From contig OZ024743.1 of NCBI GenBank assembly GCA_964016885.1, positions 62,248,001-62,312,000 on the forward strand: 64,000 nucleotides of DNA, written 5' to 3'. Under the pieces are notes generated by a model, which was not told the DNA's origin, made no database searches, and worked only from the letters and a program-made list of their open reading frames with translations. A program made the position numbers and the translations under genes. Below are positions 1 to 64,000 of the stretch, in pieces (positions within the stretch are counted from its first letter, which is position 1; each line of letters begins with the position of its first letter). This DNA is from Eledone cirrhosa (Eukaryota).

Positions 1-1334
1 GACCTTAAACCACAAAGCCACGCGCCTAATATTTCACTCAGTGAGATTGAGCCGGGTGCTCATGTTTGCAATGCGAACTTCTAAGCTATTCTACCATCCC
101 TGCGTCCACTAATGGATAAACTCAATATACTGATTAATGATTATATATGTGTTACCAATGTAGGTGATGGATTGGCAGTATAGGGAGAGCATCGGACAAC
201 ATGCTTTGCAGCATCGAGTTATGGCCCTTTACATTCCGAGTTCAGATCCCATCGAGGTTACCTTTGCCTTTCATACTTATCATGCTAGAGATACATGTTC
301 TATCTTTGATAGTTATTACCGAGACAGCATCATTTCGTTACTATATTTCTAATTAAAGACACTACCTATAATGTTTAAATCATTTTGAAAATGACCAAGA
401 GCTTGGAGGGATTTAGTAATATAACTAACTTTTTCATTAATATGCTGGAACAAACATAACTTTAAGGTTCTTACTTAAAATTATTATGGCCGGTTTATAT
501 ATATATATATATGAAACAATTTAATATACTCCTAGATATACAACATCTGAAAACAATTTAGACAGGATGCCTATTACCACAACTTTCATCAGAGCTGGTG
601 CATAGGTTTTTAGTATCCTTGGTTAGCTCTACAATGTGCACCCCCTCTCTTTTTCTGAATAAAATAATTTCAACTTACAGTTTGTTAGGCTGACGAACCA
701 GCCTGTATCTTCCGCTACACAGTCCACACTCACCCACGCCAACTCATATGGCAGGTCATAATGCCGTACGATCGATCCTCTGTACCGATTTGGATATTTC
801 TACAACACTGCTACGCAGCAAAGATGTTTATTTATTGATCGCAAGAAATTGTATATTTAAATTAATTATGCACAGTTGTATAAAACTGATCCTTTAAGTT
901 TAAGTAATACGCCTCACTCAAATCTGCCCCTAGACCGCTGCCTCGTTGACCTTAATTGTAACGCCGGCTTTGTATTTGATCCTAGTTCTGCTACTGCATA
1001 ATGTAGTTGTAGATTCGCTATGTCTGAAAACATTAAAGACGAGACACCCATAGCTGGAATACCTTTGATCCGAGTTTTGCTGTATCAAGTTAAACCTGAC
1101 TTTAAAAAGATCCACCACCTTTGTGTTTCTCTATAATTTCTAGTAAGCTTCTCAATTGTTCCAATACAGCATAACTGATCTATTATTCTTCTAGTTTAAA
1201 CAATTGACATTAATGCTATAATAGACAAGTATATAAGTCAAACGTCAAATAACTAACATAAACGACGTCCTTTATACTACCTCATGGTCTGTTATATAAT
1301 ACTTTTTCATAGTATTTTATCTAATTTATGGGAA

Positions 1335-1620
1335 AGTGCGTGGCTTTGTGGTTAGCAAGTTAGATTCACAATCATGAGGTTGTAAGTTCGATTCCCAGAC
1401 TGGTGGTGCGCTGTTTTCTTGAGAAAAACACTTTATTGCTCTTTGCTCCAGTTCACTCAGCTGTAGAAATGAGTTTCGACGTCACAAGTTTCAAGTTGTA
1501 GTGGCCTTTACCTTTCCATTGGATGACAGCGGTGGCATGGAGAGACTAGTATCGCCGGGCTTGTGCCTCGAAGGAGAACTTTCTACGTGCAAAACTCATG
1601 ATCATTTGTGACTGAAGGGA
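1335..1620 (+). mobile_element. tRNA-derived CORE-type SINE (representative of more than 10 copies)
   Basis: GCGTGGCTT.GTGGTTAG..GTTCGATTCC head plus CTTGAGCAAGACACTTTA..GCTCCAGT.CACTCAGCTG core; others at about 6660, 9365-9780, 18040-18305(-), 24860-25060(-), 26220-26430, 27825, 28180, 36270-36600, 62890-63175(-). Confidence 0.8.
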
Positions 1621-3376
1621 GGGGGGGGTTATGTCGTTTATAAAGTGACGAACAGGCAGAGTTGTTACAGTGCTGGAATGACCCTTTTATTACGATAATT
1701 TTAAAAAAGGTATTGCCTGTGAGTTTCAAATCATTTTGAAAATAATCAAGAATTTGGAGGGATTTAGTAATAAACTAATTAAGCTGATCTTTGTAGCATA
1801 ACGTAAAGGTTTGTACATGAAATCATAATGGGTTGTTTTTTTTTCGATAAATATAGACACTTTAAAACAAACAGCTTAGAACCATAGACTCATGTGCGGT
1901 TTCAGGTGGTTTCGTATCAAAAGGTTTAAATGATTGTTTGGTTTGTATTTATTTTGGTTCTCAGAGTTCAACTTTTCATTCCTCTTTTTTTTTGGGGGGG
2001 GGGGGGGGGGGCAAGAAATGAAGTACCGATCCTGAGTGCCGGATTGGCAGAATTGTTAGAAAGTCGGATGGGATGTATTTGCGTTCCGATTTCACCTGTG
2101 ACGTGTCTGACGCCGAGTTGTATCAACCCTTGGCCACCTTTTGTTTCGGTTCTCTGAGCTCTTAACTCAAATCCAGGCAAGGTCAATTTCAGGTGCCAGT
2201 CTGCGGTGGTGGGTTTGATTATTGATAAGCTTTGGACATGATGCCTTGTGGTATCTGTGTCGGTCCTTTGAGTTCTGTATTCACTGGCAACGTCATTGGT
2301 GCCAAGCTATATCGGCATTTGCCTCGCTCTTGGACAACATCAGTTGCGTGGATACTGCTGGTTTTCCACATAAAAATCTTCCCCAGGATTGCCCGTTGAA
2401 GCAAAACTTTCCAGGGTTCACCAAAATTCTCACGAGACATGTATGCATTTTATAGTACTTTATAATATTTTGTGAAGGCGCATGACTTAATGGTTAGGGT
2501 ACTGGGCTCACAATTGTAAGATGGTGAGTTCGATTTCCACTCAGCTGGGAAAATGAGATGCGACAACACTGGTGCCAAGCTGCATTCGCTTTTGCCTCTC
2601 CCTTGCCTCCCTCATCCATGTCGTTGAAGGATAATAGTTTGCTCCGCCTTGTGCTTCAGTCAGTCAGTGATGGCTAAAGAGGCTTTTTCTTTTTATAGTA
2701 TTACATACTCCTTTATAGTATTTTCTAGTTCTTTATATTTTAAATGTTTCAATATCCATACACGTGTATACACGTGTGTGAGTGTGTTTTATCAATAGAT
2801 CTTCTAGTGTCTGTAAAACATCAGTCATCTGTTGAAAGTTATATAGTAAATAGGAAGTACCTAACATGTTCTCTATTGCCTGCTGATAATATCCTCTTTT
2901 TCAACATAGCCATTTATAACACAGTTGATATATCTACAGATTACATCAGACAACATATGAAGCAATATGAAGAGGAGTGGCTGATAATAATATCTCTTTT
3001 ATACAGACATTTATAACATATTTGATATATCTTCTGATTGTATCACATAGTAAATATTTGTTTGTTTGTTTTTTTTAACGTTTACGTATAAACTCCAGAC
3101 TCCCTCCCGCTCACCGCCATCTCACCACCAGGCGCCTCTGGCAGACCAACGAAATAATATTGTAGCCCAGTGTCAGAGAGGGGCTGAAATAGCTCACTAT
3201 GACTGGATTACTGTTGAAATGAAGACAAGATCTCGAAGTGGAAGTGGAATTTACATAACCCCAGTATTACCTGCCTGTACTGAACAAGGCAAATCGTTCA
3301 GTGATGCGATATTGGAAACCTGCTCTGGACAGGTGTAGCCAGTGAGAGGGAGAGACAGTATTATTGTTGTTGTTGT

Positions 3377-4060
3377 TGTCAGGCTAGGCTTATTCCTGCT
3401 ACAGGAATCATGTAATCTAGTACAACTTCCTTCATGGTCGGGTGGTCGGCGACTAAACCGGTTCCCCCAACAGACCCTGGTCTGGTGAGGAGGGTAAGTG
3501 GAACCCCAGTAACACAAAAAACAAGAGCTGTTAAATGGCGGACAAACTCTTTAAAGTCAACGGCCATCCACCCCAACTATGGGTTAAATAGCCTGGGAAA
3601 GAGGCCCAATGGCCTGGTACGGTGGCCCCCTAGTGTTATCGATACAAATAAATCACTGTAGTATGGTGATCTGTCTCATATAGGACAGTTCGGAACAAAG
3701 TTACATCCTCCAGATGTGCCCAAGCCACCAGTCTAGGGATGGTGTCCCATTAAAAACACTGGGAAATGGCAATTTGCCTAAACCATCCAGGTACATGGGA
3801 AATCCCCTTTTACCCCCTTCAAAAATATGGAGAGACATAGCATAATTTCAGACTGGAGATTGTGATGCAGGAAAATGCTAAGCAGTCTGAGCACCAACAC
3901 CACCACCAGTACCACCACCCTGGCTCAGGAGCACAGGGTAACACTCTTGGTGCTGGCATAAAGAAGTTGCCAAAAGGACAATGTAGAATCCTAAAATGTA
4001 AATCTAAGTGAACCTAGGCTGATAACAAGGTATTATTGGAATGTTAGGAATGATCCACCT
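3377..4060 (+). mobile_element. decayed RTE-like 5' leader
   Basis: Starts GTCAGG and shares CATGGTCGGGT..GGCGACTAAAC, GAGGAGGGT and GAGTCAA.GGCCATCCA with the 600 bp element; WNVR-like endonuclease start near 4035. Confidence 0.5.
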
Positions 4061-4452
4061 GAAAGAGGATACATGGTGGATGTAAAGAGGGATGAATGAA
4101 CTTTCTTCTCAAAGGCTGGCTGTTCAGTTTAGAAATATCAGAACCAAGAACGTATTGTCTAAAGTAAGACTAGTAGAGATTTGTTGCATAGTCCATGAAG
4201 AAGGTTTTGAATGATGAAGTGAGCAAAGTGTGTGTGTGTCTGTGTTAATTTTATTTTTATTTTTTTCTCATCCGATTTCTATGTACCCCCCCCCCCCCTT
4301 ACACACACACACTGTATGTAATTTGTTTTCTTAATGTCCCATTATTTACGCCCTTGTGACAAATAAAAGTAATTATTATTATCGTTATTATAGGATCGTT
4401 TTCTCAGATACGGTGTTGAAATACAGATATTGTGTGATATAATTATTATTAT

Positions 4453-4835
4453 CGGTAGAGCGTCAGACAATGGTGTCTGACGCTCTACAGCATATTTATG
4501 GCCCTTTACGTTCTGAGTTCAAATCCCACCGAGGTTAACTTTGCCTTTCATCCTTACGGGGTCGATAAAATAAAGTACCAGTAATGCACTGAGTAATTGC
4601 TGGCCTTGTGCCTAAAGTAGAAACAATTATTATTATTATAAGGCGGTGGATTGGCAGGAGCTGTAGAGCGTCAGATGACATGCTTTGCGGCATTTGTTCC
4701 GGCTCTTTACGCTCTGTGTTCAAATCCCGCCGAAGTTAGCTTTGCCTTTCATCCTTAGGTACAGTCACGCATTGGGGTCGATTTAGTCGACTTTCCCCTC
4801 CCCAAAATTGCTGGCCTTGTGCCTAAATCAGAAAA
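4453..4835 (+). mobile_element. tandem tRNA-derived SINEs with Nin/Deu-like core (representative of more than 20 copies)
   Basis: A-box-like TGGCAG..GTAGAGCG, B-box GAGTTCAAATCC, core TTTGCCTTTCATCCTTACGGGGTCGATAAAATAAAGTACCAG, (ATT)n tail; others at about 7500-7712(-), 9850-10070, 10407-10935, 14625-15020(-), 16864-17050, 29300-29520, 33280-33430(-), 35620-35900(-), 45445-45650(-), 51055-51475, 60750-60930, 62395-62510(-). Confidence 0.85.
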
Positions 4836-4885
4836 CATTACTATTGTTATTATTTGTTTATTATTATTACTATTTTATTTTTCAG

Positions 4886-5023
4886 GCCAAATGTGTGTCC
4901 TTACCAACAAGTGGAGATGTCCTTAGTGCGGCAGCCGTGTGTGCAAGCTTACACACGTTTAGTTAAAGTATGGAAACCCAACTGTGGTTATATGCATAAA
5001 TGGTGTGTTGGGTATGAACGAAA
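4886..5023 (+). CDS. MEGF6: MEGF6-like gene, exon encoding N-terminal half of EMI domain
   Basis: Polypyrimidine tract plus ttcAG acceptor, GTAAGT donor; translates PNVCPYQQVEMSLVRQPCVQAYTRLVKVWKPNCGYMHKWCVGYER, which resembles the MEGF6 EMI N-half (P.VC...RQPCVQA....VWK..C....WCVG.ER); phase 2 at both ends. Confidence 0.92.
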
Positions 5024-5229
5024 GTAAGTTTTAATAAATATCTTTACTCTCTTTGTCTTTTCCTTTAAAAAAAAAAAACATTTGCTAGTTAGATACATTC
5101 ATTTCTCTCGTATTCTCTTCATATCATATGTATATACCTCTCTCGTTATTCTCTTTCTCTGTTTGATATATCGCTCACACCGTTTCACTCTCTCTCTCTC
5201 TTTCTTTTTTTCTCTCTCTCTATTTATTT

Positions 5230-5266
<37 letters not shown>

Positions 5267-5337
5267 CTCTCTCTCTCTCTCTTTCTCTCTCCGTATTTCC
5301 TATTATCTCTCTGTCTTTCTTCCTCTTTCTCTCTCTC

Positions 5338-5376
<39 letters not shown>

Positions 5377-8300
5377 CAGACACTCCCAAACATTTTGTCT
5401 TAAGGCTATTCCTTCAAAGTTCAAAATTCCGCTGCCCCTAAGATTGCCATATCTAATACAATTAGCTTTCAAATGTTATATGTACTATTACAACATTGTA
5501 TGTGTGTCCTGTTGCCTTTCATCCATTCAAGGTCGGTAGAAAAAGTACCAGTCAAGTACCGGGGTCGATTCTTCCTCTATAATATCTTTCTCACTTCCAT
5601 TCTCTCACTCTCTCTATCCTTCTTTGAAAGAAATCTGCTGTGTTCAGACCTGGAGACAAATGAGCTCCACCAGGCTTAAACAATACCCAAGCCACGCTAT
5701 ATGCCACTATGGTGCTCCTACGACTCCATCAGGAGTTATGGAACCATACCATACCATAATATAGGTATAACGTGTTTTGTGGTGGCAGTTATAATATTCT
5801 GTCTGCATTGAATTATTTATATATTTGTCTGTGCAGTTTAGTTTGTTAAGTTGTTGGTTGTAGATGATTGTATTAAACGTAATATCAATAACTGAGTAAC
5901 TGTATTGTGTTCTGTAGGTCTTAGTTGGTTTACGTTTGTTGTATTCTTTTACCTTTATATTGATTTTGGGTGGGGTTACGAGAGAAGTAATTTTCATATG
6001 CTCTCGGGTCCCAAATAATGAAGGGGGAATAAGCGGGGGTGGTTGAAAAATCGGTAATTTTTCTAGGTTGTCTCCGTTGATGTGTTTTTAAACCAGAATT
6101 AGTCGTTTATTTTATAACATGGGATTTCTAGTAATGTACTTTTTTGTCATGCATAATATTTATTAATGTCTAAAGAAAATTAATTGCCGCAAGAATGCGA
6201 CCACTTAAAATAAAATTTTGCGGGAGGTATATTAACAAAATTTAATAAGCGGGGGATGGAAAAAATATTCAAGACCTGAGTGTACTCAGCATTGCCGGGA
6301 GACAGATATAAATGGATTCCGAAGGTATATTCTAATTGTTCCTATCATCAACGGAACTACATCCTCCTGGAGAAAATACTGCCTTATTGTAATTAGTGTA
6401 CAAACCAGCTGGGGATGGCCGCAATATGGAGTTGACGGGAAAGATGGGGAAGGAGTGAAGGTAAGATGTGCTACTTCCAACGAGCATTCAAATCGTTGCG
6501 ATTTGAACTCGGAACATAAAGAGCAGCAACAAATTCCCCGAGAAGGATTAATGTCACTACCGCCATCATCAGTTAAACAATAATAACAGAAACACAATAT
6601 GTTTTTTTGTAAAAGAGAAGTACACTTTAGATAATGAATTCCTAGATATCCCCGGTGAAGGTGCGTGGCTTCGTGGTTTGAGAATTGGATTCGAAATCGT
6701 GAGGTTGCGAGTTCGATTCCCGGTGCGACAATGCGCTATGTCCTTGAGCAAGACACTTTATATCACGTTCCGCTTCTGACAGGAGATGCGACAGGTAGAT
6801 AGTATAAGCAATGGCAAGACCAATGGAAACATTGTTTCCTTGGTCCGATTTGATGAGTTCCAACCCCACTCGGGAAGCGAATGAGGTCTGGGATCTTGTC
6901 GATTCATTCCCCTAAGATAACCCCAAATAGGCAGGATGGTCATAATTGGTATATCTGGTCTACTGGATTAGTTGTGATGTAGAGCTAATCAGCAATAAAC
7001 AACAGCAACAACAATAGCAACATAATAACACCAGTCACACCTGAATAATACGTGGAGACGTCTGGTGTCCTTGGCCCTAGAGCCACCTCTCTACTCACCA
7101 CCATAGGTGCTGAGCAGGTTAGCCATAGGTGCTCGCCTCGCGAGCTGGAATGGCTCTTTCAGCGCATCTCCCTCACAATGCTCCGGAGAAACGCCTTCTC
7201 TATACTGTCTGACGGGGCACCCAGCGCGTGAACCCCGATTTGCTCATAATAGTGAGAGATGGGGAGGGCAAAAGAGATGGAGGCGATGACAGTGGGAGTT
7301 TGGTTCCTCTGTGTTCGGACCTGGTGTACATGTGTGTGTATGTTTACACTATCGACCCTTTCATCCGTAGTAGAACAACAATTTTAACAGAACATCTGCT
7401 ACCAGTCATTTATAGACAATATATCATTGCAGACATACATCCTTTATTTTCCACTTTATAAACCTGTTTACAACAGCAGCAACAACAGCAACTATAATGG
7501 TTTCGAGTTTAGGCACAAGGCCAACAGTTTGGTGGAGGGGAAACTATTTTAAATCGGCCCCAGTATGTTACTGGTACTTTATTTTATCGACCCCTTAAGA
7601 ATGAAAGAAAAGATAACCTCGGTGGGATTTGAACTCAAAACGTAAAGGGACGTAACTATATGCCGCAAAGCATGTTGTCCGGTGCTCTACCGATACTGTC
7701 AATCCACCGTTCCTCCAGCAACTATAAAACCAAATAAATCTAAAATAACAATTATTACTACTACAACTACTATTACTTCATCGATCTCTAGCTGGTGATT
7801 GGGAGAGGCTGTCCTCTCAATCAATAAGCTGCTGTGGGTGTCGCTGGATGATAGACACCTATGATGATATTCTTCCACGCTTTACTATCCATGGCGCTGA
7901 CCTTAGCATGGTCGAGGTCGGGGCGCTGCGATTTCAGATCCTCCTCGATTTGTTTCGCCCATATCTTCGGTGCGTTGCGCTAGATTCTCCAGTGCACGGG
8001 TCACTGTCGTGACAAAAAGATGGTACGGTAGTCTTCCAGTTCTCATCCTGCAGACCTGGCCAAACAACTGAAGCCTGTGTTGCCGGATTGGGTTTTCAAT
8101 GGTCGGTTGCTGCTGTCATTGTTCTGATACTAGAATTACAATTACTACCACTACAACAGCAACAGCAACAGATACAACTATTAATATAACACCAACAACT
8201 ACAAAATCAATGAGTACAATAACAACTACAATATGAATTAATACTACTACTACTACTACAATGGAATGGACCTCCGTCGGTTTCGATGATGCGTGTTCTA

Positions 8301-11300
8301 GTTAAACGATCAACGGAACAGCCTACTTATGAAATTTACGTGTAAGTAGCATTCCAAAGACACGTGTAACCTTAACGTGATTACCAAATAGATTCAGTGT
8401 CACACAGTGTGTATGATAAGGCTAGCCCTTTGAATTACAAATATAGTCCATTTGACGGGCTTCCATATACTTTCCGTCTACCCAATTTCCTTCATAAGAC
8501 ATGGGTTGAGCTGAGGCTACGGAGCCATGGTAAAAGACTCATGCCCAAGATGCCACGAAATGAAGTCGAACCCGAAACTCAATGATTACGAAGCGAGCTT
8601 CATAACCATTTGATCATGCTGCGACTCACTATAAACCAGTGATTACTTAACAACAGTTACACTAACAATCATGGAAAAACGGTCGTAAAATGATGATGAT
8701 GATAGTGGTGGTGGTGGTGGTGGTGGTGGCGACCACGACCACGACTACGACTACTACTACTACGACTAAAACCACAAAATCAGCGAGGCTACGACCAACA
8801 GCTGTAACAATTATTACACCTTACTTCCTCACTCTTCAGAAGAGGAAATACAATAATGAAAGAAAAAAAAACCACTGTAAAAGATAATATTGAAAAAAAA
8901 AACCTATTACTAAAATTACTAAAAAAAAAACTATATAAAAATTCTATTTTAGTCTTCAAACATTTCTCCCAATTTACAGCATTCTGATCACTTCACCAGA
9001 ACACAAACTTACACACGTTCATACGTTCATATCCTCCCATATATATTTGCTCACATATACATAAATGTATAAGCAACCACACACACACATTACTATTATA
9101 TCCACATGTTCAGGTATGTACACGCATGCATACGAGTGCTGACGCTTCGGTAGACAATTACACTCGGAAACACACCCATACATAAATATGTTAAGGCATA
9201 CTCGACGTTACACACAGAACAAACAGACTATAATCACACACCCTCACACACACTCACACACATTCATATACACACACACATACACTCACTAAAGTATGAA
9301 AATACTAATTAAATCATACATGGATGCACATGAGAATACAACAGTGTGTGTGTGTGTACATGTGCGCGTGGCTGAGGGGTTAGGGTGTGTGAGTTACGAT
9401 CGTAATTTCGCGCGTTCGACTCCCGGCGGCATTTTGTGACTTTGCGCAAGATTCTATATTTTATGTTGCTCCAGTTCACTCAGCTGGGGAAAAAATGGAT
9501 TACACCTGTAATTCAAATGTGCCACGCTGAATTTCCCTGAGAATTATCTTAAGGGTACGCGTGTCTACGGAATACTCAGCCACTTCCGTTGTATGCGCGA
9601 GTGACTAAGGATTTAAGGTGTTTAGCTCACGATTCTATGGTTGTGTGTTCGAACCCCGGTGGTGCTTTGCGTCCTTGGACGAGACACTTTATTTCACGTT
9701 GTTCCAGTTAACTCAGCTATGAAAAATGAATTGTGCCTGTAATATAAACTGTGTCCTGTTTAATCTCCCTGAAGATTACATGGTTACGGATTAGGCTGTT
9801 CTGTTGATCAAACCACTGGAACGTTCTTCGTTGGAATTGTTCTGGTCCTTTACGTTCTGAGGTCAAATAACGCCCTTACAGGGTCGATAAAATAAAGCAC
9901 CAGTCACGCACTGGGGTCGATTTAATCGACTTTCCCTTCCCCAAAAATTGCCTTGTGCCTAAATCAGAAACCATTATTATCGAGGTTAACTTTGCCTTTC
10001 ATCCCTACGGGGTCGATAAAATAAAGTACCAGTAATGTACTGGTTGTTGGCCTTGTGCCAAAAGTAGAAACAATTATTATTAAATATAATTAACTACACT
10101 GGAAGATTGTAAACGACCGTCCTTTTATACACACTCATATAGTGGACGGGCAAAGAAGGATGATGTATATACAGCCATTGCTAAGGTCTACAAATCGTTT
10201 TCACCGATTTGCATGAATGACGTGTTCTTAAGTTTAGTATATTACTGATGCATTAACTGTGTATTTAAGTTAATTTAGACACATACACGCATTCTCGGCT
10301 GAAGTTTATGCATTTGCTCTAAATACCGAGATTTGACTTCATAATTTATTTTTCTCCCCCACCTCCACCTCGCCCTTTTTCTCATTCTTTTTCTTTTTTC
10401 CTGTTATTTGGCAAAGTCGATAGAGCGTCGGACAAAATGCTTTGAGGCATTTAGTTACGCCCCTTTACGTTCTGAGTTTAAATCCTGCCCAGGTCAACTT
10501 CGCTTGTCAGCTTTCGATAAAATAAAAATACAATACCAGTCATGTACTGGGGTCGATATACTTGATTACCTCTCCCGCCCACCCGCCGAATTACTGTTCT
10601 TTTCTCTAAATTAGAAATCATTATTTTAATCCTTAAAACGTCCCTTTACAGTCTGAGTTCAAATCCCGCCGAGGTTAACTTTGCCTTTCATCCTTACGGA
10701 GTCGATAAAATAAAGTACTAGTAATGTACTTGGTAATTGCTGGCCTTGTGCCTAAAGTAGAAACAATTATTTTAATCCTTAAAACGGGGATTGGCAGTAT
10801 CGGTTCGGACGTCCCTTTATAATCTGAGTTCAAATCACGCCGAGGTTAACTTTGCCTTTCATCCTTACGGGGTCGATAAAATAAAATACCAGTAATGTAC
10901 TGATATAATTGCTGGCCTTGTGCCAAAAGTTTAAACAATTATTTTAATCCTTTTTAGAAACTAGACTTTTTCCATACGCCGACACGTATGTGTGTATGTG
11001 TCTACGTATGTGTATGTGCATATGCATACATTTATATGTATGAGTATATAAATATAAACGTGCAAACACAGACACACACATTCACGCAGGCAGCAGATGT
11101 AAAGAGAGAGAAGTAGTATGAGATAGTCAAACTACTCCTCTCTCTTTATGTATTGTGACACAATCGCAGAAATTTATATATAGATAACTTTCTTTATATT
11201 TTTTTTTTTTTTTTTAATATTTAGTTTAACTGAGTTTATTTGTAGCTTTATAGTTGTTATTGTTTTAAAAGACCTAGCTTTTGTTTGTCATTTTGATTTA

Positions 11301-12701
11301 ATGTTTGGCAGTTTCAATATTGATTCTGTTTATTCATATTTCGTTTGCAAAAGATTAATCTTGATTAAATAACCATCTTGCTAATTATTCCATTTCCTCA
11401 ACGTAACTATTTTTTATACACAGTCTACTGTTTATAACTTTGCCTGTACATTAAAGTTGTTGTAATTTCGTCGTTTCCAGTGATAACTATTCCAGTTGTT
11501 TGATAAACTAGATAGTTTGCTTGTGAAATCATATAGCGTGCAAGTGGCTGAGCATTCTACAGTCTCGTGTGCCCTTAACGTAACTCTTAGAGAAATTGTG
11601 TATATGTGGTAGATTGTATAGTATAAACGAACACCTATAAGTGCATAAAGGATCTATTCATTCACATATACACCCTCGCCAATAAATGCACAGAGCTACA
11701 TAATAATTGTTATATAATCTTATACACACATCGTAATACACTCAGAAGAATGTACACTGTCATGCGATATATATGCATGTCTACTAACAGTTAAGTATTT
11801 CTGTCGTATGAAACTTGATATATACATATCTGTATGTCTAGAACAAAAGTTCATCTTCTACTCATATCATATGATTACGATAACATACACATACACGCAT
11901 ATATATATATGTATGTGTGTGTATGTATGTATGTATGTATGTATGTATGTATGTATGTATGTATGTATGTATGTATGTATGTATGTATGTATGTATGTAT
12001 GTATGTGTGTATGTGTGTGTGTATTTATGTGTGTGTATGTATGTATGTATGTATGTATGTACGTATGTCTATACACACACACACACATATAAATTATGTG
12101 TATATATATATATGTAAATTTTTATATATGTGTGTGTGTGTGTGTGTGTGTATGTGTGTGTATGTAGTCTATAGGTCTATTGTGTGTGAAAGGGCGGAGA
12201 GGAAGAGAGAGAGGAGGGATGTGTTTATTTATTTTAGAGAGAATGTGAAAACTTTACTTACATCTGAATTCAACCGAATATGTTACCATACATGATATAT
12301 TTGATCATTTCTGTATCTATCTGTTGTACTTACATCTAAAATTCCTTGGTGGTTTACCAGACATCGAATGTGAGGGGGTGGCAGTCACTCGACTTAATTG
12401 ACATCCAACACATTGACACTGATCTTTCAACATACGATGGAATCGTAGGGGCGCCGTCATGACATTCGGCGTTTCTTAGACATTTTAAACCTGGTGAAAC
12501 CTATCTGTTTCCATATTTGACCACAACCGATTCCTATAAAGACGGCATGGCTACACATTTCCCCATCTCTCATGACTTTTGAAAATCATGAAATTTGTGA
12601 AACCGGTAAAGTCGTAAATTATTGTAAACAAACCTTAAAGACTCCAATTGCATTTTTGACATTTTTTCCTATATTTTTACCAGTGGGACATATTAGAAAA
12701 C

Positions 12702-12807
<106 letters not shown>

Positions 12808-12825
12808 AAATGTATATATATATGT

Positions 12826-13190
12826 AGGAAAACTCTGAAATAACACCTGCAGCCCTGATGGTATCCAATGATGTTGACTTGTTCTTCTTTTTGGTAAATA
12901 TCATCTTGGTTAAGAGAGTGGGACTGGCTTTGTGCAGTGCCTTTGCTCACTATAAAAGCTTCACGGCACAGGCATTGCTTTATATCTGGAGATCTCTCTA
13001 CACTTGTCATCACATGGTACCATGGGCCCAGCACTATGTATCAATAATTGTCACAAGTGTAGTGTTTGTACCAGAGTTTTCAAGTCGCTGGCTGGACTAA
13101 AATGTCACACTCGTTCAGCGCATCGGTAGGGGTTCTCCTATTTGGATATAAAGTAGTGGCCGTACTCGAAAACGAGTTGGCAGCCACCAT
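12826..13190 (+). mobile_element. 5'-truncated copy of the 600 bp element
   Basis: Matches 48913-49275. Confidence 0.8.
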
Positions 13191-13289
13191 ATATATGTAT
13201 ATATATGTATATGTGTATTCTTGTAATTGGATAATATTTAATAATACCCACATTATATATCGGTGTATATATATATATATATATATATA

Positions 13290-13831
<542 letters not shown>

Positions 13832-15404
13832 ATTATATATACATATATGTGTGTATGTATATTTATATGTACACATATATGTATGAAGATGGGTGTGTGT
13901 GTGTGTATTCGAAATTAAAGTTTTTTCTGATATGTCCCACGGGTAAAAATATAGGTTTAAGGTTTGTTTACAATAAATTATGACTTTACCGGTTTCAGAA
14001 GTTTCATGATTTTCAATAGTCATGAGAGATGGGGAAATGTGTAACCATGCTGTCTATATATATATATAGGAAAATAGTCAGGACCCCGACGGCTGAGCTC
14101 CGGCCGTTTCGACAGCATATTCGGATCTAGCTGTCGAAACGGTGTGTTAGTTTAGTTATTAGATGACCTTTGAAGAGATTTTTTTAAAGAAATAGTCAGA
14201 AAGTGACCCTCCTCCTTCAACTAACTTACTCTCTGCCTCTGGGCCTCGACCGACAGGCTGGAGAATACATTGCCCGGAGGACGGCGAGGCAGACGCGCTG
14301 GAACAGCTACTCCACCTCCCGGGAGTTAATAAACCGTAAAATCAAATATGTCGATGTATATTTGAATCATTCTTCTGTCACGAAAGAAATTCTTATTTCT
14401 AGTTCATATCTTATCTTTGCTTAATTAAAGTTGCGTGTCACAATTTTGTAGAGAATAAATTTCGTTATATTAAATTAATTATGCTGCAAGAGGAAATATA
14501 TAGTTTTGCATGTCAAAAATATAGTGTTTCTCTTTTCATGCATTAGATACAATAACACATCACACTCTCTCAGAAAACCGCTCAGAGGCCAGTATTTCTT
14601 CCAGTATTTCTTCCAGTTATTAATGGTTTCTGATTTAGGCACAAAGCCAGCAATTTGGGGGAGGGGAAAGTGCATTACTGGTGCTTTCTTTTATCAACCC
14701 CGTAAGGATGAAAGGCAAAGCTAACCTCGGTGGGATTTGAACTCAGGGCGTAAAGGGCCGTAACTCTATGCCACAAAGCATGTTGTCCGACTTTCTAACG
14801 ATTCTGCCAATTCACCACACTCTTTCTTCCAATAATTAATTGTTTCTTCTTTTGGCACAAGGCCACCAATTATCTCAGTACATTACTGGTGCTTTATTTT
14901 ATTGACCCCATAAGGATGAAAGACAAAGTTAACCTCGGCGGGATTTGAACTCAGACCATAAAGGGCCGTAACTCTTTGCTATAAAGCATGGCATCAGAAC
15001 CTCTAATGATACTGCCAATACATAATAATAAAGGCAGAAAAAATCAATATGATCAATAAGTTTTTAGTGAATGGTAATAATTTTAGCGTCTCCCATCAAG
15101 TGAATAGCCGTTTATTTCAATACAGTCTAAAGTACATATTGTTGATGATGATGATGATGTGTTTGTTTTCCCCTATGTCAGCCCAGATAGTGTAAGCTTA
15201 TCATTAAAAGCTTTCCAGCTATGACCCTCCGGTTTTTTTTTTGGGGGGGGGGGTCTTTTTTGTCTTTTTTTTGTCTTTTATTGCTTGTTTTTTTTTTGTA
15301 TATCCAAGACTACATTCTACTTTGTCCTTTTTTATTTAAAGAATGTGACTTAAGAGGGATTGACTCCTGTTTCTAGTCAATCAAGTAACCGTATACAGTC
15401 TCTC

Positions 15405-15686
15405 TCTCTATATATCTATATATATCTATCTATCTAAGGCGGGTAAAATTCCCGAGATCCATGGACGAGTTCTCTCCAGCGGTCTCTGTCCCTCATTATC
15501 GCTGCCATATCCTGCATCTCCAACAGACCAGTGTCTGTCCTTAGGGCATCAACATATGTTAACCTTGGTCTTCCTCTTCTAGTGTGTCCATGTAGGGGCT
15601 CCCAAAGGAGCACTGAGTGCAATGTCAACTCTGGATGTCGGTGAGCATGTCCAGCCAACCTCAGTCTCCTCTGTGTCACTTTTGAC

Positions 15687-15688
<2 letters not shown>
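15405..15688 (-). mobile_element. RTE LINE 3' fragment, same family as 23891-24247
   Basis: KVTQRRLRLAGHAHRHPELTLHSVLLWEP..RDRWRELVHGSREFYPP* followed by a (TAGA)-like tail. Confidence 0.88.
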
Positions 15689-15711
<23 letters not shown>

Positions 15712-15719
<8 letters not shown>

Positions 15720-16206
15720 GGGAAGTAAGGATTCTATACAAAACAGTGGATATAGAGAAAAGGTGAAGTTGGAAATAGCACGGAAAATATATTTAAGGGT
15801 CTGTTTTTCTTTTTTGATTCGTCAAAGTGACATTATTGAAAAGATAACATTATTGAAAAAATGAGAGGAACAATTCTTTTTTAAAAAAAGTTATATAATG
15901 TATATAAAGTGTATGAAGAATTATCCGTTTCGATGTATTATTAAAATCCATCTTATCAAATGTTGAGTGTTGAAATAAAAATTAAAAAGAATTAATAACT
16001 CCAAACATTTGATTTTAATTTTAAATCCTTAGTTTTAAACTCCTATTAATTCGAAACGGATAAGTCTTCATACACTTTATATACATTATAAAACTTTTTT
16101 TTAAAAATAATTGTTTCTCTCATCTTTTCAATAATGTCACTTTGACGAAACAAAAAAGAAAAACAGACTCTTAAATATATTTTCCGTGCTATTTCCAACT
16201 TCACCT

Positions 16207-16215
<9 letters not shown>
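15712..16215 (-). mobile_element. PLE-derived fold-back cassette in (TA)n
   Basis: Arms about 15752-15933 and 16050-16215 meet at TCGAAACGGATAA; degenerate hammerhead on minus strand (UUGAUAA-GAUG/CAUC-GAAAC); tail 15712-15751. Confidence 0.7.
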
Positions 16216-16253
<38 letters not shown>

Positions 16254-16416
16254 CTGCATGTGATGGCTGACCTGTCCAAAATCTATTATTGTATTTCATC
16301 ATATGTCTCTCTGTATATCAATACAATATAAATACCTACACTTCTATCATATATCAATACAAATAGTTACACTTCTATCAAATAACTACAATTCTATAAT
16401 TTCTATCTTTTTATAG

Positions 16417-16526
16417 AACACAATACTATATGACATATCGAGAGACGTTTCAGCCTCGCTATCGAACCAAATACAAATGCTGTCATGGTTGGACGCAGCG
16501 CAATACAGAAAAAGGATGTTTATTCC
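16417..16526 (+). CDS. MEGF6: MEGF6-like gene, exon encoding C-terminal half of EMI domain
   Basis: tttatAG acceptor, GTAAGT donor; joins previous exon in frame (AA+A=K): KTQYYMTYRETFQPRYRTKYKCCHGWTQRNTEKGCLF with the EMI CC.GW motif; ends phase 1. Confidence 0.93.
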
Positions 16527-18461
16527 GTAAGTACAAAATAGCATTTTCTTCCTCTTTCACAAAATCAGACACAACGGTAACTAACTATATGAACCCTTTG
16601 GTTACCATAGGTAAAGGTAAAGACCCCCTTTGCTCATAAATGACCATGGGATTTGCACCTAAAAAGTTCTCCTCCGTGGTACATGTCCGGGCAAGTAGTC
16701 CATGCATGTCAGTCTCCCCTTTCCACTCCACCGATGTTGTCCAAGGGAAAAGCAATGACCGATAGAGCTTGGTATCAGCTGAGTAAACTGGAGCAACGCT
16801 GATTCAAGAATTTGGAGGATTTATAAAAAATAACTAACGCTTTCATTATTAATCTGATGTTTAGGGCGATGGATTGGCCGTACTGGTAGAGGGTCGGACG
16901 CCATGCTTTGACGCATAGAGTTACGGCCCTTGCCATTCTGAGTTCAAATCCCACCAAGGTTAACTTTGCCTTTCATCCTTACGGGATCGATAAAATAAAG
17001 TACCAGTAATGCACTAGGTAATTGCTGGCCTTGTGCCAAAAGTAGAAATAATTATTAATCTGGTGTTTAGAATATAATTTGTAGAAAATATCTTACACAA
17101 AATGATGTTAGGTTTAAATGTGTATAATATAGGGTGCGGCAAAAATACTTTACACATTTTAAGGATTAGCCGTGTAAAATACGGGAGGTTTTCTGTCGTA
17201 CTCTGTAGTACGAGGATCGGTCTTAAGCAGGTTGGTATCGAAAGGTTTAAATCTACTCAATTCTTCAAAGAGTTAAATATTTTCAAGAATAAATAAAATT
17301 TTAAAAGGAATTTTACCTCAAGAGGTGAAAATCTGGTATTTTATTATTAGCGTTGGTAGGAGATGATCGGACTCGGGTCCCTATCACTAAAACACCTGAA
17401 GAACCTCCTATGAGATACAACCTCGTAGTAGACCAGTTAAATCTGCACAGGTATAAGCTGTAAAATTCATTTTCATCGGTAGAACATTATAAAAGAGTAA
17501 GGATCATATCTATGGCTGTCTGTCTGTTCCGCCAACGAGTGTTCTAGTTATTTCACCGACGGAATATATATGCAAATATATGGCTGAGCATTCCACAGAC
17601 ACGTGTACCCTTAAAGTAAAAATGCCTCTCTCTCTCTCTCTCTCTCTCAGATGACTTACCTACAATTTTTGCTACTGTTTTCTGTTTTTTCAACAACAAT
17701 GCAATGAAAGTACTTTCTAATTTATAGCAATGAGAGACATAAGTGTTTTTTTTTATCTTTTATCAAAACAACATTGTCTTATCTGATATAATAGAAAATT
17801 TCTGCCACGTTTCGAGTAACACTTTGATATTTACCATAGAACAAGCATTAAGCAGAAGATATATCATATCAAATCTATCTAGATTTTTATTACCAAGTGT
17901 AGAGAGGTGATCTTTAGATTGCGGAGATACTATGAGTTGGTATGTTATCAAATATTTCTTAAGTAATGATCAAAAAACATTTTTAACCAGTAACTTTTCT
18001 AACTGGTACCATGATATATATGGTGTGTTGGACATTTGTTTACTCCAACGGCGAGGGTTTCAGTCATTTCACCAACAGAACAGTAAATGGCTGAGTATTC
18101 CACAAAGATGTGTATCCTTAACGTAATTCTAAAGGGGACAGTAATTAACAACGCTGGCCTTTTGAATTACAAGTACAGTTGGCTTAGTGGACTGGAGCAA
18201 CATCAAACTACGTGTTTTTCTCAGGGACGTAACACACCACCTGGAATCCAACTCATGGCTTTGCACTCGGGAGCCGAACACTCTAGCCACTAAGCCACTC
18301 GCTTTTACATCCTTAAGACTACAACAGCATGAATTGAATGCAATCATTCCTATATTTTGATATAATAGTATGCATTATGTATGTATGTATGTATGTATGT
18401 ATGTATGTATGTATGTATGTATGTATGTATGTATGTATATATGTATGTATGTATGTATGTA

Positions 18462-19065
18462 TGGTGCTACTGGTAACATGTATGCCAGTACAACCTGTCT
18501 CATGGTCGGGTCGTTGGCGACTAAACTGGCAACCCCACCAAGGTTTCTTGGTGAGGAGGGTGACTTTGGACATCCTGCAGGACTAAAAACAAAACCTGTC
18601 AAAGGGCAAAGGAGCTCTTAAGAGTCAATGGCCATCCAAAATCACCGGGAGGGATGACCCCTTAGCCTTTGTCAAGGCAGAATTCTAGGAGAAGGAAAAC
18701 TCTGATATAACACCTGCAACCCTGATGGTATCTAATGATGTTGACTTCTTCTTCTTTTTGGTAAATATCATCTTGGTTAAGAGAGTGGGACTGGCTTTGT
18801 GCAGTGCCTTTGCTCACTATAACAGCTTCACGGCACAGGCATTGCTTTATATCTGGAGATCTCTCTGCACTTGTCGTCACATGGTACCAAGGGCCCAGCA
18901 CTATGTGTCAATAATTGTCACAAGTGTAGTGTCTGTACCAGAGTTTTCAAGTTGCTGGCTGGACTAAAAAGTCACACTCGTTCAGCGCATCGGTAGGGGT
19001 TCTCCTATTTGGATATAAAGTAGTGGCCGTACTCGAAAACGAGTTTGCAGCCACCATGTATGTAT
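18462..19065 (+). mobile_element. second copy of the 600 bp element
   Basis: High identity to 48680-49275; preceded by (TATG)n, followed by ATGT then (TAG)n. Confidence 0.8.
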
Positions 19066-19143
<78 letters not shown>

Positions 19144-19553
19144 ATGCAAACAGTATCAACATATACCCTCTGTTCTCTATTGGGTTGTTCTTTTACTTTG
19201 TTTTGTTTTAATTCTTGGCAAAGCAGCTATTTCTGACATCTGAGCAGAGCTGAACAGAACAATTTTAACACATGATGGTGGGGTGTTTCATAAAAATGAC
19301 AGGCTTATCTTTAAACAAACGGTTTTGCAAGTTGATATTTCTCAGGTCAGTGCAAATGGAAGGATAATAATATCCAGCACCAACCGAACCGTGAGTGTCA
19401 GAAGATAAATATTATAAAAAGAAATACTAAAAATAAGAATTCTGTTCTAGCTTTGGCACAAGACCATCAATTAGAAGGGGGTAGTACTATATTTTTCGAC
19501 CCCGGAAGGGTGATAAGGAAAAATTGACCTCGATGGGATTTGATATCAGAACG

Positions 19554-19774
19554 TATGAGGGTGTGCTGAAAAGTTCCTGGCTTGATCGCTGCTACTGAAG
19601 CCTGGTTGGAGACCCAACATTCCGAGTTCTTTTTACATGGCTTAGTAAAACTAAAGAACCACTGCAATAAGTGTGTGAATCTGAGATGGGAATATGAGGA
19701 ATAAAATCATAATTAACTGATCCTCCTGTATTTTCTTTTACCGAAAACCAGGAACTTTTCAGCACCCTCTCGTA
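19554..19774 (+). mobile_element. mariner-derived MITE
   Basis: TA-flanked TIRs (GAGGGTGTGCTGAAAAGTTCCTGG / CCAGGAACTTTTCAGCACCCTCTCG); internal remnant FFLHGLVKLKNHCNKCVNL..EY.E* matches a mariner transposase C-terminus. Confidence 0.82.
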
Positions 19775-20758
19775 GTTAGTGCGAAGCCTGGGTGTAGTGA
19801 TACCGGATTGGGAGAGGAGAAGAGATGAATGAGTCAGGAATACCACAGTAGTACTCGTAGAAATAGCTGTGTAAAAACAACATGCCTGTTGGAGGCCAGG
19901 TGTTGGGTTGAGTTCAAGAGAGACTTCATACCAATCAGTCGTCACCAGTAATTCAAATATCTAGTATAGTGATTTCCGATGTTTTCACCACCAAGGTCCC
20001 CTTTTATGTAAATGAATTTCCCAAAGTCCCCGCTACGATTTTTCTCCTCCTAGATCGTTATACAGCGAGAATAAAAATCGAAGGAGAGAAATATTAATAC
20101 TTACAAGACAATGGATACCCAATAGCATGTGCATACAATGTTTTTAACAAAGTACTTCACATTTTGAACCACTTTACCAGGGATATATTTCTTGTGAAAA
20201 GGTTTTAACATTTTTTCCAATTAGAAAATAATGTCTTGAATATTGGGAGATCTTGCGCAAAACACTTTATATCATGATACTCCAATTCACTCAGCTGACA
20301 AAAATGAGTTGTGCCTGTAATTCAAATAGTAGGTTGAATCCTCCTGAGGAGGTCGGTAAGTTTACACGTGTCTCTGGAAAGCACACTCGCATGCACGTTA
20401 ATTTCAATAGTAGGCTGTTCTGTTGTGTAGAACTACTGAAATACTCGTCGTCGAAGCCGACGGAGGTCCAATGCATATATTGGATATAAAGACGAGGATT
20501 CATATTTCAGACTATTCAAAGAGATGTATCTCAAACAACAGAATAACTCAAAATGCAATTTGAGTGAAATACGAACGAGATATGAATTCTATTGTATGCT
20601 TCAAGGTGAAAGAAGTCTTATGAGTTTGTAGGCATTTGACAGTGATGAGAGATTGTTACACCCAACATGAGATATAAACATAACCAAGCAATTTGAAGGG
20701 TACATCATACTTGACCTCATTACACACCATAATATACAGAATTTCTCTCTTTCTCTCT

Positions 20759-20833
<75 letters not shown>

Positions 20834-20877
20834 AATCAAAAAGAACAGAAAGATACAGTAAAAGAGATTTATTCGGT

Positions 20878-20992
20878 TCTAACGTACGTTTCAATAGACA
20901 TCAATTTGCCTAGATCTCGCTGCATCTATAATATTATATAGTTAGTAGAGCATTCGACATCCAATGCACAATCGATTCCATATCATCAGAGA
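20878..20992 (-). ncRNA. type I hammerhead ribozyme, mirror copy in the other pLTR arm
   Basis: Reverse complement of 22747-22861. Confidence 0.75.
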
Positions 20993-21375
20993 TTATGTTT
21001 ACCGTACCAGAATGTTCAGGTTTTTATAGGAATTCATGTGAAGTTGAAGTAGAGAAGAAGGAGGATGTGACAAAGACGAGAGAGATAGGGGGGGTTTTCA
21101 TGGTTGTTGAGGTAAAACAGAGGGCAGGATAAAATACGATAATGAAGTCTAGATATGGACTAGTACAACTGTGTGTGTGCTAGGGAGATGGTAGACGTTG
21201 ATAGGTTTATGATCTATGATAGATGGAGGCAGGGGAGATTAGGCCGAGTGAGTTGTAAAGTATGTAGGAGGAGATGTTGAATAGGGGAGATGTGGTCAAT
21301 AGAAGGCATAGCAATAATCCATGGGGACAGATAGAGGAGGTAGAAGGAAGATAGAGGAAAGCAGAAGTCGCAGGA

Positions 21376-22365
21376 TCAAATCAAGCCAGGTTTGTATTTC
21401 GAGAACGTAGCCTTGAGTCTGTGATTGCAATATAGAGTCCTTTCCGTTCTGTTGTTGAGAAGAGTATAATTCGATTTTAGTATGTAAAATAGCTCCATAT
21501 TGCATAATCAGCAGTAAGGCTGGCCAGCACGATATGTGGAAGCACTAGCGAGTTTTGTCCATTTCAAAGTGTATTGCAGGTTACTTTCGCGCAACTGCCA
21601 AATTGTATTGGTTAAGGTAGTTACGGAACGGTATTTGGTGTTCTTCATCGAACTACGGTGTTGGTACCAACGAGATTTAAAAGTGGTAGAGGTACAGCCG
21701 ATATAGTGCCATCTCCGGTTATCCGATTCAACGGTGCATTGATACACCATATTGGATTCCATGCATTTGTTATTCAGAGGGCAACGATCAGGTAGGTTGC
21801 AGTTGCACTTATCAGCTCTTGTAGTAGGTTGCGTTAGGTTTATATGTGTGTCTGCTGCAGGAGGGTTTACATTCAGTGGTTGAGAGTTTGAGGAAGTGTT
21901 AATGTAGTTTGGGGTGCTTCGTGTGGATGTGCTGACTAATCGTTTGGAGTTAAGTTTTTTAATAATTAGATCGAGATTGGGTGCTGTAGAATATGAAAGC
22001 TTAATGGACCTTAGATTTAGTATTTTAGCGTATCGATGTGCAGGAGGAAAATGTGTTTTGATTAAATTGAAGAAAAGTGAAGAAATTTTAGGAGATGTTG
22101 AGGCATTGTATATTGGGTTGTACCAAAGGTAGCTACGATTCCGCTTTCTAGCTAGGTTGGGTTGTGTGCTTCTATTTCGACTATGCCTGTGCGGAAAGTG
22201 TATGTTGTGTATCGTACCTATATTATTGTTTATGCTAGTGCGTTGTGAGCCCTTATTTCTATATTGGTGTGCTGGATCTATGTACTCTATTTTGTCTTGG
22301 TATCCAGCCGCCTTAAGCACGTTGTTATAGTAGTAAGCGTGCTCACTAAAGACCTGGGGGGTAGA
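21376..22365 (-). pseudogene. PLE ORF remnant: RT thumb, linker and GIY-YIG endonuclease
   Basis: RKRNRSYLWYNP..., IKLSYS, CNC....CPL...C, VYQCTV...YIGCT...FKSRWYQH; reads through a TGA at 21508 (YC*LC) into LCNMELFYIL...LLNNRTERTLYCNH to the stop at 21376. Confidence 0.9.
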
Positions 22366-22746
22366 TGATTTGATCCTGCGACTTCTGCTTTCCTCTATAT
22401 TCCTTCTACCTCCTCTATCTGTCCCCATGGATTATTGCTATGCCTTCTATTGACCCTATTCAACATCTCCTCCTACATACTTTACAACTCACTCGGCCTA
22501 ATCTCCCCTGCCTCCATCTATCATAGATCATAAACCTATCAACGTCTACCATCTCCCTAGCACACACACAGTTGGACTAGTCCATATCTAGACTTCATTA
22601 TCGTATTTTATCCTGCCCTCTGTTTTACCTCAACAACCATGAAAACCCCTCTATCTCTCTCGTCTTTGTCACATCCTCCTTCTTCTCTACTTCAACTTCA
22701 CATGAATTTCTATAAAAACCTGAACATTCTGGTACGGTAAACATAA

Positions 22747-22861
22747 TCTCTGATGATATGGAATCGATTGTGCATTGGATGTCGAATGCTCTACTAACTA
22801 TATAATATTATAGATGCAGCGAGATCTAGGCAAATTGATGTCTATTGAAACGTACGTTAGA
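22747..22861 (+). ncRNA. type I hammerhead ribozyme in PLE pLTR, long stem II
   Basis: UCU-CUGAUGA-(about 90 nt stem II)-GAAA-CGUACGUU-AGA; palindromic stem III ACGUACGU, cleavage triplet GUU. Confidence 0.75.
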
Positions 22862-23052
22862 ACCGAATAAATCTCTTTTACTGCATCTTTCTGTTCTTTT
22901 TGATTCTTTATACACGCCCCGGAGTATAGCTAAACTGGAATATACACCTATTTTCTGCATTTCGTTGAGCACCACTCTGTTGTAAGCTAACCTTCCCCTA
23001 CACGGTACATAACACTGTGTCCGGGAAAACCTTAATGCACTCGTGCATAACC

Positions 23053-23102
<50 letters not shown>

Positions 23103-23107
<5 letters not shown>

Positions 23108-23890
23108 CATACAGCAGCACAGACTCCACTACAGCAATGAAGAGGCGGATCTTCAGGTCTTCACGAAATTCCGACTTCCACACCGATCTTAAACTGTGGC
23201 ACGCCGCCCAGGCTTTGCTCTTCCTCTCAACCACATCATCTTCCGTATTCCCAATCTTTGCTCCCAAATACAGGAAGTCCTCAACCAATTCTAGCGGCTT
23301 CCCGCCTACATTAGTGATCCCCTCTGGCTTCTCAACATTCTCTACCAGATATTTTGTTTTAGTCTCATTCATTCTCAGCCCCACACTCATCGACACAGTT
23401 TCAGCCTCCTGCATCAAATCCTCTGCCTCCTTCACTGTATTTGTCACCAAAACTATGACGTCGACAAATTCAGCATCCGATATCTTTTTCGCCTTAACTC
23501 TCCTGCTCTGAGCCGGTGCTACAGTAAAGCTAGAGTCCTAGCGTTTCTCCGGTGCAAGGCGCATACAATAGTCCACTACGATGATAAAAAGGTAGGGAGC
23601 CAATGTATCTTCCTGGAGCACTCCAGCCAGTATCTCAAAGAACTCTGTCATCCTATCAGGTGTAATGACTTGGGCTTTGGTGTTGGTGTAGAGCAGTGAT
23701 ATCAGGTCCACTATCTTCTTGGGGATTCCATAAGCCTGTAAGATCTTCATCAGGCAGTGACGGTCCACAGAATCAAAGGCTTTCCTAAGGTCAATGAAAA
23801 CCATGACCGCAGGAAGGCACTTTGCTCTAGCTCCCTCTAATATCCTCCTCAGCATCAGGATGTGACTGGTGGTTGATCTTCCCTCTCTGA
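23103..23890 (-). mobile_element. RTE-clade LINE, inverted 5' segment (RT domain)
   Basis: REGRSTTSHIL.LRRILEG..FIDLRKAFDSV..GVLQEDTLAPYLFIIVVDY..N..KTKY..FLYLG..VESVLLYG, with stop and frameshift. Confidence 0.9.
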
Positions 23891-24247
23891 TGGATGGGTG
23901 CTACACGAGAATGTTGAGGATGGCTCTGAACATTAAAAAGTATACACTGAGGATTAAAAACTCAGAGCTGTATGGGAGCCTCCCAAACGTCAGCTCAAAA
24001 GTGACACAGAGGAGACTGAGGTTAGCTGGACATGCTCACCGACATCCAGAGTTGACATTGCACTCAGTGCTCCTGTGGGAGCCCCTACATGAACACACTG
24101 GAAGAGGAAGACCAAGGTTAACGTATGTTGATGCCCTAAGGACAGACACTGGTCTGTTGGAGACGCGGGACATGGCAGCGATAATGAGAGACAGAGACCG
24201 CTGGTGAGAACTCGTCCATGGATCTCGGGAATTTTACCTGCCCTAGA
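23891..24247 (+). mobile_element. RTE-clade LINE, 3' segment
   Basis: DGCYTRMLRMALN..RRLRLAGHAHRH..LLWEP..RGRPRLTYVD..RDRW, the typical RTE ORF C-terminus. Confidence 0.9.
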
Positions 24248-24270
24248 ATAGAAAAAAAAATATATATATA

Positions 24271-24307
<37 letters not shown>

Positions 24308-24326
24308 ATATATATTATATATATAT

Positions 24327-24360
<34 letters not shown>

Positions 24361-24433
24361 ATATTATATATATATATATTATATATATATTATATATATA
24401 TATATTATAAATATATATTATATATATATATAT

Positions 24434-24581
<148 letters not shown>

Positions 24582-24673
24582 GAGAGAGAGAGAATGTGTG
24601 TGTATAATATGCCCCAAGGGTCTGATACCATCAACACTATAAACAGAGAGCTGGCATATCTAAGAACTGACTA

Positions 24674-24729
24674 ACTGCCTGATGAGGCCATAGCCATTCA
24701 ATGGCTATCATCGAAATATATATAGCAGT
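24674..24729 (+). ncRNA. type I hammerhead ribozyme (solo PLE 3' end)
   Basis: ACUGC-CUGAUGA-GGCC-AUAGCCAU/AUGGCUAU-CAUC-GAAA-UAUAUAUA-GCAGU; stem I ACUGC/GCAGU, palindromic stem III. Confidence 0.8.
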
Positions 24730-24774
24730 AAATAAAGGATTATGAGTTCATGCAATTGACTTATGTTTCGTCAC

Positions 24775-24805
<31 letters not shown>

Positions 24806-25426
24806 ATATATAGAATGTGTGTGTTTGCAATGCAATATTGTAATACTAAACCCTCTTTCAACCTGGCAGTGTGTATGACAACGTAGGCTCATTGAATTAC
24901 AGGTACAACTCATTTTTGGGGGGGTGGGGGGGGCAGCTGAGTAGACTGGAACAACGTAAAATAAAGTGAATATTCTTGCTCAAGAACACAATGTTCTGCC
25001 AGGAATCCAACTCACGAACTTACGACCGTGAGCCGAACAATCTTACCACTAAGCCACGTAGTTCGCATCACGTCCAATATAGCATAAGAGACGTAACATG
25101 ATTTCATTTAAACTGCAACCCTCGATTGAATACGCAAGATAAAGATCACTCTTTGATATCTCAATATTATATTTTTAAATATATTACACACCAAAACTAT
25201 TTTACCCCCCCCCCCTCACCCTTTTCTTTTAGCTCAGTTTTTCTCTTTTTTCTCAGTCTCTCTTCTCTCTCTTCTCATATTCTTCCTAGTTTATCTCCAT
25301 CTCTCTCTCTCATATTCTTTTTACTTACTCTTTCTCTCCTTTCACATTGTCTAGTTCCTCACTTTCTTTCCCTTCGTAGTCTTTCTAGTTCCCCCTCTCT
25401 TTCTCTCACATTCTTTCTAATCCCCA

Positions 25427-25496
<70 letters not shown>

Positions 25497-25839
25497 GTAC
25501 ATTTTTCCTACATGTTTACATTTTTCCTAGATTATCTCTCTCTCTCACACACACATACATCCTTTCTAAATCCTCTTTTTCTCCACTGCTCCTTCTTTCT
25601 CACATGACTGTTTTCTTCCTACGAATATCTCTTTATGGAAATATAATAGATGAAATGTTTCCACATCAGAATTACATAATCCATGTGCGCCAGAAGTTAT
25701 TTCTAGTATCCATGTTCGCCTTTTACTCTAGACAATTTGAAACATATTAAATACCTAAAAAACGTCTCCCAATTATTATTGAACAGCAAAACATTGGATC
25801 CTGAAATATTAATAATTATTATCTTTATTAACAATAAAA

Positions 25840-26195
25840 TACGATCGCGAATACAAGCAGCCGAAATGGGGTTCCTCCGAAGGGTCTTTGGAGTAACGTA
25901 GCTCGGAGATCAGAGAGTCACTCCAGGTAGAGCTGCTACTTCTCTGAATTGAGAGATCACAGCTCCCATACTATGGATATGTGATTAGAATGTCTCAGGA
26001 AATAATCGCTGAACAGATTTTAGGGGCAAAACCAACCGGTAGGAGACCCGGGTGTTAGGTCCCGAGCAAGGTGGTTGTATAACATCTATGAACTTGGAGA
26101 TACAGCCGGATCAGTTAGAGACGGTTGCTTCTGACAGGACTCACTAGGAGTTTTTGAGGACTTTGCACCCACGACTCTCTCAGGAATAAGTGAAC
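25840..26195 (+). mobile_element. decayed RTE-type LINE 3' end
   Basis: RSRIQAAEMGFLRRVFGVT..EIRESLQVE..IERSQL.YYGYVIRMSQE..AKPTGRRP; related minus-strand piece at about 35490-35585. Confidence 0.7.
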
Positions 26196-29100
26196 AAAGA
26201 ACAATATCAACAAAATCACGAAAGCGCAGAGCTTAGTAATTAAGATGTTCGGCTTACGATCTTAAGTTGATGAGTTCTATTCCCAGACCGGGCAACACGT
26301 AGTGTCATTGAGCAAGACACTTTATTTCACATTGCTCTGGTCTACTCAATTGGAAAAATATAAATTATGCTTGTAATTCAAAAGGACAGCCTTGTCACAC
26401 ACGCTGAATCTTCCTGGGAAATATTTAAGAATGCACATATCTGTTGAATGATCATCAGTTTGGTCGTCTATTTCACAAATAGGATATTCAGTTGATCTTG
26501 ATTTAACAACTAGTACACTTGTGGTTAGAACTGACGGGGGTCCAACCCAGGAACGCATTTAAACTAATATCCTCCGTTCGAAATTTACTTTAAAATAAAC
26601 AATATATAAACTATATATAAATGGGTAAAGAAGTGAGTGTTTATTTCCATTTGTGAAACTTTTTTCTGTCTTTGCGGTATCTAATATCGGATTTACATAG
26701 AGTTGCCAGTATGCAGTAGGTCTGTATTAATCACTTAATATTCGGCTTCCCAAAGGAATTAGTACTTGACACCCAACCGCCTTGAAACATTATCAATAAC
26801 ATGAGTTTGAGTCATTTCATCATTTAAAACTGTTTGGCGGCGAAGTGGTGGAGACTGCTCTGCAAATGACTGAGGTAATTAAAGAAAAATTCATGTAGAT
26901 AACTTTTCAAAAAGTAAGGAAATGAACCGATCGTCAGATCGGACCAAGGAAACAATGTTTCCATTGGTCTTTTTCCTTTACTGATACTATCAGCCGGTCA
27001 CAACTTCTAACAGGAGACGGAGTTTGAACTCAGAACGCACAGAGCTGGATCAGATATCGTAAATCATCCTGTCTGACTCTTTAACAATCTACCGCCCTGA
27101 ATCGGGATAGTCATTAGGAGCATCGGATTAAATGCTTTCATAATTGTTGACGTTCACCATGCTCTAAGTTCAAATCCCACCGAAATCAACTTAACCTCTC
27201 GGAATTATTAAAATGAGTCAGACGAGCTGCTTCGTAGCATTTGGTCCGGCTCTGTGCAATCTTACTTTTTTATCCCGCCTGTCAGGATTTGCGGCCGTCA
27301 CATAGTAACAGATTGCAATAGAATTGGCAATTTATTGCAGTAAAGCAGCCAATAGAAAAAATATAATGAAGTCAAGATTTTGTCATGGTTTACTCAATGC
27401 TTCACCGTCCCAAGGGATCGGATTAAGAACGACGACGACAACGAAACTCATTTATAACATCTGAAATTTCTAATAGTTGCCTCCGGTCTTCTCACTTCCA
27501 TTGTCTTATAATAACTTTACTCTAGTCAAGGTCGTGATGATGTTTGAGTCATTGATGTCTAGACTTATTTCTGGGGCTCCTTACTTCACAGCATTTCTCA
27601 TCTTTTCCTTGATATAAAGTTCCCATAACTCGTTGCACTAATCTTATTTATATCTTCAAACTGTTTACACCCCTACTCCAAGATAAAGTAGTGTAGATAT
27701 AATATATAAAGTTGCTGCCGTCTAGTACGGTAGTATTGGGTTCCAGTTACTACACAATAACTGTAACTTAAACGTATTACTGAATTATGGCAGCAAGTTT
27801 CTGGCAAATGCAGATAGCTGTGAAAGTACGTGGCTTAGTAGTTAGGGTGTTAGTCTCGAGATCGCAAGGTCGTGTGTTCGATTCCTGAACATGACGGCGC
27901 TTTGTGTTCTTCAGCAAAATACTCTTTCTGCTGAGAGTTGGAATCAGCGGATACCTAGCCCTGTCGGCTTGAGTTCCCTATTTGGGTTCCTTTGGCTACT
28001 TACATAATAAACGTAACTAAAAGGTTGGACTATGTTGAGGACAAATCATTCTGCTAGAGTTTCACCAGTGTCTTCTAAAGTATGTTCCGAGAAACTCCAG
28101 GTTTCCGTAAGATGAGATGTTTTTTAATAGATATTTAATTTCTAAATTCTATTGTGGTTTTTGTTGTGTGTGTGTAAAGACGCAAGGCTTAGTGGTTATC
28201 TAATGGAATTAGTAATCATAAGGTTACGAGTTCGATTCCCCGAACCAGACGATGCGTTATGTCCTTCAACAAGACACTTTATTTCACGTTGCTCTCTCTC
28301 TACCAAGAGTTGCGACCGGTAGATAGTATCAGCAATAGAAAGACCAACTGAAGCATTGTTACCTTGGTTCGATATAACGAGTTCCACCCCGACTTGCTAA
28401 ACGAATGAAGTATGGGATATTGTCAATCGATTCCAACACCCACCACCATGTTTCTTCTTTTATGAATACATTCTCTCTAAACAATTTTTAGTTAATTTAA
28501 TATCCGATTAAAATTGTGGTGGTGAGGATTTCCATAAATATTGTTATGGGTTTCGCGATTTCTTGGAGAAACGTATAAGGGTTCCGTCATAAAATAAGTT
28601 TGGGAATAAATAGTCTAGAGCGACTACAGTAGATATGAGAAGAAAAAGGGAAGTGAGATCTCCTATTTGGGGATGAAGCCTGCAGTGTAGATCTAGTGTG
28701 ATTGAAACTTAACCACCATTGTTAGTACACACTCATACACACACAGATATCCTATCTCTACACAAAATTAGTTCAAAAGATTCCTCATACAATATATCTA
28801 TAGCATTTTGTCGACTTCAATTGACTATAAACATAACTCACATAAGAGTTTTGATGTCTGTTTCCTTAATTTTAATTCTATTTGCATTATTATATTAAGA
28901 CATTTTGTTTTTATAAGACATTAATTCTAAATTAATAATGGCTTCCATACTTTCCTCTCAGTAATAGTAGCTTTCATACTAGTATCACCTACATACATTT
29001 CACGCATTAATTATGCTTTCCATACTTTTTTATATTAATAATGTCGTCTATATTTTATACTATTTAATGTATCCATCGTAACACTTACTGTCTCATTCAA

Positions 29101-30096
29101 GGGAACTCATCTCCTTCTACGTATAAATTTAACGAATTCTTAATTTTTCTTAGTACATTCTCACTTATCGAATCCTGTTCTGTGCAAGAACCCTAATCAC
29201 AATCATGCACTCTTTATCTATAGTTAAAGACTGATTAGAGGTTCGGTGACATCACCGTGTTATTAATACTATAAATGTAGAACAACCAGATCACTGCGAT
29301 CTGAGTTTAAATTACACGGAAGTCAACTTTGCCTTTTCACCCTTTCAGGGTCGAAAAATAAAGTACCAAGCTAGGGCAATAGATTGGCAGAAATGCTAAA
29401 GTGTAGAACAAAATGCCTCGTGGTATTTGTTCTGAGCCTCTGCGTTCTGCGTTCAAATCCCACCGACGGCAACTTGCCTTTCATCCTTTTGAGGTCGATA
29501 AAATAAGTATCAGTTCAAGGGCGGTGAATAGGCAGAAATCTTTGAGCGTCGGGCGAGATGTGGTATTTGTTTCGGCTCTTTACATTCTCAGTTTGACATG
29601 GCCTTGTGGATGATAGCCTTATTTCCTCACCCGATTTAATACCACAACCTAGTCCATTCTGTTGTAAGCATCTGAGTCAGGTCTCCGATAAAACCGCTTA
29701 GCCTAGATCTTAGAGTATTGGACTCAAGATCGTAAAGTCATGGTTTCGATTCCTTGACAGGGTATTGCTTTGTCTTCTTGGTCGAAAGTACCTTATTTCA
29801 CGTTATTCCTGTCGTGCGTTGAAACCGACAGATAGTATGAGAAATGAAAAGGCTTATGGAAATATTGTTTTTGATTTGACGATTGGCTCCGTCAGTTTTT
29901 TTTTCTCCAGTTTCAGGAAACCTTCCTCCATCCTTCCTTTCTACCAGTCTCAGATGCTTTGAAAAGGGTCATGATCGCTGCTCTTCCCTCCCTGACTCTG
30001 TGTGTTTGTACGTCCGTGTCTGTGTGTGTGTGTTTGTACGTCCATCCCTGTGTGTGTGTGTTTGTATGTCCGTCCCTGCGTATGTGTGTGTAAGTC

Positions 30097-30241
<145 letters not shown>

Positions 30242-30450
30242 ACACGTGTGTGGACCAGGTTTGTATGTATAAAAGAAGAACGATTTAAAAAAAAAAGAAT
30301 CAATTCTTTTGATTTCTTCATTAAAACCTTCCGTGGTAACTCTCTATCTCTCTCTTTCACTCTCTCTCTCTCGCTCTCGCTCTCTCTCTCTCTCTCTCAC
30401 TCTATCTCACTCTCTCTCTCTCAATCTCTTCTTCTCTAACTTTTATACAG

Positions 30451-30558
30451 GTCAATGCAGCCGTGGAGTCTGTTTCAATGGTGCGAGCGTGTAATGGTGG
30501 ATATATGCCCCTCTTGCTCCTGTCCCCCCCGGATTCCATGGTCCCCGATGTCAATATG
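30451..30558 (+). CDS. MEGF6: MEGF6-like gene, first EGF-like exon (disrupted as assembled: three +1 shifts and TAA at 30492)
   Basis: ctaac branch site plus tacAG acceptor, GTAAG donor, phase 1-1; mosaic translation RQCSRGVCFNG..CNGGYMP.CSCPPGFHGPRCQY matches the MEGF6 EGF1 pattern, but the cysteines lie in three successive frames. Confidence 0.85.
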
Positions 30559-31492
30559 GTAAGATCATAAAGTGCTTCCTTTCCATTTATGTTATCTTTG
30601 ATTACCAGTTTTGCTTCCATTGAGGGTTCTAATCCATTTACCGAGAACAAAACTCCCAGTTTATTTGTTTTTTCCTTGATATTTTTTGTTGTTGTGAGCC
30701 CCATCTTGTGTGTATAAAAAGCTGTAGTTCTGTATATATATCTAAATAATGTTTATGAGTCTGTGTGTTTATTAGTGTGTTGTGAGGCCTGGTGAGTGTA
30801 TGTAAAGTGTATGTAAATATTTGTAATTCTCTCTATATATATATATATTTGATAATGGGTGTGTCTGTGTGCACCATGTTTTAAGTGCATAAAACTTTGT
30901 AATGTTGTATATGTATCTGATTGCGTTTATATATATACCCGTGTGTGTGTGTGTGGACCAACTTTGTGTGTATATACATTTGTAATGCTGTATATGCATA
31001 TAATAGTGTTTTATATGTGTATGTATGTGTGTGTGTGTGTATATATATGTGTGTGCGTGTGGACCAACATTGTGTGTATATAAATATGTAATGCTGTATA
31101 TGCATCTGATAGTGTTTATGTGTGTGTGTATGTGTGTGTGTGGACCAACTCGGTGTCTATAGAAATGTGTAGGTACTGTACACACGGCTAAAAGTGTGTG
31201 TAAAGGTGAGTGTGAGAGTCATATGAGAATGTGCGTTTTACAGAATTAAATGGGACCACACTTATGGAAATTATGTATTTATTCATGGATTTTTATGTAT
31301 ACATGTGTATATGTATATAAGTATATGTATGTATGTACGTACGTATGTATATAAGCACATGTATGTATGTATATAAGTATATGTATGTTTGTATGTATAA
31401 GAAATGATATATCCGCGCAGCGTATGTATGTTATAAAATAAGGTCATTAGTATTGCCTACGTAACATCTGATATATAATATTTGGTGTGTAT

Positions 31493-31526
<34 letters not shown>

Positions 31527-32059
31527 TTATATATATATATATGAATGTATGTATAGTATATTTGGCAATATACTGTATGTTAAATTTAAAACATTTTGAA
31601 GACCATTCGCTATGAGTTTTAAAGTAGTGACTATGTCGCTTACTTATTCACGGCAAAAGCAAAGGAGAGTGATCGATAGTCCTGTTTCTCGCTCATTAGC
31701 GTTTATCAAGACCACTCGCCCTTCGCTTCTGCGAGAATTATAGAAGCTGGATTCTTATAGAATTCCAATAATATGACCTCGTAACCCCTGATAGTGTCGT
31801 AGGGGCGCCGCATTGAAATACGGCGTTTCTTGGGCATTTTTTAAGCCTGGCGGAGTACAACATATTTCTTCCAGAGAAAGATAGAAAGGGAGAGAAAAGT
31901 AATGAGAACGGAATATAGAAGATGTATCCTCGAAAGGATGAAAGGCAAACTGACCTCGGCTGAAACGAATACCACGAAGTATTCTGTACGACATTCTAAC
32001 GACTCTGCTAATTCACCGCCCCACACACACACACGTGCCCACACGCACACGCACGCACA

Positions 32060-32745
32060 CTCTGTGTTGAGCAGAGTTATGGGCCTGAAATTGCTTATCT
32101 CATCCCCCTTGTTCTCATCTTTCCTGATCAGCGTTACTACGCATCTGCCTAGAGAACTGGGAATCCTCCCGTTCTGCTGCCAGTTGCAGTAGAGAGCTTC
32201 GAGGACGTCAGAGAACAAGTCTGGCATGCCTATGTAAAACTCATAGGGTAGACCATCTAAACTGGGTGATTTGCGTTTCCCACAGCGGCCTAGGGCATCT
32301 TCTATTTCGCCCGCTGTGACCGGCCTTTCGCAGCCCTCCGCATCCGTGCTCGAGAGTCGCGGTACGCCGTCAAGGTAGGAGCCCTCGCTCGATGTACCGC
32401 TTTGCCCGAACAGTTTGCAAAATGCTGCTGGAAGGCCGTGCACATCTGCTTGAATTCAAGTATAATGCGTCCATCTTTGTCTTGCAAAACCCGAATTGTG
32501 GATTTGTTGCCACTTATCGCCTCTGCCACTCGGGCACAGCTAACAACTTTGGCTCCCTCGTTTCTTAGAGCACGTGTTCTACTTCTGACAATACAACCTT
32601 CGTGTTTCACGTTGAAGAACTAGTCTAGTGCCGTTCTCGCCGCTAGCACGTCAGCTGTACTGCCATTCCTAAGTGCCTCTTCTATTTTAGCTACCAGTTC
32701 ATTTTCAGTTTTGCTTTTTTCTAAAGCTACTTCCTTGCTAAATGC
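32060..32745 (-). mobile_element. L1/Tx1-clade LINE ORF2 fragment
   Basis: EGCIVRSR..PVTAGEIEDAL..KSPSLDGLPYEFY..VVTLIRKD..NFRPITLLNTE, frameshifted; bounded by (CA)n and (GATA)n. Confidence 0.82.
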
Positions 32746-32783
32746 TATCGATGATAGATAGATAGATAGATAGATAGAAGATT

Positions 32784-32847
<64 letters not shown>

Positions 32848-34099
32848 TGTGACTATGTATATATGCAAGAATTGCTGGATGTAGGCACAAAATAAACAAA
32901 CTACACCTTAGGATTTTGCAATCCGAAGGGACCTCAGAAGGCATATGTGTTTTCAGTTTTTGAAAGTCCTTCTGGTATAAAATATTAACAAGGGGCTTCC
33001 AAGCTTTATACAGCTTAAGATCTTACCAAAACTAAATCCGGTCACGATGCAAAGCAAAACTATATATTTTTGAGAGAGAGGGAGAAAGAGAAAGAGAGTG
33101 TGTAGGGGGGGGGGGTCGGCTTTTACAATAGGTACGCCGTATCCCTGCGTTCATGTGAGGTACAACTAAAAGGATTGGCATCAGAAAGCATCCGGCTATA
33201 AAACATCGTTTCAAAATATCCCGTCAAGCCCATGCCAACATGGAGATGTAAAAACGACGATAATAATAACAATGATTTCTACTATAGGCACAAGGCCAGA
33301 AATTTGGGAGGGAGAGGAAAGTCGATTAACTCGACCCCAGTACTTACTGGTACTTTATTTTATCGATCCCCGTAAGGATGAAAGGCAAAACTAACCTCAG
33401 CGGGATTTGAACTCAGAACGTAAAGGGCCATAATATAGATGTAGGGATTAAACTAGTAATAACATTATTCAGCAAATTACTCGATACTTAAAAGTAAAGT
33501 GTGGCCATATTAGAAAGAGTCGGTGCCTGAACTGGCTGTCGAAACGGCAAAGACTCAGCCGTCGGGCCCTGACTCTTTCTAATATGTATAATATATATGG
33601 GGGGGGGTATCCCGTAAACTGGGAGTTCGACAAAAATGATCGATAAAATGAGTAGTGTGAGACACATGATTAAATCAAGGCGATACCTCAGCATGGCCGT
33701 AACCAGTAAACGAAAAAGAAATGTGTGCGTATATATATATATATATGTATGTATGTATATATGAGTGCACATCTATATATGTTGTATGTGTACGGATATA
33801 TTTGAGTGGATGTGTGTGAGAGAACGTGCATAACTGTTTATGTGTGTACGCGTATGCATGTATATGTATATGTTTATGTATATGCAAGTATGTGTATATA
33901 CATGCCATGGGTGCACATAAAATCAGGGTTTCGGTCTACAGTTAAGTAGTTATTGGAAATATTTTATTTTTAATAAATCAATTCACAGTTGCATAAAGAA
34001 CATTACAAATATTGATAGAAATATGAAAGAAAAACAAAGGATAAAAAGAAAACCAAGCAATGAACAGACGGACGAAGGGGTAAAGAAGGGCAGATCTAA

Positions 34100-35125
34100 C
34101 TGTATATGAAAGTAGGAGAAAGGGCTATTTCTTCCTAATTCCCCTATCCACTCCCCCACCAAATATATATTACAACCCCTCTTACTCCCACTCCACCCAT
34201 AACTTTCTTCTTCTCTTACTCCATCGATATCTTTTTCCCCTCCTAACCCATCCATGCCTCCTCCTCCCTCTTACTACATCCATATCCTCCCCTCCCACTC
34301 CATCTATATCCTTCTATTCTTCTCACTCCTTCCATCTCATTCTTCTCTTCATATTTCATCTATATCGCCCCCTCCCTTGCTCTTCCTTCCAACCGTATCC
34401 TCTCCCCTTCACCCACAGTCTTTGACTTAATTTTCCCTACTTTAAACAGACACCATCATTATACTCCACGTCCTTCATCTTCTCCTCCTCCTCCACCACA
34501 TGTCCTTCTCTTCACACTCCCTCTCTTTTTCTCTCCTCCCTCACTCCTCTCTCCTCCCTCTCTCTCTCTATCTCTCCTTGTCTCCCCTTCTCCATGAGCA
34601 ACATTGTCTTAACACACTTCCACCTTCTCTTCACTACCACATCTTCCTCCTCTCTCTCTCCTTCTCTCTCTCCTTCTCTCTTTCCTTCTCTCTCTCCTTC
34701 TCTCTCTCCTTCTCTCTCTCTCTCTTTCTCTCTCTGTCTTTGTCTCCACAGTGGAGTTGGGGGAAGAACTCATTAGAGTATCCAGCTCTCCCCCTCCTCC
34801 ACACAACTCTCTCTTCCCCATCCCCCCCTCCTCCACATACCCATCTCTTCCCACTCTCCCCTCCTCCACACACTCATCTCTTCCCACTCTCCCCCCCTCC
34901 ACACAACTCTCTCTTCCACATCCCCCCTCCTCCACATACCCATCTCTTCCCACTCTTCCCTCCTCCATACACCCATCTCTTCCCACTCTCCCCTCCTCTA
35001 CACAACCCTCTCTTCCCCTCTCTTCTCTCTTTCCATCGCTCTCTCTCTCTCCATGCGGGAATTGAGTGAGGAATTCATTACATCAGCCCTCTCTCCATCT
35101 CCTCCCCACAACCACATCTATTCCT

Positions 35126-35180
<55 letters not shown>
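34100..35180 (+). repeat. polypyrimidine/C-rich low-complexity tract with about 30 bp CCTCCTCCACATACCCATCTCTTCCCACTCT repeats
   Basis: Direct reading. Confidence 0.8.
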
Positions 35181-36608
35181 GGAGTTGTGCGAGGAGTTCA
35201 TTGCATCAACCGTCTTTAACTCTAAACATCTTGAACATATTTCTAGAGAAATGGGATAATCAGCCGTGCTGAAGATAACCCCGGCCACGCGACAGGTCGG
35301 AAGATCTGTTGGTTGTTGGGGAGGTGAGAGGATGTTGGCATAGGAGGTGGGGAATTGGCTGGGTGGTGGGGGGTGAGGAGGAGAGAGGGAGAGAGAGAGA
35401 GGAAGAAAAACTTCAGTAAAATACAGCAGCAGATAAAACTTCTGACGTAGATGTAATAACGATCTTCTTCTTCGCCCCCTTGAGAGGGTCGAGGGTGAAG
35501 AGTCCTCAAACACTCCTTCCAGTGGCTCATGTCAGAAGCAACCGTCTCCAACTGATCCGGCTGGATCCCCGAGTGAAACCAGCCAAGTAATAATGATGAT
35601 GATAATAATTGTTTCTATATTTGGCACAAGGCCAGCAATTACCCCCCAGTGCATTACTGGTGCTTTATTTTATCGACCCCGTAAGGATGGAAGGTAAAGT
35701 TAACCTCGCCGGGATTTGAACTCGGAACGCAAAGGGCCATAACTCTATGCTGCAAAGCATGGTGTCTGATGCTATGGTTTCTGATTTAGGCACAAGGCCA
35801 ACCATTTTAGGGAGTGGGAAAGTCGATTGAATCACTCCAGTGCGTTACTGGTACTTTATTTTAACGACCCTGTAAGAATGAAAAGCAAAGCTAACATTGA
35901 CTTTGAACCCAGATATATGCATGCATGGACCCTTAGTTCACGAAAGAGTCGTAGAGGCGTTGTATTGACATACAGCGTTTCTGGGACATTTTTTAAAACC
36001 CGGTTGAGACAATCTCCTGTCCAGACCCGAACACAGTAGATTTCCTCAATAGAATGATAGAAAAAGTGAGAGAATAGAAGTGAGAAAGAGATAAATAAGA
36101 AGAATCGAACCCAGTACTGGTTTCGTACTTTTGTTTATCGCCCTTGAATGAATGAAAACAAAAGTTGACCTCGGCGAAACGAATACCGCAAAGCATTCTA
36201 TCTGACGTTCTAATGACTCCACCAATTCGTCGCCTCCAAATATATGTGGCACCGTATATGTGTGTGTTCTGAGCGTAGCATAGTCGAATGGTTAAGACGT
36301 TCGCTTTGCAATCATAAAGTGGAGGGCTCGACCATACTGCGAGGTATGTTCGGTGTTATTTACCATAGTCCCAGTTCAAGCGAAGCCTTGTCAGTCAGAT
36401 TGGATTTGTGGATACTGTTTGAAAAACCGTCAGATAGACTGTACTTGTAATTCAAAGAGTCATCCACGTCACACTGTATCGCTGGAAATTGTGTTAAGGG
36501 TACACGTGTTTGTGGAATGCTCAGCCACTTGCACGTTAATTTCACGTTAATTTCACGAGCTGGTTGTTTCGTTGATCGAATAACTGGAACACTCATCGAC
36601 TGAGATCT

Positions 36609-36710
<102 letters not shown>

Positions 36711-37852
36711 GGTGCGTACATGTTGTAGATTGGAGCGGGGTTGATCATATAAGAAAGTATTTTTATTGATGTATCTGGAACATATGTGTGTGCGTCGGGG
36801 TGTGTAATAACTCACGTGCTGTTTGTTATGTGTGTGCCCGCTCTATGTAGTGTATGTAGCTTTGTTTATAGATGTTTTGAATATACAGATTATGGTAACA
36901 GACTTTTGGAATTGAAGCATGTTTGTGTATGTACACACTATTGTTATTGTTTTTGTGTTTTTGTTGCATTCCAAGCCACACTTACACACAGGTTCAGACA
37001 CATATGTATATACACATATATATGTATATACATATGCACGTACATCACATACGTTAACGTACAGTGATGCACTTACATGCGTTTATACATACATACATAG
37101 ATATTCAAATACGCACAATCACTCACCATACGCACACATAGCAAGCATACACTCATTGCATACTCATACACAAACAGATACGACACACACCTTCACAAAA
37201 GAACACTCCACATGATACACACTCGCACACACACACATCACACATACATACAAATACAACACACATATATACACACATCACCCACGCACACCCTTATATA
37301 TATATATACACACACACACATCACACAAACTCACTCAAACACACTCATTCATACAGTATATGCATACGCATACATCCCTTTGAATCGCCTTCAGCCCACC
37401 CCCACCAACTCTCTCACCACTATCACCTCTCTCACCGCCACCACCCCATCTCCTCTCTCACCACCACCATCACCTCTCACCACCATCACCACCACCACCT
37501 CTCTCACCACCGTCACCATCCCCGCCATCTCTCTCACCACCAACCACCACCTCTCACCGCCATCTCTCTCACCACCAACCACCACCTCTCACCGCCACCA
37601 CACCCCCTCCCCTCTCACCACCATCAACATCACTTTCACTATCATCACGGCCACCATCACCACCTTTCTCACCGCCACCACTCCCACCTTTCTCACCGCC
37701 ACCACCCCCACCTCTCTCACCGCCATCACCACCGCCACCCCCACTTCTCTCACTACCCCCACCACCCCCATCTTACAAACAAACAATGATTCAGAAATGA
37801 TCCAAGTTATTTACCTTACAATGAACATTAATTAAACTAATTAACTATCGGC

Positions 37853-40800
37853 ATGATGGTGTGGTGGATAGTGTGGTGGTGGTGGTGTGGTGGATAGTGT
37901 GGTGGTGGTGGTGTGGTGGATAGTGTGGTGGTGGTGGTGTGGTGGATAGTGTGGTGGTGGTGGTGTGGTGGATAGTGTGGTGGTGATGGTGTGGTGGATA
38001 GTGTGGTGGTGGTGGTGTGGTGGATAGTGTGGTGGTGGTGGTGTGGTGGATAGTGTGGTGGTGGTGGTGTGGTGGATAGTGTGGTGGTGGTGGTGTGGTG
38101 GATAGTGTGGTGGTGGTGGTGTGGTGGATAGTGTGGTGGTGGTGGTGTGGTGGATAGTGTGGTGGTGATGGTGTGGTGGATAGTGTGGTGGTGGTTGTGT
38201 GGTGGATAGTGTGGTGGTAGTGTGGTGGATAGTGTGGTGGTGGTGGTGTGGTGGATAGTGTGGTGGTGGTGGTGTGGTGGATAGTGTGGTGGTGGTGGTG
38301 TGGTGGATAGTGTGGTGGTGGTGGTGTGGTGGATAGTGTGGTGGTGGTGGTGTGGTGGATAGTGTGGTGGTGGTGGTGTGGTGGATAGTGTGGTGGTGGT
38401 GGTGTGGTGGATAGTGTGGTGGTGATGGTGTGGTGGATAGTGTGGTGGTGGTGGTGTGGTGGATAGTGTGGTGGTGGTGGTGTGGTGGATAGTGTGGTGG
38501 TGGTGGTGTGGTGGATAGTGTGGTGGTGGTGGTGTGGTGGATAGTGTGGTGGTGGTGGTGTGGTGGATAGTGTGGTGGTGATGGTGTGGTGGATAGTGTG
38601 GTGGTGGTGGTGTGGTGGATAGTGTGGTGGTGGTGGTGTGGTGGATAGTGTGGTGGTGGTGGTGTGGTGGATAGTGTGGTGGTGGTGGTGTGGTGGATAG
38701 TGTGGTGGTGGTGGTGTGGTGGATAGTGTGGTGGTGGTGGTGTGGTGGATAGTGTGGTGGTGGTGGTGTGGTGGATAGTGTGGTGGTGGTGGTGTGGTGG
38801 TGGTGTGGTGGATAGTGTGGTGGTGGTGGTGTGGTGGATAGTGTGGTGGTGGTGGTGTGGTGGATAGTGTGGTGGTGGTGGTGTGGTGGATAGTGTGGTG
38901 GTGGTGGTGTGGTGGATAGTGTGGTGGTGATGGTGTGGTGGATAGTGTGGTGGTGGTGGTGTGGTGGATAGTGTGGTGGTGGTGGTGTGGTGGATAGTGT
39001 GGTGGTGGTGGTGTGGTGGATAGTGTGGTGGTGGTGGTGTGGTGGATAGTGTGGTGGTGGTGGTGTGGTGGATAGTGTGGTGGTGGTGGTGTGGTGGATA
39101 GTGTGGTGGTGGTGGTGTGGTGGATAGTGTGGTGGTGGTGGTGTGGTGGTGATGGTGTGGTGGATAGTGTGGTGGTGGTGGTGTGGTGGATAGTGTGGTG
39201 GTGGTGGTGTGGTGGATAGTGTGGTGGTGATGGTGTGGTGGATAGTGTGGTGGTGGTGGTGTGGTGGATAGTGTGGTGGTGGTGGTGTGGTGGATAGTGT
39301 GGTGGTGGTGGTGTGGTGGATAGTGTGGTAGTAGTGGTGTGATGGATAGTGTGGTGGTGGTGGTGTGGTGGATAGTGTGGTGGTGGTGGTGTGGTGGTGG
39401 TGTGGTGGATAGTGTGGTGGTGGTGGTGTGGTGGATAGTGTGGTGGTGGTGGTGTGGTGGATAGTGTGGTGGTGGTGGTGTGGTGGATAGTGTGGTGGTG
39501 ATGGTGTGGTGGATAGTGTGGTGGTGGTGGTGTGGTGGATAGTGTGGTGGTGGTGGTGTGGTGGATAGTGTGGTGGTGGTGGTGTGGTGGATAGTGTGGT
39601 GGTGGTGGTGTGGTGGATAGTGTGGTGGTGGTGGTGTGGTGAATAGTGTGGTGGTGGTGGTGTGGTGGATAGTGTGGTGGTGGTGGTGTGGTGGATAGTG
39701 TGGTGGTGGTGGTGTGGTGGATAGTGTGGTGGTGGTGATGGTGTGGTGGATAGTGTGGTGGTGGTGGTGTGGTGGATAGTGTGGTGGTGGTGGTGTGGTG
39801 GATAGTGTGGTGGTGGTGGTGTGGTGGATAGTGTGGTGGTGGTGTGGTGGATAGTGTGGCGGTGGTGGTGTGGTGGATAGAGTGGCGGTGGTGGTGTGGT
39901 GGATAGTGTGGCGGTGGTGGTGTGGTGGATAGTGTGGTGGTGTGGTGGATAGTGTGGTGGTGGTGGTGTGGTGGATAGTGTGGTGGTGATGGTGTGGTGG
40001 ATAGTGTGGTGGTGGTGGTGTGGTGGATAGTGTGGTGGTGATGGTGTGGTGGATAGTGTGGTGGTGGTGGTGTGGTGGATAGTGTGGTGGTGGTGGTGTG
40101 GTGGATAGTGTGGTGGTGGTGGTGTGGTGGATAGTGTGGTGGTGGTGGTGTGGTGGATAGTGTGGTGGTGGAGGTGTGGTGGATAGTGTGGTGGTGGTGG
40201 TGGTGTGGTGGATAGTGTGGTGGTGGTGGTGTGGTGGATAGTGTGGCGGTGGTGGTGTGGTGGATAGTGTGGCGGTGGTGGTGGTGTGGTGGATAGTGTG
40301 GTGGTGGAGGTGTGGTGGATAGTGTGGTGGTGGTGGTGGTGTGGTGGATAGTGTGGTGGTGGAGGTGTGGTGGATAGTGTGGCGGTGGTGGTGTGGTGGA
40401 TAGTGTAGCGGTGATGGTGTGGTGGATAGTGTGGTGGTGGTGGTGTGGTGGTGGTGTGGTGGATAGTGTGGCGGTGGTGGTGTGGTGGATAGTGTGGTGG
40501 TGGTGGTGGTGTGGTGGATAGTGTGGTGGTGGAGGTGTGGTGGATAGTGTGGCGGTGGTGGTGTGGTGGATAGTGTAGCGGTGATGGTGTGGTGGATAGT
40601 GTGGTGGTGGTGGTGTGGTGGATAGTGTGGCGGTGGTGGTGTGGTGGATAGTGTGGTGGTGGTGGTGGTGTGGTGGATAGTGTGGTGGTGGTGGTGTGGT
40701 GGATAATGTGGTGGTGATGGTGTGGTGGATAGTGTGGTGGTGATGGTGTGGTGGATAGTGTGGTGGTGGTGATGGTGTGGTGGATAGTGTGGTGGTGGTG

Positions 40801-43800
40801 ATGGTGTGGTGGATAGTGTGGTGGTGGAGGTGATGTGGTGGATAGTGTGGTGGTGGTGGTGTGGTGGATAGTGTGGTGGTGGAGGTGTGGTGGATAGTGT
40901 GGTGGCGGTGGTGGTGTGGTGGTGGTGGTGTGGTGGATAGTGTGGTGGTGGTGGTGTGGTGGATAGTGTGGTGGCGGTGGTGGTGTGGTGGATAGTGTGG
41001 CGGTGGTGGTGTGGTGGATAGTGTGGTGGTGGTGGTGTGGTGGTGGTGGTGTGGTGGATAGTGTGGCGGTGGTGGTGTGGTGGATAGTGTGGCGGTGGTG
41101 GTGTGGTGGATAGTGTGGCGGTGGTGGTGTGGTGGATAGTGTGGCGGTGGTGGTGTGGTGGATAGTGTGGCGGTGGTGGTGTGGTGGATAGTGTGGCGGT
41201 GGTGGTGTGGTGGATAGTGTGGCGGTGGTGGTGTGGTGGATAGTGTGGTGGTGGTGGTGTGGTGGATAGTGTGGTGGTAGTGGTGTGGTGGATAGTGTGG
41301 TGGTGTGGTGGATAGTGTGGTGGTGGTGGTGTGGTGGATAGTGTGGCGGTGGTGGTGTGGTGGATAGTGTAGCGGTGGTGGTGTGGTGGATAGTGTGGTG
41401 GTGGTGGTGTGGTGGATAGTGTGGCGGTGGTGGTGTGGTGGATAGTGTGGCGGTGGTGGTGTGGTGGATAGTGTGGTGGTGGTGGTGTGGTGGATAGTGT
41501 GGCGGTGGTGGTGTGGTGGATAGTGTGGTGGTGGTGTGGTGGATAGTGTGGTGGTGGTGGTGTGGTGGATAGTGTGGCGGTGGTGGTGTGGTGGATAGTG
41601 TGGTGGTGGTGGTGTGGTGGATAGTGTGGTGGTGGTGGTGTGGTGGTGGTGGTGTGGTGGATAGTGTGGCGGTGGTGGTGTGGTGGATAGTGTGGCGGTG
41701 GTGGTGTGGTGGATAGTGTGGTGGTGGTGGTGGTGTGGTGGATAGTGTGGTGGTGGTGGTGTGGTGGATAGTGTGGTGGTGGTGGTGTGGTGGATAGTGT
41801 GGCGGTGGTGGTGTGGTGGATAGTGTGGCGGTGGTGGTGTGGTGGATAGTGTGGCGGTGGTGGTGTGGTGGATAGTGTGGTGGTGGATAGTGTGGCGGTG
41901 GTGGTATGGTGGATAGTGTGGTGGTGTGGTGGATAGTGTGGCGGTGGTGGTGTGGTGGATAGTGTGGCGGTGGTGGTGTGGTGGATAGTGTGGTGGTGCT
42001 GGTGTGGTGGATAGTGTGGTGGTGCTGGTGTGGTGGATAGTGTGGTGGTGTGGTGGATAGTGTGGTGGTGGTGGTGGTGTGGTGGATAGTGTGGTGGTGG
42101 TGGTGTGGTGGATAGTGTGGTGGTGGTGGTGGTGTGGTGGATAGTGTGGTAGTGGTGGTGTGGTGGATAGTGTGGTGGTGGTGGTGTGGTGGATAGTGTG
42201 GCGGTGGTGGTGTGGTGGATAGTGTGGTGGTGGTGGTGTGGTGGATAGTGTGGTGGTGGTGGTGGTGTGGTGGATAGTGTGGTGGTGGTGGTGTGGTGGA
42301 TAGTGTGGCGGTGGTGGTGTGGTGGATAGTGTGGTGGTGATGGTGTGGTGGATAGTGTGGCGGTGGTGGTGTGGTGGAAAGTGTGGCGGTGGTGGTGTGG
42401 TGGATAGTGTGGTGGTGGTGATGGTGTGGCGGTGGTGGTGTGGTGGATAGTGTGGCGGTGGTGGTGTGGTGGATAGTGTGGTGGTGGTGGTGTGGTGGAT
42501 AATGTGGTGGTGGTGGTGGTGTGGTGGATAGTGTGGTGGTGGTGGTGTGGTGGATAGTGTGGTGGTGGTGGTGGTGTGGTGGATAGTGTGGTGGTGGTGG
42601 TGTGGTGGATAGTGTGGCGGTGGTGGTGTGGTGGATAGTGTGGTGGTGATGGTGTGGTGGATAGTGTGGCGGTGGTGGTGTGGTGGAAAGTGTGGCGGTG
42701 GTGGTGTGGTGGATAGTGTGGTGGTGGTGATGGTGTGGTGGATAGTGTGGCGGTGGTGGTGTGGTGGATAGTGTGGTGGTGGTGGTGTGGTGGATAGTGT
42801 GGTGGTGGTGGTGGTGTGGTGGATAGTGTGGTGGTGGTGGTGTGGTGGTGTGGTGGTGATGGTGTGGTGGATAGTGTGGTGGTGGTGGTGTGGTGGATAG
42901 TGTGGTGGTGGTGGTGGTGGTGTGGTGGATAGTGTGGTGGTGGATAGTGTGGCGGTGGTGGTGTGGTGGATAGTGTGGCGGTGCTGGTGTGGTGGATAGT
43001 GTGGTGGTGTGGTGTGGTGGATAGTGTGGTGGTGGATAGTGTGGTGGTGGTGGTGTGGTGGATAGTGTGGCGGTGGTGGTGTGGTGGATAGTGTGGCGGT
43101 GGTGGTGTGGTGGATAGTGTGGCGGTGCTGGTGTGGTGGATAGTGTGGTGGTGGTGGTGTGGTGGATAGTGTGGTGGTGGATAGTGTGGTGGTGGATAGT
43201 GTGGTGGTGGTGGTGTGGTGGATAGTGTGGCGGTGGTGGTGTGGTGGATAGTGTGGCGGTGGTGGTGTGGTGGATAGTGTGGTGGTGTGGTGGATAGTGT
43301 GGTGGTGGTGGTGTGGTGGATAGTGTGGCGGTGATGGTGTGGTGGAAAGTGTGGCGGTGGTGGTGTGGAGGATAGTGTGGTGGTGGTGGTGTGGAGGATA
43401 GTGTGGTGGTGGTGGTGTGGTGGATAGTGTGGCGGTGCTGGTGTGGTGGATAGTGTGGCGGTGGTGGTGTGGTGGATAGTGTGGTGGTGGTGGTGTGGTG
43501 GATAGTGTGGTGGTGGTGGTGTGGTGGATAGTGTGGCGGTGCTGGTGTGGTGGAAAGTGTGGCGGTGGTGGTGTGGAGGATAGTGTGGTGGTGGTGGTGT
43601 GGTGGTGGTGGTGTGGTGGATAGTGTGGCGGTGATGGTGTGGTGGAAAGTGTGGCGGTGGTGGTGTGGAGGATAGTGTGGTGGTGGTGGTGTGGTGGATA
43701 GTGTGGTGGTGATGGTGTGGTGGATAGTGTGGTGGTGGTGGTGTGGTGGATAGTGTGGTGGTGGTGGTGTGGTGGATAGTGTGGCGGTGGTGGTATGGTG

Positions 43801-45190
43801 GATAGTGTGGTGGTGGTGGTGTGGTGGATAGTGTGGTGGTGGTGGTGTGGTGGATAGTGTGGTGGTGGTGGTGTGGTGGATAGTGTGGTGGTGGTGGTGT
43901 GGTGGATAGTGTGGTGGTGATGGTGTGGTGGATAGTGTGGTGGTGGTGGTGTGGTGGATAGTGTGGTGGTGGTGGTGTGGTGGATAGTGTGGCGGTGGTG
44001 GTATGGTGGATAGTGTGGTGGTGGTGGTGGTGTGGTGGATAGTGTGGTGGTGGTGGTGTGGTGGTGTGGTGGTGATGGTGTGGTGGATAGTGTGGCGGTG
44101 GTGGTGTGGTGGATAGTGTGGTGGTGGTGGTGGTGTGGTGGATAGTGTGGTGGTGGTGTGGTGGTGTGGTGGTGATGGTGTGGTGGATAGTGTGGTGGTG
44201 GTGGTGTGGTGGTGTGGTGGTGATGGTGTGGTGGATAGTGTGGTGGTGATGGTGTGGTGGATAGTGTGGCGGTGGTGGTGTGGTGGATAGTGTGGTGGTG
44301 GTGGTGGTGTGGTGGTGGTGTGGTGGATAGTGTGGTGGTGGTGTGGTGGTGGATAGTGTGGTGGTGGTGGTGTGGTGGTGGATAGTGTGGTGGTGGTGGT
44401 GTGGTGGTGTGGTGGTGATGGTGTGGTGGATAGTGTGGTGGTGATGGTGTGGTGGATAGTGTGGCGGTGGTGGTGTGGTGGATAGTGTGGTGGTGGTGTG
44501 GTGGTGGTGTGGTGGATAGTGTGGTGGTGGTGGTGTGGTGGATAGTGTGGTGGTGGTGGTGTGGTGGATAGTGTGGTGGTGGTGGTGTGGTGGTGGTGGT
44601 GTGGTGGATAGTGTGGTGGTGGTGGTGTGGTGGATAGTGTGGTGGTGGTGGTGTGGTGGATAGTGTGGCGGTGGTGGTGTGGTGGATAGTGTCGCGGTGG
44701 TGGTGTGGTGGATAGTGTGGTGTTGGTGGTGTGGTGGATAGTGTGGCGGTGGTGGTGTGGTGGATAGTGTGGCGGTGGTGGTGTAGTGGATAGTGTGGTG
44801 GTGGTGGTGGTGTGGTGGATAGTGTGGTGGTGGTGGTGTGGTGGATAGTGTGGCGGTGGTGGTGTGGTGGATAGTGTGGTGGTGGTGGTGGTGTGGTGGA
44901 TAGTGTGGTGGTGGTGGTGGTGTGGTGGATAGTGTGGTGGTGGTGGTGTGGTTGATAGTGTGGTGGTGGTGGTGGTCTGGTGGATAGTGTGGTGGTGGTG
45001 GTGTGGAGGATAGTGTGGCGGTGGTGGTGTTGTGGATAGTGTGGCGGTGGTGGTGTAGTGGATAGTGTGGTGGTGGTGGTGGTGGTGTGGTGGATAGTGT
45101 GGCGGTGATGGTGTGGTAGATAGTGTGGCGGTGGTGGTGTGGTGGATAGTGTGGTGGTGGTGGTGTGGTGGATAGTGAGGTGGTGGTGGT
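37853..45190 (+). repeat. 7.3 kb satellite, 26-bp unit GTGGTGGATAGTGTGGTGGTGGTGGT (roughly 280 units)
   Basis: GATA recurs every 26 bp (37867, 37893, ...); variants differ by GGT triplets and by GGC, GAT, GAG or GAAA substitutions. Confidence 0.97.
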
Positions 45191-45714
45191 TTTGGTGGGG
45201 ACAGCGATGGTTGTGATGGTGGTGGTGATGCTAGTGGGGTTGGGGGTGATAATAATATTGGTGGTGGTAGTGAGAGGGATTATGGTAGTGGTATTAAGTG
45301 TGGGGTGGTTATGGTGGCGGCGGCGGTGGTGGTAGTGATGCTAGTGGGGTGGAGGTGGTAGTGATGGTAATGATGGTAGTGAGGGGGGGGGGGGGGGGGG
45401 GGTTATGGTGATGGTAGTAACGTTTCTAATAATAATTTCTACTATAAGCACAAGGCCAGTAATTTGGCGGGAGGGGAAAGTCGATTAAATAGACTCAGTA
45501 AATTACTGGTACTTTATTTTATCGACACCGTAAGGATGAAAGGCAAAGTTAACTTCGGCGGGATTTGAACTCAGAACGTAAAGAGACATAACTCTATGCT
45601 GCGAAGCATGGTGTCTGACGCTCTACCGATTCTGCCAATCCACCACATTGAGTAACGTTTCTAATGATGATGGTATGTGGAGGTGGGTATAATGACGATA
45701 ATGATGTCGTTGGT

Positions 45715-46050
45715 TGAGAATATCAAACAACATCCGGGCAACTGCAACCACCATTGAAGACCAAATCCTACCACACAGGCTACTGTGGTTCGGCCACGTC
45801 TGCAGGATGACAACTGGAAGACTAACACACCAACTTTTGTCACGACAGCGACCTATGGCACTGAAGAATCCAGCGAAGAAGATATGAGCAAAACAAATCG
45901 AGGACCTAAAATCGCTGCGCCTCGACCTCGACCATGTTAAGATGAGCGCCATAGATGAAAGAGGGTAGAAGAACTTCATCATCGCAGTCCATCATCCAGC
46001 GTATTGGTTGAGAGTACAGCCTCCACCAATCGCCAGTTAGGGATCGAAGA
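45715..46050 (+). mobile_element. LINE 3' end fragment (inverted relative at about 7780-8110)
   Basis: TIEDQILPHRLLWFGHVCRMTTGRLT; homologous minus-strand copy near 7.8-8.1 kb. Confidence 0.65.
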
Positions 46051-46084
46051 AGTGGCGCTGAAACTTGATGTAGTCAGTCTATTA

Positions 46085-46807
46085 ATGGTGGTGATGTTGG
46101 TGATGATGTTGTTGTGGTGATGTTGGTGTTGTGGTGATGTTGTTGTGGTGATGTTGGTGATGTTGTTGTTGTGGTGATGTTGTTGTTGTGGTGATGTTGT
46201 TGTGGTGATGTTGTTGTTGTGGTGATGTTGGTGATGTTGTTGTGGTGATGTTGTTGTGGTGATGTTGGTGTTGTGGTGATGTTGTTGTTGTGGTGATGTT
46301 GTTGTTGTTGTTGTGGTGATGTTGTTGTTGTTGTTGTTGTGGTGATGTTGGTGTTGTGGTGATGTTGGTGATGTTGTTGTGGTGATGCTGGTGTTGTGAT
46401 GTTGTTGTTGTGGTGATGTTGGTGATGATGTTGTTGTGGTAATGTTGTTGTGATGTTGGTGTTGGTGATGTTGTTGTTGTGGTGATGTTGGTGATGTTGG
46501 TGTTGTGGTGATGTTGGTGTGATGTTGTTGTGGTGATGTTGTTGTGATGTTGGTGTTGGTGATGTTGTTGTTGTGGTGATGTTGTTGTTGTGATGATGTT
46601 GGTGATGTTGTGGTGATGTTGTTGTTGTGGTGATGTTAGTGTTGTTGTTGCTGGTGGTGATGTGGTTGTTTGTGGTGGTGGTGGTGATGTTGTTGGTGAT
46701 GATGTTGGTGGTGGTTGTGTGGATGTTCTTGTTGGTGGTGGTGGTGGTGGTGGTGGTGTTGTTGTTGCTGGTGGTGGTGGTGTTGGTGTTGGTGGTGGTG
46801 GTGGTGG

Positions 46808-46838
<31 letters not shown>

Positions 46839-46926
46839 GGTGGTGGTGTTGGTGGTAGTAATGTTGTTGGTGATGGTGTTGTAGTTGTTGTTGGTGGTGG
46901 TGGTGGTGGTGGTGGTGATGTTGTTG

Positions 46927-46958
<32 letters not shown>

Positions 46959-47050
46959 GTTGGGGGGGTTGTTGTTGTTGTTGGTGGTGGTGGTGGGGAT
47001 GTTGTTGCTGGTGGTGGTGGTGGTGGTGGTGTTGGTGGTGTTGGGGGGGG

Positions 47051-47082
<32 letters not shown>

Positions 47083-47135
47083 GGTGGGGATGTTGTTGTT
47101 GGTGGTGGTGGTGGTGGTGGTGGTGTTGGTGGTGT
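46085..47135 (+). repeat. compound (GTT/GGT/GAT)n low-complexity tract
   Basis: Direct reading. Confidence 0.9.
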
Positions 47136-47951
47136 TGTATTGACGAGGAATTTCCAGTCTATCATGTGGTAGTTGAACATATGGCTGAAATGATGACAAT
47201 GGAAGGAATTGGTGGCAGCAGTGGTGTTTATAATGGCGGGGTGTTGTATCAAAAGAACATTCTAAACATAACCACCTCACACACACACACACACACACAG
47301 AAAGCCATTAATAACATCTAACACGCCAGAGACACCACCACCCCAACAAGCACACATGCATTCCACAAACACACACATTCCCCCACACACCTACACATAC
47401 ACACGCATAACACCACCCACACATCGACACCCTCACCACCAATACCCCACACAACACACACAAACAACCCTTGCACCCCACATAAACCCCACACACATAC
47501 ACATTCACACCCACTACAACCCCCACACACATATATATAACCCCCTCACACACACATAAACCCCCACCGACACACCAACATCCCTCACCGATTCCTTACT
47601 CCCCCAACGCACACATACGCACGCAACTTTCCACTGGTTCGATGAAATCAATTAGGTTTTATTGGTTTCTTTCAATTGAATCACATGTGTGTGTGAGTGG
47701 GTGTACGTGTATGTGGGTGTCTTTGTGTGTGTGCGTGTGGAGGGTGCCTGTGTGTTTGTGTATATGCTTGTGTGTGTGCGTATGTGAGTGCTGATGACTT
47801 AAATGATGTACTACTTTCAATAAGGGGTTGGTGGTCATCTCTGCAGCGAATTAACAGTCATTTGAGCGTCGGATTTGATCCGGCTCACTACACTCACTCT
47901 GTGTTCAAATCCCGCCAAGGGTCAACTTTGCCTTTCATTCTTTCGTGGTCA

Positions 47952-48105
47952 ATAAATAAAGGTTAACGGATTGGCAAAACTGTTAGGGAATCAGACGAGA
48001 TGATAAATAAAGGTTAGCGGATTGGCAAAACTGTTAAGGAGTCAGACGAGATGCTATATAAAGGTTAGCGGGGTAAAACTGTTAGGGAATCAGACGAGAT
48101 GCTAT
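47952..48105 (+). repeat. three tandem copies of an about 50 bp SINE-head-like unit
   Basis: ATAAAGGTTA.CGGATTGGCAAAACTGTTAGGGAATCAGACGAGATG repeated three times. Confidence 0.75.
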
Positions 48106-48604
48106 GCAGTATCTGTGTGTTCTTATTTCAAATTCCGCTAGAGGTTGCGACCGGCAAATAGTATCAACAATAAAAAGACCAACGGAAACAGTTTCCTTGA
48201 AAATAATGGTTTACTTCAAATACATTCAGAGAATTTGAAACTTGAAATGTGTGCGACCCAACGCAAATGATCACAATCATAATGATTTTCACAGTAATTT
48301 GCGTTGGAATGCTTACATTTCATATTTCATAGTTTCCTTGGTTCAATCTGACGATCAGCTCTGCATAATGTATATACATACAAATTGAGTCTCGCTGTTT
48401 GAATATGGCGAGTGGAGAAAACCTCCAAATGAATCTAAACTATCCTTGCAATTTCACGACGAAAACTCCCTTTAGGGACATTCAGTCAAGAAAATCAAAG
48501 GAGCTCGTGTGATAGGAGTTCCCCCACCCCACTCATAGTCGTTGTATTCAGACAGCGAGATTCTATATACATGAAGGTGAATGGCTTAGTGGTTATGGTA
48601 TTCG

Positions 48605-48637
<33 letters not shown>

Positions 48638-48666
48638 TGTATGTATGTATGTATGTATGTATGTAT

Positions 48667-49275
48667 GTCAGGTCACCAATTGGTGCTACTGGTAACATGT
48701 ATCCCAGAACAACCTGTCTCGTGGTCGGGTCGTTGGCGACTAAACTGGCAACCCCACCAAGGTTTCTCGGTGAGGAGGGTGACTTTGGACATCCTGCAGG
48801 ACTAAAAACAAAACCTGTCAAAGGGCAAAGGAGCTCTTAAGAGTCAATGGCCATCCAAAATCACCGGAAGAGATGACCCCTTAGCCTTTGTCAAGGCAGA
48901 ATTCTAGGAGAAGGAAAACTCTGATATAACACCTGCAACTCTGATGGTATCCAATGATGTTGACTTGTTCTTCTTTTTGGTAAATATCATCTTGGTTAAG
49001 AGAGTGGGACTGGCTTTGTGCAGTGCCTCTGCTCACTATAAAAGCTTCACGGCACAGGCATTGCTTTATATCTGGAGATCTCTCTACACTTGTCATCACA
49101 TGGTACCATGGGCCCAGCACTATGTGTCAATAATTGTCACAAGTGTAGTGTTTGTACCAGAGTTTTCAAGTCGCTGGCTGGACTAAAAAGTCACACTCGT
49201 TCAGCGCATCGGTAGGGGTTCTCCTACATGGATATAAAGTAGTGGCCGTACTCGAAAACGAGTTGGCAGCCACCA
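48667..49275 (+). mobile_element. about 600 bp non-autonomous retroelement with RTE-like 5' leader, embedded in (TATG)n
   Basis: Near-identical copies at 18462-19057 and (5'-truncated) 12826-13190; diverged copy at 54952-55455; 3' end GCAGCCACC followed by (ATGT)n. Confidence 0.8.
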
Positions 49276-49710
49276 TGTATGTATGTATGTATGTATGTAT
49301 GTATGTATGTATGTATGTATGTATGTATGTATGTATGTATGTCCGTGTAAGGCTGTTCCGTTGTTGTAATAACCGGAACACTCGTCGTCGTAACCGATGG
49401 AGGCCCAACACACACATACACAGTATCTGCCATTCTATTAAAGGAAATACGAAGCGACCCTTTAATCATATCAAGCAACATTTTAGATTGAAAGAGTCGC
49501 TCTGGTAGTTCGACTCTGTAATAAAACTATTGCTGTTAATGGTACTTGAAACACATGAAATACTTTGAGGATGAGAAGAAAAAAATCCATTATGTGTTAC
49601 TTATGATATATAAAAGCTTCGGCTTATATATCATGTAACATAAAATATGACTGTAAATTAGTCATTTATAAAGTGATGTTTAATAACGTCAATTTGTGTC
49701 AGGAGTAACT

Positions 49711-50142
49711 AATAAATGAGGTTGTGTTAGAGACCCCGAATAAATGAGGTGGTGTTAGAGACCCCGAATAAATGAGGTTGTGTTAGAGACCCCGAATAAA
49801 TGAGGTTGTGTTAGAGACCCCGAATAAATGAGGTGGTGTTAGAGACCCCGAATAAATGAGGTGGTATAAGAGACCTCTAATAAATGAGGTGGTGTTAGAG
49901 ACTCTGGATAAATGTGGTGGCATAAGAGACCCCGAATAAATGAGGAGATATAAGAGACCCCTAACAAATGAGGTGGTGTTGGAAGTCCCTAATAAATGAA
50001 ATGGTGTTAGCTATCCCTAATAAATGAGGTAGTATTAGTGACCCCTAATAAGGTGGTATTAAGGATCCCTAATAAATGAGATGGTATTAGATACCCCTAA
50101 TAGATGAGGTAGTATTAGAAGCCCTTAATAAATGAGGTAGTG
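49711..50142 (+). repeat. 28-bp minisatellite AATAAATGAGGTGGTGTTAGAGACCCCG, about 15 copies, decaying to the right
   Basis: Period 28 (49711, 49739, ...), no spacers. Confidence 0.92.
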
Positions 50143-51784
50143 TGAGGGGTTCTTTGTTTGCAAATAAGGAAATACGGAAGATTAGGGATGCTTTAAAGAG
50201 TGTATTAATAGCTCTAATATTTGACTGATAAGCTTGAAGTTTGAACATTGAAAATTAATTACCATCTTTATTCGTCATCGTCGCCGTTGTCGTCATCGTT
50301 GTCGCCGCCGCCGCCACTGCCTGATACTATTAAGTCCTGATCAACTAGAATGGGGTTGGATCGACTTCTGTTGAGTTCAACGATGAGTGTTCCAGTTGTT
50401 GGATCAACGGAATAGCTCGCTCATGAAATTAAAATGCGAATGACTGAACATTCCACAAGCACGTGTATGCTTAATCTAATTCTCAGGGAGATTCAGTGTG
50501 ATACAAATTACAAACAAAGTCCACCCAGAGGGCTTTCAAATCGTTTCCGTTACCCCAATTTCCTTCACAAGACTTGGGTCGGCCAGAGCTATAAAGTACA
50601 TAACACTTGTACGATATGCCACGCTGTGGGATCGAACTCATCACCTTATAATTGCGTACGTCTTAACCATTCAGCTGCATCCATAGACCTGGTCGAACAA
50701 ATTAATGGAACATTGTTGATAATATTCGGTTTATAGATTCAGTGCTTCTAATATATATATACGTTTTTGTATAATTGAGCCATAGCAATCACTGCGGAAT
50801 ACAGGGGTTTATTGTATGAGTAGCAGTGTCTAAGTGCAAAAAGAGGCTGCCAAGGAACTTTTTTTTATTTAGGGTGTTTTGGAAAGCATTAAAGTAGAGT
50901 GATTGACGTATTTACTCTGGTGGAATAGTATGTATCTTCACAGAACACACACTCAAATGCACTCAGTTGGCTTTGCTTTTCTCTGGAGAATACACAGGAC
51001 TTTCAGTTACTCCATTTAAGAACAAATACGTGCTGATGACATCTTTGCCAAGTCTGGTGGATTGGCAGTATCGATAGAGCGTCGGCCAACATGCTTTCCG
51101 GCATATAATTACGATCTATTATGTTCTGAGTTCAAATCCCACCGAGTTTAGCTTTCATCCTTACAGGGTCGATAAAATAAAGTACCAGTTACGCACCGGG
51201 GTCGATTTAATCGACCTTCCTCTCCTCCAAAATTGCTGGCCTTGCGCCTAAAGTAGAAATGGTTATTACTGCATCTAGGGCGGTGGATTGACAGTATAGG
51301 CAGAGCGTCGGACATAGAGTTACGGCCCTTTATGATCTGAGTTCAAATCTCGCCGAGGTTAGCTTTGCCTTACGGGGTCGATAAAATAAAGTACCAGTAA
51401 TGCACTGGGTCGATTTAATCGACTTTCCCCTCCCCGAAAATTGTTGGCCTTGTGCCTGGATTAGAAACAATTATTATTACATCTTTTAACTGTTAATAAG
51501 CAATGTATAATATTTACAATTAAGCTTTGGCAGGTTCGAAATCGTGTGGTCCGGACGGGTGAGATGTATGTCTTTTAACGTTTGCATGTTGAATTTTTTG
51601 AATTTCTTATTCGCCTTTGTATGCTCTGTTGGAGTATGGCCGCGTCACGACTGTATTGTATTGAGTTCGCTCTAATTTCAGTTTTCACTTCTGTTATTAC
51701 TGAGCATGTCTATAAACGGCAAGGTCGTGAAAATATTTGATGCCTACAAGCATTATAGTATTGTATCTATCTCTCTATCTCTCT

Positions 51785-51846
<62 letters not shown>

Positions 51847-52362
51847 ACGATAAATCTCTGGGTAACAACATCAGGTGTCACTAGAAAGAAAGGGGATAAA
51901 AGCGGAGGGCAAAAATAAGGAAAAGCATATATATATATATATATACACATGTTTATATCTCTATATATACACATACGTGTATATATGTATGTGTGTGTCT
52001 GTGTGTCTGTCTCTGTGTGTGTGTGTGGCTACTGTACAAAATTGGTTAATTTGTACTTTGGGAATATCACCTTCAATTATAAAGTTCTTATTATTGCTCT
52101 TCATGTCTATGTCAGTTCTAATTGGAAAGATCAAAGGCATTCCAGCCATAATCATCTCATACGTATTAGCCACAGTTTATCCAGGACTACATTATCTAAT
52201 GTTTCCATTTATAAGGCAGTATGATTTGAGGACGTTTAGCTGCTATTTCTAGCAGGTCGAACGAACATGTAACGTCGACTTCATCGGGATAAAAATATGT
52301 TACATGTGTGTGCATTCTTGTGCATGTGTATATATACATGTATGTGTGTGAATGTGCACTAT

Positions 52363-52418
<56 letters not shown>

Positions 52419-52500
52419 AAAAAATATGAAATTCCTTATACTTTCACTTGTGTAGGACATCTCGTTTTTTTTCATTTTGTAAAAAGAACCTCATTTTCTA

Positions 52501-52531
<31 letters not shown>

Positions 52532-52532
52532 A

Positions 52533-52559
<27 letters not shown>

Positions 52560-52563
<4 letters not shown>

Positions 52564-52747
52564 AACAGTCAGGACCCAACGATTGAGCTCTTGCCGTCTC
52601 AAAAGGTAGTTCCGGAACTAGCTTTTGAGACGGCAAGAGCGTAAGCCGTCGGGTCCTGACTCTTTATATAGCTGTACTCTATTACCCCAAGAATCGAGTT
52701 CTCTGTTGAATATTGGTCTAACTAGTTTTAAACTGATTCCATACTGA
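52560..52747 (+). mobile_element. fold-back cassette, GGACCCCGACGGC family
   Basis: Imperfect palindrome 52560-52668 plus tail, TA-flanked; relatives at 14068-14142, 33535-33580, 54383-54574 and 60044-60248. Confidence 0.7.
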
Positions 52748-52759
52748 TATATAAATATA

Positions 52760-52975
52760 TAGAAGTGGTAACACAACAGTTCACCATACCGAGAATAATT
52801 GTTTCACCTTAGCGGATCTTCAGCTCGTACACCTGAACGAGCTGAAGATCCGCTAAGGTAAAACAATTGTTCTCGGTATGGTGAACTAACTGTTGTGTAA
52901 CCACTTCTACCTAACTCGTCCTATGGACTGAGTGCTTTACCACTACGGATATTACCTTCCAGTGTTCTACCTCTC

Positions 52976-52979
<4 letters not shown>
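52760..52979 (+). mobile_element. fold-back cassette with double hammerhead
   Basis: Palindrome 52760-52909, tail 52910-52979, then (TA)n. Confidence 0.8.
52790..52875. ncRNA. back-to-back pair of minimal hammerheads (52790-52827 minus, 52838-52875 plus)
   Basis: CGAG-CUGAAGA-UCCGCUAAGGU-(G/A)AAA-CAAUU(G/A)UU-CUCG; stem I CGAG/CUCG, stem III palindrome AACAAUUGUU. Confidence 0.8.
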
Positions 52980-53012
<33 letters not shown>

Positions 53013-53014
<2 letters not shown>

Positions 53015-53690
53015 TGCCAATAAAAATAACCACACCAGTTGTATTTCCTTTCGGTTTTATTATTAGGCAGTTAACTATTCGATTCCTTAGTTTCAAAACT
53101 CTTTCGTCACACATCCTGTGACCTTCTGAGTGATTATTTTTGCCCTCGTTTTAATTTGTGTGTGTGTGTGTGTGTGTGCGTCTTTGTATATTGCTACTCC
53201 CGCAGGTTTCTGTGTCTTGTATGTTTGTATCTTTATATTGGTTCGTCCTCAAATTTCTGCATATATGGTGTGTTTGTGAATGCCCCACCAGCCTTCGTAT
53301 GTCTACTTATCTATGCAAATATGTAAATTCTCTTTCACACTTCTACGCTTGTCGCTATGTCTGACTGTGTATCCATTCCTATGTATCGTAATATTTTTGT
53401 CACTTGTCACTAGGTAGAGGTGTTCTTCCTTATCTATTCCTGCTTTCTACTGGGGGCTCATTTATATTTGTTTGTGCATTCCTGTGTATGTATTCCTATG
53501 TCACTAAGTTGTGGGATTGTTGCTATTCCACTCCTGCTTTCTATTGAGGGTGGATTTAGTTTCTGTTATATATGCGGCTTCCTTTATGTGTCTGAGGATT
53601 ACAGACGATGCAATTTCTGTCAATACGATGGGTTTTCTTAAATAGGTAAGTTCTGCTGATTAAGGATTTGGTGGAGATACCTGATTTTCC
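53013..53690 (-). mobile_element. PLE 3' remnant (GIY-YIG C-terminus plus decayed hammerhead)
   Basis: Minus strand about 53520-53640 reads KPIVLTEIASSVILRHIKEAAYITETKSTLNRKQEW (R.IKEA.YI...P.LNR-like); GUCACA/UGUGAC-GAAA hairpin at about 53093-53133 resembles the 13.5 kb motif. Confidence 0.6.
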
Positions 53691-54382
53691 TCTACCTTAA
53701 TTTTACCCTTTTATTTTATATAAATCCCTTCTAAATCTAGAGGCTAGTTTGCATCGATGGACATCACATTCTGTTTTTTTTTGTTGTCATACCACGAGTT
53801 GATTTTATCTACTTTTTTCCTTACCTTCTCTATTCCGTTCCATGATTCGCTCCAATTCCGCGTTAAGGTGGCGGTAGTGATGGTGGTGATGCAAAACGGC
53901 AAGATCAAATTGGTATATATATTCACGGTTGGTCGATGCTGACACTCCCAAAAAATAAGCGACTGACTGACAAACAGACAGAAATCTAATTACATGAACT
54001 GTGTTAAACAGCGTGTGACTTACTAGCTAAAGAAAAAAGACAACAACATTTATGTATAACATTTTTGAGGGCAGCACAGTGCAGAGGGGTGGGATGGGGA
54101 TGGTAAACTGAAAATAGGGTCAGTCATTCATCTTTAAGCCTATAGAGCCATCCATCATTACTCTTAATAAACTATATGTAGGTAGATTAAAGAAAAATAC
54201 AGTAAAAAATCATAAGCCGCATAACAAACCCCATTTTACTGATTCTCAGTCATGGTTGGGGACAAGATATATATATATATAATTAGGGGTTACCTTGAAG
54301 GAGATATGATACCTGGTAATAGAATCTTTTTCTAAAAAATGTGTGTATATGTATATATACACACACACATTATATATATATA

Positions 54383-54569
54383 TAACGAAGGAGGTGTGGG
54401 ACCATAACGCACCAGAGTACTCAATACTTAGGGTAGTAGAGTGGGTAATAGGAAAATGTTTAAGCCCGACGGCAGAACTCAAGTCGTTTCGACGGCTCTT
54501 TCTGGAGGACTAAATTAGAATGTTTAGAAATTCTAATTTAGTCCAGAAATAGTCGGGGTTAAACATTTT

Positions 54570-54574
<5 letters not shown>
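54383..54574 (-). mobile_element. fold-back cassette, GGACCCCGACGGC family
   Basis: Tail homologous to 60171-60248 in reverse; arms 54447-54469 and 54552-54574; (TA)n flanks. Confidence 0.7.
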
Positions 54575-54649
<75 letters not shown>

Positions 54650-55877
54650 CACACACAACACACACACAATACATGTATGTATGTATAGAGCGAATTCACA
54701 GAATCGTTAGAACGACGGCGGATAGAATGTTTTGTGGTGTTCTTTCCGGCTCTCTACACTCCTAGCTCAAATCCTGCCGCGGTCAGCTTTGATTCTTAGC
54801 CTTTCGAGGTCGATAAATGAAATATCAGTTGAGTACTGAGGTCTATTATTTCTCTGTATCTCCTTTCACTTCCCTTCTCTCTTGTTTTATATTTCTATCC
54901 CTGTGAGAAACCAGTTGTATTCAAACGTAACATACATGCATACATGCATATGTCAGGTCGCTCTTCAGCGCTATTGGTAACATGTAACCCAAACAATATG
55001 TGCATGGTTGGGTCATAGACGACCAAACAGGCAACCACAATAAGCTGGAAGGTGATTTTGGACACCCTGCTGGATGAAAAACAAAACCCGTAAAATAAAG
55101 GGTTTTTTTGTGTTTTTTTGAGCGAGAGGCACCTAGTCTTCATTAAGACATCGCTCAAGGAAAAGGTTTCTCTGATATAAAACCTGCGACTTCGTTTGCA
55201 TCTAATGATGTTGACCAGTTCTACATTTTGGGTAAATGAATTTGATGTTCAGAGAGTGGGGATGGCCCCATGCAAAGCCCTTCCTCACATAAAAAAGCTT
55301 CGAGAAAGGCATCGCTTGATATGTGACATTTTTTGCGATGCATGGCATTGCTGGCCATAGGCAAGTCCCTAGCAGGAATAAAAAGCCACGTCCGTGATGC
55401 TCAAGCTTAAGTATCAAGCTATGGAATTACTTGAAATCAAGTCGTAGCCATCATATATATATATTCACTTCTTACCTTATGGTTGCTAGGGATGGCAGTG
55501 ATGACAGTAATGCGGTATCTATTCGTGGTGGTGGCGGCAACGGTGGTAGTTGATGGTTGGTGGAGCTGATATTGTTGGTACAGGAGGTTGAGCTGATAAT
55601 GAAGTTGATGAGAGGGATGGTCGAGATGATGATGTTGTTGATAACGGTGGTGATGCTTGTGATAGTGGTGCTGGTGGCTGGGGCTGGTGGTGATGTGATG
55701 GGAGGCAGGCCAGGATGAAATATCTTAACACAGAACAATATATTGATTCTGTTACTTATTTAAAATATGACTAATGCCTCTATACACATAACCTCTCCCA
55801 TTTATGATACATACATACGCATAGAATCATACACATACATATATACGTGTACATACATACACGCACACACACACACA

Positions 55878-55908
<31 letters not shown>

Positions 55909-55912
<4 letters not shown>

Positions 55913-56101
55913 TTAATATAGATGAGATTCTACAGGACGAGAACTGTTTCATTCTTTAGAAATCATCAGGAATCTGATGATTTCTAAAGAATGAAACTGT
56001 TCTAGTCCTGTAGAATCTCATCTATATTAAAACTTTTATACTCTGCTATTTATTGAGTACCTTACATACTGTGGTTACCTCCGATTCAACCCGGAATAAC
56101 T

Positions 56102-56107
<6 letters not shown>
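55909..56107 (+). mobile_element. fold-back cassette with hammerhead
   Basis: Near-perfect 126-bp palindrome 55909-56034 with 4-nt loop, tail to 56107, (TA)n on both sides. Confidence 0.8.
55926..55974 (-). ncRNA. type I hammerhead ribozyme
   Basis: GAUUC-CUGAUGA-UUUCUAAAGAAU-GAA-ACAG uucucguc CUGU-A-GAAUC; cleavage triplet GUA. Confidence 0.8.
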
Positions 56108-56180
<73 letters not shown>

Positions 56181-56768
56181 CATATACGTACACACACGCA
56201 TACCTGCACTCATATATATACAGTGCATACGGTTAGTTAATTATTGGTTTGAATTCTGCGTAGAATTAAAATCATAAACACGCACACTCACATTCACACA
56301 TATACACACACAAACACGCACACTACACATATACACACACACGCATGACACTTAAGCACACATACTCAGGCATACTCTCTCTCTCCCTCTTCCTCACCCC
56401 CTCTCTCCTTCATCATGTCTCTGTCCCTCTTCCTCCCCTCTCTCCCTCACCCCCTCTCTCTCTCTATATATATATCTATGACAGTGTTATTAAACCTGTT
56501 ATTAAACCTATATGTATTTTCCATACGTTTTTTTAGTAATGTAGTAGTTGTACTGTTCCCTATGCATATTTCCCAGTAACTGTATAATTAACAGCTATTA
56601 ACACACTGGAGATTGTGCAGCTATACAGTACTAAGTGTACAAAATTGCAATGAACCACAACTAGGGGATGACAGATGAGGCATATCGATGCATTTGTTCG
56701 TTGGTTCTTTGTCTGTCTTTGGTGTTAGTTACATTTTTTTTTATATAAATACTTGGTGTGTGGTTATA

Positions 56769-56860
<92 letters not shown>

Positions 56861-56898
56861 AGTAATAACAAAAATAAAATAAACGGCATTATATATAT

Positions 56899-56986
<88 letters not shown>

Positions 56987-57146
56987 AATAAGATAGGATA
57001 ATTTAACAGTGTTAGGAAGTAATAAAAGATGTTAGTCAAGCTAAAAGCCAGTTGTAGTTGACGATGTCAACAACTTGACTTTTTACTCCTCAAAGTCATA
57101 TTACTTAAACATCTGCACCGCGGATAAACACACACACACATATATC

Positions 57147-57249
<103 letters not shown>

Positions 57250-57339
57250 TCTCCCTCCCTAACCATGTCTCTCTAATTTCTTCCCTTTATTCATGCAGAT
57301 GTTATGCATGCTGTTTTGTTGAAATTTGATTACGCAAAT

Positions 57340-57379
<40 letters not shown>

Positions 57380-57641
57380 ATGTACGTATGTGTGCAGATA
57401 TCTATGTAAGTAAAGTGCATATATGTATACGAACATATATATATATATACATAGGTATGCATGTATATAGTTGCCAGTAATAGTAACCAAAGAGAAAGTT
57501 ACGTATTGGAAGAACATCATCTTTTTGGAAAAACCTTTATACTAATAGTTTGCTCTACGGTTCTTATATATATATGATATATATTTGTCCTTATCGAGCC
57601 CTCTTTTGATTTTAGTCTTCAAATTTATTATTATTACTATT

Positions 57642-57798
<157 letters not shown>

Positions 57799-57804
57799 AT
57801 CCAC

Positions 57805-57872
<68 letters not shown>

Positions 57873-57923
57873 AAGAAGAGAGACGGTTTTAAGTGTACAT
57901 CCTCTATTTACATCCTCTATGAG

Positions 57924-57990
57924 CCTGTTATACGTATTTCAAAGACATCAAATTGCATAATAACCCTTTGATGTGTTTTCATCAGACTGG
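57924..57990 (-). ncRNA. type I hammerhead ribozyme
   Basis: CCAGU-CUGAUGA-..ACAUCAAA/UUUGAUGU..-GAAA-UACGUAUA-ACAGG; stem III palindrome AUACGUAU. Confidence 0.75.
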
Positions 57991-58355
57991 TGTTAGGTTG
58001 TAATGTTTTTGTTTTTGATATGCTACTGTAGTTAGGAACGTGCTGCTGGCAGACCCACTATCAGTAAGCATATGATGTTCATAACTATTTCATACATGAA
58101 TATGGAAATTTTCTCTCGAGCATGGTGGTGGTGGTGGTGGTGGTGGTTTTGTTTTGTGACTGGTTGCTTTGTTGTTGATAACGAGCTCCTCGTTATTCGT
58201 GGGGGTTTTGTTGTTGTTGGTGGTGGTGACGGTGGTGGTGGTGGTGGTAGAGCGTTGTGGTTGTGGTGCTGGCGATGATGTTGTTAGCGGTGGCGATTGT
58301 TTCTTCTTCCTTTAGCTATCAAATAATGGTTGTTCTACAATTTGTTTTATTGCAG

Positions 58356-58478
58356 ACGTTAATGAGTGTGCCATCAACAATGGAGGATGTGAACATGGTT
58401 GTTCGAACACCATAGGATCTTTCTACTGTAAATGTCCACCTGGTTTCCGGACTGGATCTGATGGAAAAGGTTGCATAG
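58356..58478 (+). CDS. MEGF6: MEGF6-like gene, calcium-binding EGF exon
   Basis: ttgcAG acceptor, GTAAC donor, phase 1-1; [41 protein letters not shown] is a canonical cbEGF and the domain expected after EGF1 in MEGF6. Confidence 0.95.
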
Positions 58479-58511
58479 GTAACTATCAAATAATCATTCT
58501 GGTTACTTGTG

Positions 58512-58540
<29 letters not shown>

Positions 58541-58552
<12 letters not shown>

Positions 58553-58722
58553 AAGAATCAAAGAACTGTTCAAAACATTATATAATGTTTTGAACAGTTC
58601 TTTGATTCTTATATTTCATATAACTGCTCTGTAAATCATCTGATTGTACATTGAGCTACTTAACTTACTGGTAATAAGGTAGTAATACATTACTGCCTAC
58701 CACTATTTAGGGTTTGTATAAA
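58541..58722 (+). mobile_element. perfect 82-bp palindrome plus tail in (TA)n
   Basis: 58541-58622 is its own reverse complement with no loop; arm end resembles the 20.8/22.9 kb pLTR end (AAGAATCAAA...GAAC). Confidence 0.7.
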
Positions 58723-58788
58723 AATATATATAACTGCATAAGGTTTTTGTATTTACATAACCATAAATAGTATAATTAATACTATTAA

Positions 58789-58827
<39 letters not shown>

Positions 58828-58895
58828 GAGAGAGAAATTAGTATAAACCTGTGTATAATTAATTATATATGTATATGTGTGTGTATATGTAAATG

Positions 58896-58937
<42 letters not shown>

Positions 58938-58967
58938 TATATGTATATGTGTGTGCATATGTGAATG

Positions 58968-59072
<105 letters not shown>

Positions 59073-59153
59073 GGTAACCAGAAATAACAACACAATCGGT
59101 ACAGTATATGGAAGGTATATATTAGGTTAAAGCTTGATATAGCAGGAAGAGGG

Positions 59154-59195
59154 TCTTAACGTTAACGTTTTGGACGCTAGTCCTTCATCAGAAGA
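59154..59195 (-). ncRNA. minimal hammerhead (GAAA decayed to AAAA)
   Basis: UCUU-CUGAUGA-A-GGAC uagc GUCC-AAAA-CGUUAACGUU-AAGA; stem III palindrome AACGUUAACGUU. Confidence 0.7.
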
Positions 59196-59283
59196 AAGAA
59201 TGAGAAATAAAATGGAATGAGAGGACGGGTGGGATGGAATTGGATAAAATGTCTTTAGATAAATATATATATATATATGTATA

Positions 59284-59386
<103 letters not shown>

Positions 59387-59510
59387 TTACATATACACAC
59401 ACATATATACATATATAAATATACAAAACTGAATTTCTCTCTGTGTACACACTCACATTTATATATATCTTGCCATCGAAACGGTTTATGCTTATATATA
59501 TATATTTGAT

Positions 59511-59590
<80 letters not shown>

Positions 59591-59631
59591 TTCAAAATAT
59601 TAACAAAAATAGACATTCGTGTGATCAAGTA

Positions 59632-59698
59632 TATTTTATTATACATATTTCAGAGGTACTGAGCTATCTTCAACAGTACGTCCTCATCAGATAAAATA
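59632..59698 (-). ncRNA. type I hammerhead ribozyme
   Basis: UAUUUUAU-CUGAUGA-..GUACUG/CAGUAC..-GAAA-UAUGUAUA-AUAAAAUA; 8-bp stem I. Confidence 0.75.
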
Positions 59699-59840
59699 AG
59701 ATGATGCATGACATACCCTGACTAAGTGGATGGTTAAAATTCAGTCATGGCAGTGACTAATCTAATCTATTGTAAAACTTTATTCTTTGATTTATTCATT
59801 GAACCTTGTTTAACCTTTAAAAAATATATATATATATACA

Positions 59841-60009
59841 TAAAGTTTATCCCGGGTTCAATCGGGGGTAACCACAGTAAGTAAGGTACTCAATACATAG
59901 CAGAGTATAAATATTTAATATAGAAATAGCTTCTACAGGAGTAGAACTGTTTCATTTGGGCTTCCTGATGATTTCTCTCCAGTGAAACAGTTCTAGTCCT
60001 GTAGAAGCC

Positions 60010-60019
<10 letters not shown>
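59841..60019 (-). mobile_element. fold-back cassette, same family as 55909-56107
   Basis: Tail 59841-59917 is a reverse homolog of 56035-56107; arms 59918-59954 and 59983-60019. Confidence 0.75.
59959..60009 (+). ncRNA. type I hammerhead, same family as 55926-55974
   Basis: GGCUUC-CUGAUGA-...-GAA-ACAG/CUGU-A-GAAGCC; stem I covaries with the 55.9 kb copy (GAUUC/GAAUC); stem II is weak. Confidence 0.72.
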
Positions 60020-60043
<24 letters not shown>

Positions 60044-60048
<5 letters not shown>

Positions 60049-60248
60049 AACGAGTAGGACCCCGGCGGCTGAGCTCAAGCCGTTTCGACGGCTAATTCTG
60101 GACGGCTAATATCCAGAATTAGCCGTCGAAACGGCTTGAGCTCAGCCGTCGGGGTCCTACTCGTTCCTATTACCCACTCTACTACCCTAAGTATTGAGTA
60201 CTTTGGTGCGTTATGGTCCATCTGGTTCCTTACCACATTTCCTTCGTT
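60044..60248 (+). mobile_element. fold-back cassette, GGACCCCGACGGC family
   Basis: Near-perfect palindrome 60044-60170 containing GAAACGGCU..AGCCGUC (3' half of a hammerhead); tail 60171-60248; (TA)n flanks. Confidence 0.78.
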
Positions 60249-61417
60249 ATATATATATATATACACCGAGAAATTTAGTTTTGTTTTTGATATTTCTTGC
60301 TAAAATATATGTCTATGGCATATGTGAAGTTTCGTGGCTTAATGATGAACGTGCTGGAGTCTTTAGTCCTTCATAAAATTACTTAGATCTTATACCAACG
60401 ATACCAAGAGGTGTTATGTCTGCCTCAGTGATTTAGGATCTTACAAGGTTTGTCCTTAGTGAATAACTATTTGAACTCTAAGAACGAAATTTTTAAAGGA
60501 TGTCTACATCCTAGAGGCCAACTCCTTGCTAAGTGGAAACACTCAATGAATTCACCTAACCTTCAAACACTTTAACATAAATTTCTATACTTTCTAAATA
60601 ACACTTACATAATACGGTACACATGCTATACTACTCAACGTTAACACTTAAATGAAATAAAAATCTCTATATTACATACCACTACATAACATTATACATC
60701 TGCTGTATTGAGTACACACCACCACAATTTGATACAAATGTCTGTACATTATGGCAGTATCGGTAGAGAGTCGGACGCCATGCTTTGACGCATAGTTACG
60801 GCCCTTGCCATTCTGAGTTCAAATCCCGCCGAGGTTAACTTTGCCTTTCATCCTTACGGGGTCGATAAAATAAAGTACCAGTGATGCACTGGGTAATTAC
60901 TGGCCTTGTGCCAAAAGTAGAAACAATTATTATTACAATACCGAACAACAGACATAAATATACATTTCAATTTTACATCTTGAGTTATTTCCCTTTGCTT
61001 AACTTAATTGTAATTGTGGCGGCGTTCACCCGGGGTGCGTTGAGTCGGACCCATCGAAATAATTCACGGTGTAAGTTCCTTTCAGTGGAGTTTCTTCGGC
61101 CGATTAGTTTCACAAGCGGTGCCCAGCTGCAAGTATATGCACTTTGGGATAGTGCAATCCAAGCATTGCATAGCGCCGACCTCTTGCTTTCACATCCAAC
61201 CCAATTTGATGGAGCCAGTGTCGTGACAGGGAAATTTGAGAGGGAGTTTGGCCGGCAGAGGTGATAAACGCAACCTATTTGAGTCACTTTGTAGGTCAGC
61301 AGGAGCTAAACCCACTGCCCAGTTCAGGCATACCTTTGCTATAGAACGTAAATAATCAAATATTTCATAAAGGAGAGTTAACATGCTATAATTTTAACGG
61401 TATATTCAAACTCGTCC

Positions 61418-61518
61418 AAGCACCTGATGACTAGGTCACGAATTTGATCGCTCCTCCGTTCATTTTGCACTCCTGTGCACAATCTGGAGAGATGGCCGTG
61501 AAACCTTAGGTAGCGCTT
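61418..61518 (+). ncRNA. type I hammerhead with extended stem II
   Basis: AAGCAC-CUGAUGA-(about 70 nt)-GAA-ACC uua GGU-A-GCGCUU. Confidence 0.7.
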
Positions 61519-61725
61519 TTTGTACTGCGTATGAACATTAATAAATGATTAATAAATGATATATATCAGCTCTCACCGCAGATTAAGCAGTTTTCCTTTT
61601 TCCTATCCACCTACACACACATACACACACACACACACTCACACACACACATACACACACACATTCACACACACATATATAAATATATATATATATTATT
61701 TATTTATGTTCATTCACGGAACACG

Positions 61726-61833
61726 AAGCGCTACCTATGGTTTCAAGGTCCAATTATGATCATCTTCCCAGATTGTGCACGTTGGTGCAGAGTGGAAGAG
61801 CGATCAAATTTGTGACCTACTCATCAAGCGCTT
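61726..61833 (-). ncRNA. diverged hammerhead copy (UUGAUGA core), inverted relative to 61418-61518
   Basis: AAGCGC-UUGAUGA-..AGGUC/GACCU..-GAA-ACC aua GGU-A-GCGCUU. Confidence 0.65.
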
Positions 61834-63204
61834 GATATATTTGATATATCATATATATTAAATACAACAAGAATGTAAATTACTTAATAGACGTGAATAG
61901 AATATCGAGTTACATCAAATATAGAACTATGATATAATATAATATATCATTTAATAGAAAATAATGTAGACAAAATGACACATCGAAATAAATCAAGACA
62001 CATATTTAAATGAAGATATATATGTTTTCCCCTAGACATAAATATGTTTTTCGCTGACATTTGCATTTAAGAAACACATATACATACAAATGTGCTCTTA
62101 GGCAGGCACCAAAGAGATCATAAATAGCACCAGTTTTTTACCGTTTTCTTGTTGGCATGGGTTGGACGCGTTGTCACATTCTGTTGTAAAACAGGTCAGG
62201 TGACCACTTCTTGCTTATGCGTTCCATTTTGAACTAGAGTCTGGAAAATGTTGCCTGCAGCCACTGTCAACATCTATTCGTCTTTACGGGTCTTTACCTG
62301 ATTTCTATAAGCTATTTTATAGCAACTGACTGTAATTGTAGTTGTTTTCTACACTTGAACATCCGACATCTTCTTATAAATAATGATTGCTAGTATAAGC
62401 ACAAGGCCAATAATTTGGGGGAGGGGAAAGTCGATTGAATTGACCCCAGTGCATTACTGGTGCTTTATTTTATCGACCCCGTAAGGATGAAAGGCAAGGC
62501 AAAGCTAACCTCGTAGTTGTTGTTGGTGGTGGTGGCATTTTCGTGCAAGGTTTACAGAAGTGCCCGATGGATTTGTATATACCGAGATATATTAAATTTA
62601 AAACAATAATATAATACTTTTCCTGTTATACATGAACGAGCTATATCCCATTACCTCCACCCCACCCCCACGCCGATGACACCACACTTCAGTCTTCTCT
62701 AACCTCTCGCACCTAAGCGCCATCTACACACAACCTAAACACGTCACACTTACTCTACACTGACTCCATGAACAAAGGCCCTTAAACCTACTCCAATGTC
62801 GTCTCCTTCAATAGCAAAAAAATCGCATCGAAAACCAATATCGTAAACTCCCTTTAAACTGAATGTATTTGTATGTTGGTCCTTCGAGGATGAGTTTTCA
62901 TGGAACTCCCTGCTTGTGAAATTAACGTTCAAATGGCTGCACATTCCACAGTCACGTGTATCCTTATCGTACTTGTCCAGTAGATACTTCCTGATACAGT
63001 GTATGAATAGACAGGCACTTTGAATTACATGTATAACTAATGTTTGCTGGCTGAGTGGACTGAAGCAACGCGAAATAAAGCGCCTTGCTCAAGGTCACAA
63101 TGTACGGTCGGATATCTTACTCATCACCGTTAGTTTGTGAGCCGAAATCCCAAATCAGTAAACCACGCGCATTCACAAAAACTTAATCGTGATTAGCACG
63201 GCAC

Positions 63205-63430
63205 ATCTAAAACCCTCACGATCACTTCAAATGCTAGACCTCACCATCACTGAAGATCTCTCCCGGAGAACACACATCATCAAAGCAACACATAGTACAT
63301 CTCAAACGCCGAACTTTCACTATAAATCCAGAAAAATATATCACCTCTGCTACCACCATCTCATCAATAGCTAACTCTTTGCAGATCTCATATTTCTGAG
63401 GAAATCCAGAATGAAGTACAGCCCTCACAT
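63205..63430 (+). mobile_element. decayed CR1/L2-like LINE fragment
   Basis: LQMLDLTITEDLSRRTHI resembles the LG.TI..DLSW..HI motif that follows the RT domain. Confidence 0.5.
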
Positions 63431-63889
63431 ATAGGACTGTGCTGTTGTTTATCCAATATTATAACAGCAACAACAAAAAAATGTTTTCAAGGGAAACTTA
63501 CTAAGGCGCTGAATTATTTATTTCTGTAATAGTTTGGTGGTTGAAAGTACCAAGACTGGATCCCTATATATGAGAATCAATGAATCATGGTTAATTGCAT
63601 TTCTTTTTATCTTCTTCAATCAGTTTACATGAAAAATATTCCAAATAATATATTGCCCAAACACCTTGGACCAAAGCCCATCACCCTCTCCCCTTCCCCC
63701 TCCTTTCTTCTGTGGCCAAGAGTCCTTGCTTTTCCTTTCCTTTTCCTCTCATGTATGGCATTTATAGTCCTTTCCTCTACTTTCCCATACAGCCAGATCT
63801 GCCCTTCTTTATCCCATCCACCTTTTCTCATTACTTAATTTTGTTTTTATCTTACTTTTTCATATTGTTGTTATATTATTGTATTAATG

Positions 63890-63989
<100 letters not shown>

Positions 63990-64000
63990 GATGTTCCAAA

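Follow-up and report, generated by a model that had tools for sequence, protein, structure and literature searches.

Head-to-head, 5′-truncated ends of Penelope-like elements in TA repeats may arise from two strand-primed cDNAs that run off at the RNA 5′ end

The 64,000-nt stretch of AT-rich, microsatellite-dense animal DNA analyzed here (the window) contains a set of short fold-back insertions that are head-to-head, truncated ends of Penelope-like elements (PLEs) lying in TA repeats. The explanation that we narrowly favor is that each was assembled from two cDNAs, primed by the two strands of the cut target, that ran off at the 5′ end of the element RNA and were then joined. The insertions share a head-to-head geometry, a tail-less arm with a fixed end, an asymmetry between arms that runs both ways, and 5′ ends that cluster; from these features we infer the two primings, an RNA start at the cluster and the mode of joining. 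The original prediction had proposed instead that a single cDNA stalls or snaps back at the ribozyme stems and is copied.

Results

Fold-backs and the 60044 family

Self-comparison and inspection identified 12 fold-backs of one build in the window: five copies of the family to which the palindrome at 60044 belongs (the 60044 family), two members of another family (55909 and 59842), and those at 52760, 13290, 15712, 58541 and 20827. In 11 of the 12, one arm carries a 42-134-nt extension (the tail) and the other arm stops at a TA-rich or simple repeat. The flanks are TA repeats, which obscure any target-site duplication. The 60044 family comprises the following features.

60044..60102, minus strand: tail-less inverted arm, stopping at a family-wide fixed site beside (TA)n
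60103..60111: junction insert private to 60044, a templated copy of 60087-60096
60112..60170, plus strand: forward arm, a truncated pLTR (by sequence comparison)
60128..60157, plus strand: hammerhead-like 3′ half with GAAA, 5-bp stem III, predicted cut after 60150 and the 3′ strand of stem I
60171..60248, plus strand: one-sided 78-nt tail, with an RCTC..GAGY hairpin at 60176-60199
14068..14142: family copy with a tail-less left arm and a 13-nt right arm
33450..33586: family copy overlooked in the original prediction, with a short tail-bearing arm and a long tail-less arm
52558..52748: family copy, a near-perfect palindrome centered 13-14 nt upstream of GAGA
54384..54574: family copy with the tail at left and the turn 28-39 nt upstream of GAAA

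The palindrome at 60044 consists of 59-nt arms (60044-60102 and 60112-60170) with one mismatch and a 9-nt spacer (self-BLAST E 3e-45); it has (TA)n borders on both sides and extends by 78 nt, to 60248, on one side only. The predicted relatives at 14068, 52560 and 54383 do align with it, giving five aligned copies in the window (14068, 33450, 52558, 54384 and 60044). The 13-mer that four copies were said to share occurs exactly at two places and with one mismatch at one, and the copies at 52560 and 54383 differ more. The tail-less end of the family is fixed at 60170 in all four read runs, and 3571 and 3094 raw reads cross 60170 into a TA repeat.

The five copies have five different junctions. 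The copy at 14068..14142 is centered on a native TAG..CTA mini-hairpin and has lost its right end, and the minus-strand, tail-bearing arm of 33450..33586 lacks the whole ribozyme half while its plus-strand, tail-less arm starts 19 nt upstream of GAAA. The tail of 52558..52748 reaches 52748, and its two arms have rare variants in common; the tail-less arm of 54384..54574 has an internal deletion. Internal deletions between short direct repeats are seen in the tail-less arms at 13605-13726 and 54530-54574. The 5′ ends of the family in the window lie at −6, −13/14, −16, −19 and −28 to −39 from GAAA, with one further end (the tail-bearing arm of 33450..33586) 8 nt past the predicted cut. Because these ends are clustered yet not identical, they do not represent one inherited junction. 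Depth is flat within 1.7-fold over 60126-60225 and amounts to 0.06% of the peak before 60111, and at 60112 the loose ends differ among themselves (agreement 0.45-0.48). In run X1, 20,629 contigs align with this family and 155 with the long element described below.

The insert at 60103..60111 is private to 60044, since depth at 60106-60110 is 0.06% of the peak (contig run X1). Together with the cDNA end it forms a 10-bp hairpin with a computed DNA folding energy of −9.3 kcal/mol. These two properties make a local fold-back during joining plausible, and the insert may be either a 10-bp fold-back of the cDNA end or slippage on the other cDNA. An assignment of 60101-60111 as the native 5′ strand of stem II was dropped, as read mapping shows the insert to be private to this copy.

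Ribozyme anatomy of the 60044 family

As predicted, the family retains only a hammerhead-like 3′ half. The series GA(A/G)AC-GGC..GCC-GUC-GGG is present in all five copies, as the GAGA variant in 52558..52748, and the C-GAAA, stem III and UH features of a type I hammerhead are found. Of 42 cells in stem III, 90.5% are paired, without compensatory change. CUGAnGA is absent from the 60 nt upstream of GAAA in all five copies, even allowing one mismatch, and this core and the 5′ strand of stem I are also absent from the 30-nt loose-end consensus of the family. An Rfam search detected no hammerhead, with none among the best 150 of 175 weak matches. Given no Rfam match and no covariation, the label of a hammerhead 3′ half in this family rests on motif anatomy.

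No 5′ half of this ribozyme occurs within the window. Exact-pattern scans for the intact form returned no match in metagenomes (two scans) or in prokaryote genomes, and the viral scan returned two matches in GC-rich phage sequence, without an upstream core, that look like chance. A type II (permuted) hammerhead was rejected because no core follows stem I by inspection. The sequence near 14165 that was proposed as a remnant of GACCC-CUGAnGA proved to lie 3′ of GAAAC and to have no stem I partner, and we reject it as a remnant. No core or promoter was found upstream in this family, so that run-off at a promoter stays a prediction there; its 5′ limit could be caused either by a coreless master or by stops inside a long stem II.

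A long Hydra-type element

The fold-back at 20827 is much longer and retains part of a coding region.

20827..23046: long head-to-head PLE insertion, arms 97% alike
20827-22365, minus strand: its tail-less arm
22366-23046, plus strand: its tail arm
21508..22365, minus strand: 5′-truncated ORF end with a CxCX5C linker and a GIY-YIG-like endonuclease without CCHH (Hydra type)
22711..22716, plus strand: TATAAA box, 39 nt upstream of CUGAUGA
22747..22861, plus strand: type I hammerhead with a 90-nt stem II, a palindromic stem III and a 3-bp stem I

In this insertion the tail-less arm exceeds the tail arm by about 990 nt, and the turns lie 384 and 1376 nt upstream of the ribozyme. The endonuclease remnant matches Pfam GIY-YIG with E 0.004, below the cut-off, and protein searches found no homologue of it. 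The fold-backs contain no reverse transcriptase sequence, the RWK and DKT region being absent from the 20827 element. This element sits in (TA)n and carries a hammerhead in its pLTR, and judged by sequence it fits the Hydra clade of PLEs. The tail-less end is fixed at 22912 in three of four runs, among the joints listed. From the TATAAA box at 22711, transcription is predicted to start near 22741-22743, at the 5′ edge of stem I. An unrelated ribozyme at 24679 is also preceded by TATAAA, at −41 (background 0.7% per 7-nt span), and the motif is absent at two other ribozymes with long upstream sequence (59690 and 13539). Run X5, from a related organism, has 3,203 contigs on the Hydra-type element as compared with 155 and 85 in the window’s species, which suggests a much larger Hydra-type expansion in that organism.

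Other families and fold-backs

55909..56108: second family; tail-less arm with a complete type I hammerhead, both 5′ ends close to its core (0 and −6)
59842..60019: second family; core and 5′ strand of stem I kept on the tail-less arm, start of the tail arm at GAAA
52760..52980: third family; CUGAAGA on both arms, ends 5-13 nt upstream
13290..13726: fourth family; minimal hammerhead
58541..58722: palindrome plus tail; perfect, zero-spacer, no ribozyme part kept
15712..16213: fold-back; arms start at CGAAAC, 117-nt spacer
60176-60199, 52676-52699, 56040-56058, 52914-52933, 58626-58655 and two minus-strand copies: RCTC..GAGY hairpins

Complete type I hammerheads were recognized by eye at 22750, 55909/59918, 52760, 13539, 24679, 59690 and 61424 (Rfam: none). 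In the 55909/59918 and 52760 families, inspection finds the core and stems I-III; the G10.1-C11.1 pair is absent from both, with U and U in its place. U at both 10.1 and 11.1, rather than the usual G-C, was observed in three families (22757/22846, 55981/55992, 59972/59983 and 52849/52859). Stem I covaries between 55909..56108 and 59842..60019.

The expectation that the turn falls a few nucleotides 5′ of CUGAnGA holds at 55909 (0 and −6) and at 52760 (−13 and −5, or about −8/−9 each). The tail-less arm of 55909..56108 has 4-6 extra native bases relative to its tail arm. One end of 59842..60019 is at about −10 from the core. In 13290..13726 the tail arm ends about 62-66 nt upstream and the tail-less arm starts in loop II. 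Both arms at 15712 start at CGAAAC as described, but they are 117 nt apart and do not meet. The turns of 20827, at 384 and 1376 nt upstream, and of 58541, which has no ribozyme part, are remote from the ribozyme.

An RCTC..GAGY hairpin, a motif picked after inspection of the tails, recurs in seven tails, representing four families, at 3-6 nt beyond the tail boundary (background 0.4%), and shows one paired change (58541). The copy at 33450..33586 has the GAGT half near 33478. This common hairpin links the coreless 60044 family to families with whole ribozymes and is a candidate protein-binding or initiation signal. The small families are putatively linked to the Hydra-type element, through layout and tail motif only.

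Other solo pLTR stubs with intact or decayed hammerheads lie at 24670-24730, 59628-59700 (minus), 61417-61566, 61679-61834 (minus) and 53093-53133 (minus). The 61417/61834 pair is tail-to-tail, with homology in common only from −7. Opposed copies, 92% alike, of another TA-flanked repeat occur at 12535-12639 and 13956-14060 (minus) and contain GAAACCGGTA, a possible decayed hammerhead. An EGF-like repeat exon with AG/GT borders lies at 58358-58479, and the elements likely sit in introns of a large EGF-repeat gene. The interspersed repeats of the window have an octopus-like appearance. The interval at about 37837-45340 is a 7.5-kb simple-repeat tract rich in G and T, in which GC skew reaches 0.99 and the 2,400-aa frames are spurious.

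Breakpoints cluster at the ribozyme 5′ edge

Four read or contig runs, three of them contig runs, were compared with the 20827 tail arm, which includes 384 nt upstream of the core. Summed contig depth, which is not copy number, rises 7.1-, 8.4- and 14.2-fold in the three contig runs from 22688-22710 to 22757-22779; runs X1 and X3 are one sample. This step is the largest 3-bin rise in each contig run, and the profile upstream of it is nearly flat. A short non-autonomous master could be the source of the step.

The joint table of the long element contains 10 joints, 7 of which connect opposite strands. Their upstream ends lie at −318, −40, −26, −12, −6, −3 and 0 from C3, and the partner ends scatter over +52 to +208. 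Thus 6 of 7 terminate within 0-40 nt 5′ of CUGAUGA, some 30 nt behind TATAAA, and simulation under seven nulls gives a chance of 0.0001-0.027 for 6 of 7 ends in any 41-nt window. Six of the seven joints come from the related organism (run X5) at 80% likeness. Four of the seven, along with a same-strand joint at 22740, are within 9 nt of the predicted RNA start. Joint tables leave unaligned letters inside a joint unreported, and, as they hold no symmetric fold-back though the window has three, they have a bias toward asymmetric joins. In the RAD runs, which begin from cuts at AATT (60117; 22705 and 22833), depth is uninformative upstream of those sites.

Within the window the same zone contains the ends of 55909 (0, −6), 52760 (−13, −5), 59918 (about −10) and the solo copy near 61834 (−7); 13347, 20827, 24679 and the second end of 59918 lie outside it. 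Neither a uniform spread along the pLTR nor a single inherited breakpoint, the two patterns set against the original prediction, was found: ends pile up at the ribozyme 5′ edge, and the five copies of the 60044 family differ from each other. The clustering that it anticipated is evident both in the 7-14-fold depth step and in 6 of 7 joints, but none is in the register of stem I or II.

Two cDNAs or one?

How are the two arms of such an insertion made? The original prediction has reverse transcription halting at the ribozyme stems, whereupon the unfinished cDNA folds back on itself and is copied; in the form considered here, the endonuclease would then trim this copy where the tail begins. Fold-back of a cDNA would yield the head-to-head geometry, and junction palindromes have been argued to reflect self-priming (PMC3846280). 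Moreover, the 60044 insert pairs over 10 bp with the cDNA end, the 52560 and 14068 copies are both centered on one short native hairpin, and the 52560 arms have rare variants in common. Six of the 12 fold-backs are compatible with this explanation and fit copy-back and two-cDNA models equally. In four of the 12 (20827, 59918, 33500 and 55909), however, each arm has element sequence that is absent from the other, and 54383 is suggestive of the same. The core is present on the tail-less arm only in 59918, and the asymmetry is opposite in 52760 and 13347. Since a copy of one cDNA cannot hold sequence that its template lacks, copy-back cannot make those four insertions.

The positions of the joints point the same way. 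For the long element, joint position sums are 45386-45708 and the stem I/II registers are 45608 and 45603; the nearest sum is 6 off, and none of the seven opposite-strand joints is in a stem I or II register. The enzyme moves 3′ to 5′ and reaches the stems at their 3′ feet, so that ends at the 5′ edge, beyond the stems, argue against stalling at them. In addition, the native mini-hairpins have little stability as DNA (−1.1 and 0 kcal/mol), and slippage on the other cDNA explains the 60044 insert too. A local fold-back is therefore plausible at 60044, but as a general mechanism snap-back fails on both stem register and reciprocally unique arms, and we regard it as unlikely.

A different proposal retains two cDNAs and attributes their ends to structure-induced stops, at a long stem II in the 60044 family and at the last helix elsewhere, instead of run-off. 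All but one of the 60044-family 5′ ends lie 6-39 nt upstream of GAAA, depth is flat from 60126 to 60225, neighboring families have a long stem II (90 nt at 22750), and local RNA stability peaks at 22734-22793. Yet no 5′ half of the 60044-family ribozyme was recovered in the window or in metagenome, prokaryote and viral scans, the GC-rich stem III is passed without loss, and the cluster of the 22750 family follows a TATA box. For these reasons we also consider structure-induced stops improbable.

We give still less credence to inheritance of the palindromes or 5′ limits from a few short non-autonomous masters, or to homogenization after insertion. The great abundance of the 60044 family (20,629 versus 155 contigs in X1), its sharp 5′ limit and the arm variants in common at 52560 would agree with such an origin, but five copies have five junctions, the loose ends at 60112 are heterogeneous (0.45-0.48), and the tail-less end is remade against fresh TA every time.

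Among the 15 of 30 joints listed for the 60044 family, the shorter side measures 59 nt at 60112-60164 and 55 nt at 60116-60164, exactly the length of the tail-less arm, so a 150-nt read has no room for a full partner arm; these joints argue against copy-back in further copies. In raw reads there is no depth step at the predicted cut, 60150/60151 (15822 to 15727; 15762 to 15718), which argues against cleaved RNA as the usual template. That one arm was templated on ribozyme-cleaved RNA, with its 5′ end at the cut site, is very improbable: the 33500 short arm does begin 8 nt past the predicted cut, the joints to 60164 permit starts from about 60132 to 60164 (15 of 30 joints listed), and X1 and X3 depth rises 2.6-3-fold just past the cut at 22858, but raw reads have no step at 60150/60151, X5 has no rise at 22858, none of the seven long-element joints is at 22859, and a family without CUGAnGA should not cleave.

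Discussion

In the two-cDNA model that we favor, both strands of the cut target would each prime their own cDNA on element RNA. Two fixed start sites, one tail-length apart, would give one tail-bearing and one tail-less cDNA, and reverse transcription starting on the nearby tail would proceed off the 5′ end of the RNA. That end probably lies at the ribozyme 5′ edge, which would account for the crowding of joins there. The two cDNAs would then probably be joined through short matches or templated filler, and the ribozyme would be a bystander, at most lending self-complementary bases to the join. Published work provides precedents for several of these steps. A PLE protein has been shown to cut the two target strands and extend each of them, with starts at two sites flanking the tail, and uncleaved RNA serves as template so that ribozyme cleavage is not needed (PMC11167929). 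The start site of Drosophila Penelope precedes an intron by 46 bp, and the intron end maps to the 5′ end of helix I (PMC2377424, PMC4209133). The PAc Poseidon system of PMC11167929, studied in vitro, resembles the present one in the two-strand cut and extension, start sites bracketing the tail and uncleaved template; it belongs to a different clade, and the part of PMC11167929 describing it does not address cDNA ends or the origin of inversions.

The closest likeness is to insertions of EN+ PLEs (PMC3846280, PMC8557442), which also have a head-to-head inverted copy with a tail on one side only, junction palindromes, microhomology joins and AT-rich targets. An inverted 5′-truncated pLTR next to the 5′ end is found in the 12 fold-backs, and the one-sided tail has a fixed boundary. 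The tails here are 42-134 nt as compared with the published 30-40, and most insertions here are <250 nt without an ORF, unlike those described. In the portions of these reports available to us, breakpoints were not mapped on the ribozyme. The Hydra clade, known from molluscs among others, has the same C-terminal GIY-YIG without CCHH, CxCX5C linker, (TA)n targeting and pLTR hammerhead (PMC8557442), whereas only the EN end survives here (21508-22365). Minimal PLE hammerheads share the type I motif with a short or palindromic helix III, and a 2014 report described dual motifs on opposite strands, separated by 100-700 bp (PMC4209133). Non-LTR retrozymes (bioRxiv 10.64898/2026.07.22.740005) are likewise non-autonomous pLTR derivatives, but the insertions here are single and head-to-head and not tandem monomers with intact hammerheads. 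In contrast to both minimal hammerheads and retrozymes, several families here have U10.1/U11.1, and the 60044 family has the 3′ half only.

The layout and the idea of self-priming are already known, junction palindromes having been read as self-priming in 2013 (PMC3846280), and these families may already be present in the consensus files of PMC8557442. Our literature search, which was poor in subscription papers and without supplements, found no publication that places PLE breakpoints relative to the ribozyme or the RNA start, and the main text on Octopus vulgaris repeat annotation, as far as available, does not mention hammerheads or palindromes (PMC13282606).

The origin of tandem and inverted PLE structures has been described as ‘still undefined’ (PMC8557442). 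The stubs described here are abundant and contain the junction as well as both ends within 150-250 nt, so that one assembly can separate double priming from copy-back and run-off from stalling, and reciprocal-arm comparison is a simple discriminator of mechanism. A hairpin family this abundant could also easily be mis-annotated as MITEs or miRNA precursors. We tentatively hypothesize, as a possibility about which we remain doubtful, that most PLE insertions here are ‘strong-stop’ products, in which both strands would prime at the RCTC..GAGY hairpin of the tail closest to the 5′ end of the RNA and run off the transcription start. Fold-back points would then be a fossil map of RNA starts, and one very abundant family would have lost the catalytic half of its ribozyme and spread as a hairpin-forming, SINE-like passenger of Hydra-clade PLEs.
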